From Octopus vulgaris (Eukaryota), in contig OX597821.1 in assembly GCA_951406725.2 (NCBI GenBank), positions 88,226,001 to 88,290,000 on the forward strand: a DNA stretch of 64,000 nucleotides, given 5' to 3'. This document shows, one piece after another, positions 1 to 64,000 of the stretch. The notes under the pieces were generated by a model that saw only the letters and a list, made by a program, of their open reading frames with translations, was not told the origin of the DNA and ran no database searches. Position 1 is the first letter of the stretch, and each line of letters starts with the position of its first letter. Made by a program: the position numbers and the translations under genes.

Positions 1-930
1 GTCTGCTTGCCTGCCTGTCTGTCTGTTTGTCTACCCCTCTCTCTCTCTCTATATATATATATATATGTATAGAAACACTCACACACACTCACATATATAA
101 CCATACTCAACTCACGTATACATACATATATATATATATATACATATATACATGTATAGGCGTGCAAGTATGTGTATTACAGGTAAGACAGTGTTTGCTT
201 TATTACACATAATACTATAATGTAGTACAGTAAAACTTATGTGTGTGCTTGCGTCTACATGTGCGTGTATATGTATCTATATACACACATACACACACAC
301 ACATATATATATATATACAGACACATACACAGATATACCACATCTAAGTGTATGTGTCATTTAATGTATTACTATGCTTTTGCGTATATGAGAACGCATG
401 TAGATATATATGAGAGTGTGTGTAGGTGAAATGCCAAGGTTATAACTCTCCATATAGGTCTCACCCTCTCCAACCCACTGTTGAAAACCTTCACACAAAT
501 TCGATATTCATTGCAAATTCTTACGTAAGCACAAAACATTGTCACAATTTATGGCCAAAACACGCAGTTTCTTGCTCTGCTATCATTTCTTTGTATGTTT
601 TTATATAACAATTTTAACTTAGAATTTCTATGTCTTACGCTGTTTTCTCTATGACTCGCCGACTGTTGGCGGAGATATGCTTTTGTCTAGCGTAACTATG
701 CATCTGAATATGTCTCTTTTATCTTTTAACATAAACCCGTGGAATTAATTCCCAGCAGGCTCGGCAAATGGTATTTCGTGTCTTGAAGGAATATTTCAGC
801 ATAGTGATTTTGGAGTAGAGAGAGAGAGAGAGAGAGAGGAAAAGAAGCAGACAGAAATAAAGCGTGAAGGGAAAGGGAACAGAACAGATGTGGTACACAC
901 ACACACACGCACACATATGAATATATATAA

Positions 931-986
<56 letters not shown>

Positions 987-989
987 GTA

Positions 990-1027
<38 letters not shown>

Positions 1028-1061
1028 CCTCTCTCTCTCTCTCTCTCCCTCTCTCTATATA

Positions 1062-1199
<138 letters not shown>

Positions 1200-1239
1200 C
1201 ATACCGTAAAATGGCTAGAGAGAGAGAGTGTGTGATGAT

Positions 1240-2425
1240 GTGAACAGGAAAGAGGAAATGTAAAGACAAAGGTATGTAAAGAAAAATACAGATGTTCGCT
1301 GAATCGAAGGAAGTTTTGAATAAACTTAAAAATGAAGGAAAGAATTATACAATCACTGAAAAGAAAGGAAGAGGAAAGAAAAGAAAGAAACAAGAAACAA
1401 GAAAGTAGAAATATTGTCGTGAATACAATAACGAAACAATGAAAGAGAAGATGAACGATAGCAGAAATGAGAGTATAGAAAGATGGACGAAATATGTATA
1501 AACTAAAGAGAAAGAGTTGAAGAAACGACAAAGATAAAATAGAAGTGATATTGGGACAAACAGCGTAGGGAAAAGTAAAAGAAGAGAGATCAAAAGATGA
1601 GCAAGAACGAAAATGTGGGAAGAATAAAGAATAACGAAAGAATGATAAAAAGAAGTTAAGTTCAAAAATCAAGTGAAATATAGAAAGAATTGAAAAGACG
1701 TCAATTCAAGAAAGGAAATATACGAAGGAAAAATAGGAAGGCTGACCTGAAGAAAATATGGATAGAAGGAAATTAAACATTTCATTTGAAAGAAAGGAAA
1801 TGCGAGAAGATAAAGAATGAATAATGTAAGACGTCAAGGACAATAATGAAGGAGAAGTTTATTTGAAAGGAAATAAAGGGCGAACGGTTAAAAAAATGGC
1901 GTACGGAAAGAAGGAAGACAAGACCAGGGATTGAGAAAGGAGCAAAGAAAATGGAAGAAACTAAGAAATAAACCCTAGAAAAATTATGGTGATGGTGGCG
2001 GGGGGGGGGGGGATGAATAAACGGAAGAATAAATGAGCGAGGGACAGACGTTTACAACTGGAAGGAATTTAATGAAGAATGAAAAAGTAAGGAGGGGGAA
2101 AATAAGGAAATGGATTTAAAAGGAACTCGAAAATGAAATTCTAACCGAAAATTTGAGTGATTGCGTATGTGTGCATGCGCGTGCATATAAAGTTAATGGA
2201 AGGAGAGATTGAAAGAAAATACAAAAGAAATTACGGAAGACTGATTGAATGGAATAGGGCAAATGAATAAGAGAAAAAAAAATGCAAATGAATGAAACAT
2301 GAGCAAAAGAGATAAAGGTGTAGAAAGTGATAGGAATATTGCAGGAAGAAAGAGAAAATTCAAGAGAAAAGTAAAGAGAGACTGTAAAAAGGAATACACA
2401 GTAAGGAGCGTAGGAAAAAAAAAGA

Positions 2426-2494
<69 letters not shown>

Positions 2495-2521
2495 GATAAT
2501 AATATTATAATAATAATAATA

Positions 2522-2581
<60 letters not shown>

Positions 2582-2990
2582 GAAGAAAAGAGAGAATGAA
2601 AGTAAAAGGGAATGATTAAAATGAAGAGAACGAATGAGAACAATAAAAAGGAAAGAAGCGAATGAAAGAACACAATAAAGAAGGATGCTAGATGGTGAAT
2701 ATGAAAGACAATAGTGAAGAGAAAATTACGATAGACAGAAATACTAACGAGACGGTCTATGAATGGAATAAATAATTTAGAATAACTGAAGAAAAAAATG
2801 ACAGAAATGAACGAAATGTAATGAGAAAAAAAATAAAAATGAGACAGGGCGAAGAGAAAGAGAGAACGAGAAATTTTAGAGTATAAATATGCAAAGGAAA
2901 TTTTAAAATTCAAGTGAAAGAATAAAGAACAGAAAGGAATGAGTTGAGGATAAGAAACTAATGATAGATTGAAAAGGAAATAATTTTAAA
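1240..2990. repeat. Purine-rich (A/G) low-complexity tract with an embedded (AAT)n microsatellite at ~2427-2580
   Basis: About 1.7 kb with a strongly A/G-biased plus strand. The minus-strand ORFs here are F/L/S-rich artefacts. Confidence 0.8.
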
Positions 2991-3180
2991 AAAATTGTTA
3001 TTTCTAACGTGTACGGAGAGATAGATCTGGAGCGATTATATGACTATTTATTCTAAACACGTTTAGGCAGTTCTGACGCAAAATATACTGGTCGCTGTGG
3101 TGTACGTCTTAAGAGAATAACTTCTACCCTTTCGATTACAGTGTGTACTCGAATGATGTGCCCATTAGCACACGGCATTT

Positions 3181-3262
3181 AAGGTCGCCAGTGTTTCAAC
3201 ATTTTGTGTCTCATCAGCCAGAAGCTGCCAGTATTTCGACATGTTGTGCCTCATCAGGACTT
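3181..3262 (-). ncRNA. Two tandem degenerate hammerhead-ribozyme-like motifs (40-bp period)
   Basis: Minus strand reads CTGATGA-GGCA-caaca-TGTC-GAAA-TACTGGC and then CTGATGA-GACA-caaaa-TGTT-GAAA-CACTGGC. The cores and stem II are present, but the cleavage triplet is non-canonical (GGC). Confidence 0.35.
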
Positions 3263-3329
3263 TGAACCTAAAAGCAAGCCGTTGGTTTTGTTCAAACTAT
3301 CAGGAAATAAATTGTTTGATAAGTTCGGG

Positions 3330-3715
3330 TAAGATGGCAAGTCGTTTACATCGACCCCAGTATTCAACTGGTACTTATTTTATCGACTCCAAAAGGATGA
3401 ACGGCTAAGTGGACCTCGGCGGAATTCCAACTCAGAATATAAAGATGGACGAAATACCTATTTCTTTATTACCCACAAGGGGCTAAACACAGAGGGGGCA
3501 AACAAAGAGAGACATAGGTATTAAGTCTATTACATCGACCCCAGTGCGTAACTGGTACTTAATTTATCGACCCCGAAAGGATGAAAGGCAAAGTCGACCT
3601 CGGCGGAATTTGAACTCACAACGTAACGCAGACGAAATACCGCTAAGCATTTCCCCCGGCGTGCTAACGTTTCTATCAAGCATTTTGCGTGGCGTTTCTG
3701 CCAGCTCGCCGCCTT
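3330..3715 (-). mobile_element. tRNA-derived SINE family B (central GCCTTTCATCCTTTCGGGGTCGATAA domain), with internal tandem duplication
   Basis: Reverse complement of GGCGGCGAGCTGGCAGAAACG...GAGTTCAAATTCCGCCGAGGTCGAC. It matches the copies at 32138, 34258 and 37888. Confidence 0.85.
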
Positions 3716-3750
3716 AGAAACACGAAGTATAATGAAAAAAGAATATATAC

Positions 3751-3989
3751 TCTTTACTCTCTTTTACTCTTTTACTTGTTTCAGCCATTTGACTGTAGCC
3801 ATGCTGGAGCACCGTCTTTAGTCGAGCAAATCGACTCCAGGACTTATTCTTTGTAAGCCTAGTACTTATTCTATCGATCTCTTTTGCCGAACCGCTTCGT
3901 TACGGGAACGTAAATACACCAGCATCGGTTGTCAAGCGATGTTGGGAGGACAAACACAGACACACAAACATATACACACACATACATAC

Positions 3990-4050
<61 letters not shown>

Positions 4051-4180
4051 ACGGGCTTTTTTTAGTTTCCTTCTACCAAATCCACTCACAAGGCTTTGGT
4101 CGGATCGTTGCTATACTAGAAGACACTTGTCCAAGGTGCCACGAACTGGGACTGAACCGGGAACCATGTGGTTCGTAAGC
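3751..4180 (-). mobile_element. tRNA-derived CORE-like SINE family A with internal (TA)n/(TG)n tract
   Basis: Near-identical to the full copy at 10980-11391, with the GGCACCTTGGGCAAGTGTCTT CORE-like motif and an (AGTAAAAG)n tail. Confidence 0.9.
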
Positions 4181-4371
4181 ACATATAAAAGGTGTTCGGA
4201 AGACAGAAAGAATGATTGAATAAGAAAGAAATAAAGAAATAATTCATGACAATAAGAAGTAAGATTAAATAATTGAGATAGGAAGAATAAAACAAATGGA
4301 AGACATAAAAGAAAAACAGAGAATAGAATTTGTCTTTTATCTCTAACTACAAAAAAGTGTGAAAGCCGTGG

Positions 4372-4443
4372 TCAGGGTGAGGGTACAACGTGACAGACAC
4401 ACAGACACACACACAGACAAACTGCCGTTTATATATAGAAAGA
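4372..4443 (-). mobile_element. Probable Helitron-like 5' terminal fragment
   Basis: Minus strand reads A|TCTTTCTATATATAAACGGCAGTTTGTCTGTGTG, a typical non-autonomous Helitron 5' end followed by a GTCT/GT microsatellite. No 3' end was seen. Confidence 0.35.
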
Positions 4444-4444
4444 T

Positions 4445-5116
4445 TATTTCAGTCATTGGACTGCGGCCATGCTGAAGCATCGCATTGACAGGAATTGTAA
4501 ATATGATCGACCCTAGTACTTGTGTTTTAAACTCTAGTACTTATTCCATCGATCTTTATAATCTCGAAGCCGCTAAGTTATGGGACGTAAACACAGCAAC
4601 ACAGGTTACCAAGCGGTGGAAGAATATGCACACGCACAAAGATACACACACACAGATACACAAACCCATGTTCGCGCACACATACACACATACACGTTCG
4701 CATAGACGTACACAAACACACAGGGGGAGTTTACGAAAAAAAAACAAAAGACGAAGAGAGGTGGTGTACAAAACAAACACAGATATATTAGTATAACGCT
4801 CAGGAATAGAAAAATTCTTTTACGCTTCGAGCCTACGCTCTTCTACAGAAAGGGACACAGAAAAAACAAGGAGAGAAACAAGGAGAGAAAAAAAGAGAGA
4901 AAAAAGGAGAGACATACACATACACACATATATGTATATGCATATATGTATGTAAATACGATGGGTTTCCAGACAGAGTACGTTTACGAAAATCCCTAAC
5001 AAGGAATTGGTCAGGTGGGCAAGAGTAGGAATCACTTGCCCAAAGTATCAGGTAGCTGGATTATATCCGAAAACGTACGGTTGGGAAGCGAACTTCTTAA
5101 CCACACTGTTATGCCT
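4445..5116 (-). mobile_element. Old SINE family A copy interrupted in its internal microsatellite by a hammerhead-bearing element
   Basis: The 3' half lies at 4445-4660 and the 5' half at ~4955-5116. Both are diverged from the 10980 copy. Confidence 0.7.
4720..4912 (-). mobile_element. Penelope-like non-autonomous element (pLTR-type) with a minimal hammerhead motif at 4817-4852
   Basis: Minus strand reads CTTT-CTGTAGA-A-GAGC-gtag-GCTC-GAAG-CG-TA-AAAG, so stems I and II pair and the core has two deviations. It shares layout and ACGCTCAGGAA with 62352-62567. Confidence 0.55.
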
Positions 5117-5493
5117 CTACCGAGTAAAGATTAAATAACAGTATAGAGTGGGAACAGTAAAGATGAGAGTATAAATTGAGGAAGGATTACAAATACGACG
5201 GAGTGAAATATTAACGTTTAAAGCACAAACAAAGGCGGAAAGTGTGTGAAGAAGGACGAAGGGGAAAATGTTGAAAAAAGGAAGCAAAAAGTAACTAACG
5301 AGAAGTAACGAATGAAAGATTGAATTATAGAATTTCAAATAGAATAAGACTAGAAATTTAATAACAGAATGAAATTATGGGGAAATATTTAAATTCAACA
5401 AAAAGTGAGAGCAAATATTAATTTCTAAAATAACAAATCATGAACGTTAGAATGAAAAGGGAATAAATATTTAATGACTAAATAGAATATAAC

Positions 5494-5494
5494 G

Positions 5495-5526
<32 letters not shown>

Positions 5527-5600
5527 AGAAGAAGAAGAAGAAGAAGAAGAAGAAGAAGAAGAAGAAGAAGAAGAAGAAGAAGAAGAAGAAGAAGAAGAAG
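5494..5600. repeat. (GAA)n microsatellite
   Basis: Long, nearly perfect GAA run. Confidence 0.95.
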
Positions 5601-6483
5601 ATTTATATGAGTAGGAAATGAAGTTTAGAAAAATAAATTTAAAAAATCTAAACTGAAGAATGACTGGTTATGAAGTTAAAATACATTTTGAGAATGAGAA
5701 TAAAAAAAGTACCAAATGTAGAGGAAATAAAGGAGACAAAGAAGGAATGAATGAAAAAATTAAGGAATGAAAGCTAATGAAAAACGAAAAAAAGACAAAT
5801 ATGAGAAAAAGGGAAAACAAACTTAAAATAAATCAAGAAAACATGGAAGAGAATTGGTGATGGATCTCCGTCGTTCAAGTTTGAGAAATTTAGCTTCTCC
5901 ATTAAATGAATTACTTGTTCCCAGAGTAACGTTAAGTGGCTGTGCATTGTACAAAGTCGAGAACGGGTAATGTAATCCTCTTTTAGAACCAGCTTAACTC
6001 ATTGTCTGACAAGGCTATCTACATTGAATTACAAATACAAGCTATCTGGTGGGCTTATATATACGTACCCAGTTTCTCTCATAAGCTATGCGGTGACAGG
6101 AAGTTATACAAAAAAAAAAAAAATAGTCCCTGCCTAACATACCACGAAGTCGGATCGACCTCAAGACCTCATGACTAAGAAGCGAACTTAGCCATTCAGC
6201 GATATTGCACTAACGAATCTTATATCTTTTACTTATTTCAATTATTGAACTGTGGTTATTGTGAGGCACCACATTGAGAGATTTCGGAGGTAAAAACAAA
6301 AACAAAGCAATACAAGTCAACTCCGTTAGTTATTTTTCAAAGTCTGGTACTGATTTTCTATCGATAACTTTTCAAGAACTGCGAAGTTACGATGAAGCAA
6401 ACAGACCAATGCCGGTTGTCAAGGGGTGGTCAGGACAACCAATTACACAAACATGTATGTATATATACACATATGTACATATA

Positions 6484-6740
6484 CGCAGGAGTGGCTGTGT
6501 GGTAAGTAGCTTGCTAACCAACCACATGGTTCCGGGTTCAGTCCCACTGCATGGCACCTTGGGCAAGTGTCTTCTGCTATAGCCCTGGGCCGACCGTCAC
6601 ATAGCGGTTCGGCAAAAGAGACCGATAGAATAAGTACTGGGCTTACAAAAGAATAAGTCCCGGGGTCGTGTTGCTCGACTAAAGGCGGTGCTCCAGCATG
6701 GCCGCAGTCAAATGACTGAAACAAGTAAAAGAGTAAAGAG
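6484..6740 (+). mobile_element. SINE family A, internally deleted copy
   Basis: The head CGCAGGAGTGGCTGTGTGGTAAGTAGC...GGCCGACC is joined directly to the 3' segment GTCACATAGCGGTTCGGCAAAAGAG. The central microsatellite block is missing. Confidence 0.85.
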
Positions 6741-6773
6741 CATACAAAAACGCCCAGGCACACACACACACGC

Positions 6774-6818
<45 letters not shown>

Positions 6819-7004
6819 AGATAAGAAAATGGAGAAATACATCTAAATCAAATATCAATTACCAGATAATACTCAATCACATACTTTATTAAACCACCAC
6901 ATAAGAGACTGTAGGGTTAAATATAAAAAGCAGAACAAATCACTGTACATAAAGGAATGTACATAAAAAAGTGTACATAAAAGAGTAATGTTGTATAATA
7001 AGTA

Positions 7005-7127
<123 letters not shown>

Positions 7128-7455
7128 GAGGCATATACGATGAGCTTTCCCACAGTTTCAACCAAATTCTCCCGAAAGATATTCGTGAATATGGACTATG
7201 GAAGACAGTTGCTCAAGGTGCCACCCAAAAGCACGTCATTTCAAAGTGAAGTCTTAGCCAGAAAGTCATTTCTGCGTCAACTGAAAGATATTAAACAACG
7301 GCGGAGAAACTCCAAATATATCTAAACTAATGTAGAAAACAAGGAGACAAAAAAAATTCGAAACGATGACATAAAAATGCACGAGATGGAGACAATGACA
7401 AAATAATTACATTATTTACATTTGACGGATATTTGTCCGCATCTTGTCTGTTGTT

Positions 7456-7500
7456 AACACAACGCTTCGGCTGATATACTCTCCAACCTTCATCAGGTGT
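7456..7500 (-). ncRNA. Minimal type-I hammerhead ribozyme motif (left arm)
   Basis: ACAC-CTGATGA-A-GGTTG-gagagtatat-CAGCC-GAAG-CG-TT-GTGT, with one core change (GAAA>GAAG). Confidence 0.65.
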
Positions 7501-7568
7501 CTTGGGGAAATTTCGAACCTGGGTTCTCATTCCTAAGGTATTTTTCGATTTATTATTATTATTATCGA

Positions 7569-7639
<71 letters not shown>

Positions 7640-7643
7640 CCGC

Positions 7644-7713
7644 GGGCATATGGTGTAGTGGTTAAGAGTGTGGGCTACTAACCCCAAGATTCCGAGTTCG
7701 ATTCCAGGCAGTG

Positions 7714-7716
<3 letters not shown>
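7644..7716 (+). pseudogene. tRNA-derived Pol III head (tRNA-like, not a functional tRNA)
   Basis: Acceptor-like stem GGGCAT/GTGCCC, A-box TGGTGTAGTGG (7651-7661), anticodon-like loop CTACTAA and B-box GTTCGATTC (7696-7704). Confidence 0.7.
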
Positions 7717-7759
<43 letters not shown>

Positions 7760-7789
7760 CATCGAAAAATACCTCGAAATTTCCCCAAG

Positions 7790-7833
7790 ACACCTGATGT
7801 AGGCTGGAGGGTATATCAGCCGAAATGCTGTGT
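7790..7833 (+). ncRNA. Minimal type-I hammerhead ribozyme motif (right arm)
   Basis: ACAC-CTGATGT-A-GGCTG-gagggtatat-CAGCC-GAAA-TG-CT-GTGT. Its mutations differ from those in the left arm, so the combined consensus is canonical. Confidence 0.6.
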
Positions 7834-7939
7834 TAACAACAAACAAGATGAGGACAAATATCCGTCAAAAGTAAATAATATACATAATTTCTCGTCTCTT
7901 AAATATAGAACTGGACAAAATAATTGTTTCAAATTTTAC

Positions 7940-8440
7940 ATCCACCCAACTGACTGGTATTATATTTTATCGACCACAAGAAGATGCTATTTTCTAAAGC
8001 AGGCAAACGGCCAAAAATTTCAGTGAGTAAATTAGTCAATTAAAACGCTCCCAGGTAAATGCAAAATCGACAGAGTTTGTATTTGATCGCAGAACGTAAA
8101 CGACCAGAACCAACACTACAAAACGTTTGGTTTGTCATTCTACCGAGTCAGCTGATTCATCCAATGCACTAATGAATAAATAAATATATAAATAAACAAC
8201 TAAACAGAGAAAAATAAATAAATAGATAAATAAATTGCTGGAAGCAAAAGAACTAAAATTTTGAGGGACGAGGCTAATCGATTACATCGACACTCACTGC
8301 TCGACTAGTAGATATTTCGTTAACCCCGAAAGGATGAAATGCAAAGTAGACTTCGGTGAAATTTGAACGTAAAGAATATATAGCCGAAAGAATGCAAAGC
8401 CGAAAGAAATGCAACTAAACATTTCGTGCGGCGTGGTAAG
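7940..8440 (-). mobile_element. Two degenerate SINE family B copies
   Basis: Both retain CTGGTA..TATTTTATCGACC and CCCCGAAAGGATGAAA motifs. Confidence 0.6.
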
Positions 8441-8467
8441 GATAAAAATGACATCTATTATAAAGTA

Positions 8468-8879
8468 GGGATCTTTTCGGTTTGAACGGCAGTTTTTAAC
8501 ATAATTTCTAGGTAACTAAAAAATTTTAAACTTCGTATACTGGTAGAATGTGTATATAAAACACCTTTTTCTCTTGGCTTTATTGAGAAAATTCTATAGT
8601 TTGTAAGATATTTGTTGTTTTTTTCTTCAATTTCTACAATTTCAACCAATCAGTGACGTCTATTGAGTTAAAAAGCATTCTGTGCCGTATGAATATGTCC
8701 CTCGTTTAAGAAACAGATTGAGTTTATTTACATTTGTGAAGAAAAAAAGATATCCCCACCCCTAACCCTAACCCTAAAAGAGATTGAAATGCAATAGATC
8801 GATTCTAGGGTCATAATTATGGGTGACAATTTCATATGACACCGCTAGAAAAAACTGCCGTTCAAACCGAAAATATCCC
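8468..8879. mobile_element. MITE (non-autonomous DNA transposon) with ~30-bp TIRs, 6-bp TSD and internal (CCCTAA)3
   Basis: TIRs GGGATCTTTTCGGTTTGAACGGCAGTTTTT and AAAAACTGCCGTTCAAACCGAAAATATCCC. TSD AAAGTA at 8462-8467 and 8880-8885. Confidence 0.85.
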
Positions 8880-9219
8880 AAAGTAGAGACAGATGAAAAG
8901 CGAAGTCGACCACAGAAGGATTTTGAACTTCGAACATAAATAAAAGCGACAAGGATTTGCCAATTTTACAATCTAAAATTCTTGAAACAACGAAAGATAC
9001 TGACAAGAGAAAAAAGCTAACTCCACTTGGCTGTGTCGTGTCATATGTTGTTTTATAATTTTCAACTAAAGACGCTCCAACAGCGAACATTTAACGAGTG
9101 ACAGCCTTCATCTCTGTCTTTCTAATTTACGTAAAAATGAAAATGTTATGGGACAAAATACTAGCACAACTAACACGACTATTAACAACAGCAGGAATTA
9201 TCGTAATCATAATACTAAC

Positions 9220-9473
9220 TTCAGGAATATAACAATGGCAAACAGAGTTTTCTCTGTAAACGTCAAACAGGAAAATAAATAAATAAAAAGGCATTGTTAA
9301 AAATGCATGAAAATTTGATTTTAAAAGAAAAAAAAAACCTCCTTTCTGTTTCCTCTTGTTACCCATTGAAGACTCCTGCAAAAACGCTAAATTTCATAAA
9401 TGGAACAAAAAGAAAAAAAGAAAAAAAAAGAAAGATAAAAGAAAAAACTCACCATCTCTCATGTGAATGAGCC
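9220..9473 (-). CDS. Candidate cluster of three microexons (9453-9473, 9363-9375, 9220-9253) of an unidentified gene
   Basis: tttttttag|21 nt|gtgagt, tttttgcag|13 nt|gtaaca and gtttacag|34 nt|gttagt, with introns of 77 and 109 bp. The spliced open frame reads GLIHMRDGVFNGENSVCHCYIPE. Confidence 0.35.
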
Positions 9474-9565
9474 CTAAAAAAATCTAAGAAGTCAGCAAAT
9501 AGATAAATCTAACAAAGTCACTTTCATTTCTCTCCCTCCATCTCTATCGCTGTAAACACACTAAC

Positions 9566-9863
<298 letters not shown>

Positions 9864-10612
9864 CATTTTATAAAATTTTATCTCTGCGGGATTTTTTTGT
9901 TTGTTTCGCATTTATTTTTCAAAATGTAGACTGCTGAGGCTTAGTGATATAAAAGCATGTAAATCCTGTGGGGCTGCATGCATTATTTATTATTTTATTT
10001 CGTTTCCATTATTTCATATTATTTGTTTATATTATTTCATATTTCATTTACCCTCCTCCCTCAACACCTCACTTCACTAATACTTCCTTCCTGCTGTTAT
10101 ATTTAAAAAAAATTATTTACTGTATGTTTGTTCTATTAGTTTTACTATAATATCCGTATTTGTTTGTTTTTTTTCTTTTCATGGAATGTTTATTCGTAAG
10201 ATAGTCAAAAGACCTTTGTACATAATACACACATACATACACACACATACATAATACATACATACATACACACACACATACATAATACATACTTACATAC
10301 ATACATACATACATACATGCATACACATATGACACATGCATGCGCCTGTCTCTCTACCTATCTATATGTCTGTCTGTCTCTCTATCTATCTGTCTATCTA
10401 TCTCTCCCTCTATCTCTCTCTCTCTCTCTCTGAATACATGTGTCTGTCTGTATACATACATAATGCATATATATATATATATATATATATCATTGAAACA
10501 GGTTTTAAGGAAAAACGACCACACGTGGTGTAATTTTTACTTTTCACCTATATATATATATATATATACATATATATAAATATATATATATCTATTATAT
10601 GTATCAGAGTGT

Positions 10613-10651
<39 letters not shown>

Positions 10652-10979
10652 GGGGGGAGAGAAAACGAGAGAAATATCTAAAGGGAAGAAGTGGGATTTT
10701 TCTATTCCCAGTTCATTTATTATAATAAAGGCTTCACTAAATAGAACAAAGGTAAGAATATAAAAGACGACATCAAAACAATACTCGCACACATATAGAT
10801 ACGCACAGGTATTATACACGTCCACACGTCCTACATTCTCCCACGCATAAAGAATTTACATATACAGAAACATTCTCCCAATCACTCTCACATATGTATT
10901 CACACTATCTCGCTCTCCCTCTCATTACCTTATACTCAGACATGATTTCTCCATGTATCTTACACATATCTTGCACATA

Positions 10980-11391
10980 GGCGCAGGAGTGGCTGTGTGG
11001 TAAGTAGCTTGTCTACCAACCACATGGTTCCGGGTTCAGTTCCACTGCGTGGCACCTTGGGCAAGTGTCTTCTACTATAGCTTCGGGCCGACCAAAGCCT
11101 TGTGAGTGGATTTGGTAGACGGAAACTGAAAGAAGCCCGTCGTATATATGTATATATATATATGTATATGCGTGTGTGTGTTTGTGTTTGTCCCCTAGCA
11201 TTGCTTGACAACCGATGCTGGTGTGTTTATGTCCCCGTTACTTAGCGGTTCGGCAAAAGAGACCGATAGAATAAGTACTAGGCTTACAAAAGAATAAGTC
11301 CCGGGGTCGAATTGCTCGATTAAAGGCGGTGCTCCAGCATGGCCGCAGTCAAATGACTGAAACAAGTAAAAGAGTAAAAGAGTAAAAGAGT
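10980..11391 (+). mobile_element. Full-length tRNA-derived CORE-like SINE family A
   Basis: A-box TGGCTGTGTGG, B-box GGTTCAGTTC, CORE-like GGCACCTTGGGCAAGTGTCTT, internal (TA)n(TG)n and an (AGTAAAAG)n tail. Confidence 0.9.
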
Positions 11392-11745
11392 ATATCCCCT
11401 CTCACAGTGTCGCAAATACAAATACGTACATATTTTCTTTCACACGTACGCTTCTTTTAATTTTCCAATACTAACACAAATTGAAACACCTTAATATACA
11501 TCTTTCTATAATGACGTACACAGGATCTGTTTTTCTACAAATCACACTCCGATTACACATAGTGTCTCTCTTGTACACTCACAAAGCTACGATCTAATTT
11601 CATTCATATAAAGACAGATAGATGAATGACAGGAGAGAGAAAAGGAGCGAGAGAGAGAGAGAGAGTAACACGCAGACACGTACAAACGTTGCTCTCTTAT
11701 GTTCATAGTCAAATTCCTTTTTACGATAATTTAAATCTCAGCACA

Positions 11746-11779
<34 letters not shown>

Positions 11780-12938
11780 CCCCCCTTTACTCTCTTTCTT
11801 CTACTCTTTTCCTTTCCCACTTTCCATTTAACTGTTTTTCTCCCTTTTCCACATATTTTGTCGCACTCTGTATCCATTTTTCTCTCATATACACAAGATA
11901 CCACCGCCTTAGATTTTTTCTGTTATTTCCACCTTTTAATCTTTATTTTTTTCTTTAGAATATTCCAGCGTAAATTGCAGAATAAAGATTTCAGTTTAGC
12001 AATAAATGAATAGAAGAAAAAAAAGGAAATGACTTTTTTTCGCTAAAAGAATAAACTAAAAATTTTTATTTACTTTTGTACATTTTATGTTCATATTTAT
12101 TGGATATATTATTTTTTAAATTTTAAATTATATTTTTCTAATAACCTTTAATAAAAGAAGTATGGATTAAAAAAAATAAAGGTGATCGTAACGGTAATAT
12201 GGAGGGTTGGTTGATGCTATAATTTTTTTCTTTCACCTCATCTTATTTTTGTTCATTTCATTTTCGGCATCGTTTTTCTCTTTAATCATCATATCTTTTG
12301 TTTTTCTTGTTTTTCATCTTTGATTTTCCTTCCGCCATTTTCATTACCCTCATCTACGAATCAATAGGATGTTTGATTTTTAAAGTATTTTCTTATTTTT
12401 ATAACAATTTAATATTGGTTTTGTGTTCTTAGTAAAGGGAGGAGTTGATACAAATTTCTAAATTTACATATGAATTGTTGGAGAAACCATTTCGCATTTA
12501 GTTGAATGAACCACCCTAACAAACAAACAAACAAAGGAACAGACAAACACATACACACATACATACACATGCAATATGGTCACAACTTACCAATTCACCA
12601 TGAAATATTGGTTAAATGAATGGCGTAAAACTGAGACAAAAGGAAGCTGAGTAACGGAAATTAAAAAGTTTTCAATTTATGTATTAATATGCCACACAAC
12701 TGCGAGATAAACATGCATAATTACGTACACGCATACATACACTATACGCATTTATATATACATATATATATATGTGTAAATATTTCTAAATTTATAATTT
12801 TATATATACAGACATATATATATATCTATCTTTAATTGATATATATGTTTATACATATATACATAAGCATATGCATGTTGTACGTACACACAAGCACATA
12901 TATGAATGTGTATACACACACACATATGTATACATACA

Positions 12939-13015
<77 letters not shown>

Positions 13016-13629
13016 AATTCAAACGGTGATGTACATATTTCGTTAAATTTGATATTCCATTTAAATACTAGTTTCAATATCAGAAAGGAAGTGACACGGA
13101 GCCAGTGTCAGAAATACACATTATTATTTATCCGCTTATGTATATTTTTGAATCTAATTTATTTCATCTTCATATTTGAATCATACATTTTATTTCATAT
13201 AGCTGAGCAACATTTAATCCTAATCTGTCTTCCTAAGAATACAGTTTAAGGAATTTGCTTGTACAATCGGTTTCACTGATTGTATATAGATGATGCCTCA
13301 TGAATTATAATTGTCATTATCAGTTTTTCTATTATCAATTTTGTTTCCATTTCTAAGCCGTTTTCCCGACGCCTAGTGCAAACAAACTTACATTGATAGA
13401 TTATTGAAATAAATACGCCATATTGTTCATTTACCCAATGAAGTTAGAAGAAAATATAATAAAAAATTTCATGCGTCGTAATCGTTCTCACAGCGACAAT
13501 GCTCTTCTGAATACATGTGACGTACCAGTTACAACAGCCTTTTGCACTTCTTGCATAATGGTAAGCTAGGGATCATTCTCAAATAATTTTCATTTCTTTT
13601 TCTGATCATTCGTCTTTACTTTCACATTT

Positions 13630-13772
13630 CAAATATCGCCCGGAGTCGACTATGCATTTTATTCTTTCGGGATCCATCAAATAAGAACCAGTTGAGCACT
13701 GGGGTCGATGTGATCGAAACATTTCCTCCCCACAAATTTCAGGCCTTGTGCCTTTAGTAGAAATGATTATCA
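13630..13772 (+). mobile_element. SINE family B fragment
   Basis: GTCGACTATGCATTTTATTCTTTCGGGATC...GAGCACTGGGGTCGATG...GGCCTTGTGCC. Confidence 0.7.
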
Positions 13773-14404
13773 TTCTTATCATTATTATACAATGAAATAT
13801 ATATAGAAGTATGTATTTTTTAAAATCGAAAACGTTGCTTTACCGTTTTCTGCAGTGACCCTGTTGCATTTGCTTTGACTTATGGGCGGTCGGCTTGCTG
13901 CCTGTATGAGGCAAAGCCAGCTCAGCTGACTCCTAGAACAGACCACACAAAATTTCTAGCACTAACTTGACTCAACGAGAAAAAACAAAAATGCTTTGAT
14001 ATCTTAATAACTAATGTTTTTGAATGCTGGGTCTGCAAATAAATATTTTAAAGAGTGCTAATACAATGTGGACCCACATGCGAATGAATGCATGTATCTC
14101 CTGTACTGGGATTCTATTTCGGTAATTCTAGGGTATTGTGGAATGGGGAACCATCTCTTAGCCCAATCGTTCCCAAGTTTACTCTGATCCGGAATAGTAC
14201 TACCAACTAGGGTACCATCAATTGGTTAATGCGTAAGTTAAGGGAGAAGCTCAATGTAAAACCCCTCTGTGCTTTGGGAAACAAAAAGGGTAGGGGATAA
14301 GTAACTGAGAGACAAATATTCATCTTCTCATGTGTATAAGGCGGATTCGTTACGGTAGACATGAAACATCTCTTATGGGAACTATGTGTGCTCGTTTGTG
14401 CTTG

Positions 14405-14436
<32 letters not shown>

Positions 14437-14586
14437 CATGCGTGTATGTAAGTGTGTGCGCGAATCGTTGTGTCAGTGTTTGTCACCTACTACCGCTTGA
14501 CAACCGCTGTTCGCTTATATTCGTTTCCGTAACTTAACGGTTGGGTAAAAGAAACCAATAGAATATGTAACAATAAACAATAAACG

Positions 14587-14891
14587 TCGCCTTTTTCAAG
14601 CCTAGCCAGGCTCGTGGGCTCAGTTTCCCGGTTTTTGTGGCGTATGTGTTCCCCACTCCCAGCTGGACGTGACGCCAGTCCATCGCAGCGTTACTCAAGA
14701 AACAGGAAAATAGAGTGAGAGAAAGTTGTGGCGAAAGAGTATAACAGGGCTCACCACAACTCCTTGGCGGAGTCTCTTGGAGCTTTAGATGTTTTCGCTC
14801 AATAAACGTACAGAACACCCAGTCTGGGAATCGAAACCGCGATTCTCCGACCGCGAGTCCGCTGCCCTAACCACTGGGCCATTGCGCCTCC
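14587..14891 (-). mobile_element. tRNA-derived SINE family C (head GGAGGCGCAATGGCCCAGTGGTTAGGGCAGCGGACTCGCG), tail type 1
   Basis: The head matches 36710, 47248 and 55629. The tail is AACGCTGCGATGGACTGGCGTC...GAGCCTGGCTAGGCTTGAAAAAGGCG. It is inserted into a decayed family A copy. Confidence 0.85.
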
Positions 14892-15420
14892 ATCATAAAA
14901 TATGTACCAAGCGTAAAAGAAAACCAAAACAAAGATATATATGAGTGTGTGAGTTGAGATTATCAATAATTTTCATGACCCCGTTATACAACTATATTTT
15001 TTAAATGTAGTTCCATTATTTAAAAATTAATTATATATTTACGTCAAGTTCGTATAAGGTAACCATGCTGATTTTGTTTTTTACCTTCATATGCTTACAG
15101 ATTAATTAGAATTTGTAACTAACGGCTTTAATTACCAAAGAAGTTATTTTGAATAAGTACCGTTATCACCGACGGCAATATATTGTATTATTTACTAGTC
15201 ATGCTGAAAAACAGTTTGATAAATATAGAACGTCCCATGCATTTAAAATTAGTCTGCATTGATTAAAAATCAAACTATAATTGTACAATGTTAGGTCTCA
15301 GAAAACTACATAGCTAACCGGAAAATATCTTTGGATATACTAAGATATTTATGTGTACAGGTGATAGAATTCCCGGATCGAGTTGATTTTTAATGTAATG
15401 TGTAACAAGACATACGTAAA

Positions 15421-15516
15421 TAATTAAAAGTTTTAAAAATTTAAATTGGAGAAGTGATGGGAATTGTTCGGCTTTTTTAGAACTGGTACAGTATAAATGT
15501 ATAAAATCATTGATAT

Positions 15517-15599
<83 letters not shown>

Positions 15600-15631
15600 C
15601 GAATACACTTGACTCATCATTATATGTATAT

Positions 15632-15697
<66 letters not shown>

Positions 15698-15818
15698 TAC
15701 TACTTGGCGGTGTGATATATATCATTCCTATATAATATACATATACATATATACACATATACATACATATATATATACCTATACATATACATACATATAT
15801 ATATACCTATACATATAC

Positions 15819-15869
<51 letters not shown>

Positions 15870-16299
15870 TATATACCTGTTAGGGTCATTCCTAAATTGT
15901 TATATATAAATATATATATATATAAACTATACTTTATCTTTTATTAAACTTTTAATACTTTTGATATATATTTAAAATAATATAAATTAGATTAATTTTA
16001 TGTATTGGCTTATGTTTTTCCTTGTTTGATTTGCCTAATAGTGGTTTTATCTCTAATTTAATATAATATAATATATATATATATATATATATATTTATAC
16101 CTTTGAGATTTATACATACACACATATAAATATTGTATAAAAATGTATAAATATTATTTATATACACAAGCAGCAGTTTTTCTTTCAAACATATACATAT
16201 AATGATGAGTCAAGTGTATTTGATATCAATTTTTATGCTGTACCAAAGCCGAACAATTCCCATCACTTCTCTAAATTAAATCTTTGAAACTTTTAATTA
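15421..16299. mobile_element. Fold-back element with ~115-bp inverted arms and microsatellite-rich interior
   Basis: 15421-15635 (interrupted by (TA)n) is the reverse complement of 16187-16299, e.g. GGAGAAGTGATGGGAATTGTTCGGCTTT / AAAGCCGAACAATTCCCATCACTTCT. Confidence 0.75.
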
Positions 16300-16419
16300 T
16301 ATATATATAATTATATATATATATATATATATACATACATACACACACACACACATATTAGCCCGATCATCTAGCCTGCGGAGTGGTTCCATTGGAAAGC
16401 TAAAACAATGCGATTTGTA

Positions 16420-16463
<44 letters not shown>

Positions 16464-17106
16464 TCTCTCTCTCTCAAGAGACACCCAAATATCCAACGAC
16501 ATACATATAGAGTGAAAGAAAGAGGATATGTGATAATTGATAAACCGATAGAGAAGTAGATATATAGAGAGATACATATCTAGGTATGCGTAGTCTGTGT
16601 TTTGTCCCCGTTGTTGCATATTGTGAGGGTTATTTTCCCAATAAGAAACAAATGGACTGGCAAAGATGACCCTGCGAATGTGCATATGATTGCCAATGGT
16701 TATTCCCCATTTTCAGCCCTTCATTTGTCTATTTCTATATCCATCGTTCTCTGTTTCATCGGCACCATGTAGTCCAGCGATACATGTTTATCCGACCATT
16801 TTTTACGACCGTCTCCAACATTCCACAAAGATGATCAAACGAAAAATTCTCTACTCGACTGCAAGAAATAGCAGCTAAAATTCTCTTACTTATCAACGTA
16901 TCGTATGTTTGTTTAATTAGCTTCACTAGTTTTAAAGAACAACTACAACAACAATTTACAACAACGACAACAACAGTATCAAAACAGTGCTTTTTAAGAC
17001 TGGTTTTTCGTTGGGACGGAATACGCGTGGATCTCACATGATAGTTCGACACTACATGAACAGGATTCGGACGGAAATGAAAGAACGGTAGAACGGAAAT
17101 ATCCCC

Positions 17107-17174
17107 TTCCTCCTCCTCCTCCTCCTCGTCGTCATCGTCATCATCATCATCCTCATCATCATCATCATCATCCC

Positions 17175-17221
<47 letters not shown>

Positions 17222-17252
17222 CCATCATCATCATCATCATCATCATCATCCC

Positions 17253-17293
<41 letters not shown>

Positions 17294-17397
17294 CCATCGT
17301 CGTCGTCGCCAACTTCACCACCGTCGTCACCATCGTCCTCGACTTTGTCCTCGTTATCATGATGATGATGATGATGATGATTATGAAGATGATGATA

Positions 17398-17437
<40 letters not shown>

Positions 17438-17520
17438 CGACGATCATGACGACTATGATGATGATGACGGCAATGATAACGATGATCATGACCATCATTA
17501 TCATCATCATGATCATCATG
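17107..17520. repeat. (CAT)n followed by complementary (ATG)n trinucleotide arrays
   Basis: A CAT run at ~17135-17293 and an ATG run at ~17359-17470. Confidence 0.9.
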
Positions 17521-18145
17521 AAATCGTCAGGAACACTAGCTCTATTATCATGGCTACAACTCTCACAACAACCTTCCACTACAACTTTTAAAAATTCCAC
17601 CAACTCCATCTTCACTAGAAACACCATCACCACCACCACCATCACCATCATCACTACAAACAACGTCAAAAACTACAACAGAAACAGCAACAACAACATC
17701 AACAACAAACAACTCCCCTTTGAAGCTAAATTACTGAAAAAAAAAACTACATTAGTCATGCATTACCAGATTACTAATCAAGTCAGCTACTGTAAAACAC
17801 TCCCACCCCATCCACATCATTACCATCATTGCCAACACCTTCATCTCCAACACCCCACCCATCACCATCACAACCACTTCTACTTAACAGCCACCTCTTC
17901 CTCATCCTCATCCACATTAACAACACCTTCGTCATTATTGCTTCACCGCCACAGTCATCATTCCCAACACCAATACCATTTCACTCCCTCCCAAAAAATA
18001 AACATCAACGACCAAAGAAGCTGAATAGCAGCTCTCCATCCTAACCCCGCACCTTTCGTTTCACCAAGTAATTTATTTATTTATTTCATAGTATATTATG
18101 ATAGCTTTCCTTTGATGTGAATGCTAATGGTGGTAGACAGAGTTA

Positions 18146-18700
18146 GGTTAACATTGGAGTAGAGCTATAAAGGGCCCTGCTGAGATTAAGGGACAACTAT
18201 GAATGGAGCGTAGTTGACACTAGTATTCAGCTATTATAAACGTCTGGTTCATCGTAGAAGATGGCTATAGGAGGATTCTGGTTGATACTAGTTGACAGCT
18301 ATGAACAGAGTCTGGTAAACACTGGAACACAGATATGAACGGTAATGGGGTTAGAAGTACCGTTCATGCTTCTTATGAACATGCAGGACACTGGCGAATG
18401 ACAATAACGGAATATGTTTGGGACGGGAGGTCATCACAAATGGAACATGGTTAACAATGAGGGACAACTATGAAGGCATCTGTCCAATAGAGAACAACTG
18501 TGAACGGGGAGTTAATAACTGTTAATAAGAGAATCGTTAACGTCACAATGAACATAGATTATTTGAAATTAGAAGGTGGTTATAAAGAAGATTTTCTTAA
18601 CCGTAAGGAATGGCGGTGAATAGAACTGGTGGAGAGCTATGAAGAGAACTTGCTTAATGGTATACTATCGCTGTAAACGAATCTTGATGAACGTTATAGA
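18146..18700. repeat. Highly degenerate ~34-bp tandem minisatellite (~15 units)
   Basis: Example units: TTGATACTAGTTGACAGCTATGAACAGAGTCTGG, TTGACACTAGTATTCAGCTATTATAAACGTCTGG, TAAACACTGGAACACAGATATGAACGGTAATGGG. Confidence 0.65.
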
Positions 18701-20536
18701 GGGTGGAAGTGCATGAATTATGCTGCACAATAAAGAGCGGCTGCTAAAGATAACAGTTAACATTTTGAAGAAAAATCAGTTTGTTTGGGATAGAAAACCA
18801 CCAGAAAATAATTGAAATATAGAGCATATAGCATCATTAATAGTTGCTGAATGTAAATTTTGTATACGTTTGACTCCTTCAAGGAAAACGAAATGATAAG
18901 CCATAGCAGGGAATAGAAACTCTCAGAAACTCAACTCAACTTTATAGGCACTCGTATTTTACTGTATGATGCTCATCACATTTTTACTAAAAAAAAAAAG
19001 AAAATCATCCGACAGTGTCGTTCACATTACATCGAGTCTTGTTTATTACTAGTATACAGTTAACAGACTCTATAATATAAAAGACAATGCCTTAACGCAG
19101 AAGGCTTTTGGATCCAGCTAAGGGACTTGTTGGACCTTAGTGCGTTTATATACGTTAATGTTTTCAATTATAATTTCATCAACAGCAAACGTGGTGAACT
19201 GGCAAAGTCAATAAGGCGTTGAACAAAATGATTTGTAGTATGTCTTACGGCTTTTCACACTTTGAGTTAAGATCAAGATATTAACATTATCATTCATTAT
19301 TTTGGATCCTCCAAAATGAACTGGCAGTAAAGACTACGTTCAATGGTGTGAACTAACTCCATCAGTGGTGACTGTGCGCTTGAACTGGTGACTTTACACT
19401 TGAATTGGATAAAAAATCACAACTCAAGTAACTTCTATACTAGTCTATAGCAACATTAGATAAGTCTCAACATTATTTTACCGACCCCAAACTGATTAGA
19501 AGCAAAGCTGATCTTGGCAAGACTTAAGCTCAACACACAAACGGATAAGACTAAATAATCTACAAATTTTGTCCAACACTCCGATGACTACAAATTAAAA
19601 TTTAAAGCATGAGGTATTAATACACATATCGTAAAATCATTCTGCTATTCTATTATCTCAACTATCTTTTACTGAAGACTGGAATTAGAGTTGCTATAAT
19701 GCATTTCTATTTGTTTCTAGTACAAATTTTATTATATTTATGGAGGTAAAAACTATAGAAACCACGGGGAAAATGAAAACTGAAGATGCTGATTAAATGG
19801 AAGAATTCGTGTAAATCTAGCGAAAAAATGGATATGTATTTTATAATCCTCTTTTCTCCGAAGAGGCAACATTTAAAACTAATAGGATAGAATTTAAAAT
19901 GGTGTTATACAGATAAGAGCATATAAATCAAAAGAAGCCAAAAGAATGCTAGCACAATCCTTTGCAATCATAAACCATGTGTCAGGCGATGGACAAGAAT
20001 AATAGTGACACCGGAGTGCATATAAATCATTACATGATCTTTGAAATAGAAGAAAAAGTAAAAATAATTAGGAATAAAAGGAAGGTAATGAAAGCTGTGA
20101 TATATCATCAACCACTAAACAAAAAAACTATTCAGTTCCTCCGGCCACTGAAAAAAAAAGTTCTCAAGAATAGCATGTAAACAGAGTTTTTGTTAAGAGA
20201 TTAGAAGTATTTGAAATATCTGACTACACATACACACATCTACATACACATAAGTAATATGCACGCATGTATACAGAGGTGTATACACAGACACGTGCAT
20301 ACATATACAGACATAAAGACAGACAGACACAAATACACACGCAGACACACATACGAAGGTTTTGAAAATAATCTTTGGCCGTATGCCACTTACGTTAGAG
20401 GACTGAAGTTAATTAGTCAGATAATGTGAGTGACTGTATTTAAGTCGTGATTGGCAGTGAACAGACAGCGAGTAAAACTTGCTCACTTTTCAATAACGGA
20501 GAAAGAACCCATGGGAAAGAGTATGTGGTTATTTCT

Positions 20537-20664
20537 AGGAGTGGCTGTGTGGTAAGTAGCTTGCTAACCAACAACATGATTCCGGGTTCAGTCCCACTGA
20601 ATGCCAGCCGGCCAATGCCTTGTGAGTGGATTTGGTAGACGGAAACTGAAAGAAGCCTTTCGTA

Positions 20665-20709
<45 letters not shown>

Positions 20710-20920
20710 TTGTGTGTCTGTGTTTGTCCCCCTTGTATTGCTTGACAACCGGTGTTGGTGTGTTTACGTCCCCGTCACTTAGCGGTTCGGCAAAAAGTGA
20801 CCGATAGAATAAGTACTGGGCTTACAAAGAATAAGTCCCGGGGTCCATTTGCTCGACTAAAGGCGGTGCTCCAGCATGGCCGCAGTCAAATAACTGAAAC
20901 AAGTAACAGAAAAACAGAAA
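20537..20920 (+). mobile_element. SINE family A
   Basis: Matches the 10980 copy, with a short deletion in the CORE region. Confidence 0.9.
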
Positions 20921-20963
20921 AGATACAAACCTGAATGCGTACCCGTTTATTTATTTATTTGTT

Positions 20964-21340
20964 TACTCTTTTTACTCTCTTTACTCTTTTACATGTTTCA
21001 GTTATTTGACTGTGGCCATGCTGGAGCACCGCTTTTAGTCGAGCAAATCGACCCCAGGACTTATTCTTTGTAAGCCTAGTACTTATTCTAACTAGCTCTT
21101 TTGCCGAACCGCTAAGTTACGGGTACGTAAACACACCAGCATCGGTTGTCAAGCGATGTTGGGAGGACATATATACGACGGGCTTCTTTCAGTTTCCGTC
21201 TACGAAGTCCACTCACAAGGTTTTGGTCGGCCCGAGGGCTATAGTAGAAGACACTTGCCCAAGGTACCACGCAGTGGGACTGTACCCGGAGCCATGTGGT
21301 TGGTAAGCAAGCTACTTACCACATAGCCACTCCTACGTCT
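20964..21340 (-). mobile_element. SINE family A (tail-to-tail with the preceding copy)
   Basis: Reverse complement of the family A consensus, with the internal microsatellite almost absent. Confidence 0.9.
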
Positions 21341-22164
21341 ATATTTATTTATTTATTTATTTATTTATTACTCTTGTTGGTTCTATTGTTATTTGTTATT
21401 TTCATGTCAGTCTTGATTGAATGGAGATTCCAATAATCAAGAGCGTTCCAGCCGTCATCATGAAACCCATTTTTTAAATTTGTTGAATGTGGAAGAAAGG
21501 GCGTTTCAGTCCCTTCGAGATTGAAGAAAATGAAGCGGTTAATGTTTCCCTTAAACTATTGCAATTAGACATCAGCAGAAGTGACATTAAATGGAGGAAA
21601 TCCCAGACAATCAAAGTTCTAAGGAGGAAAGCTTCTGAAGCACGGGACCTGGGATGTTGAATATATTTCTTGAGTCGGAATCTTCTTTTAAGAGTCTAAA
21701 ATTGTACAACTTCAGTTAACCGTGCGACCATTTTCTCTAAAGTACCCGGTACATTTTTAATTACCACAAAACAACCATTTCTCTAACAGAGAACTCTGAA
21801 GGAATATTTACTACTTTTCTAAAATAGTGTTTAAAGGTGTGACTGGCAGCATCATTTCTGTCACCGTTCCTGCTCAATTTAGATACTTTCCATAACTGAT
21901 ACATATTATAAAATGAAGCGAGTAATTGTTTCTAGTTCAACATGTAACGGCAAGGTGAGCTGTCACTGAAAGATGTAGATTGACTATGAGTTAAATTGTG
22001 GCACGTACTCCATATGTTTTTGCAGTTGCGACTAATATTTTGCTGCTTGCGTAATTCACAGTTATAAGATGTCATTTATTGCTCTGTGTTCAGTTCTTGT
22101 GTGCTCTTACAGTTATGTACTTGAGCTAGACTCTACCGTGTAACTGTACTTTAATAATTGTGCT

Positions 22165-22199
<35 letters not shown>

Positions 22200-22221
22200 G
22201 AAATATATATATATATATATA

Positions 22222-22580
22222 AACTTAGACTTAGACATAAACTTAGACTTAGATAAACTTAGACTTTAAACTTAGACCAAAGATTGGTCCAGGCCATGTC
22301 TAACTTAATAGCACCACCTGATAGGATTATTCGAATCCTGTTTAAGTCAAGATTTGTTTATGGTCCATTCAAGTAGTGAGTTCTTGTTGGGTGAGTTGTA
22401 TCCAATTATGGGTGGCTTATCTGGTCTTCTTTGAAGGAATCTATCCAGACTCCGTTTAAAGTTGATGGGATCCTTTTCCTCTTTGATCTCTTTCAGGACA
22501 ATGTTAAATAGGGCAGGGCCTGTTGAGGAAAAGAAATTATGTTGCAGTGTACATGTATGCTGTGATCTTGAATTGAATTT
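22222..22580 (-). mobile_element. 3' end of a CR1/L2-group non-LTR retrotransposon with short tandem-repeat tail
   Basis: The minus frame FFSSTGPALFNIV..EIK....FKRSLDRFLQ.RPDKP...GY.....NSLLEW resembles LINE ORF2 C-termini. It is followed by a 3' UTR and a (GTCTAA/GTTTA)n tail at 22222-22278. Confidence 0.65.
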
Positions 22581-22635
22581 ATATATATATAAATCTGTGT
22601 GTGTGATGTGTGTATTTGTAAATATACATATATTC

Positions 22636-22882
22636 CTTTTACTTGTTTCAGTCATCTAATTTGAGCCATGCTGGAGCACAGCCCCAAATGGTTTTAGTAG
22701 AAGAAGTTGACCTCAGGACTTATTCTTTGTAGGCCTAGTACTTACGCTATCGCTGTTTTGCGGAACCGCTAAGTTACGTGGACGTAAACTCACCAACATT
22801 GGTTGTCAAGCGATGGTGGTGGGGGCAAATACAGACACAAACACACACCTACACACACACATAAATATATACATATATATAC

Positions 22883-22953
<71 letters not shown>

Positions 22954-23146
22954 TGTATGTATGTATGTATGTATGTATATGTACGACGGGCCTTTTTCAG
23001 TTTCCGTCTACCAAATCCACTCACAAGGCTTTGGTAGGTCCGAGGCTATAATCAAAGACATTTGCCCAAAGTGCCACGCAGTGCGACTGAACCCAGAACC
23101 GCGTGGCTGAGCAGCAAGATTCTTACCACAGAGCCGCGTCTGTGCC
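22636..23146 (-). mobile_element. SINE family A with expanded internal microsatellite
   Basis: Both halves match family A, and the internal (TA)n(TATG)n is ~140 bp. Confidence 0.85.
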
Positions 23147-23350
23147 TGCAGCCGAAGCAATAGAGTGACTCAAGGATCGAGTGTTTCGTGTACTGACACC
23201 AACTTAATAAAACATTATTCATATTCTCATATTTTGAGTTTTATTTTTCCTGCTTGCATCATCAAGCCTATGGTGCATGATCCATACTTGAACATCTCAA
23301 CTAATATTCCATCGACTAGAGCACTCTATAGTTTTACTACCTATCTAGGA

Positions 23351-23404
23351 TAGTTATAATATAGTTATAATATAGTTATAATATAGTTATAATATAGTTA
23401 TAAT
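23351..23404. repeat. 11-bp tandem repeat (TAGTTATAATA) x ~5
   Basis: Perfect tandem units. Confidence 0.9.
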
Positions 23405-24613
23405 GTCACTATTTTATATGTATCACGCGTATATATGTATTATTTCGCATATGGACACAATGCGTTATTGTACGAATTAAGATATGTCTCTTATACTTTT
23501 ATTTATACTAATGAGAAGTCGTTAAACGACTTCAGTTTACTTCAACCTTTGTTATTAAATATAAATTCTATAACTGATTGAAGTTGACGTTAAGTATGAT
23601 AAAAGTCTAGTATGAAACTGCCTTTGTTGCTAACAAAACGACAAGATAACTTTAGTTGGATGCGAACTAGTTACTTATAAGTTAGCAATCCAATTTTTCT
23701 AGTCACTGTTTTCGTTTATCTATAGAAGAAACAAAATAATCAATCGCAAAGTTAAATTGCATACTTATTTTATATATATATATTTATATATTTCTAATGA
23801 AAAGTAAATCAATTTTCACAAGATTTGAAGTCTATAGTAAGAGTCTCCATTATGTAGATACGAACAAAAATATATTATGATAATAATTATAGCCTGTTTT
23901 TCAACCCCCTTGGTCATATATACTAACTTTCTTATAACAAACATAATGAAGAATAGATAATATGAACAAATAGCTAAAAATGAACCCATATGCAGTTTAT
24001 TGAGAATAATCATGCAGAAAATGGTTTGCTAGTTTGGAAATTTTAATGAGCTACGAGGAATTTAGAACAGTCAATAAATAGTTTCTGCTTTTAAATTTAT
24101 TTTTTATTTTCGTTTTTCCTATGCTATCCTACAACATTTTTGTTAACACAAATCTTGTTTCTTTGATTTTTTTTTTCATTATTTTAGTATTTTGTGCTGT
24201 TAATTACTTGTTTTGACTAACATACTGTAACCTCAAATAGCAATTGTTGTAGTATCACTTCACGTGTCTATTTGTTTAACCCTCAAGCTGTCTGGTCACT
24301 TACTATGTGCCTCTCCCTCTCCTTACCGCTCGCATCTCTATCCATACAACTCTCTCCCTTTTTCTCTCTTCTCGGTCATATACTCTCATCTTTCTCTTAC
24401 TCATTCTCTCTCTCTCTCTCTATTCATTTGGTTTCTTTCTTTGTTGCTTTCACCGTGTCTATATGTGTGTGTGTGTTTGTATGTATATATCTGTATTATC
24501 CTGCTATATCTGTATGTAAGCACATGTATGTGTGTGCATGTTTGTGTATATATATATATATATATATATAAATATGCATGTATACATACATACATACACA
24601 TACACATACAGAC

Positions 24614-24656
<43 letters not shown>

Positions 24657-24739
24657 AACATACACACACATACATATATATATATGTAGCATATTGATTT
24701 CTTATACAACTATTGATCTCCTACATTGGCATATGGCCA

Positions 24740-25180
24740 TGCATTTGTAAGGGAAGAATATGGTCGATTTAATTCATCTCGGGACATGCTTGGAATGATT
24801 TTATCGATCTGGGACGAATGAAAGATCAAGTGGACACCAGTTGGTTTTGAATTCAGCCTGCACATGGACAGAACTGAATACCGATATGCATTTTGTCCGG
24901 TAAGCTAATATTTCGCCATCATCACTGCCTTTACACTTTGATATCAATATTTGTTCGACGTGAGACTGGGTAGATTGGCAGCAACGTTAGAAATGCAGAC
25001 AAAATACCACGTCGTAAGTAGTTTTGGCAGTTTAATTTCTGAGTTCAAATACCACCAAGATCGCCTTTGCCTCCTAATTTTGGGGGTTCAATAAATAAGT
25101 ACTTTTCAATTACTTTTCTCGATATAATCAACTGTTCTTTTCACTAAATGTGAAGCCTTGTACCTAACTTAGAAATTACC
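24740..25180. mobile_element. Two degenerate SINE family B copies in opposite orientation
   Basis: A minus copy at ~24740-24930 and a plus copy at ~24970-25180 (TTCTGAGTTCAAATACCACCAAG...GCCTTTGCC). Confidence 0.55.
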
Positions 25181-25308
25181 ATAGAAATTTGTTGATTGAC
25201 AGAGCCACAAAAGTACCGAAAAGCATCTTGGGCTATTTCTTTCAGATTTTATGATCTGAATTAAAATTTCGTTGATAGTTCCCATCTCGATAAAATACCT
25301 ACAGTACT

Positions 25309-26103
25309 TCTTCTTAATCCTTTTTCCCCTTGTGGAGCATAGGGCCTCAGCAGTTATTTTCCGCAGTCATTGGCGTGTTTCTTGGCTGCTTCCCATGTCA
25401 GGCCGGTGGTCCTGGGCTCGTCCAAAATGCTCCGCTTCCATGTCTGCTGCGGGCGTCCTCGTTTCCTTTTCCCCTGCGGGTTCCAGTCAAGTGTTTGTGT
25501 TGTCACATTTGAGGGTTCTTTCCGCAGTGTGTGTCCGATCCATCTCCATTTCCTTCGTCTAATCTGAACATGTATGGGCTCCTGGTCGGCCTTTTCCCAC
25601 AGGTCGGTGTTTGGCACTCTGTCGAAACACTTCAGATGGAGGATCTGCCAGAGACATTTGTTGATGAAGGTCTGGATCTTCTTGTAGTTGCTGCAGGTGG
25701 CTCTCCATGTTTCAGAGCCATACAAAAGCACAGATTTTACGTTTTAAGTAAATAAGCGGGCAAGGTATTCAGTGGACATTGATGAACAAGCTGGAGGACT
25801 TGGACTACGTAGATGATCTCGCGCTACTGTCACATCGCCTGCAAGACATGCAAGATAAGGTAGACCACCTGACAGAAACTTCACAGCTGGGAAAAGACAA
25901 AAGTGCTGCGTATCAACAACAAGCAGGAAGAGCCAGTCACAATCTAGGGGGCACCTGTGGAGGACGTTAGTGAGTTTGTCTATCTTGGCAGCCAGGTCAG
26001 TAAATCAGGTGGATCAGATAAGGACATCACGGCAAGAAGCAAGAAGGCTTGGCATGCCTTCGCTATTCTTCAGCTGGTATGGAAGTCCACTGCCATCTCA
26101 ACG
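25309..26103 (-). mobile_element. 5'-truncated, 5'-inverted RTE-clade LINE insertion (RT pseudogene)
   Basis: Minus segment 25309-25751 reads VKSVLLYGSETW...RKWRWIGHTLR...GKRKRGRP and ends in a (GAA)n tail. Plus segment ~25754-26103 reads GIQWT...DLDYVDDLALL...FVYLGS...VWKSTAIST. TSD TACAGTACT at 25300-25308 and 26104-26112. Confidence 0.9.
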
Positions 26104-26891
26104 TACAGTACTAGTGAAGTATCAAGGCCTTGTATAGATGCTAGAAGTAAACATAAATACAACCAGGTTGTATTAATAATTACTTCAGAATTTTGTTGCA
26201 TCGGGTGCCACGATATTTTGTTGCATCTCTTAGCTATCTCGCTCCAAATTCTACTGAGTTCGACTGTGGTTATCACCCTTCCAAAAGCAATCATCTTAAT
26301 GCTAATCTAATATTGTAGTAACTAGCTATAGTTTCCCGCCAAAATGTGTAGCATTTTAACTAAGTCACAAACCAGTAATTTCTCCCGAGTAGTGGTTTGA
26401 CAGAATCAATATGAAGGCGAACAAAATACGGAGAAGAAAGGGTACCGTCCATATAAGTAGCGATATCTCTGTAAAACAAAGCAATTGTGTCGACTTGTAA
26501 TGTCGGTTTCGATTCCTTCTTTAGATAACAAAAGAAATGGCCGATGTCCAATTGTCTATAAATTATAATAGTTTATCACACGTACATACCCTGGCTCACA
26601 TGCTTACATATACATACAAATACATACATGTACACACACACACACACACAAACGCACACAAACACACACACACACACACGAGCAAGCACACACAATATAT
26701 ATATATATATAGTACAAAGTAAGATAGGGGTTATGAGGGTAACCCACTATGGGATATCAGTTATCCAATATACTGCTGGTGAAGCACCCAAATGCCAAAT
26801 ACATAAATGCTTATAATTGCAATGCAATTAATTCATTTATTGTATCGGATGGGCGAAGGTAAAATATTTGACCGTAAATTCATAATACAAA

Positions 26892-27120
26892 TAAGAAAAT
26901 GGAGGAACAAATTCATTTCAATCATCAACTTACAGATATTACCACTTCATATTATTTATTAACTAGGAACATCTAAATCCAACAAAACAATATACATCAT
27001 TGCATATTGATGTATATTGTTTTGTTCGATTTGGATGTTCCTATTTATATAGTTAATAAATAATATGATATGGTAATAGCTGTAAGTTGATGATTGAAAT
27101 GAATTTGTTCCTCCATTTTT

Positions 27121-27123
<3 letters not shown>
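26892..27123. mobile_element. Fold-back (palindromic) element, ~110-bp arms
   Basis: AAAATGGAGGAACAAATTCATTTCAATCATCAACTTACAG...ATACATCA is the inverse of TGATGTAT...CTGTAAGTTGATGATTGAAATGAATTTGTTCCTCCATTTT. The loop is ~8 nt and the element abuts (TA)n. Confidence 0.85.
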
Positions 27124-27216
<93 letters not shown>

Positions 27217-28130
27217 ATAAGTGGGCGTGGCCAAGCCGTTCGGGTACTGGTCTCCAAGACGTAAGGTTGTAGGCTTGGTTTCTGTGTCGTGTGATGCATT
27301 GTATCCCTGAACAAATCACTTCAGTTTACGTGGATCCGATCTACCGAAATTGCGTACCTGCTGAGACCTTCTACAGCTCCTTATCTGTCTTCCATTGTCA
27401 CGTCCTTAATGTCCCGGTGAGTCAATGATGCGAACACCGAGCTGGTGGTTATGTTTACACATTACTACATCTAATGTGTAAACTTCATATAAGGTTCATA
27501 CCAACTCACGACATCCACTGCTTCTTCGAAATCTGTAAATTTCTTGAATGAGAGCTGCCACCAGTTGTATTGCTGGCCACTTCTAGAAATAGGCAAGCGT
27601 TTCTTATGTCGTCTTTTCTGATTAACAACTAAACCAGCGATTCAGGGAAGAGTTGGTCATTTACTGTAGGTGCAAATGAATCTTCCCATCATCATAGTTG
27701 CACAAGAAATGACCAAGATCCCAAACAACCTCTGTGCGGATCAGCAATTGTATGCTTCCAGTTAGTCAAAATTGTATGCTCCAGTACTCGCCAATCATCG
27801 TGCGTAAACACAAATTCAATACAGGTAGCATTGAATTGCAAGCGGGTATGTGCTGGTAAACTGTAAAATGATTTCCATTAGTATATCAGGTGTCTACGTA
27901 GTGATGCACAGCTATAGGCTGCATTCCGGTCTTCACTTCCTCGACTGGGCACTATTTGCAACATGTGCCAGTTGGATGGGAAGATTATTGTTCTAAGACC
28001 TGATTGATACGCATTACAACTGAGTTGTGCAGCAACTTATAAACGAACACCTTGCTCGTGGACATATCGTGGCACCCGATGCAAGAATCATGATCACGAG
28101 TCCGACATCCGACCACGATGTACATGTATG

Positions 28131-28211
<81 letters not shown>

Positions 28212-28440
28212 GGTGCAAATAATGGTCATTACATATTTTCGTTTATTAGAGTAAAATTTGGCTTACAGTTGTTCCCAGTAGTTATTATAGGGACGTTACT
28301 GACAGGTTTACTCAACTGATCTATTGCTCATTTGAGGAAAATTGAACGACCTAAATAACTTAATGCTACTTTCATCAGTGCCATTTCTGGTTGTAACAAA
28401 GCAGAACACTGAATGAATGATATATATATATATATATATA

Positions 28441-28910
28441 TACTTTATATAATAAGGGTTCAGCAAAATAATTTACTTTACCACACACCGATCTTTTAGA
28501 AATAGCAGCCAAAGAATTTAGCTATTTCCCCTACTATAAGAAGAGTCTCCCAGACAATGTATACTGAAAAACAATTCACGTAGGCATAGAGGGAAAAATA
28601 ACGAAAACTAACCCAGAAACGCGTTCTCAAGTAATCGATTTTCGAGTGATCTTTCGTTATTTTTCCCTCTATGACTACGTGAATTGTTTTTGAGTATACA
28701 TTGTCTGGGAGACTCTTCTTACAGTAGAGGAAATAGCTAAATTCTTTGGCTGCTATTTCTAAAAGTTCGGTGTGTGGTAAAATAAATTTTTTCGCTGAAT
28801 CCTTATTATATAAAGTAATGTTTAAATTTACCGTAAATGGTCCTTTTACATACTGGACACTGCTTGGTAAAATTATTAAGTACTAATTAATTAATTTTAC
28901 CCTTATTATT

Positions 28911-28914
<4 letters not shown>
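28441..28914 (+). mobile_element. Fold-back element in (TA)n: ~166-bp inverted arms plus ~97-nt one-sided tail
   Basis: 28441-28606 is the inverse of 28652-28817 at high identity. An unpaired tail spans 28818-28914, and (TA)n flanks both sides. Confidence 0.85.
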
Positions 28915-28993
<79 letters not shown>

Positions 28994-28997
28994 CGGA

Positions 28998-29038
<41 letters not shown>

Positions 29039-29043
29039 CAGTC

Positions 29044-29330
29044 GGCACTCCGTCGGTTACGACGACGGGTGTGGTTCCATTTGACTCGACCAACGGAACA
29101 TTCTTCACGTGAAACCGACGTGTAAGAGGCTGAGTACTCCACAGACACGCATACCATTATCATAGCGCTCAGAGAGATTCAGCGTGCCGCAGAACGTAAC
29201 AAGGTTGGTCTTTTGAATCACTAGTGCAACTCAGTTTTGCCACCTGAGTGGACTGGAGCACACGGGAAAAAAAAGAGCATCTTGTTCCTGGCGATGCCAG
29301 GAATCAAACCTTTGTCACTTAGAACAAACA
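29044..29330 (-). mobile_element. SINE family D (CORE/V-like body; tail shared with family C copy 36710)
   Basis: GGCACTCCGTCGGTTACGACGAC...CAGCGTG...GCCACCTGAGTGGACTGGAGCA...GGAATCAAACC. Confidence 0.7.
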
Positions 29331-29335
29331 CATGA

Positions 29336-29367
<32 letters not shown>

Positions 29368-30624
29368 ACACATACACAAACAGACACTCACACAAATGCA
29401 CAAAAACATACACATATATGCACACACGTTTGTGTGTAAGTGTATCTATCAAGTAAGGACTGCTGGTGTGAATATGGTTTAGTATTCTAATGAGTGCATG
29501 AAAGATACAGTAAAGCCTGACGCATGCTTTCTTATTCATAATCCATTGAATCCTTCACTCGACTGAATGGCGTCTATTCATTTCTAATCCAGGTTAGCTC
29601 TATTTCTGTTTAGGGATATTATCACATCACCCGGATATAATTGCAAGAACAAATCATCCTGCACGATGGCATTAGGGTTCTTTCACAATGACGCTAGGGA
29701 ACTGAATGTCATTTTTAACGAAAGACATTATTGACAAAGGGAAAAATAATTGAATAAACTATATCGAATTTACGCTGAAAGCCTGTTAACAAAAAGCCGA
29801 TACACACAATATACCGTTTTTTTATATATATATTTTTTTTTTCGCATCTAAGGTGTGAATGATGCAACTTTGCTATTCCTCTACATCTTATTCCTAAAGT
29901 AGAACCACAATGATAAAATGTCAATGAGTTAGTCAATAAATGTAGCTTCTTCTCACTATTCCAGTCTAACAATAAGATGTTTTCTCTGGTATCTACAGAA
30001 AATGTAACATTCTTATTCAGGCATTCAATCGAATGAAATAAATCGAAATGTAGACCTGAGAATAAATTTTCCTTTTTTTCATCAAATATTATTACAGCTG
30101 TAAATTAACAAAATCTCTTTTCCTCCGTGGTAGTTTCTGCAATACAATTTGAGTCATATCCCTGCCATAAAAATTACTGGACCGACAAATATAACATTAT
30201 ATCCAGACACACATGTTTGGAAGATATTAAAATAGAAAATCCTAAAGCTATAACTACTAAAATTTCAATTACTTAAGGAATATGATATGCGAAATTTAGG
30301 TTAACAAGAAATTTTTAAGCTTCGAATCAATGAATATATAAACATGACTTCTTGCATTGAATAATTTTTCTCTTGGTTATATGAGCTCATTTCGTAAAAA
30401 CGAAATTCCATCTGCCATAAATGAAATAATAAATCCATAGTGGACATATGTGAGAAAGTTGTGGCTTGAAGATTTCGTTTAATAACTATGAAGAATCTGA
30501 CTCAAGCAGTGAGGGCTTCATTGTTTATACACACAGTTCCACAGTTTGGGACTAGATCGGTAAAAACTACTGATTAATTCAGAAGAAAGATGGGAAAATA
30601 TTCATTCTGATATACAGTATCATG

Positions 30625-30804
30625 TCCGGTAAGTTCACCGTCATCAATTTGCCTTATTTTGAAATAAAATAGATACAATAAATATTTTTTCGCGGTAAAC
30701 TTGCCTCGCGGTGAACTTTCTACACGATGAACATACTTCACAGTGAACTGATGACGGTGAACTTAACCTGCAGTGGATTGAAAGCGGCGAACTTACCTGT
30801 ATTC
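30625..30804. mobile_element. Short DNA-transposon-like remnant with ~15-bp subterminal tandem repeats
   Basis: GGTAAGTTCACCGTCATCA at the left is inverse to TGATGACGGTGAACTTAACC. There are about seven CGGTGAACT-like units at ~15-bp period in 30692-30797. Confidence 0.55.
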
Positions 30805-32137
30805 ATACAGAAGTACTTGAATAAGGGTGATCGTGATCTATGTTACAGTGTGGTTAAACCTGGGGTATGAGGTCATGGACTCAAACCTTGTATCGAAGAA
30901 CAAGGCATTCATTTCACTTTAGACCAGAACAGTAAGCAAAAAGTACATATCAACGTTCTCTGATCGTTAACAATGTAACGACCTGGCATTGTGATCAGTG
31001 TGGTAAGAAGTAGTTTTTTACCCTCCTCCTGATCAGTTTCAAGATAAGGTTAGAGGCCTCCAGGCCTGATAAGTTTCAGGATAAAATCCAAAGCCTCAAG
31101 GCCTGAGCAGCTTTTATCTCGAGAATTTCGTAACTTTTGTAGAACTACATGCATTAAAGTCCCTTGCGTGTGGTTTACCTAGCTAATTACACCAAAGCAT
31201 GTAGTCTACAGAGCCATGCGCAGCGTAGCAAATGATCTGCAGTAGGTATAGTAAATATCATTGTGAAGCAGGAAAATAACTAAAACATATCCACAGATGA
31301 TAGTAAATCCTTGTGTTTAATACTTTGTTGGGAAAATGCAGCAATTTCATTTTACATTGAAAATCATTCATATCAGTTAATTCATTAGGAATATATTATT
31401 TTGCAGAATTAAAACAGTATTACGTGCGAAAACACTGAAATTCTCAAAATACAATACTAAGGAAGTGTATAGGCTCTATGATAAATATACGTGCTTAGAC
31501 AAGTAAATGGGACATTAGATCAAAACCCTAGTTTCCCGATGGTAATCCATTGGACATCAATGATCCACAGTGGGATTTTCACTTAGATCCACTTTATATT
31601 AACTGGATAACTCTTATGGCTACATGGATAATGATATATATGGATAGACACGTAAGCATGATGAGATCAAATTGTTCAATTACTCCCGCTTACAGGCATA
31701 TACAAACACATACAAATATATGTTATACACTTACATAAATCTGTCATATATCCATATATATGTTTGTGTGTGCACTTTCGAGTATGTATCCGTGTTCATA
31801 TGTAGAATATGTGAATGCCTGCATATGCCTGTTCATGTTTACGTGTGTCCAAGTGTGTTGCATATTTGTGTGTATATGTGTGTACATTTATATTTGTGCA
31901 TGTATGTGAGTAATCTTTCGTATAATTCAGTTCTTCTGAAATAAATGTTTTTAACAAAATCCGTAGAAGTTGAAATATAGTAACAGAAGAGTAATATGTT
32001 TTTACTGTTCCATTTACGGCTTATATTTTAAAATTTACTTTATATCTGGTCACCGTCTTTGCTTCAAATCTTTAAATTTTCAACATTGTTATCATTCAAC
32101 TACGGCAGTAGTTGAATGATATTCTTAAGGCCAGAGG

Positions 32138-32340
32138 TCGGCGAGGTGGCAGAATCGCTAACACGCCGGGCGAAATGCATAGCGACATTTCGTCTATCTT
32201 TATGTTCTGAGTTTAAATTCCGCCTTTCATCCTTTCGGGGTCGATAAATTAAGTACCAGTTGCGTACTGTGGTCGATCTAATCGACTAGCCCCCCTGCCA
32301 CCAAATTTTCTGGCCTCGTGCCTGGAGTAGATAATGATAT
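32138..32340 (+). mobile_element. SINE family B
   Basis: GTCGGCGAGGTGGCAGAATCG...GCCTTTCATCCTTTCGGGGTCGATAAATTAAGTACCAG. It is flanked by a repeated ATGATATTCTTAAGGCC (probable TSD). Confidence 0.85.
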
Positions 32341-32567
32341 TCTTAAGGCCGCAGTTTACTCACACGCAGCACTTTTCAGAGCTTGTTTCTAATTCAGTTC
32401 TTAACCAAATGGAGAAATCGTTAACATTTTTGAAGAGGATTTGTCCCTAGCTACATTTTGGCATAAAGAAATATATTTCTAATGGTCCAGTAGAAGATGA
32501 TTACATCAAAATTTGCAGTGACGTTATGGGGAAGAAGTAACGCTACCAGTCAAGTTTAGTTCTAAGT

Positions 32568-33478
32568 AACTTTTTTTATTTTAAAAGCAAAATATATTTA
32601 TCTTAGCTTCAAGGATAGAAGAAAGCGTGAAGAATTTCATAGCTTTGATCCCATGTAACAAAAGTTTGTATAAAAAAAGTTGTGAGGGAAAAATATCATG
32701 AAAGAAAATATATATAAGGCAAAAAATTGGATTGAAGTATAATTAACTTTTTTATTTTAAAAACAAACTATATTTTAATTAAGCTTAAATGATAGAGCTC
32801 ATTTCGAGGAATTACATGGTCGCAATCTCATACAATGAAGTTTTAAAAGAAAAATGTTATGAATGTTTTTTTCTCAAATTTGAGAGTGATAATATAGTCC
32901 TATTTTTTTTTCTATGAATATAGTTCTAGGGGACTTTTGTTATATGTCACCGGTATCATTGAGATAAGGAAAACATTATCAATGACACCGCTAATTGACA
33001 CATTAGCATAATAGCATAGCCTGGAAAAAAACACGGATTACATGGGAAAATGCGAGCCAGAGAAATAATATTCTTAAGATGATAAATCTGGAAAAGTACA
33101 GGGCCAGTTATTACACTATGAAATGTTCGGGACAGGTTATACAGATCAAGAAAATTTTTACTTAAAATATTGAAGCTAAGGATAAAATACTTTAACTGGG
33201 TTATTATTTATTTTTAATATAAGTAACAAGTAATAACACACAGAAGTAATAACTTGTAATAAATTTTTTAGTTTTAATAAACGATAATATTTTCTAGATA
33301 TTTTATTTGAAATATTATCCTTAGCTGCAATAATTTAAGTAAAAACTTTCTTGTTCTGTACTTTTCCAGCTGTAGTAACCTGTCCTGAACTTTTCCAGGT
33401 GTAACAACTTGTCTTGTACTTTTCAAGATTAGTAATCTTAAGAATATTATTTCTCTTGCTCGCATTTTTCCATGTAAT
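32568..33478. mobile_element. Old composite foldback/MITE-like element: ~150-bp inverted repeat (33037-33190 / 33310-33478) plus upstream direct repeats with ~178-bp period
   Basis: ATTACATGGGAAAATGCGAGCCAGAGAAATAATATTCTTAAGAT is inverse to ATCTTAAGAATATTATTTCTCTTGCTCGCATTTTTCCATGTAAT. AACTTTTTTATTTTAAAA..AA..TATATTT..T.AGCTT occurs at 32568 and 32746. Confidence 0.65.
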
Positions 33479-34030
33479 ATACACATTTTCTAACATAGCT
33501 AGCTGTACCAAATTTCATAGATATAAATGTGTACATATCTGGAGAGAGAGCATCGATAATCTAAGAAGCAATTGGGTTTTATAACTTTAAGAAATTTATA
33601 GTTTTAGTGGCATTCAATTATATAAGACCCGATATAATTAAGATTGGTGCAACTTATATGTTTATCAAGATCTACCTACTTATTTTCGTATTCCTCACCA
33701 ATGGAAAAAAAAAAATTCGAATATTTATCTGTGATACAAACCTCTGGCATTGAACAGTAATGGGTTACCCACGGGTGTATATATACATCTACTCTTTTAT
33801 CTTTCACTTGCTTCAGGCATCAGACTGCGGCCATGCTGTGGCACCACTTTGAAAAGATTTTAGTTGAATGAATCGACACCAGCAATTTTTTTCTCTTTTA
33901 AAGTGATCGGTCATTCTGTCGAACTGTTAAATTGTGGGGACTTAAAAGCTCCAACTGTGGTTTCACTGGTTGTCTAGTGATAATGGGAGACATCCTCTGA
34001 CACTAACACACACATAAAGGCATATATATA

Positions 34031-34183
34031 ATGATATAGAATATGGAGAATTGTTCATCTTCAAAATTTAATTCTTCTTACTTTACAATTTTATACAATA
34101 TATTGTCGTTTTATGCTGTATAAAATTGTAAAATAATAGGAAATAAATCTTGAGGATGAACAAGTTTCCATATTCTATATCGT
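34031..34183. mobile_element. Short fold-back element (~67-bp arms)
   Basis: ATGATATAGAATATGGAGAATTGTTCATCTTCAA...TTTACAATTTTATACA is inverse to TGTATAAAATTGTAAA...TTGAGGATGAACAAGTTTCCATATTCTATATCGT. Confidence 0.75.
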
Positions 34184-34257
34184 AATAATTACTGCTAATA
34201 AATACTTCAGAAAATATTACCGTCTAGTGAAGCAAATATGGAATTACCATGCGGAGA

Positions 34258-34845
34258 AGGCTGCGAGCTGGCAGACACGTTAGCACGTCGGGCGAAATGC
34301 TTTGTTGTATTTCGTCCGCCGCTACTTTCTGAGTTCAAATTCCACCGAGGTCGACTTTGCCTTTCATCCTTTCGGGGTCGATTAAATAAGTACCAGTTAC
34401 GCACTGGGGTCGATGTAATCGACTTAATCCGTTTGTCTGTCCTTGTTTGTCCTCTCTGTGCTTAGTCCCTTGTGGGTAGTAAAGAAATAGGTGTTTCGTC
34501 TGCCGTTACATTCTGAGTTCAAATTCCGCCCAGGTCGACTTTGCCTTTCATCTTTTCGGGGTCGATTAAATAAGTATCAGTTACGCACTGGAGGTCGATA
34601 TAATCGATTTAATCTGTTTGTCTGTCCTTGTTTGTCCTCTTTGTGTTTAGCCCCTTGTGGGCAGTAAAGAAATAGGTATTTCGTCTGTCTTTATGTTCAG
34701 AGTTCAAATTCCGCCGAGGTCGACTTTGCCTCTCATCCTTTCGGGGTTCGATAAATTAAGTACCAGTTCCGTACTATGGTCGATCTAATTAACTGGCACC
34801 TTCACCTAAAATTTTGGGCCGTGTGCCTAGAGTAGGAAAGGAATT
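34258..34845 (+). mobile_element. SINE family B with body triplicated in tandem (~184-bp unit)
   Basis: GTATTTCGTC...TTCTGAGTTCAAATTCC...GGGGTCGAT recurs at 34307, 34491 and 34676. Confidence 0.9.
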
Positions 34846-34982
34846 ACTTAGCTGAGGATTTTACAGAGTGATAACTAATAGTAATAATAAACGTTAAATA
34901 CTGATGATCGATGTGGTTAGACGTAACCTGGAACTTAACAGAGAGCCACAACAGAGTCCGCTCGGATAATATATCCCTCCAA

Positions 34983-35017
<35 letters not shown>

Positions 35018-36709
35018 CATATGTCTAACATCTGCTCCAGGTACCACGCAGTGGGTCTCAACCCAGAACCGTTTAGTTAGGACGCCAACCTTCTTATCAC
35101 ACTGCTACGCACTGCTCCTATACGTGCATATAAAATGTATGTAGTATACATTTATGCATGCAATAACTTTTATGCATACGTGTGTATGTGCACGCGTGTA
35201 CATCTCTCTAGAAATAATTGTCATTACATCTATGGATCAGTATGCGTCGACATATTTTTGTGCATACATATACAAGATTGCATATCTACACGTATGCATA
35301 TGTACTTCAACATGCTAATCGCTTGGAATATTTGACATATTTTCACGTATGTATCTTTGTATGTACGCGCATATGTAAATATATAGTATGTATGTAGGCA
35401 TGTATATTCATATTTATATATTGCTATAAGCTGATGTTTTTGTTTAGCACACACACACACACACACACACATACACACACACTCACATACAGACATATTT
35501 TAGAAAAGATTTCTCGTTTTCTTCGTAAACATTTGCGCAAACATTCACCCTTTAAATTTTAAGAAGGTCCTGCAGATTTTTATTGTCACACATTGCGTGA
35601 TCATTTCAGACGGAAATTGAACGTATTTCCTTTAGTTTTCACCAAACACGTAACAGAAACTCCTGACACACAAAAACACACATCGCTCTTCCCATTCTCT
35701 CTCGCTCTCTCCTTCTCTCCTTCTCTCTCCCTCTCACTGCCTCTCTCTTTTCAGCGAACCAGGATGACACACCATTTCAATATTATCTCAATTGACAATC
35801 TCACATTAAGTAGAGACATTTTTTTTGCCCACCTCTCATTGATTCATTCCAACATTTTAATATATTGAATTGCTTCTGTTTAATACAATGTTTATTTTTT
35901 TTTATATTCATAAACGGGGACATTTTCATAATAATAATATTAGTTTTTTTGTGGGATTTTTCAGAATAAAAATAATACTAATGATAATAATAACAGAAAT
36001 AATAGAAATAATAATAACAATTATAATAATAATGATGACAATTATTATTATTACATTTCTGATAACGATACGACTAATACTACTACTAATAATAAGGATG
36101 ATGATGATGATGATGATGTTGGTGGTGGTGGTGGTGATGCGATTTGATTATGGCAGTGATAATATGCGAAATGATAAAAATCCAAAATTGTTGTCTCTAA
36201 AACCCATAGAAAAATTTCTGCATTTGGTAGAATGACAACAGTAACAGCATCAAATACACAAACATGCATTTACGCATATACACACTCGTATGCACACACA
36301 CACACACACACACAGAGAACCGCATACATATTCACTGTAACAGGCTCTCTCGCACGAGATCGCATTAATACAATTTAGATGCACAAACACACACACACAC
36401 ACACACACAGAAGCATTACATACGCATTAACGTATACAAAGAGAAAGATTTGTACACAATAACATAAACGTATAAAAAGCATATTTGTACACAAAACACA
36501 CACACAAACACACAGGGACTGAGTCAACAGTATAGAAATAGATTTGAGAGCTATGACTATCGTCTATTATACAGCAGTGAGACAGCAATGGAAAACAGAT
36601 ATGGTGAATACGTTTATCTTTGCGGAATCCTTCATGGTATGCGAGAGGACCAGCGACACTTAAGCTGAGATATGTTCTTAAGTATAACTGTATTTGTGCA
36701 TGTATGGGT

Positions 36710-37076
36710 GGAGGCGCAATGGCCCAGTGGTTAGGGCAGCGGACTCGCGGTTTCGATTCCCAGACCGGTCGTTGTGAGTATTTATTGAGCGAAAACACCT
36801 AAAAAGCTCCACGAGGCTCCGGCAGGGGATGGTGGTGATCCCTGCTGTACTCTTTCACCACAACTTTCTCTCACTCTTACTTCTTGTTTCTGTTGTACCT
36901 GTATTTCAAAGGGCCGGTCTTGTCACTCTCTGTGTCACGCTGAATATCCCTGAGAACTATGTTAAGGGTACACGTGTCTGTGGAGTGCTCAGCCACTTAC
37001 ACGTTAATTTCACGAGCAGGCTGTTCCGTTGATTGGATCAACCGGAACTCTCGTCGTCGTAACCGACGGAGTGCTT
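36710..37076 (+). mobile_element. SINE family C, tail type 2
   Basis: Family C head, then TGTACCTGTATTTCAAAGGGCC...GTCGTCGTAACCGACGGAGTGC. Confidence 0.85.
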
Positions 37077-37121
37077 CCACATTTGTGTATGTATATAAGG
37101 GTATACGCATGTATGATATAT

Positions 37122-37312
37122 GTAATTAGGTTTCTCAAAGCCACAAAGAAGAAGCTGTTTCGAAAACTGCAGATCCAAACCATCACTGGAACTGTAAAGA
37201 TCTGTAACACTTTCCAGAAGTTTATCCTTTAAGTATATTATGAGCACGACTAGACATGCAAATATAAACATGAGAAGATATACATAAGACAAAACATACA
37301 AGTCTGCACGTG

Positions 37313-37346
<34 letters not shown>

Positions 37347-37535
37347 CATACATACATACATACATATATACATACATACATACATACATACGTACGTACG
37401 TACATACATACATACATACAAAATTACCCTGTTGTTGATGTTGACATTCCAATGAAAGATACTCGAATCTAAGTTAGAATGCAGCTCTTTCTCTGCTGGC
37501 AAGAAATCTTGAAATAAAACTGAATATTGACGTAT
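37122..37535 (+). mobile_element. 3' end of an R4/Dong-like (RLE-type) non-LTR retrotransposon associated with (CATA)n
   Basis: The frame KLFRKLQIQTITGTVKICNTFQKFIL* resembles the LQxxxLLGTxxI C-terminus of RLE LINEs. The 3' UTR ends in (CATA)n. Confidence 0.55.
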
Positions 37536-37737
37536 ATACATGCATACATACATACACACACACATACATACATACATACATACATACATACATACATACA
37601 TACATACATACATACATACATACATACATACATACATACTTACATACATATTTTAGCATGCCACAATTGTTACCTCTGGCAGAGACAAAATTGATCCCCA
37701 AATGCAGAACTACCCACATGGCAAAGCATATATACAT

Positions 37738-37860
37738 ACATACAAAAATACCCTGTTGTTGATGTTGAAATTCCAGTGAAGGAGCCTCGAATCTAGGTTA
37801 GAAACCGGCTCTTTCTCTATTGGCAAGAAATCTTTAAACAAAACTGAACAATGATATGCA
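37738..37860 (+). mobile_element. Second, shorter 3'-UTR copy of the same R4/Dong-like element
   Basis: CATACAAAAATACCCTGTTGTTGATGTTGA...GGCAAGAAATCTT..AAACTGAA is a direct repeat of 37415-37526. Confidence 0.6.
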
Positions 37861-37887
37861 TACAAATAGGTAGTCAGAAATATTCTT

Positions 37888-38255
37888 TTCTGCTCTAGGC
37901 GCAAGGCCCGAAATTTTTAGGGAGGGGATCAGTCGATTAGATCGACCCCAGTACGCAACTGGTTCTTAATTTATCGACCCCGAAAGGATGAAAGGCAAAG
38001 TCGACCACGGCGGAATTTGAACTTAGAACATATAGACAGACAAAATACCTATTTCTTTACTACCCACAAGGGGCTAAACACAGAGAGGACAAACAAGGAC
38101 AGACAAACGGATTAAGTCAATTATATCGACCTCAGTGCGATACTTATTTAATCGACCCCGAAAGGATGAAAGGTAAAGTCTACATCAGCGGAATTTGAAC
38201 TCAGAACGTAGTGGCTAACGAAATACCGCTAAGCATTTCGCCCGGTGTGCTAACA
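37888..38255 (-). mobile_element. SINE family B, dimeric body
   Basis: Reverse complement of the 34258 element with two body units. It is flanked by a repeated AGTCAGAAATATT. Confidence 0.85.
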
Positions 38256-38913
38256 GGCAGTCAGAAATATTAATTGTTTGAGGACTAGAACAGTCCAATG
38301 AATCACAAATCCATTGGACCTGGCTAATCCCGATCCGATTGTATTTGGGATTCTTATGAAATATTTGATAGATCTGATTCCGTTTCAGCCTAACCACCTC
38401 GTAGTAAATACTAATATTGATTGTAATATAAGTACGCAAATTCGATTTTTGTCGAGATGGTTAAGATCACTTCCTGATTATTACTTTATTTTATCGGCCC
38501 TAAAAGATTCAAATTCGGTGGAAATTGAACATAAATATCCATATGTAATTTTTATTTCTGCACATTTTGCTTCTTGTGTATGTCTTCGTGTCTTATATAA
38601 GTTTTCTTTAAATGCATTCTTACACATTAAGAATTCTTATACAGCAAGCGCATGTGTGGGAATATTTGCATGGTATATTGTTCGTTTGAACATGTGTATT
38701 ATATTTTGCGCAAGCATTTGAATAACTTTTTCTATGTTTGGGTCCATTCATCTATCCATCCACACACATATATATCCGTGCATGTGTGTGTGTGTGTGTG
38801 CAGTACAATATATTTTGAAATAACAACTCATATCTTTCCAGTTAACTTAAAATTGGTTCAATACTTCTTTCCATCTCTCAAGGTATTAAGAGTTGGAAAG
38901 TGTACGAACATAC

Positions 38914-38957
38914 CTCAAATATCACCCCGGGGACAAAAATTACGAATATAACGATTG
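38914..38957 (-). CDS. Candidate small exon (44 nt) encoding a hydrophobic peptide
   Basis: aatttcag|...gag|gtatgt. Only one frame is open: AIVIFVIFVPGVIFE. Confidence 0.2.
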
Positions 38958-39633
38958 CTGAAATTATTATTGCAGATTACATATGGAATTGTAATTGATT
39001 TCACAAAACTTACGTGTACCATTAGCCGGGAAGCTGTGGAATAGTAATAGAAGACGTGAGTAAAGGAAAGAGTATCAATGTGATCGCTCCATCAGCTAGA
39101 ATTCCTTGCAATTCTCCCTGAAACCATATGTCATCGTTTTGAAAGAAAGAGCAATTGGATAATAAAATAATTAACAACAAAACTTTGGGAAAATGGCGAA
39201 TTGTCAAGACAGATAAGGGTCCAGACATAGCAGTCTTTGATCAGCGCTTGCCTGTTGAATAACGACGGTTATCAGAGCATCAGCTGAGCAAATGAATTTT
39301 ATTTCAAATAAAATAATTTCTAGTATTTTACTAATGTTTGTTTCATGGACTTTTACTCTCTTTCCGAACAGAAAAGTATGTATGTATGTATGTATGTATG
39401 TATGTATGTATGTATGTATGTATGTATATATCTATGTATGTATGTATGTATGCATGCATGTATGTATGTATGTATGTATGTTTGTATGCATGTGTGTATG
39501 TATGCATGTATGCATGTGTATCTAAAAGTGTGTGTCTATGTGTATTTCTATGGTTGTATGCACACACACACATAAAATATATATTATTATCTCATATCAT
39601 ATTATATATTATATCATATTATATTATAATATA

Positions 39634-39694
<61 letters not shown>

Positions 39695-39714
39695 GTGTGT
39701 GTGTGTATGTGAGT

Positions 39715-39777
<63 letters not shown>

Positions 39778-41730
39778 AGCAGTTTAAGGGAAAGACAGAA
39801 TAGAATTCCATGGGCTAGTCATGTTTTAGCTCTCTGCTCCTTGAGTTCAAATACTGCAACGGTCAAGTATATATCTCATCAGTTCGGCATCCCTAAATAA
39901 AGTACTAGTCTAGTACTTGGCATCGATTCCTTTCTATCTGTACTTTACGTTTTCACTCTCTTTCTTTCCCGATGTGATAAATCCGCCTTTACGCTGACTT
40001 ATGGAAAGAATGGTCTCACTCGGTCACTACATATACCAAGGTAACGTTGATACGACTCCATCGCGACTTAGTACCCCTTTCTCTGTTGTTTTACTTGTCT
40101 GTCTTTCTGCCTGTCTGACATTGTTCTGTGAATTGTGCACCAATATGTCTATGTATATGCGTGTGTGTAAATATCTATGTATCAATCTCTATCTCGTTCC
40201 CTCTCTCTACACACACTCACGGACACACACAAACACATACACACTTTCTCTCTCTCTCACACACACATATGTATATCAATAACAATACCAATAGTTCATG
40301 TTACAATGAGGATGGTAAAAAAGTAATATTGTGATAAAGTCACTTGAGATGTTTTTCGGCGCCTCACATTTATGAGTTCATATCTCGCAGAGGGTCAGCA
40401 ATTATTTCAGGCCTTATCTTAAAAATTCTAACAAAAATAGGAAAAATATAAAATACAAAACACTCAACACAACAACAACTACAGCAACAGCAAAAATATT
40501 GGAAAAAGAACGAATGAAAGGTGGCCATTGTGAAGCCAAAATTTCATCTTTAATCTAAAATATTGTATAATCAACTTGGCATCAGTTTCAATATTCAACA
40601 TTTTAATATTTTCGTGGGTTTTGTTTGTTTTTAATATATCCTTGTGATCTCATTGTATGTGTTTATTTTCATAATTTTGTTGTTAATATTTTGGATTTGT
40701 TTTATTTAATTGCTTTTCTTTAGTGATAGTGTGATGGTAGTGGTAATGCAGATGAGGGAGAAGAATTTTAATTTTTTTATTTGAGTGTCTATTTTTTTTT
40801 TGATAATTCCATTTCATTATTTTTTTTTTATCAAAAATGATTTTTTTTTTATATATTTCTAGATTTTAATTAATTTTATTTATTTCATTTTGCTTCAATT
40901 ATATATTACTTTTATTTTAATATTTTATTCCTATATTTATTTATTTTGTGTACGGAAGATTTATCATTTGAATAGTATTTGAATAGGGTTCTGTTAAACA
41001 GGACCCGGATGTCACATTGATAATGGGGATGTTGCATTACTGCTACGACCAATTATGATGATAATAGAGAAAATGTAGATGATAATGATGATAGTAATGA
41101 TAATCTTGCAGTTAATGCTCCTGCTGATGTTGCGGTGACAATTATAATAACAGACGTAATGATTGTGATGGTTATTACGGGGCACGTGATCATCGTGATG
41201 TTTATTATGATGACAAGATGATGACGATGATGACTCTAGCAGCAGCGAAGGTAGTTATTAAAACGTTAGCTGCGGTTTTGTAGCCATAGACTTAACGATC
41301 GTCGTGACGATGAGCACGTTGATAATGATGATGAGGACTATGGGGAATGCTGAAACGGTGATGAGGATGAGGATGGCGATGGCGATAACGGTGACAGAGG
41401 TGCTAATGATATCTACGATGCTGATTACGGTGGTTAAATTCGCAATGTGATCAATAATAAGTTGAAAGAGCATTAGAATATTAGCGATTTTGATATCGTT
41501 GGCGATCGAGAAGGTGGAAGTAGAGAGAACTTGTATGATGATGATTATGAGGATATCATCATCATCATCATCATCATCAACGACAACAACAGCAACAAGA
41601 AGAAGAAGAAGAAGATAACAACAACAATAAATAAATAAATAATAATAATCCTTTCTTATTTTTGCATGTCCTAAAATTTATACTCTTTTAATCTTTAGGG
41701 GATATATTTATATATATATATAAATATATC

Positions 41731-41824
<94 letters not shown>

Positions 41825-41842
41825 GTGTGTGTGTGTGTATTG

Positions 41843-42302
41843 GGAGAAATGGTAAGGCACCAAAAGAATAAAAGAGACCTCGACATTATGTAAATAGAGG
41901 AATTCATCTGTAAATGTAACATGTGACAATTATTCGGTAGCCATGATAAAACTTCGAGTTTCAGATGTCGGAGCGGAAACCCACGCCACCATTTCTTCAG
42001 TTATCGGGCCATCGAAAACAATTCTATGAAAATGACTGTTAAAGAAAGGGAAATTACTGTGTGATTGACCGTTATTAAGACAAAAGAGCTATTAGAATGA
42101 CCGCTAAGTGAGGGGAGGGAGTAAAGGTAAGGGAGTAAAAATGTTCATAGTATTCGCGTAAGCGCGCATGTCCATACATACATATGCGCGCCCGTACATC
42201 CACGTACATGCGCCTATAAGTATATACTCATTCACCCCGACATCCGAAACTCGGAGTTTTATCATGGCTACCGAATAATTATCACATATTATATTTACAG
42301 AT
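41843..42302 (-). mobile_element. Penelope-like non-autonomous element with partial inverted repeat and type-I hammerhead motif
   Basis: 41906-41971 is inverse to 42237-42302, with a one-sided extension at 41843-41905. The hammerhead motif is at 41945-42005, and the element is flanked by (TA/TG)n and (CATA)n. Confidence 0.7.
41945..42005 (-). ncRNA. Type-I hammerhead ribozyme motif
   Basis: GATAA-CTGAAGA-AATG..(22 nt)..CATCT-GAAA-CT-cga-AG-TT-TTATC has a perfect 5-bp stem I, both core boxes and stem III. Stem II is slightly decayed. Confidence 0.65.
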
Positions 42303-42965
42303 ATACATACATACATACATACATACATACATACACTCATATATATATATATATATACATACCATCTAATAGCTGCATGTTCTTACATACATATAAATAC
42401 GAAGGGCTGCCGATTAACATTCTACGAATCTGCACGTACATACAGAATCACATGGATACTCACACGCACGCACGTACACTGACACACACAGAAACACACA
42501 CACGCGTGCCTAAACATACACGCGTAATCATACATACATTCATCTTCATTAATAATCTGGACAACAATGGAGTGTGAAAATATTCAATAACAAAGATGTG
42601 GAATGCTCTAGTCGTATTTTATGTTGCTTACTACATATGAAAGTAATCAAAATCCGTTGATAATCTACGTCTGCGTAGTACATACATACATACATACATA
42701 CAAACATACATGCATACATACAATTACAAGCTTAAGCTTATAAGTTTTTACCGTATATTGACTTTAGAAAATAGTCTAATATTGGGGCATATAAAGCCAC
42801 GAACGAAAATGATTTGGCATTAGTATACATGCAGAGCGTACTAATGCCCACTTTTGTTTCCGTCGAGGGTTTATATACTCCCATATAACACTATTTTCTC
42901 TAAAGTCAATATACGCCAAAGGCTTGTAAGCTTGGCTTCTAATTATATTTACAACACACAGAGGC

Positions 42966-43530
42966 ACGTGTGCTGGGGATAGACAGGACGGACGTTTTTG
43001 AAAAGTTAAAAAAAATCAGTAATTTTATCTGCATAGAAATTGTGTTGATATTAATGTGTTTGTACTGAATTAGCATTTGTCAAAATTAAGTGAGGAAAGT
43101 TCAGTAGAATGTCTGAGAGCTGAGCGATTCGGACTCCGTATCAATGTTTATCTGACACGTTCCCTATTTTCCGGGGGTTCGTACCGTTCATGGTGCCCCC
43201 TCCAATCTCCTATTCATTAGTGTACCTCGTATGCGATGTGCATTCACCCAACGTAAGATTGTGTTACGGGTGGGAACAACCTGATTTCTGTGAATGTTGA
43301 AGTGGCGCCGAAACTCATGCTGAGCTGCTGTGACTGACTCGTTATTCTTCATGTAACTGATGTAGGCAAGCACGCGATGCTCTGTCGTCCTCAGCGCCAT
43401 GGCTTCACCTAGAAAGAAAAAAAAGGCTAAGACACCACAAGCCGAATGGTACCGGTCGGACATAAGCCCCTCCTCCGGGGTTGAATAATAGACATTTCAA
43501 AAAAGTCCGTCCGTTCTGCCCCATCATGTA
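42966..43530 (-). mobile_element. Internally deleted Tc1/mariner-superfamily (Tc3-like) transposon; N-terminal HTH remnant
   Basis: Degenerate TIRs (GGGG..AGAC.GGACGGAC.TTTTTGAAA / TTTCAAAAAAGTCCGTCCGTTCTGCCCCATCATG-TA). The minus ORF EHRVLAYISYMKNNESVTAAQHEFRRHFNIHRNQVVPTRNTILRWV is a DUF4817-like HTH. Confidence 0.75.
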
Positions 43531-43752
43531 TATGTATTCTGCTCAATTCATTATAGTAATGAACAATTCATGAAGGGCTGTGAAATATTACAAACATCGC
43601 TGAGTATATAAAAATTCAGTTTCCTTACAATATGGACAGGGGACTTAAATTCATAATTATGATATTCTAATATAATGCTTCATATTCTATAATCATGTTT
43701 CACCTCTCTCCCTTTCTGTCTGTCCGTCTGTTTCTGTTTGTCTGTCTGTATA

Positions 43753-43786
<34 letters not shown>

Positions 43787-43791
43787 ACTCT

Positions 43792-43822
<31 letters not shown>

Positions 43823-44252
43823 AGCATTTCACTCGAGGTTAAACCCATATAAAGGTCCAAACTCGTCACAGCTATTTAACAAACATGTTAGAGTAATAAC
43901 CATTTCAAAACCGTCCGTCCGCCCGGTCTACCTCACACTGTATATGCATCCTAATCAATTCATTATCGTAATCAACAATTCAAGAAGAGCTAAGAAACTT
44001 TACAAACGTCGCTGAGTATATAAAATTCATAGTTTACTTACAATATGAATAGGCGACTTAAATTCCTATTACGATATACCAAGATAGTTTCATATTCTAT
44101 AGTCATAAATTTCTCCTCTCTTCCGTTCTTTCTGCCCGTCTGGCTGTTTCTGTCTCTGTCAGTCTGTCTGTCTCACACACAATCTATCACTCCAGGTTAA
44201 ACCCATATAAAGACATATAAAGACTCAAACTCGTCACAGCTATTCAACAATC
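43482..44252. repeat. Diverged tandem duplication (~410-bp unit) including the transposon end and flank
   Basis: CATTTCAAAA..GTCCGTCCG, CAATTCATTAT.GTAAT, TCGCTGAGTATATAAAA, AGGTTAAACCCATATAAAG and CAAACTCGTCACAGCTATT each occur twice in the same order. Confidence 0.85.
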
Positions 44253-44694
44253 AACTCGTCAGTATTAGTGTGTTTCCACTACTTGCGAAAATATTTGATA
44301 TAGTCGGCACTAACAGTAATTACATTAGACAGACTGGCCTGATAATGAAACGCAGTACAAAGAGAAAGATTTAAATGCAGTATCAAGAAAGTTTTAAAAT
44401 TGTCCAATTTATTTATAAAATAATTGTCTGTAACACTACATATTTGCTCATCAACATTTAACTGTTATTAAGGTGTGGCTATAACTGAAATTCCTAATAT
44501 AAAACTTAAAATTCTAATGATAAAACTGTACAAAATTTAAGTAATACTGCAGGGGAATACAGTCACTTTTGGTACAGAGAACGAACGGTGGTCACCGCTA
44601 TTCCTTCCACAAAGTTAGTGTTGCTTCAAATGAAATAAAATGGACATAACGAAGAATCGAAACCCCTGCGCAAACAGTCTCCTCATAAGATTAC

Positions 44695-44724
44695 CTGTGC
44701 ACACCGCAAATAATATCGGAGATT
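44695..44724 (-). CDS. Candidate 30-nt frame-preserving microexon
   Basis: A long T-rich tract ...tttttgcttttttttacatttgaacag|AATCTCCGATATTATTTGCGGTGTGCACAG|gtaatc. All three frames are open (e.g. ESPILFAVCT). Confidence 0.4.
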
Positions 44725-44977
44725 CTGTTCAAATGTAAAAAAAAGCAAAAAGAAACAAAAAAAAAACGAAAAAAAAAATGTAAAAATGAAAAGCATAAGC
44801 GAAGATAAAAATAAACGAAGAAGAAAATATTCTTCTGTTTTTCTTTTATGCTCCTCCTCTGTGTCAGTAAATCCAATAATCTTGTAAATATTGACTGGGC
44901 AACACTAAGACTGCATGGATAATACATATACATACATATATATATATATAAATATATATGTATGTGTGTGTATGTGT

Positions 44978-45013
<36 letters not shown>

Positions 45014-45776
45014 AATATATGATTGAAAGATGGAGAAAGTGAGATGGCGAAAAATATAGACAGGATGTGTGTTTATGTGTGTGTGCCGGAGTATTTGTGA
45101 GTGTAGGATGTGTTATCTAAAGCAGTAAACCGTGTTTTGTTCAGATTCTGTCTGATAAATAAAACGGCGTATTATTTGTTCATACGTAACCAAATTTCAA
45201 GCGAGTTACCAATGTTTAGCAAGTTGTCTAAATTGAGTTTTGCTTTAACACCAGCTATATCTGTGTGTCGAATGTTTCCAAGATCTAGTTACATAGTGTT
45301 ATTGTCATCGTCCGACCGTCGTTCTTTCCAGCTAAGTATACACAACAACACCAATTTTCAAAACGAAGGCATGCCGCAGTAAGTTCTGTTATGGCTTATG
45401 TGATTAACATCCGGCAGATGTTTTTACGTCGTATAATATTCAGTAAATTTTTGCTTTTTTTTTTTTTTTTTTTTTTTTTTGTCAGCAAGAATACATAACA
45501 GTATCCGATAACATTGAATAGATTCTCTAGAGGAAACTCTACACCAATGGCTAGTTTTCATTATTAATGTACCAGATCACCGACACTTACCTCAGAGACA
45601 CCTCAGTCACCTTTTCAAAGACATACCACATGAAGTTCAGTAACTAACACTCTTATTTGACCATTGCTCAACTTGTTCTGTTCTATGTTGTGTGTTGACA
45701 CAGACAGCATCTGCCCAGAATCCCTACTGCATGCTTACATACGTACATGTAGTTGTGTGTATATGAAGTATATATC

Positions 45777-45849
<73 letters not shown>

Positions 45850-46150
45850 AATATATATATATTATATATATATATATATAATATAATACATATGTGTATA
45901 TATATATATATGCATATATTCATATACATATATATATACCACATATATATATATATATATATATATTGTGTGTGTATACATATGTATATATATATATATA
46001 TATGCATATATATCATATACTATATATATGTATATATATATATATATATATATACATATATATATACATATGTAGATATATATATATATATGATATATAT
46101 ATGATATATATATAGTATACATATGTATATATATATATATACATATGTAG

Positions 46151-46185
<35 letters not shown>

Positions 46186-46234
46186 AGATATATATATATA
46201 TATATATATACATATGTAGATATATATACATATG

Positions 46235-46268
<34 letters not shown>

Positions 46269-46683
46269 CGCACATATATATATATATGTGTGTGTGTGTG
46301 TGAATATATATATATGTTAATATAGTTTATGTATGTGTGTGTATACGTATTATATATATATATATATATACGCATACATTATATACATATATATATATGT
46401 AATACATGCGTATATATGTATATATGTGTGTGTGTGTATGTGAATGTGTGAGTATTTGTGTGTATGTATGCATACATAAGAGCAAATATACCTACACATA
46501 TACGCGGGTACACACACACACACACACACACCGTGATAAACAAACATACACACAGACACGACATGCCTCCGCACATATAACGCCGACCAGTTTCCACCGA
46601 CACCTAACCGGTCAAGCTAAGCCTTATAATAGATAAAAGCCAATTGCTTTACGTGATGCCAAACTGTAAAATCAAATTTTGCA

Positions 46684-46771
46684 TTATGTAGCTGCGCTGG
46701 GTAACGAACTTCTTAACCCCAAATTTATACCTGAATCGTATCCCGCAGGTGATACTACTGAGTCGCGTGAC
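46684..46771 (-). CDS. Candidate exon (41 nt to an internal GT donor, or a terminal exon to the stop at 46684)
   Basis: catctcccag|GTCACGCGAC...GATTCAG|gtataa in a locally GC-rich island. The frame reads SRDSVVSPAGYDS(GINLGLRSSLPSAAT*). Confidence 0.3.
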
Positions 46772-47184
46772 CTGGGAGATGATGGTATATAATTCAGTTG
46801 GATCGATAAAATACCGAAAATAATTAAAAGCAAAACTAAACAAAAAATACAAAGAGCAAAAATAAACGAAACGGAATATTTAATTTTGTAATGATTGTTG
46901 TTGTTCTTGTTGTTGTTGTCGTTAATAATCATGCTGGTGATAGTAATTGTTCATTTTGAGTTTTCAGTTTCCGTTTAGGATCACAACATACCAAAACGAT
47001 CCTTTATTGACACGTTAATGCTTTTTTATGTCTGGACTGCATAAAGATCTTTAAAATTATCGATTACTGCAAAAGAAAAAACAAAGTGAAATGTACTGTG
47101 ACACGTACGTAGTGTTTCCTTTTTAGCTCCACCACCACCACTACCAACAACAACAACAACAACACCACCACCACCACCACCACC

Positions 47185-47216
<32 letters not shown>

Positions 47217-47247
47217 CAACAGCAGCAATAGCAACAGCAGCAACAGT

Positions 47248-47839
47248 GGAGGCGCAATGGCTAAGTGGTTAGGGCCGTGGACTCGCAATCGTAAAAACGC
47301 GGTTTCGATTCCCAGACCGGGCATTTTGAGTTTGCCCGCATTTAGACGCCCGCCTTCGCTCGCTTGTCCGCCGGCAACCGCCGCAGGACCGTTCGTTCCT
47401 CCTCCTCCTCTCTATGCAGGGTCGTCGCTGATCGGTATAGGTGACCACGAGGCTCCGGCTGTGGGTGGTGGTGAACCCCGCTGTACTCTTTCGCCACAAC
47501 TTTCTCTTACGCTTTCTTCCTACTTCTGCGAACAAAGCAGAGGAACCATGGTGTAACCCACTATGGTGTCGTAAAGTTTCAAACCCTAGTCTCGATTGCG
47601 AATCCTCTGTACCCCAGGATGGCTCAGCTCTCCACCCGTTAAAAGCCACCGTTTACGGAATGAGAATAACAGCGTAGCTTTCGCGCCCGTGCAACCGCCA
47701 GTCTATCGCGTGTGGTGGGTGGATCTTCACGTTGCCACACGCATTCTAATAGCTTAGAGTAGGCTCGAATTAGAGATTATTCTTTGTGGCTAATGGCGTG
47801 AGTCCTGATTGGAAGAAGAAGAAGAAGAAGAAGAAGAAG

Positions 47840-47868
<29 letters not shown>
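47248..47868 (+). mobile_element. SINE family C, long variant with GC-rich insert and (GAA)n tail (tail type 3)
   Basis: Family C head, an extra GC-rich segment at ~47325-47445, the shared CCACGAGGCTCCGG...CACAACTTTCTCT body, and a distinct tail ending in (GAA)n. Confidence 0.7.
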
Positions 47869-47870
<2 letters not shown>

Positions 47871-47942
47871 CAGCAGCAACAACAACAAAGATACTAGTAG
47901 CACAACGAGCAACGCAACATTAGGGACACCCTCAGTAATTGG

Positions 47943-48815
47943 CTCTCCGTCGCTTACGACGACAAGGGTTCCAGTTGAACCGGTCAATGGAAATGTCTGC
48001 TTGTGGAAGTGGCTGAGCACACTACAGACACACGTACCCTTAATGTATTGGGTTGTCCGGAAAGTTCGTGCCGATTTTTAAAGGAAAGAAATAGGTTCAC
48101 AAATACTTGCCATTACAGTTTTAATCAACCAAATATGAACCATTTTGTTGCACAATGCGTCTCCATCTTTCCTTTAACTTGAAAATACCCTCTTCCCAGA
48201 ATTGAGGTGGTTTCATGGCAAAGAATTCATCAAGGTATCATTTTACGTCATCCAAGGAATTGAAATTTTTACCATTAAGACTATTCTGCAGAGACCTGAA
48301 AAAGCGAAATCCGAAGGAGCAATATCTGGTGAATATGGAGGGTAAGGTAACACATCCCAGCCGAGCTGCAGCAATTTTTTGTCTGGTTCCCAAAGCATCA
48401 AGTGCTGAAAACGAACTTTCTTATCTTCCATTTTAAATGGTTACAGAATTAACACAGGTTATAAGAACATAAACCTTCCACGAAAAGATAGCATAAACAT
48501 TGCTTTAAATGGAGGTGTAGTCAAATCCTATTTCATGGACTCCGCCATGTTCTAAAGTTAGTCGAAAGTTAAGCTACTATAAAACGGGACGAACTTTCCG
48601 GACAACCCAATAGTTCTCTGGGAGATTTAGCGTGACACAGAATGTGACAAGATTGGTTCTTTGAATTACGGGTACAACTTATATTTGTCAGCTGAGTGGA
48701 ATGGGATCAACGTGTTACAAAGTGTTTTACTCGAGGACAGAACGCGTTGCCTGGAATCTAACTCACGATCTCATGGTCGTGAATCGATTACCCTAATAAC
48801 TACGTCACACGCCAT
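47943..48815 (-). mobile_element. SINE family D copy split by a mariner insertion
   Basis: CACACGTACCCTTAATG|TA...TA|GTTCTCTGGGAGATTTAGCGTGACACAG is continuous with the tail sequence seen at 36930-36980. Confidence 0.8.
48048..48610 (-). mobile_element. Mariner (DD34D-type) internal-deletion derivative
   Basis: TIRs TTGGGTTGTCCGGAAAGTTCGT / ACGAACTTTCCGGACAACCCAA with TA TSDs. The N-terminus MEDKKVRF is fused to C-terminal LLQLGWDVLPYPPYSPDIAPSDF...ERWRRIVQQNGSY. Confidence 0.92.
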
Positions 48816-48959
48816 TCAGCCCTCGATGGCAGCCATATCATAATCACCACTACCGCCACCGCCACCGACTCAATCACCACCTCTACAGTTCCCGGCGCCA
48901 AAGTCGACTTCAACAAAGTACAGACAACCTAAGACAACCATCATCAATATTTTAAAATA

Positions 48960-49848
48960 TTAGCACAATGCCAGCAGGTTCCGGTGGGCAGGGACCTCAG
49001 TACTCAACTGGTACTCAACCCCGAAAAGGAATTAAAGCAAGATCCACCCCGGGGATGCTGGGATTTGAACTTAGAACGTAACGACGGACGATATGCTGCT
49101 AAGCATTTCGCTCGGCGTGCTAACAATTTTGCTAGCTCACCTCCTAAGAGCTATATCCTAATACTCGTTTCAAATTTTGGCACAAGGCCAGCAATTCCAG
49201 GACAGGATAAGTCGATTACATAAAGTATTAGTGTTCGACTGGTACTTATTTTATCGACTCCGAAAGGATGAAAGGCAAAGACGGTCTTGGCGGAATTTGG
49301 GCTCAGGTCGTAAAGACGGACGAAATACCGCCCAGCCAATTCGCTTTTAAATCGTTTCCGCTTCGTGAACTAACATAATAGATGACGCATTCTGAAGCAC
49401 ACATCGATGGAGGCGGTCCGTCATGGCCTTTGATTATAGGCTTGCCATACAGGATCAAACAGGGGCTCTATAGCAATAACAGCAACGGCAACAATATTCC
49501 TGAACTACTTCACAATATTGCTGAATTAATAAATCTTTATCCCTTGCATCATTATAGCACACGATGCTAAAAAAAGGGGGAAAAAACACGGAACAATAAA
49601 AAAAGAAGGCCCCGCAAAAAAAAAAAAAAAAAATAACAATAATAATGAAAACGAGATTCAGCGCTTTAACGGCACAATACTATTTCAGTTCTACTCTATA
49701 CAAAACTAAACTATATACTTTGCATTGCACATTGTTTTTTAAATAATGAACATCCGTTAGCTACGACTATCTGTATTCATTTTACGGTCGACTAAACTGC
49801 CTACACATTGACTACTACTACTACTACTACTACTGCCGCAGCCACCAC

Positions 49849-49883
<35 letters not shown>

Positions 49884-50050
49884 GCTGTTGCTGCTGCTGC
49901 TGCTACTGCTACTTTCAAATTTGGCACGGGTCCAGTAATGGCAAAGTCGATTATATTGTCTCCAATATTTGACTGGTACTTTATTTTATCGAACCCGAAA
50001 GGAAAAAAGCAAAATCGACCCAGGCGAAATTTGAACTCGGAACATAATGA
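48960..50050 (-). mobile_element. Cluster of degenerate SINE family B copies (~48960-49145, 49165-49335, 49915-50050)
   Basis: Repeated CTGGTACTTATTTTATCGA.CCGAAAGGA.AAAG motifs. Confidence 0.65.
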
Positions 50051-50379
50051 GCTTTGTGTGAGAGGCTTGGCCCTTTTCACTTACAGATGCTGTGCACGCA
50101 TTTTCATGCAGATTCTTTGTACTAAATTTCATTCACGAGACTTAGATTGACACGAAGCATTTTTTAGCCATTTATTCAGGGAGGAATGGATAATGTTTGT
50201 GACCCGTTACTTTTCTTGACCACTGAATCCTGTGTGATGAAGGGTGGAATTTATCAACAAATATTTGAGTTATGTCTCGAATGCTTGTGACAAAGCATAC
50301 TTTATAGAAGGCATCTCAAAGACTCGTTGCTGGTGGAGAAGCACCTGAGCGATTAAATTTAATTCGAATGAAATCAATA

Positions 50380-50542
50380 GGTGCAGGAGTGGCTGTGTGG
50401 TAAGTAGCTTGCTAACCAACCACACGGTTCCGAGTTCAGTTTCACTGCGTGGCATCTTGGGCAAGTGCCTTCTGCTATAGCCCCGGGCCGACCAATGCCT
50501 TGTGAATGGATTTGGTAGACGGAAACTGAAAGAAGCCTGTCG

Positions 50543-50577
<35 letters not shown>

Positions 50578-50797
50578 TTGTGTGTTTGTGTGTCTGTGTT
50601 TGTCTCCCTAGCATTGCTTGACAACCGATGCTGGTGTGTTTACGTCCCCGTCACTTAGCGGTTCGGCAAAAGAGACCGATAGAATAAGTACTGGGCTTAC
50701 AAAGAATAAGTCCCGGGGTCGATTTGCCCGACTAAAGACGGTGCTCCAGCATGGCCGCAGTCAAATGACTGAAACAAGTAAAAGAGTAAAAGAGAGT
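50380..50797 (+). mobile_element. Full-length SINE family A
   Basis: Matches 10980-11391 along its length. Confidence 0.9.
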
Positions 50798-50994
50798 ATA
50801 CATAAAACTGGAACAAATTCTGCAAGGTACCACAACCATAACATCAACAATTTTTCTAATTCCCTGTACTGGACTAGTATTTTATTTTATTGACCCCGAA
50901 AGAAATAAGGTCTAGTTGTCTGCATCAGGATTTCAGCGTAGAGAGCGGAGAACCGGAGAAGTACTGCAGCGCAGTTTATTCTAGACTCTAAACC

Positions 50995-51120
50995 AGTAGT
51001 TTTCAAACATTTTTGCACTATAGAGCCTTTTGATCTCTGTTTTACATGGGTGGACATTCATAACTATTCAATACTTAAAATGTCATATTATCATATTTTT
51101 AGAAATATATATTATTCGGA
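50995..51120 (+). mobile_element. Possible hAT/Charlie-like terminal fragment
   Basis: CAGTAGTTTTCAAAC resembles the CAGTGGTTCTCAA Charlie-type end. No partner TIR was seen. Confidence 0.3.
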
Positions 51121-51354
51121 ATTGTACATTATTCGGAATCGTAAGAACGCCGGGAAAATGCTTAGCGTCATTTCGTCCATTTTTACATTCTGAGTTCATT
51201 TTGACTTCTAAATTTACTTCTAAGCAATTCCAACTCTTTTAAAAGGAAAGTCGCAGTGGTCACAGCTGGAACGACTTTAGACTAGATTTACCCGATTAGA
51301 AACGTGATATGGTCGAACTCCCTCACAACACCATCACTACAGCTACTGTTGCTG

Positions 51355-51559
51355 TCTTCTTCTTCTTCTTCTTCTTCTTCTTCTTCTTCTTCTTCTTCTT
51401 CTTCTTCTTCTTCTTCTACTTCTTCCTCCTCATCTTCTTCTTCTTCCTCTTCTTCTTCTCCTTCTTCTTCTTCTTCTTCTATTTCTTCATCTTCTTCTTC
51501 TTCTGCTGCTGCTACTACTACTACTACTACTACTGCTACGACTGCTGCTGCTGCTGCTG

Positions 51560-51600
<41 letters not shown>

Positions 51601-51637
51601 GCTGCTTCTGCTGCTACTACTACTACTACTACTACTT
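51355..51637. repeat. Compound (TTC)n/(CTA)n/(CTG)n trinucleotide array
   Basis: Direct inspection. Confidence 0.95.
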
Positions 51638-52401
51638 CGCCAATCTTCACTGACACCCTGCTCCACAAATAAGCAGGAGGAACAAAATTAAATCTACCAG
51701 ACCCAGCAACACCACCACCACCATCACCGCCACCACCACTCTTTCCAAGCACGTGACTCATCAATCCGTTACTCTTTCCTTCGGTGTCAAACGAAACATC
51801 CATATTTACCACTTCTCAATAATTTATAAAGTTACGTTTTTTTATTTTTTATTTTCTTTTTTATTATTTTTTCCACTTCGAACCAAGTGAAACCCATTAG
51901 CAACACTTTTCAATATCAAATGATGATGACAAAGACGATACTGCTATTGCTGTTGCTGACGGCAATGATGATGATGATGATGAGGAGGATAAGGAGGAGA
52001 ATAGTTCTGGTGGTGGTGGAGGATGTTGGGTGATAATGAACTTACAAGCCATTGCGGAAGTTGGGCGGTCTCTTTTGGTTTGAAGGTAGCGAAAAATCTC
52101 TAATTGGAAGTATCTATCTATCTATATATATATATATATTTTATTACAGGTGTTTGTGGTTCTATGCATGTGTGAACGCGTGTGTGCGTGTGTGTTTGTA
52201 TGTGAATGAGTATGTGTGTGTTTGTTAATGTGTGTGTGTGTGATATGTATAATATATGAAGTTAGTGTTTCAGGATTGCTTAGGCCGTGATGGTTGAAAC
52301 AAATTAAAGAACGTGAAACATACGGGCGTACATAAGGCATACACATACAACCATCAATCTATCCGTACACACATATATACATATGCATATATAAGGATAC
52401 T

Positions 52402-52455
<54 letters not shown>

Positions 52456-52569
52456 AGTATCCTTATATATGTATATATGTACGCACACATGTAGACAGAG
52501 ATACACAGAAAGATAGATAGACAGATAGAAAGATAGATAGATAAATAGATAGGAGATTGTAAGACCTCT

Positions 52570-53000
52570 CATGTGTGCTATTCGTAATACGTAAGATTAG
52601 TAAAGCCTTTGGCATCTTCGGGTCGTTAACTTCTAAACTAGATCAAATCCCAGATTTGCAAGGAAGGAAGTGTTGCTAAAAACGCAACAACGAAAAAGAT
52701 ATCTTTCAAAATGATGAGTCAATGAATCTAACACAACATCAGCAACTATCTTTCAATTGTGCAAGAATATAAAACTTCTTTATGGGCAAAGTTTGCTCCG
52801 GAACGTATATTCTAGTATAAAACCCTGTGGAGCATTCAACTTCTGGTTGTCCAAGCCAATGTTGGGCCACCGTGTAGAATGATGTTCGATTTTCAAAGTG
52901 AGTAGCTCAAGCTTCAGTCGCTATAATCAATTTCATGCACAGGAGCTTCTTGGAAAACACACGGTAGAAAACGCGCTGTGGAAAACATGCACTTCAACAA
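52570..53000 (+). mobile_element. Highly decayed RTE-like LINE remnant
   Basis: The frame RKISKAFGIFGSLTS resembles the RIxKAxxxFxxL motif downstream of the RT domain. Confidence 0.3.
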
Positions 53001-53006
53001 GTGGAG

Positions 53007-53040
<34 letters not shown>

Positions 53041-53051
53041 CTATATATACA

Positions 53052-54318
53052 CACAGATATGCAGGAAGTAAATAGACACATTTAAGTTTCAAAATTTCTG
53101 ATCTAAGCGTCTTAATATATTTTCAGCGGTGTAGAATTTACAATGTAATAATTCTTTTTCATTCCAGGTGCCATTATATTAAACATTTGCGAAGAGTAAC
53201 CATGCCACTCACAAAAAATTTACTAGAACTGTGAGATTTTGAAAGCGGTCGTATTGTTGGTCAATCTAAGGCTGGATTTAGTCAGCGAAAAATTGCCGAA
53301 GATTTTCAAATTCCTCTGGATACTGTTAATAGAATTATAGTTCAATTCAAAATCCAAAGAAAAAATCAATAGATTCTCGTTCCGGCAGACCTGGGCCCTC
53401 CGAAAGTAAGCTTCACTGCTTGAAGAGAATTGTGGAAAACATATCCCGTTCGAATGCTTCTGATATTGCAAAACAGCAAGAAGTTAGCCCAAGAACGTGT
53501 GTTACATACCTGCATAAGCTTGGGTATTATGGACGAGCCGCTAGAAGAAAACCTCTCTTTCAACCAATTATCACGAAAAGAGAGAAATGGGCTAAGGAGA
53601 TGTCAGAAAAGGTTCATTTTGAGATAGAGTGAATCCAGATGAATCCAGATTTGCATTATTTTCAGACAGTGGACGTATTTGGATCTGGAGGCTTCCCTAT
53701 CAAGAATTTGATTTGAAACGACTTTAACTAACTGTGAAACGTGACGGTATCTCTGTAATGGTTTTGGGAGCTATCACCAGCAACGGTCATTCTGAGCTGA
53801 TCGAATGTGTTAGAACCATAAACTCTGAAAAATACATCGAAATACTTAAGCAAGGACTACTTCCGATGTAGTCACACGATAACATAACGAAAAACTAGTT
53901 TTTATTCAAGGAAGATAGGGCTCCATGCCACACAGTGAAAAGTAATCAACAATGGCTGACTGAAAATAGAATCAAAAAGCTTCCTTGGCCGAGCCAATCT
54001 CCTTATATGGATCCAATTGAAAATCTTTGGAGCCTACTAGATAGAGCTATACGAAAAACTCAACAGAAACCTGAATCTAAAGATGAATTGTTTCGATTGT
54101 TACATGAAAAGTGGGCAGAAATTCCACAAGAGACAATCACAAAGCTCATCAGTTCAATGCCAAAAAGAGTTTCTCAATAAAAAAACTGCAAAGAGAATGT
54201 CAACTAAATACTAAAGTATGTAGTCCTACCTATCGATTACATTTCAATTGTTCGCTTTGCGTATTAAATAAAAGGTTTTAAAAATTAAAGTTGTCTACTT
54301 ACTCCCTGCATGTCTGTG
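53052..54318 (+). mobile_element. Near full-length Tc1 (DD34E) transposon, inactivated
   Basis: TIRs CACAGATATGCAGGAAGTAAATAGACA / TGTCTACTTACTCCCTGCATGTCTGTG-TA; ~1.27 kb. Confidence 0.92.
53202..54214 (+). pseudogene. Tc1-like transposase pseudogene
   Basis: MP...DFESGRIVG...FSQRKIA (HTH); DESRF; EDRAPCHT...WPSQSPYMDPIENLW with 34 residues between D and E; ends STKY*. Multiple stops and frameshifts. Confidence 0.9.
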
Positions 54319-54416
54319 TATACATCCATACATACATACATACATACATCCATCCATCCATCCATCTATCCATACATACATACATACATACAAACATACA
54401 TACATACATACATACA

Positions 54417-54447
<31 letters not shown>

Positions 54448-54448
<1 letters not shown>

Positions 54449-54800
54449 ACTAAAGATAAGGGTGTCTGAGAGACACCACCATGCCGAAATAGCAGTCAAA
54501 TCCCTGACTCTAAGAACCACCTTAAATGTTCATATCGCACTATGAGATAAGATAGAGGGACAAAATAGAATTATTCAGTAATATTTTTTGCTAGTCTATT
54601 TCGTCCCTCTGTCTTATCTCATGGTGCGATATGAACATTTTAAGGTGGTTCTTAGAGTCAGGGAATTTGACTGCTATTTCGGCATGGTGGTGTCTCTCAG
54701 ACACCCTTATCGTTAGTTGTAAAAAATTATTACCTTTGTATGGTATTTATTCCCATGCTGGCGACTTGATAATACCGATATTTAAATATCGATATTATCC

Positions 54801-54806
<6 letters not shown>
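54448..54806 (+). mobile_element. Fold-back element between microsatellites: ~122-bp inverted arms plus ~88-nt one-sided tail
   Basis: 54448-54569 is inverse to 54595-54718 at high identity. The tail spans 54719-54806, and the flanks are (CATA)n and (TA)n. Confidence 0.85.
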
Positions 54807-54886
<80 letters not shown>

Positions 54887-55625
54887 ATATATACTTTCAA
54901 ACCAGTGGCTTGGGATATTGTAGTCTTCTTGTTTCAAAACTATGACGATGAAGAACTTGGCAGCATTTCAAATGAGTGAGCAGCCCTTTCCTGGCATTGT
55001 ACATACTGATATGTTTATGAGGAAGTACCTAGAAAATGTGGTCTAAACAACGCTTCACTAATTCTGCTGACAGTTGTCTTTTCTTTGCATGTTTCCATGT
55101 TAACCTCACAGAAATTTACAGAACCACACTCACACATACTCGCACATGGTGGATGTAAATTGGCTGCATCTTGGAAAGTCGTTCTGTATGCTTCATGTAT
55201 ACATAGATGCATGTTCTCTTTTGCAAGGAAAAGTTTGAGAGTGATTTCGAAACTGCGGTTTATACAAATGTATACGAATATTTGAAGTTGTGTCTTTGGA
55301 ATGACGATCATTAAGATCGTGGGTTTGATTCCTGGTTCGGGCAGCTCGTTTTGTGGTAAAAGGATTCAAACGTGAAAAGTGTCTATGGCTGCTCACAAAT
55401 ACAAAGTCACTCGTAAACAATTTGCGAAACAAAGCGCGAACTCTTCTTTCATATTACCAAATCATCCTCGATTCCGAGTGACAGCTGTAGTATAATTTTA
55501 TATATGTATGCATGTATGTATAGATGAAAGTATGCGTATCTACATTTACGTGTGTATGTTTACCGATGCTCATTGTATTATTAATGTGAAGCTCATAAAC
55601 CGAATAACTATACTTATATTCAAGA

Positions 55626-55937
55626 TGTGGAGGCCCGATGGCCTAGTGGTTAAGGCAGCGGACTTGCAGTTGTAGGATCGCGGTTTCGATTCCCAGACCG
55701 GGCGTTGTGAGTGTTTATTGAGCGAAAATACCTAAAGCTCCACGAGGCTCCGGCAGTGGGTGGTAGCGATCCTTGTTGTACTCTTTCGCCAGAACTTTCT
55801 CTCACTCTTTCTTCTGTTGGCCTGCTCGCTTAGCCTGCGGAGTGGCGTCATTTGAAGGCTAAAACAATGCAAAGCGCATTGTGACCAGCGATGTGTAGCA
55901 ACATCTGATAGCCTGGTCGGTCACGGTGATCACGGTG
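55626..55937 (+). mobile_element. SINE family C, tail type 4, with TSD
   Basis: Family C head and body; tail GGCCTGCTCGCTTAGCC...GGTCACGGTGATCACGGTG; TSD ATATTCAAGA at 55616-55625 and 55938-55947. Confidence 0.85.
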
Positions 55938-56589
55938 ATATTCAAGACAGTTGCTACAGATGAAAACATCCTAATAACATGAAGAACATGATGTATCGCT
56001 TAAAATCCTCCCAGCTTTTAATATAAAACCCGGCTCGTACCTATATCCTTTGTAACAACTATTCAATGTTTACGCTGCAATTTAAGATCAGTAGACGTAT
56101 GAGCAAGTGTCGGAGACACTTTTACAGGAATTGTTAGCATCGACAGCACGATGTAAAGAAGAAAAAGAAATATCAGCTATTTCGAAGCAAATCTGAACGT
56201 TGGGTAAATATAAGCCATGCTGAATAAGAAATATAATGAGCTGTGAAGACTTATTGAAAAATGACATCGTCTTCCTAAAAGTCGCTGTCATTTAGATTCT
56301 CTGCAATTTATTTTCATTAGAGATCGTAATTTACATCATATGAAGTTATTCCAATGAAAAATCAACATTTTCCCCGGCTTTGACAGTTCCTTTAAAAATG
56401 AGTTAGAAACAATTTCAATTATAAGGATGACTGAATACATTAATACACAATGCTACCTTTCAGGTAATCTAGGTGTTTAAAGTCGATGTAAAGTAATATA
56501 CATTAATTTTCCTCTTTACATCTTCTCAGTTCACGCCACATCTGAAACATCAACAGCGATTTTTCCGGAATAGAACTCAGACGGTATTT

Positions 56590-56850
56590 ATTATAATATA
56601 TAACCAAAAGTGTCCCACGGGCATCCGTATCTTAGATTCACTGCTCTTCTTAGACTATATTAATGATTTCCATACATCACCATTTAGATATGATGCTGAC
56701 TATTTTGCTGAAGTTACTAATATTTTATTAGATAGTTGTGATTTATGATCAATTGAGAATGCCTTTAACTCTAAGCTGAAATCAGCCAATACAACAAGTA
56801 CAAATACGCCATCATTGAATGCCAGTAAATCACTAAATTAATTATAATCC
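56590..56850 (+). mobile_element. Decayed CR1/L2-group reverse transcriptase fragment
   Basis: Frameshifted SVP.G.., LLFLDYINDF, FAEVTNI (cf. LFADDTN) and SLNASK motifs in the expected order. Confidence 0.5.
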
Positions 56851-58339
56851 ATCCTCATAATATAGCTGATTGGAAGAAAGAAAACATTCTCAACAACGAT
56901 GTTTATTTACACTTGACGGGTTATCCAGCTTCATATATATATATATATATATATATACTAATGATTACTTGTTATAGATACAGCTACTTAATAATTAAAT
57001 TATGCAATATTAACTAAGTTGGGTCAAACTGATACTAAGTTCTATGTTGTTATGAGTCAAAAAAAGCGTTTTCATCAGTCTTATACTGTACCATCACTTA
57101 TGAGGTAATAATGGGGTGTTTAACTCTTACAGCAAGCGGTTCTCTTACACAAAATGTTCACTTGGTTATTCGATAACCTACGTAAACCCTACAATATAAA
57201 TCAATTTCTCTTAGCACAGCAATCCGAACACATTCCCCATGTTTTCCTGCAACATCCTCCAGTCACCAACTCCCTTTACACCAGCTGAAAATTGAACTTA
57301 AACTATAATTAAGTTATAAAGAAAAACATTATTTCATGACCATGTCTATCATGTAGCAAAACGAAGTGATCACACCAAATCATGTGAAATGCCATAACAT
57401 CACACAGCTCTCACACTGGAGTATATTTATATTTTTTACCCAGTGCATGAGGAAATGCAATGTCTCAGAGAACCGAATATACCTCAATTCATAGTTAAAC
57501 TAATAAATAGTATTCTGTGGAAAAGAGTCTTGTTGAAGCCAATATCAATGGCAGAAGACATTAAAAGAAAGCATGTCACGCGGCAATTAGAGGGCCGATC
57601 TTTTGCTACGAATCGCAAGCATTTTACGACAGCAGCTGCAGGGACCATGAATTATGTATCGCTTTGATTGTTACTTTTTCCCCGCTAAGAAAGATTTGCG
57701 ACTCCCTGAGAGTGTTTTGCTAGTAATTAGCGTCAAGTTAGCGCAATCTCTTGCAAACAGTATTAACGAAAGTATATGTCCACACCTTGAATAAGGTGTC
57801 AGGCGTGTAGTGCTTGATTAATTATGAAATCACTCATGACTGCTAGCAATCGATAGGAGCGCGCACGGGAACTCTAAGTGTGCACCATGGAAGTTATCAT
57901 CAAATTAGACGATAGGGCGTGATTTGAATGAATTTGGCTACTATTTCTCCGTTGGCATTTCGTTGATATTTCCATTGTTGCTATCATTTAGATAGACTTC
58001 TTTCTTTTGCAGCCTACATAAGTCCTACAATATGCGACTGCGTTAAAGCCAGGAACTTCCCAGCGTCCGCTCGTATATTCTGTTTGAAAGGGAGGAGAGA
58101 TTCAGGATGAAACACAACATTTTGCTTTTCTTTGATCTACACATTCAGAAGATAACGTAATATATAAATTCAACAATTTACGACTTTTCTCCCTTAAATG
58201 TCCTTTCCTGTTCTTCAAGCATTCTCAACTGAGACCCATTTATCCATACAGCGCGAGAGATCGCTGTCACATCTCACTAGGTTTAGTAGGTCGCAGATTT
58301 CATGTAGTATGTTTTTATGTCAATAGCATCAATATATAG

Positions 58340-58540
58340 TTGGATTCACTTGACATGTGATACGTCTTGAATTCATTGAATAATTAATATTCGTATTGTA
58401 CAGATAAAGTGCTGAAAAAGTCTTGAGAGACCGAAACAGGTGGTAAAAAATAAATTATTGAATTTGAATAATAAATTGATTCCAGATTTTCTATAATTCT
58501 AACGGATAAATTATATTGTCGCTAATTATTTTTTTCATCA
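58340..58540 (+). mobile_element. Possible decayed Penelope-like pLTR with hammerhead-like motif at 58412-58445
   Basis: CTGAAAA-A-GTCT-tgag-AGAC-C-GAAA-CAGG-TG, followed by an AATAAA-rich pLTR-like tail. Confidence 0.35.
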
Positions 58541-58694
58541 AGTGAGATAATAATAATTCTTTACATTCTAAATTAAGTCTTCTTGGCTTTCGTCATCAAG
58601 TGTGCTGTCATCTGGTTTAGTATTGTCTTACATTTGCTAGCAAGCTTAAAAGGCGAAATCTCAACAACATGTACATGAATTCAGTTTTCATTTG

Positions 58695-58727
<33 letters not shown>

Positions 58728-59423
58728 ACACATACACACATTCACGTTCACATAGACCCATATAAAAAAAAAACCCAAATTCACCCCCTTCCCAAACATA
58801 CCTCCCGTACACACATACGCACACACCTGTTCTTCACATACATTTACCTCCCGATATGCCTCTTCATGTTCTTGTTTCTTACAAACGCACCATTTTTCTT
58901 TCTCTTACATATTTTATATTACTTTCCACATAACGCACAATGTATATGCTTTCTCTCTCCCAATCTCTGCTCTTTACTTCTATATACGCAGACATTTTAG
59001 CATGCACCTCTATGGAACACACACACGTATGGAAGCACGCAAACCTACATGGAAGCTCACACAAAGAAACACACAAAAATACACAAATATTCTCTCTCTT
59101 TTAGATATATATTTCTCACACAGTAAAATAATGTTTTATTTCCAGTGCATCACTTTCATTGGACTTCCAATACAACCCGCTGTGTACACAGACACACGCA
59201 TTGACTAACACACACATAGACATACACAGATCGATATATGCACTCAACTACAAACATACACACACACACAACACACACACACATATATATATATATATAC
59301 ATATATACATATACAAATATATGTGCACTCACATACACATATATACAAAGAAGCATATATATATGGGCATGTATACATTATACATTCGTAAGTATGCATA
59401 CATACATGCATATATATATATAT

Positions 59424-59461
<38 letters not shown>

Positions 59462-59941
59462 GCGTGCATATCTACATACACATACATGTGCATAGATATA
59501 TATTCGTATAGACATTCTATTGCATGCTACACGCTAACACATACATAACCACGATCTCAGCTTCTCAACTTCGTATCAAGCTATGGTTTACAATGAATCC
59601 ACAAACCACAGCCCTTTTTTTCTTTTACAGTCTCATTACCACTCCCTTTCTCTCGTCCCGGGAGACCTCATACCGGGATCCTACGCAGCTGTAATTCAAT
59701 TTGGCATACAACCTGTTTGGTATGCATTGCTGTACTTGAGTTTTGTTTACAAGTAATGTATGTCAACCACATCACCAACGAAAAGATGCTGGATGACAAC
59801 TGGTGGTGGTTGTGGGAGGTAACTTTTCTCATGCTCAACTCCAGTAAGGACCTTAAGCAAATGTGATTGCTTTTCTACCATTCTATTTGTTGATGATGAT
59901 GATGATGGTAATTGTGGTAATGATACCGTTGTTCTCTATGA

Positions 59942-60275
59942 GTATGTGTCTTTTTATCTAAGGTGTTTAAGTATGTACCGACACACATACTAACACACAC
60001 ACATATATACATATATATATATATATATGTATATAAGTATATACTATATACCCATATACTGACACACAAGATCTCTCTCTCTCACACAGACACTCATACA
60101 TACACAACACGCACACACCACACACTCTCACACACACATGCATGCTCATGCATATATATGTAAATGAATATGTAAATGATGTGGATGTATGTCTTGTTTC
60201 CGACCGACACAGTATCGAAGGATATCCAATATTATTCTGCATACATACATATACACATAAACACACACAATACGT

Positions 60276-60333
<58 letters not shown>

Positions 60334-60510
60334 CATTTGTATGTGTCTTTTTATCTAAGGTGTTTACGTATGTACCGACACACACACACGTACTAACACA
60401 CACACACATATATACATATATATATATATATGTATATAAGTATATACTATATAAACATATACTGACACACAAGCTCTCTCTCTCTCTCACACAGACACTC
60501 ACAAATACAC
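59942..60510. repeat. Local duplication (~165 bp, ~398-bp spacing) in a CA/TA-rich field
   Basis: GTATGTGTCTTTTTATCTAAGGTGTTTA.GTATGTACCGACACAC...ATATACTGACACACAAG occurs at 59942 and 60340. Confidence 0.8.
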
Positions 60511-60683
60511 AAATACATTTGTATGTACACACAAGCACACACATACACACACACGCACACACACTGACACGTACACACACACGCATACACACAAACACAC
60601 ACACATATATATATATATATACATATGTATGTGCACACAAGCACACACATACACACACACGCACACACACTGACACATACACA

Positions 60684-60739
<56 letters not shown>

Positions 60740-61180
60740 CATATGTATATACACAAAAGCACACACATATTCATGACTATGGAAATGTGAATAATTGTAT
60801 GCATGTGTATTCGTGTGTTTATGCATGTATCCCCGTAAGGTTTGATTTCAAATTGATGTGCGGAGCTCAATGTTGGGTGTCAAACGTGGAGAGATTCTTG
60901 AAAACTTTTGCTAAATCACGTTGTTGCATTTGCGTCATTACATTGTAGATATGCATGTGCGCAACGTCTGCATAATTTTGTATATTGGGCTAAGTTTAAG
61001 AGTGCACATAACCATTTGCATTTGTATACATACATACTTACACACATACGCACACACATACATACATGCATACATACATACGTTCATTAATAGATATCGC
61101 ATGTAATATAGAGGTAATTTACATATTCATATAGGAATATATAATTATAACTGTGTTTGTGTATGTATATATATATATAT

Positions 61181-61350
61181 GGCGCAGGAGTGGCTCTGTA
61201 GTAAGTAGCTTGCTTACCAAAAATATGGTACCAGGTTCAAACCCACTGCGTGGCACCTTGGGCAGGTGTCTTCTACTATAGCCTCGGGCCGACCAAAGCC
61301 TTGTGTGTGGATTTGGTAGACAGAAACTGAAGAAGCCCGTCGTATATATG

Positions 61351-61397
<47 letters not shown>

Positions 61398-61592
61398 TTG
61401 TCTCCCTAGCATTGCTTGACCACCGATGCTGGTGTGTTTATGTCCCCGTAACATTAGCGGTTCGGCAAAAGAGACCGATGGAATATGCACTGGGCTTACA
61501 AAGAATAAGTTCCAGGGTCGAGTTGCTCGACTAAAGGCGGTGTTCCAGCATGGCCACAGTCAAATGACTGAAACAAGCAAAAGAGTAAAAGA
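61181..61592 (+). mobile_element. Full-length SINE family A
   Basis: Matches 10980-11391. Confidence 0.9.
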
Positions 61593-61663
61593 TATATGTT
61601 TGTGTGTGCGTGTGTGCGTGCGTGCGTGCGTGCGTGCGTGTGTGTGTGTGCCTGTGTGTGTGT

Positions 61664-61700
<37 letters not shown>

Positions 61701-62351
61701 TGTCATTATCGAATAGGAGACAGATTTTCATCGCACAACGGTGACAATTTAGTTGCTTGCTCATGCGAATTATCTGCCCCTGAATTAACATTTACGTAGC
61801 TGAGCGTTCTACTGAACGTGTGTAACTCTAATGGCGTTATCATGCAGAATCTGCTTGACAAAGCTGTAATATTTTAAATGAGAGTAAAATCCACCAGATG
61901 GGGATTCAATATTGTAGTCTCTATCGACTTACCTTCACTTACAACGCATAAAGAAACACGATGTTATAAAAAGCGGTGTTTCCCCAAAACGTCACTCACT
62001 AAGAACAAATACGGGAACTCGCCATTCGGCAATTTTGCCTCTATATATCATATGTATTTACGGTGGGCAAAGGATTTAGCAGTACATATGTTTCTGACTT
62101 TTATTATACGGTTTATATCAATGCATAATTGATGTAATTTGTATGGCTGAAGAAGGCTATTGACATACAAACTACATCAATTATGCATTGATATAAACCG
62201 TCTAATAAAAGCCAGAAACATATGTACCGCTAAATCCTTTGCATCATGTTTTTATTTTGATAAATATACTCTATCACCTACACAACTAAATGGCATATAC
62301 AGGTGCTTACAATTATCAAGTATTCACCCTGAATATATATATATATATATA

Positions 62352-62567
62352 GTTACTCCAAACATGAACAAAGAGAAAACACAACAACGCGAGGACGTGG
62401 AACAAGTCGAGTGTTATTGGACGCTCAGGAAAGGAAAGAAAAAAGGAGGACTCAACGTTTCGAGCGGAGCTCTTCGTTAGAAAAATAGAAAAAGGAAAAG
62501 GAAAGGTCCAAGGAAGGGAAGACGCAGAAAGGAAATCGGTAACGATACACACGCGGCCTCCCTTCCG
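62352..62567 (-). mobile_element. Penelope-like non-autonomous element (pLTR-type) with minimal hammerhead motif at 62451-62483
   Basis: Minus strand reads TTT-CTAACGA-A-GAGC-tcc-GCTC-GAAA-CG-TT-GAG. The element abuts (TA)n and is related to 4720-4912. Confidence 0.6.
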
Positions 62568-63453
62568 ATACGACATATGTACGTTCAGTTTTTGTTGAAC
62601 GACCCCCACAAATGATTTGTTTCTGGTAATGAAATGTTTAGTGCTGTGCTTTAATTCACACCCTCTATCAAATCCTCGTTGCCTGAACAGCAGCACGATC
62701 TACCGCATTGTCAAGTGTCGGAGTAGTTGCAGAGAAACTTAAGATAAAGCATTTTGCTCAAGAGTACGACGCACTATTAGTTCAGAAACTGAAACCACGA
62801 GCTCGCAATTATGAGTTGGGCAACCTAACCACTAGGCCATGTGTCGCCTTATGTATATTTCAAAGACAGCACTTTTATGATGTAAAAACACCGTGTAAAC
62901 TAAAATCGGTAATAAAATTTCTGTGCGGCCCTGTACTAAATAATTCATGGCCCAATGGTTTGGGGATCGCCGTTGTATAGTTGCATTCAAACAGCTACGC
63001 AAATACGCTCACACACTGTCACATAAATCTGGGCACAAGGCACAAAATACTACACATACAGAATTGTAAAATCCTACCTGGTTATGATAATTACCTACCT
63101 AGTGGTTAGTGATAGTTTCGTATCCTCGCTTGGCCTTTTTTCTTTCCCCGTGGAGGATTTATTTATCTAAGTGTTTCTTCCTAAAGATTTGCATAATTGA
63201 TATTTTGTGATATCTTGTGTATTTTCCTTCCCTGAGAACGTTCATCGTTACAATCTTACATCTTATACTGGGTGGCGCGATTGCAAGATTACCGTCTCAG
63301 ACACTCCAGATAAGCTGATATGATTCGGCTCTGGGTTTCCTCTCGAAAGCATTAAATCAATATAAATATGTAGCTACCCACTCCAAGCACACTCACGTGT
63401 ATATTCCTACATACATACATGTATATACACATACATACATACACACACATACA

Positions 63454-63532
<79 letters not shown>

Positions 63533-63550
63533 GTATATATACATACATAT

Positions 63551-63589
<39 letters not shown>

Positions 63590-64000
63590 CATGTGCATTT
63601 ATGTATGTGTCTTTGTATGCATGTATATATGCATGAGTAGATACATTTGCTTTATATGTTTCAAGATTCACACGCAAACGCACACACGCACGCACATGCA
63701 CGCACACGCACACACATAAACACACAGAATCACGCATACAGGTAAGCGTTTATATTACGTTAAATAACTTAGAGAGGATTGAATGAAAAATAACTGTGTA
63801 AACAAATTTAGATTCTATCGGTGTTGATATGGAGTTTTGATTTTATATCATGATATACGCACAAACATACACATACACCCCATCACACACACAACAAACA
63901 CACGCACTCACACATCACTTTGCGTATATTCGAAGACTACTGATGTGAGAGTAGTACAGAGTTTTTTTTTTGCAAAATAACTTATTAGTGTATTAAGGCT

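Follow-up and report, generated by a model that had tools for sequence, protein, structure and literature searches.

The insert under study is a decayed solo pseudo-LTR of an abundant Penelope-like element, which integrated together with a partial inverted copy. What is unusual in this family is that, of the copies reaching the head of the repeat, the majority start at a promoter motif of the tRNA type, and the element works partly like a SINE. Such a hotspot of 5′ ends likely marks the start of the element's RNA, which would point to RNA polymerase III (Pol III). In the reading that we favor, the head of the repeat contains a tRNA-derived internal promoter of the Pol III type, at which the RNA of the parent element probably starts.

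Within the window (the whole 64-kb stretch of DNA that was analyzed), a 12-bp direct repeat (GACAAAATAATT) bounds an insert of 505 bp (Table 1). Its two inverted arms (7397–7516 and 7774–7893) are 88% complementary and are accompanied by (ATT)n and (AAT)n spacers. Each arm holds a minimal type-I hammerhead, and the core changes differ between the two: A15.1>G in the left arm, on the minus strand, and A9>U, C15.2>U, and U16.1>C in the right arm. The right arm also has a 20-nt deletion at 7774/7775, by which the family's first ATG is lost, and extends 31–32 nt past the inverted part (one base is ambiguous). The direct repeat, the differently mutated hammerheads, the complementary spacers, and a 31-nt overhang had all been described in a first-pass annotation made from the sequence alone, and they hold up in the sequence and the arm alignment. 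The 5′ start of this copy falls within the family's 5′-end hotspot. Alignment within the 64-kb window found no further copies of the unit, and among reading frames of at least 130 aa we saw only repeat-derived ones. The flanks at 7140–7260 and 7945–7990 look like degenerate copies of short, abundant repeats of other kinds.

Table 1. Features of the insertion, with positions counted from the first letter of the window.
Feature	Positions	Strand	Basis
Left target-site duplication, 12 bp	7397–7408	.	Direct repeat
Inverted pseudo-LTR arm without tail (element's ORF start including ATG)	7409–7549	–	96% identity to family majority line
Minimal type-I hammerhead, A15.1>G, predicted inactive	7457–7500	–	Sequence, alignment
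Inverted (AAT)n spacer and small internal duplication; inversion junction 7639/7640	7550–7639	–	Sequence
tRNA-like head; tRNA position 1 at ~7644	7640–7716	+	Similarity to genome tRNAs, hotspot position
A box, one CpG-type change in window copy	7651–7661	+	Matrix from genome's own tRNAs
B box GTTCGATTCC	7696–7705	+	Sequence, matrix from genome's own tRNAs
(AAT)n spacer of pseudo-LTR	7717–7759	+	Sequence, ORF-anchored loci
Direct arm (ORF start); 20-nt deletion takes first ATG; terminates at first 3′-end site	7760–7881	+	Alignment
Minimal type-I hammerhead, three core changes, predicted inactive	7790–7833	+	Sequence, alignment
Penelope-type tail between the two 3′-end sites; ORF sequence in full-length copies	7882–7913	+	Hammerhead-anchored insertions
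Right target-site duplication	7914–7925	.	Direct repeat

The head-(AAT)n-hammerhead-tail unit is almost certainly the pseudo-LTR of a protein-coding element of the Penelope/Poseidon type. A search with the peptide of an endonuclease-like ORF end gave 4832 candidates, of which 150 were scored and 30 loci taken (one of them, L031, repeats L028). At these endonuclease-anchored loci, the head lies downstream of the RT-endonuclease stop in 28 of 30 cases by BLAST, with partial heads recognizable by eye in the other two, and the arm follows the stop in 27 of 30. Of 30 loci from an N-terminal peptide search, 24 have arm and tail continuing into the ORF N-terminus. Aligning 31 stretches yielded a majority line whose reading frame, beginning at an ATG within the arm, stays open over 835 codons. 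Since head and arm follow the stop, arm and tail enter the ORF start, and the majority ORF opens in the arm, we read the unit as a pseudo-LTR, in the order head-(AAT)n-ATG-hammerhead-tail-rest of the ORF (RT, then endonuclease)-stop-27-nt link-same repeat again. Tandem and near-complete copies are also present (L213 and L214). When loci other than the window copy were anchored by the head instead, arm sequence lay downstream within 1.5 kb in 27 of 29, the remaining two broke off within the AAT spacer, and the end of an endonuclease-like ORF stood directly upstream in four. Thus, the Penelope-like RT/endonuclease partner that the first-pass annotation had postulated bears the same repeat, and head, arm, and tail co-occur as it had anticipated.

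Longer stretches around the loci contain a broken RT-endonuclease ORF (RVT_1 match, E = 5.5e-10). In the majority-line ORF we located DKG at 296, YVDD at 536, YSIPC at 728, and the residues C732, C734, H752, and H769; by comparison with motifs known for the family, we take YSIPC and the CCHH-type residues to be GIY-YIG-type endonuclease motifs. A Pfam search of the element ORF gave no GIY-YIG match, hence the endonuclease assignment rests on these family motifs and on homologues. The features expected of the Penelope/Poseidon group are present: a single ORF for RT plus, at its C-terminal end, an endonuclease of the GIY-YIG type with CCHH, pseudo-LTRs flanking the ORF with tandem and inverted insertions, and a one-sided tail of 30–40 nt with a minimal hammerhead in the repeat. 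The RT-endonuclease linker lacks paired cysteines, which counts against Neptune and Nematis as these are described in PMC8557442. In a comparison without named Poseidon, Neptune, or Nematis references, the element protein was 40% identical to one unnamed anole protein. The family comprises thousands of copies, with at least 4726 exact mid-head matches; copies diverge by about 5–6% outside CpG sites, and none of those inspected is intact.

Some side features of the loci were noted. The 27-nt link after the stop (for example in L039 and L058) terminates in a degenerate reverse complement of the first bases of the head, as if an old fold-back junction had become fixed in the element. At L030:1640–2033, the 3′ end of another retroelement ORF lies inside the (AAT)n spacer; it resembles a restriction-like endonuclease domain, putatively of the Dong/R4 type. 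In L002, L007, L011, and L023, the spacer is likewise split, by repeats of other kinds.

Insertion structure was studied in a set of 88 insertions chosen solely by an intact hammerhead (90 loci from the first 100 of 1713 matches, with two duplicates removed). An inverted arm was present in 54 of the 88, with variable junctions, and 48 of these 54 carried the tail on exactly one end. The 3′ ends lie at two sites about 34 nt apart (42 and 43 of the 88 insertions). Target duplications of at least 7 bp (7–15 bp) accompanied 29 of 51 inverted insertions, compared to 1.3% of shuffled pairs, in line with the variable duplications that had been expected. Head-to-tail arm repeats were found in only a few of the 90 loci. 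The fold-back is an integration by-product. Its shape is not special, since inverted 5′ parts with a one-sided tail of 30–40 bp are known for Penelope-like elements (PMC8557442), and minimal hammerheads on opposite strands, 100–700 bp apart, have been described in metazoan ones (PMC4209133). A functional fold-back hairpin RNA was also considered and ruled out, as junctions are variable and both hammerhead cores in the window are mutated. We also noted that the first 3′-end site lies within a predicted stem-loop with a 9-bp closing helix (majority line; 7842–7900 in the window), which recalls the stem-loop at the priming sites of anole PAc.

The inferred intact hammerhead with its 10-nt loop has 1713 exact matches in the genome and its reversed control has none (exact motif counts covered 2.8 Gb in 227 contigs), so the canonical consensus proposed earlier is borne out. 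A scan with Rfam hammerhead models, which had also been proposed, gave no match in the window, in 20 copies, in L058, or in L289. The hammerhead would cut at ORF nt 70, while 3′ ends cluster near nt 122 and 156; self-cleavage therefore does not define the ends, and the processing step of the first-pass annotation falls. In P0003, a relative with 56% identity, the N-terminus keeps an in-frame reading of the hammerhead core (PD.G...PKRCV), which makes an overlap of ribozyme and ORF likely in this relative as well.

The same annotation had seen in the insert a SINE head joined to a borrowed Penelope 3′ module. We compared 50 short with 67 ORF-linked heads and arms and found no diagnostic column outside CpG sites (207 tests), and the divergence of the two groups was equal (0.052 vs 0.057, P = 0.45). 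Together with the presence of the whole unit on both sides of the ORF in ORF-bearing copies, this makes both modules parts of the autonomous element's pseudo-LTR. The view that the insert is a Pol III SINE in its own right, Penelope-derived at its 3′ end, amplified from separate master copies and processed by self-cleavage, is largely refuted and in our judgment highly improbable; the ends, too, do not match the ribozyme cut. Short head-to-tail copies do outnumber ORF-linked ones, and their heads have undergone less CpG decay (44 of 171 sites in L093–L182, vs 88 of 212 in the ORF-linked loci), which may point to a wave that was later or in part distinct. Nevertheless, the head of an independent non-autonomous SINE family would be absent from its partner, whereas here it sits in the ORF-bearing element, and no free-standing parent SINE of the head was found among the 29 other head-anchored loci. 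Nor does the insert resemble a retrozyme, in which non-coding monomers with intact type-I hammerheads are arranged head-to-tail; the window copy is inverted and its cores are mutated. Overall, the Penelope-like partner, the varying target duplications, the canonical consensus, and the clustering of 5′ ends (see below) survive from the earlier interpretation, but the hybrid SINE, the fold-back as a feature in its own right, and the self-cleaved ends do not.

Next, we considered the head itself. It has A and B boxes, as a tRNA-derived 5′ head of a SINE does, and on a matrix trained on 15 of the genome's own tRNAs it scored 23.5 for the box pair, compared to 16.7 for the best of 300 shuffles and 23–39 for true tRNAs; the window copy's own A box is under the matrix threshold. 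The head is also colinear with the genome's own tRNAs (30 tRNA loci of seven amino-acid classes were compared), best with tRNA-Arg(TCG) at a z of about 7 against rough shuffles. By contrast, no cloverleaf passing a tRNA model was found, as a tRNA gene would have. The family acceptor stem has one mismatch and the T stem pairs at three of five positions; the head folds no better than shuffles (z = +0.52), Rfam tRNA models had no match in the window, 20 copies, L058, or L289, and ARAGORN found no tRNA in the window. (At a lowered threshold, ARAGORN gave scattered calls on control loci, and these were left out of the analysis.) As judged from its sequence, the head is tRNA-like by its boxes and its colinear similarity to genome tRNAs, without a tRNA fold. 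The tRNA-like loop described earlier thus stands as far as boxes and similarity go, but its acceptor stem is private to the window copy: the perfect 6-bp stem needs a C at 7714, and the family reads GTGACC.

Among hammerhead-anchored insertions that reach the head, 36 of 59 stop within 13 nt at its start, around tRNA position 1 (binomial P = 1.5 × 10–21). The rest of the 88 end short of the head (29), in its 72-nt body (13), in the link (3), or run into the ORF (7). Two of seven direct heads preceding an ORF start also begin at the hotspot (L196 and L198). Clustering at the tRNA-like head is what a Pol III start predicts, and on this point the first-pass annotation was right. Exact genome-wide counts with motifs of 22 fixed bases, which differ in mutability, were 4726 for mid-head and 2733 for the head start, dropping to 780 for the link motif 32 nt upstream of that start; truncation within the head is hence substantial as well, as the first two counts indicate. 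We consider it likely that the promoter sets the RNA start at the head.

The head might instead act as a processing signal, with RNase P creating the RNA 5′ end by a cut at tRNA position 1 in transcripts that are tandem or arise by read-through. Several copies start exactly at this position (L098, L124, L131, L169, and L196). The mismatched acceptor stem, the weakly paired T stem, and the lack of a tRNA-model match noted above nevertheless speak against an RNase P substrate, many 5′ ends lie upstream of position 1 by 2–8 nt, and heads linked to the ORF occur often; we regard such processing as very unlikely.

A palindrome, TGCCC-AC-GGGCA, coincides exactly with the 5′-end peak. By eye, about 16 of the 36 hotspot ends are fold-backs centered on it, hence snap-back priming can account for part of the peak. 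Alternatively, then, the head could be a remnant of a tRNA or SINE that was captured and is carried along in the pseudo-LTR of an element with an ordinary Pol II promoter, and the peak could reflect cDNA snap-back or stalling at the palindrome. The (AAT)n after the tRNA-like head, which resembles a SINE with its tail, fits a captured relic. However, about 20 of the 36 ends, again by eye, have no symmetric fold-back (five are plain uninverted copies), several begin at or after the center of the palindrome, and no free-standing parent SINE of a captured head was found, with an arm downstream of 27 of the 29 other heads. RNA reads from three raw runs of a related organism, chosen by species label, also bear on this alternative: they show fold-back loose ends at the palindrome and no pile-up of starts at the head. 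The reads are about equal on both strands, their depth tracks genomic copy abundance, and it falls about 100-fold at the end of the tail, a pattern that suggests passive transcription from numerous dead copies and is uninformative on the promoter. A relic head would also leave unaccounted for both the T4 deficit and the layout of a related element described below. Collectively, we hold a passenger head to be possible but somewhat unlikely, and prefer the internal promoter.

A run of four T is the usual Pol III terminator (as described in PMC3141230). The sense strand of the majority line (2633 nt, 835 codons) is free of T runs of length four or above, where 2.9–4.7 are expected (P = 0.003–0.027 over four shuffles). 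Single family copies had 22 such runs vs 92 expected, and a second set, which shares some loci with the first, had 22 vs 112. By contrast, 79 foreign Penelope-like ORFs had 311 vs 232 expected. Four of 36 long control ORFs were likewise without T4, and G4 runs are also absent from the majority line, although only about one is expected (P = 0.27). The T4 deficit is one ancestral observation. Control ORFs were taken from metagenome and MAG contigs because searches of the genome for other, head-less Penelope families returned the same family in 30 of 30 loci, and a second search listed largely the same places; viral contigs gave no match. The Penelope-like ORFs of L368–L372 come from contigs assigned to bacterial MAGs, where they probably represent eukaryotic contamination.

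One foreign element shares the layout of the family. Metagenome contig L289 (2756–3030) carries an intact tandem Penelope-like element with a unit of 2791 nt, whose protein is 38–39% identical to the family protein. Its stop is followed, in this order, by an A/B box pair that finishes close to CCA, by AATAATAAT, and by a minimal hammerhead whose stem II differs in sequence, an arrangement like that of our family. The box pair scores 21.6 (reached by 0 of 300 shuffles), and no other of the 32 foreign 3′ regions has one in this place. L289 is also the only one of 28 JGI rows to group with the family (local support 97), on trees from FastTree or from an IQ-TREE search not run to completion. Two T4 runs lie in the 200 nt that follow its hammerhead. 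L369, from the same clade and with its repeat absent from the contig, is T4-rich (19 vs 14.6), hence T4 loss is not clade-wide.

We propose the following cycle. TFIIIC and Pol III would start the RNA at the head, where the tRNA-derived A and B boxes would serve as the internal promoter. The element protein would nick AT-rich DNA and prime within the RNA at the two 3′ sites, as in anole PAc, for which priming inside the RNA at two internal sites and AT-rich nicking are described (PMC11167929). Priming in the first repeat would copy only from head to tail and run off at the RNA 5′ end, which would yield SINE-like solo copies such as that of the window; priming in the second repeat would yield ORF-bearing, mostly truncated copies, and a second priming or a template switch would add the inverted arm. 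With an internal promoter, a full-length copy would carry its own promoter, much as D. virilis Penelope keeps an internal promoter within its repeat (PMC2377424).

A further step would be a Penelope-like lineage that is transcribed end to end by Pol III, in which T4 has been purged from the 2.5-kb ORF and whose own 5′ end gives off solo repeats of SINE-like form. We hold this extension to be unlikely. An uncapped 2.9-kb Pol III RNA would be hard to translate, which also counts against the favored reading. Moreover, Kojima reasoned that autonomous partners must use Pol II, since Pol III is weakly processive (PMC10886601).

According to PMC2377424, regeneration of the pseudo-LTR without tandem formation has no obvious route. 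With a tRNA-type internal promoter located at the 5′ end that we measured, the question of how a Penelope-like element keeps its promoter through each cycle would be answered for this family, and a direct path would lead from an autonomous element to passengers of the SINE type. Should Pol III transcribe the element end to end, an autonomous element and its SINE would be united in one sequence, and the coding RNA would be one of the rare Pol III transcripts that encode a protein. The short forms of the family are easily mis-annotated as SINEs.

In the literature that we covered, with Repbase/Dfam, subscription papers, and supplements outside its scope, we found no ORF-bearing Penelope-like element described with a tRNA-type promoter; those sources may already list the family itself. 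The closest precedents for a terminal repeat with a promoter of the Pol III type, namely Sm-alpha (PMC6765202) and Cassandra, Helenus, and Ajax (PMC10886601), do not code for protein. Its closest counterparts are Penelope/Poseidon-clade elements. With anole PAc and D. virilis Penelope it shares a single ORF for RT and a C-terminal endonuclease, a pseudo-LTR, two 3′-end sites bounding a 30–40-nt tail in the ORF, inverted 5′ parts, and the position of the internal promoter in the repeat (PMC11167929, PMC2377424). With PAc it further shares a hammerhead that overlaps the ORF start and a tail between two internal priming sites (PMC11167929). By contrast, the promoter described for D. virilis Penelope is TATA-less and of the Inr/DPE type (PMC2377424), whereas our family has tRNA-type A/B boxes and (AAT)n in that place and a sense strand without T4.

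The hammerheads do not differ in kind from the minimal motifs described in metazoan Penelope-like elements: the CUGAUGA/GAAA core, the extra base before stem II, the palindromic CG that replaces helix III, and the opposite-strand pairs are shared, although both window motifs are mutated (PMC4209133). Sm-alpha and Sj-alpha as well as animal non-LTR retrozymes likewise are short non-coding hammerhead units; Sm-alpha has a Pol III promoter (PMC6765202), and a link to Penelope repeats has been proposed for the retrozymes (10.64898/2026.07.22.740005). Those units are non-coding and tandem (PMC6765202, 10.64898/2026.07.22.740005), whereas the unit in our family is the terminal repeat of a coding element and is mostly single or inverted. 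Lastly, Cassandra, Helenus, and Ajax (TRIMp3) also carry a small-RNA-derived, Pol III-type promoter within the terminal repeat, but they are described as LTR elements that are non-autonomous and no longer than about 1.3 kb (PMC10886601), whereas the family reported here is Penelope-like and bears an ORF.
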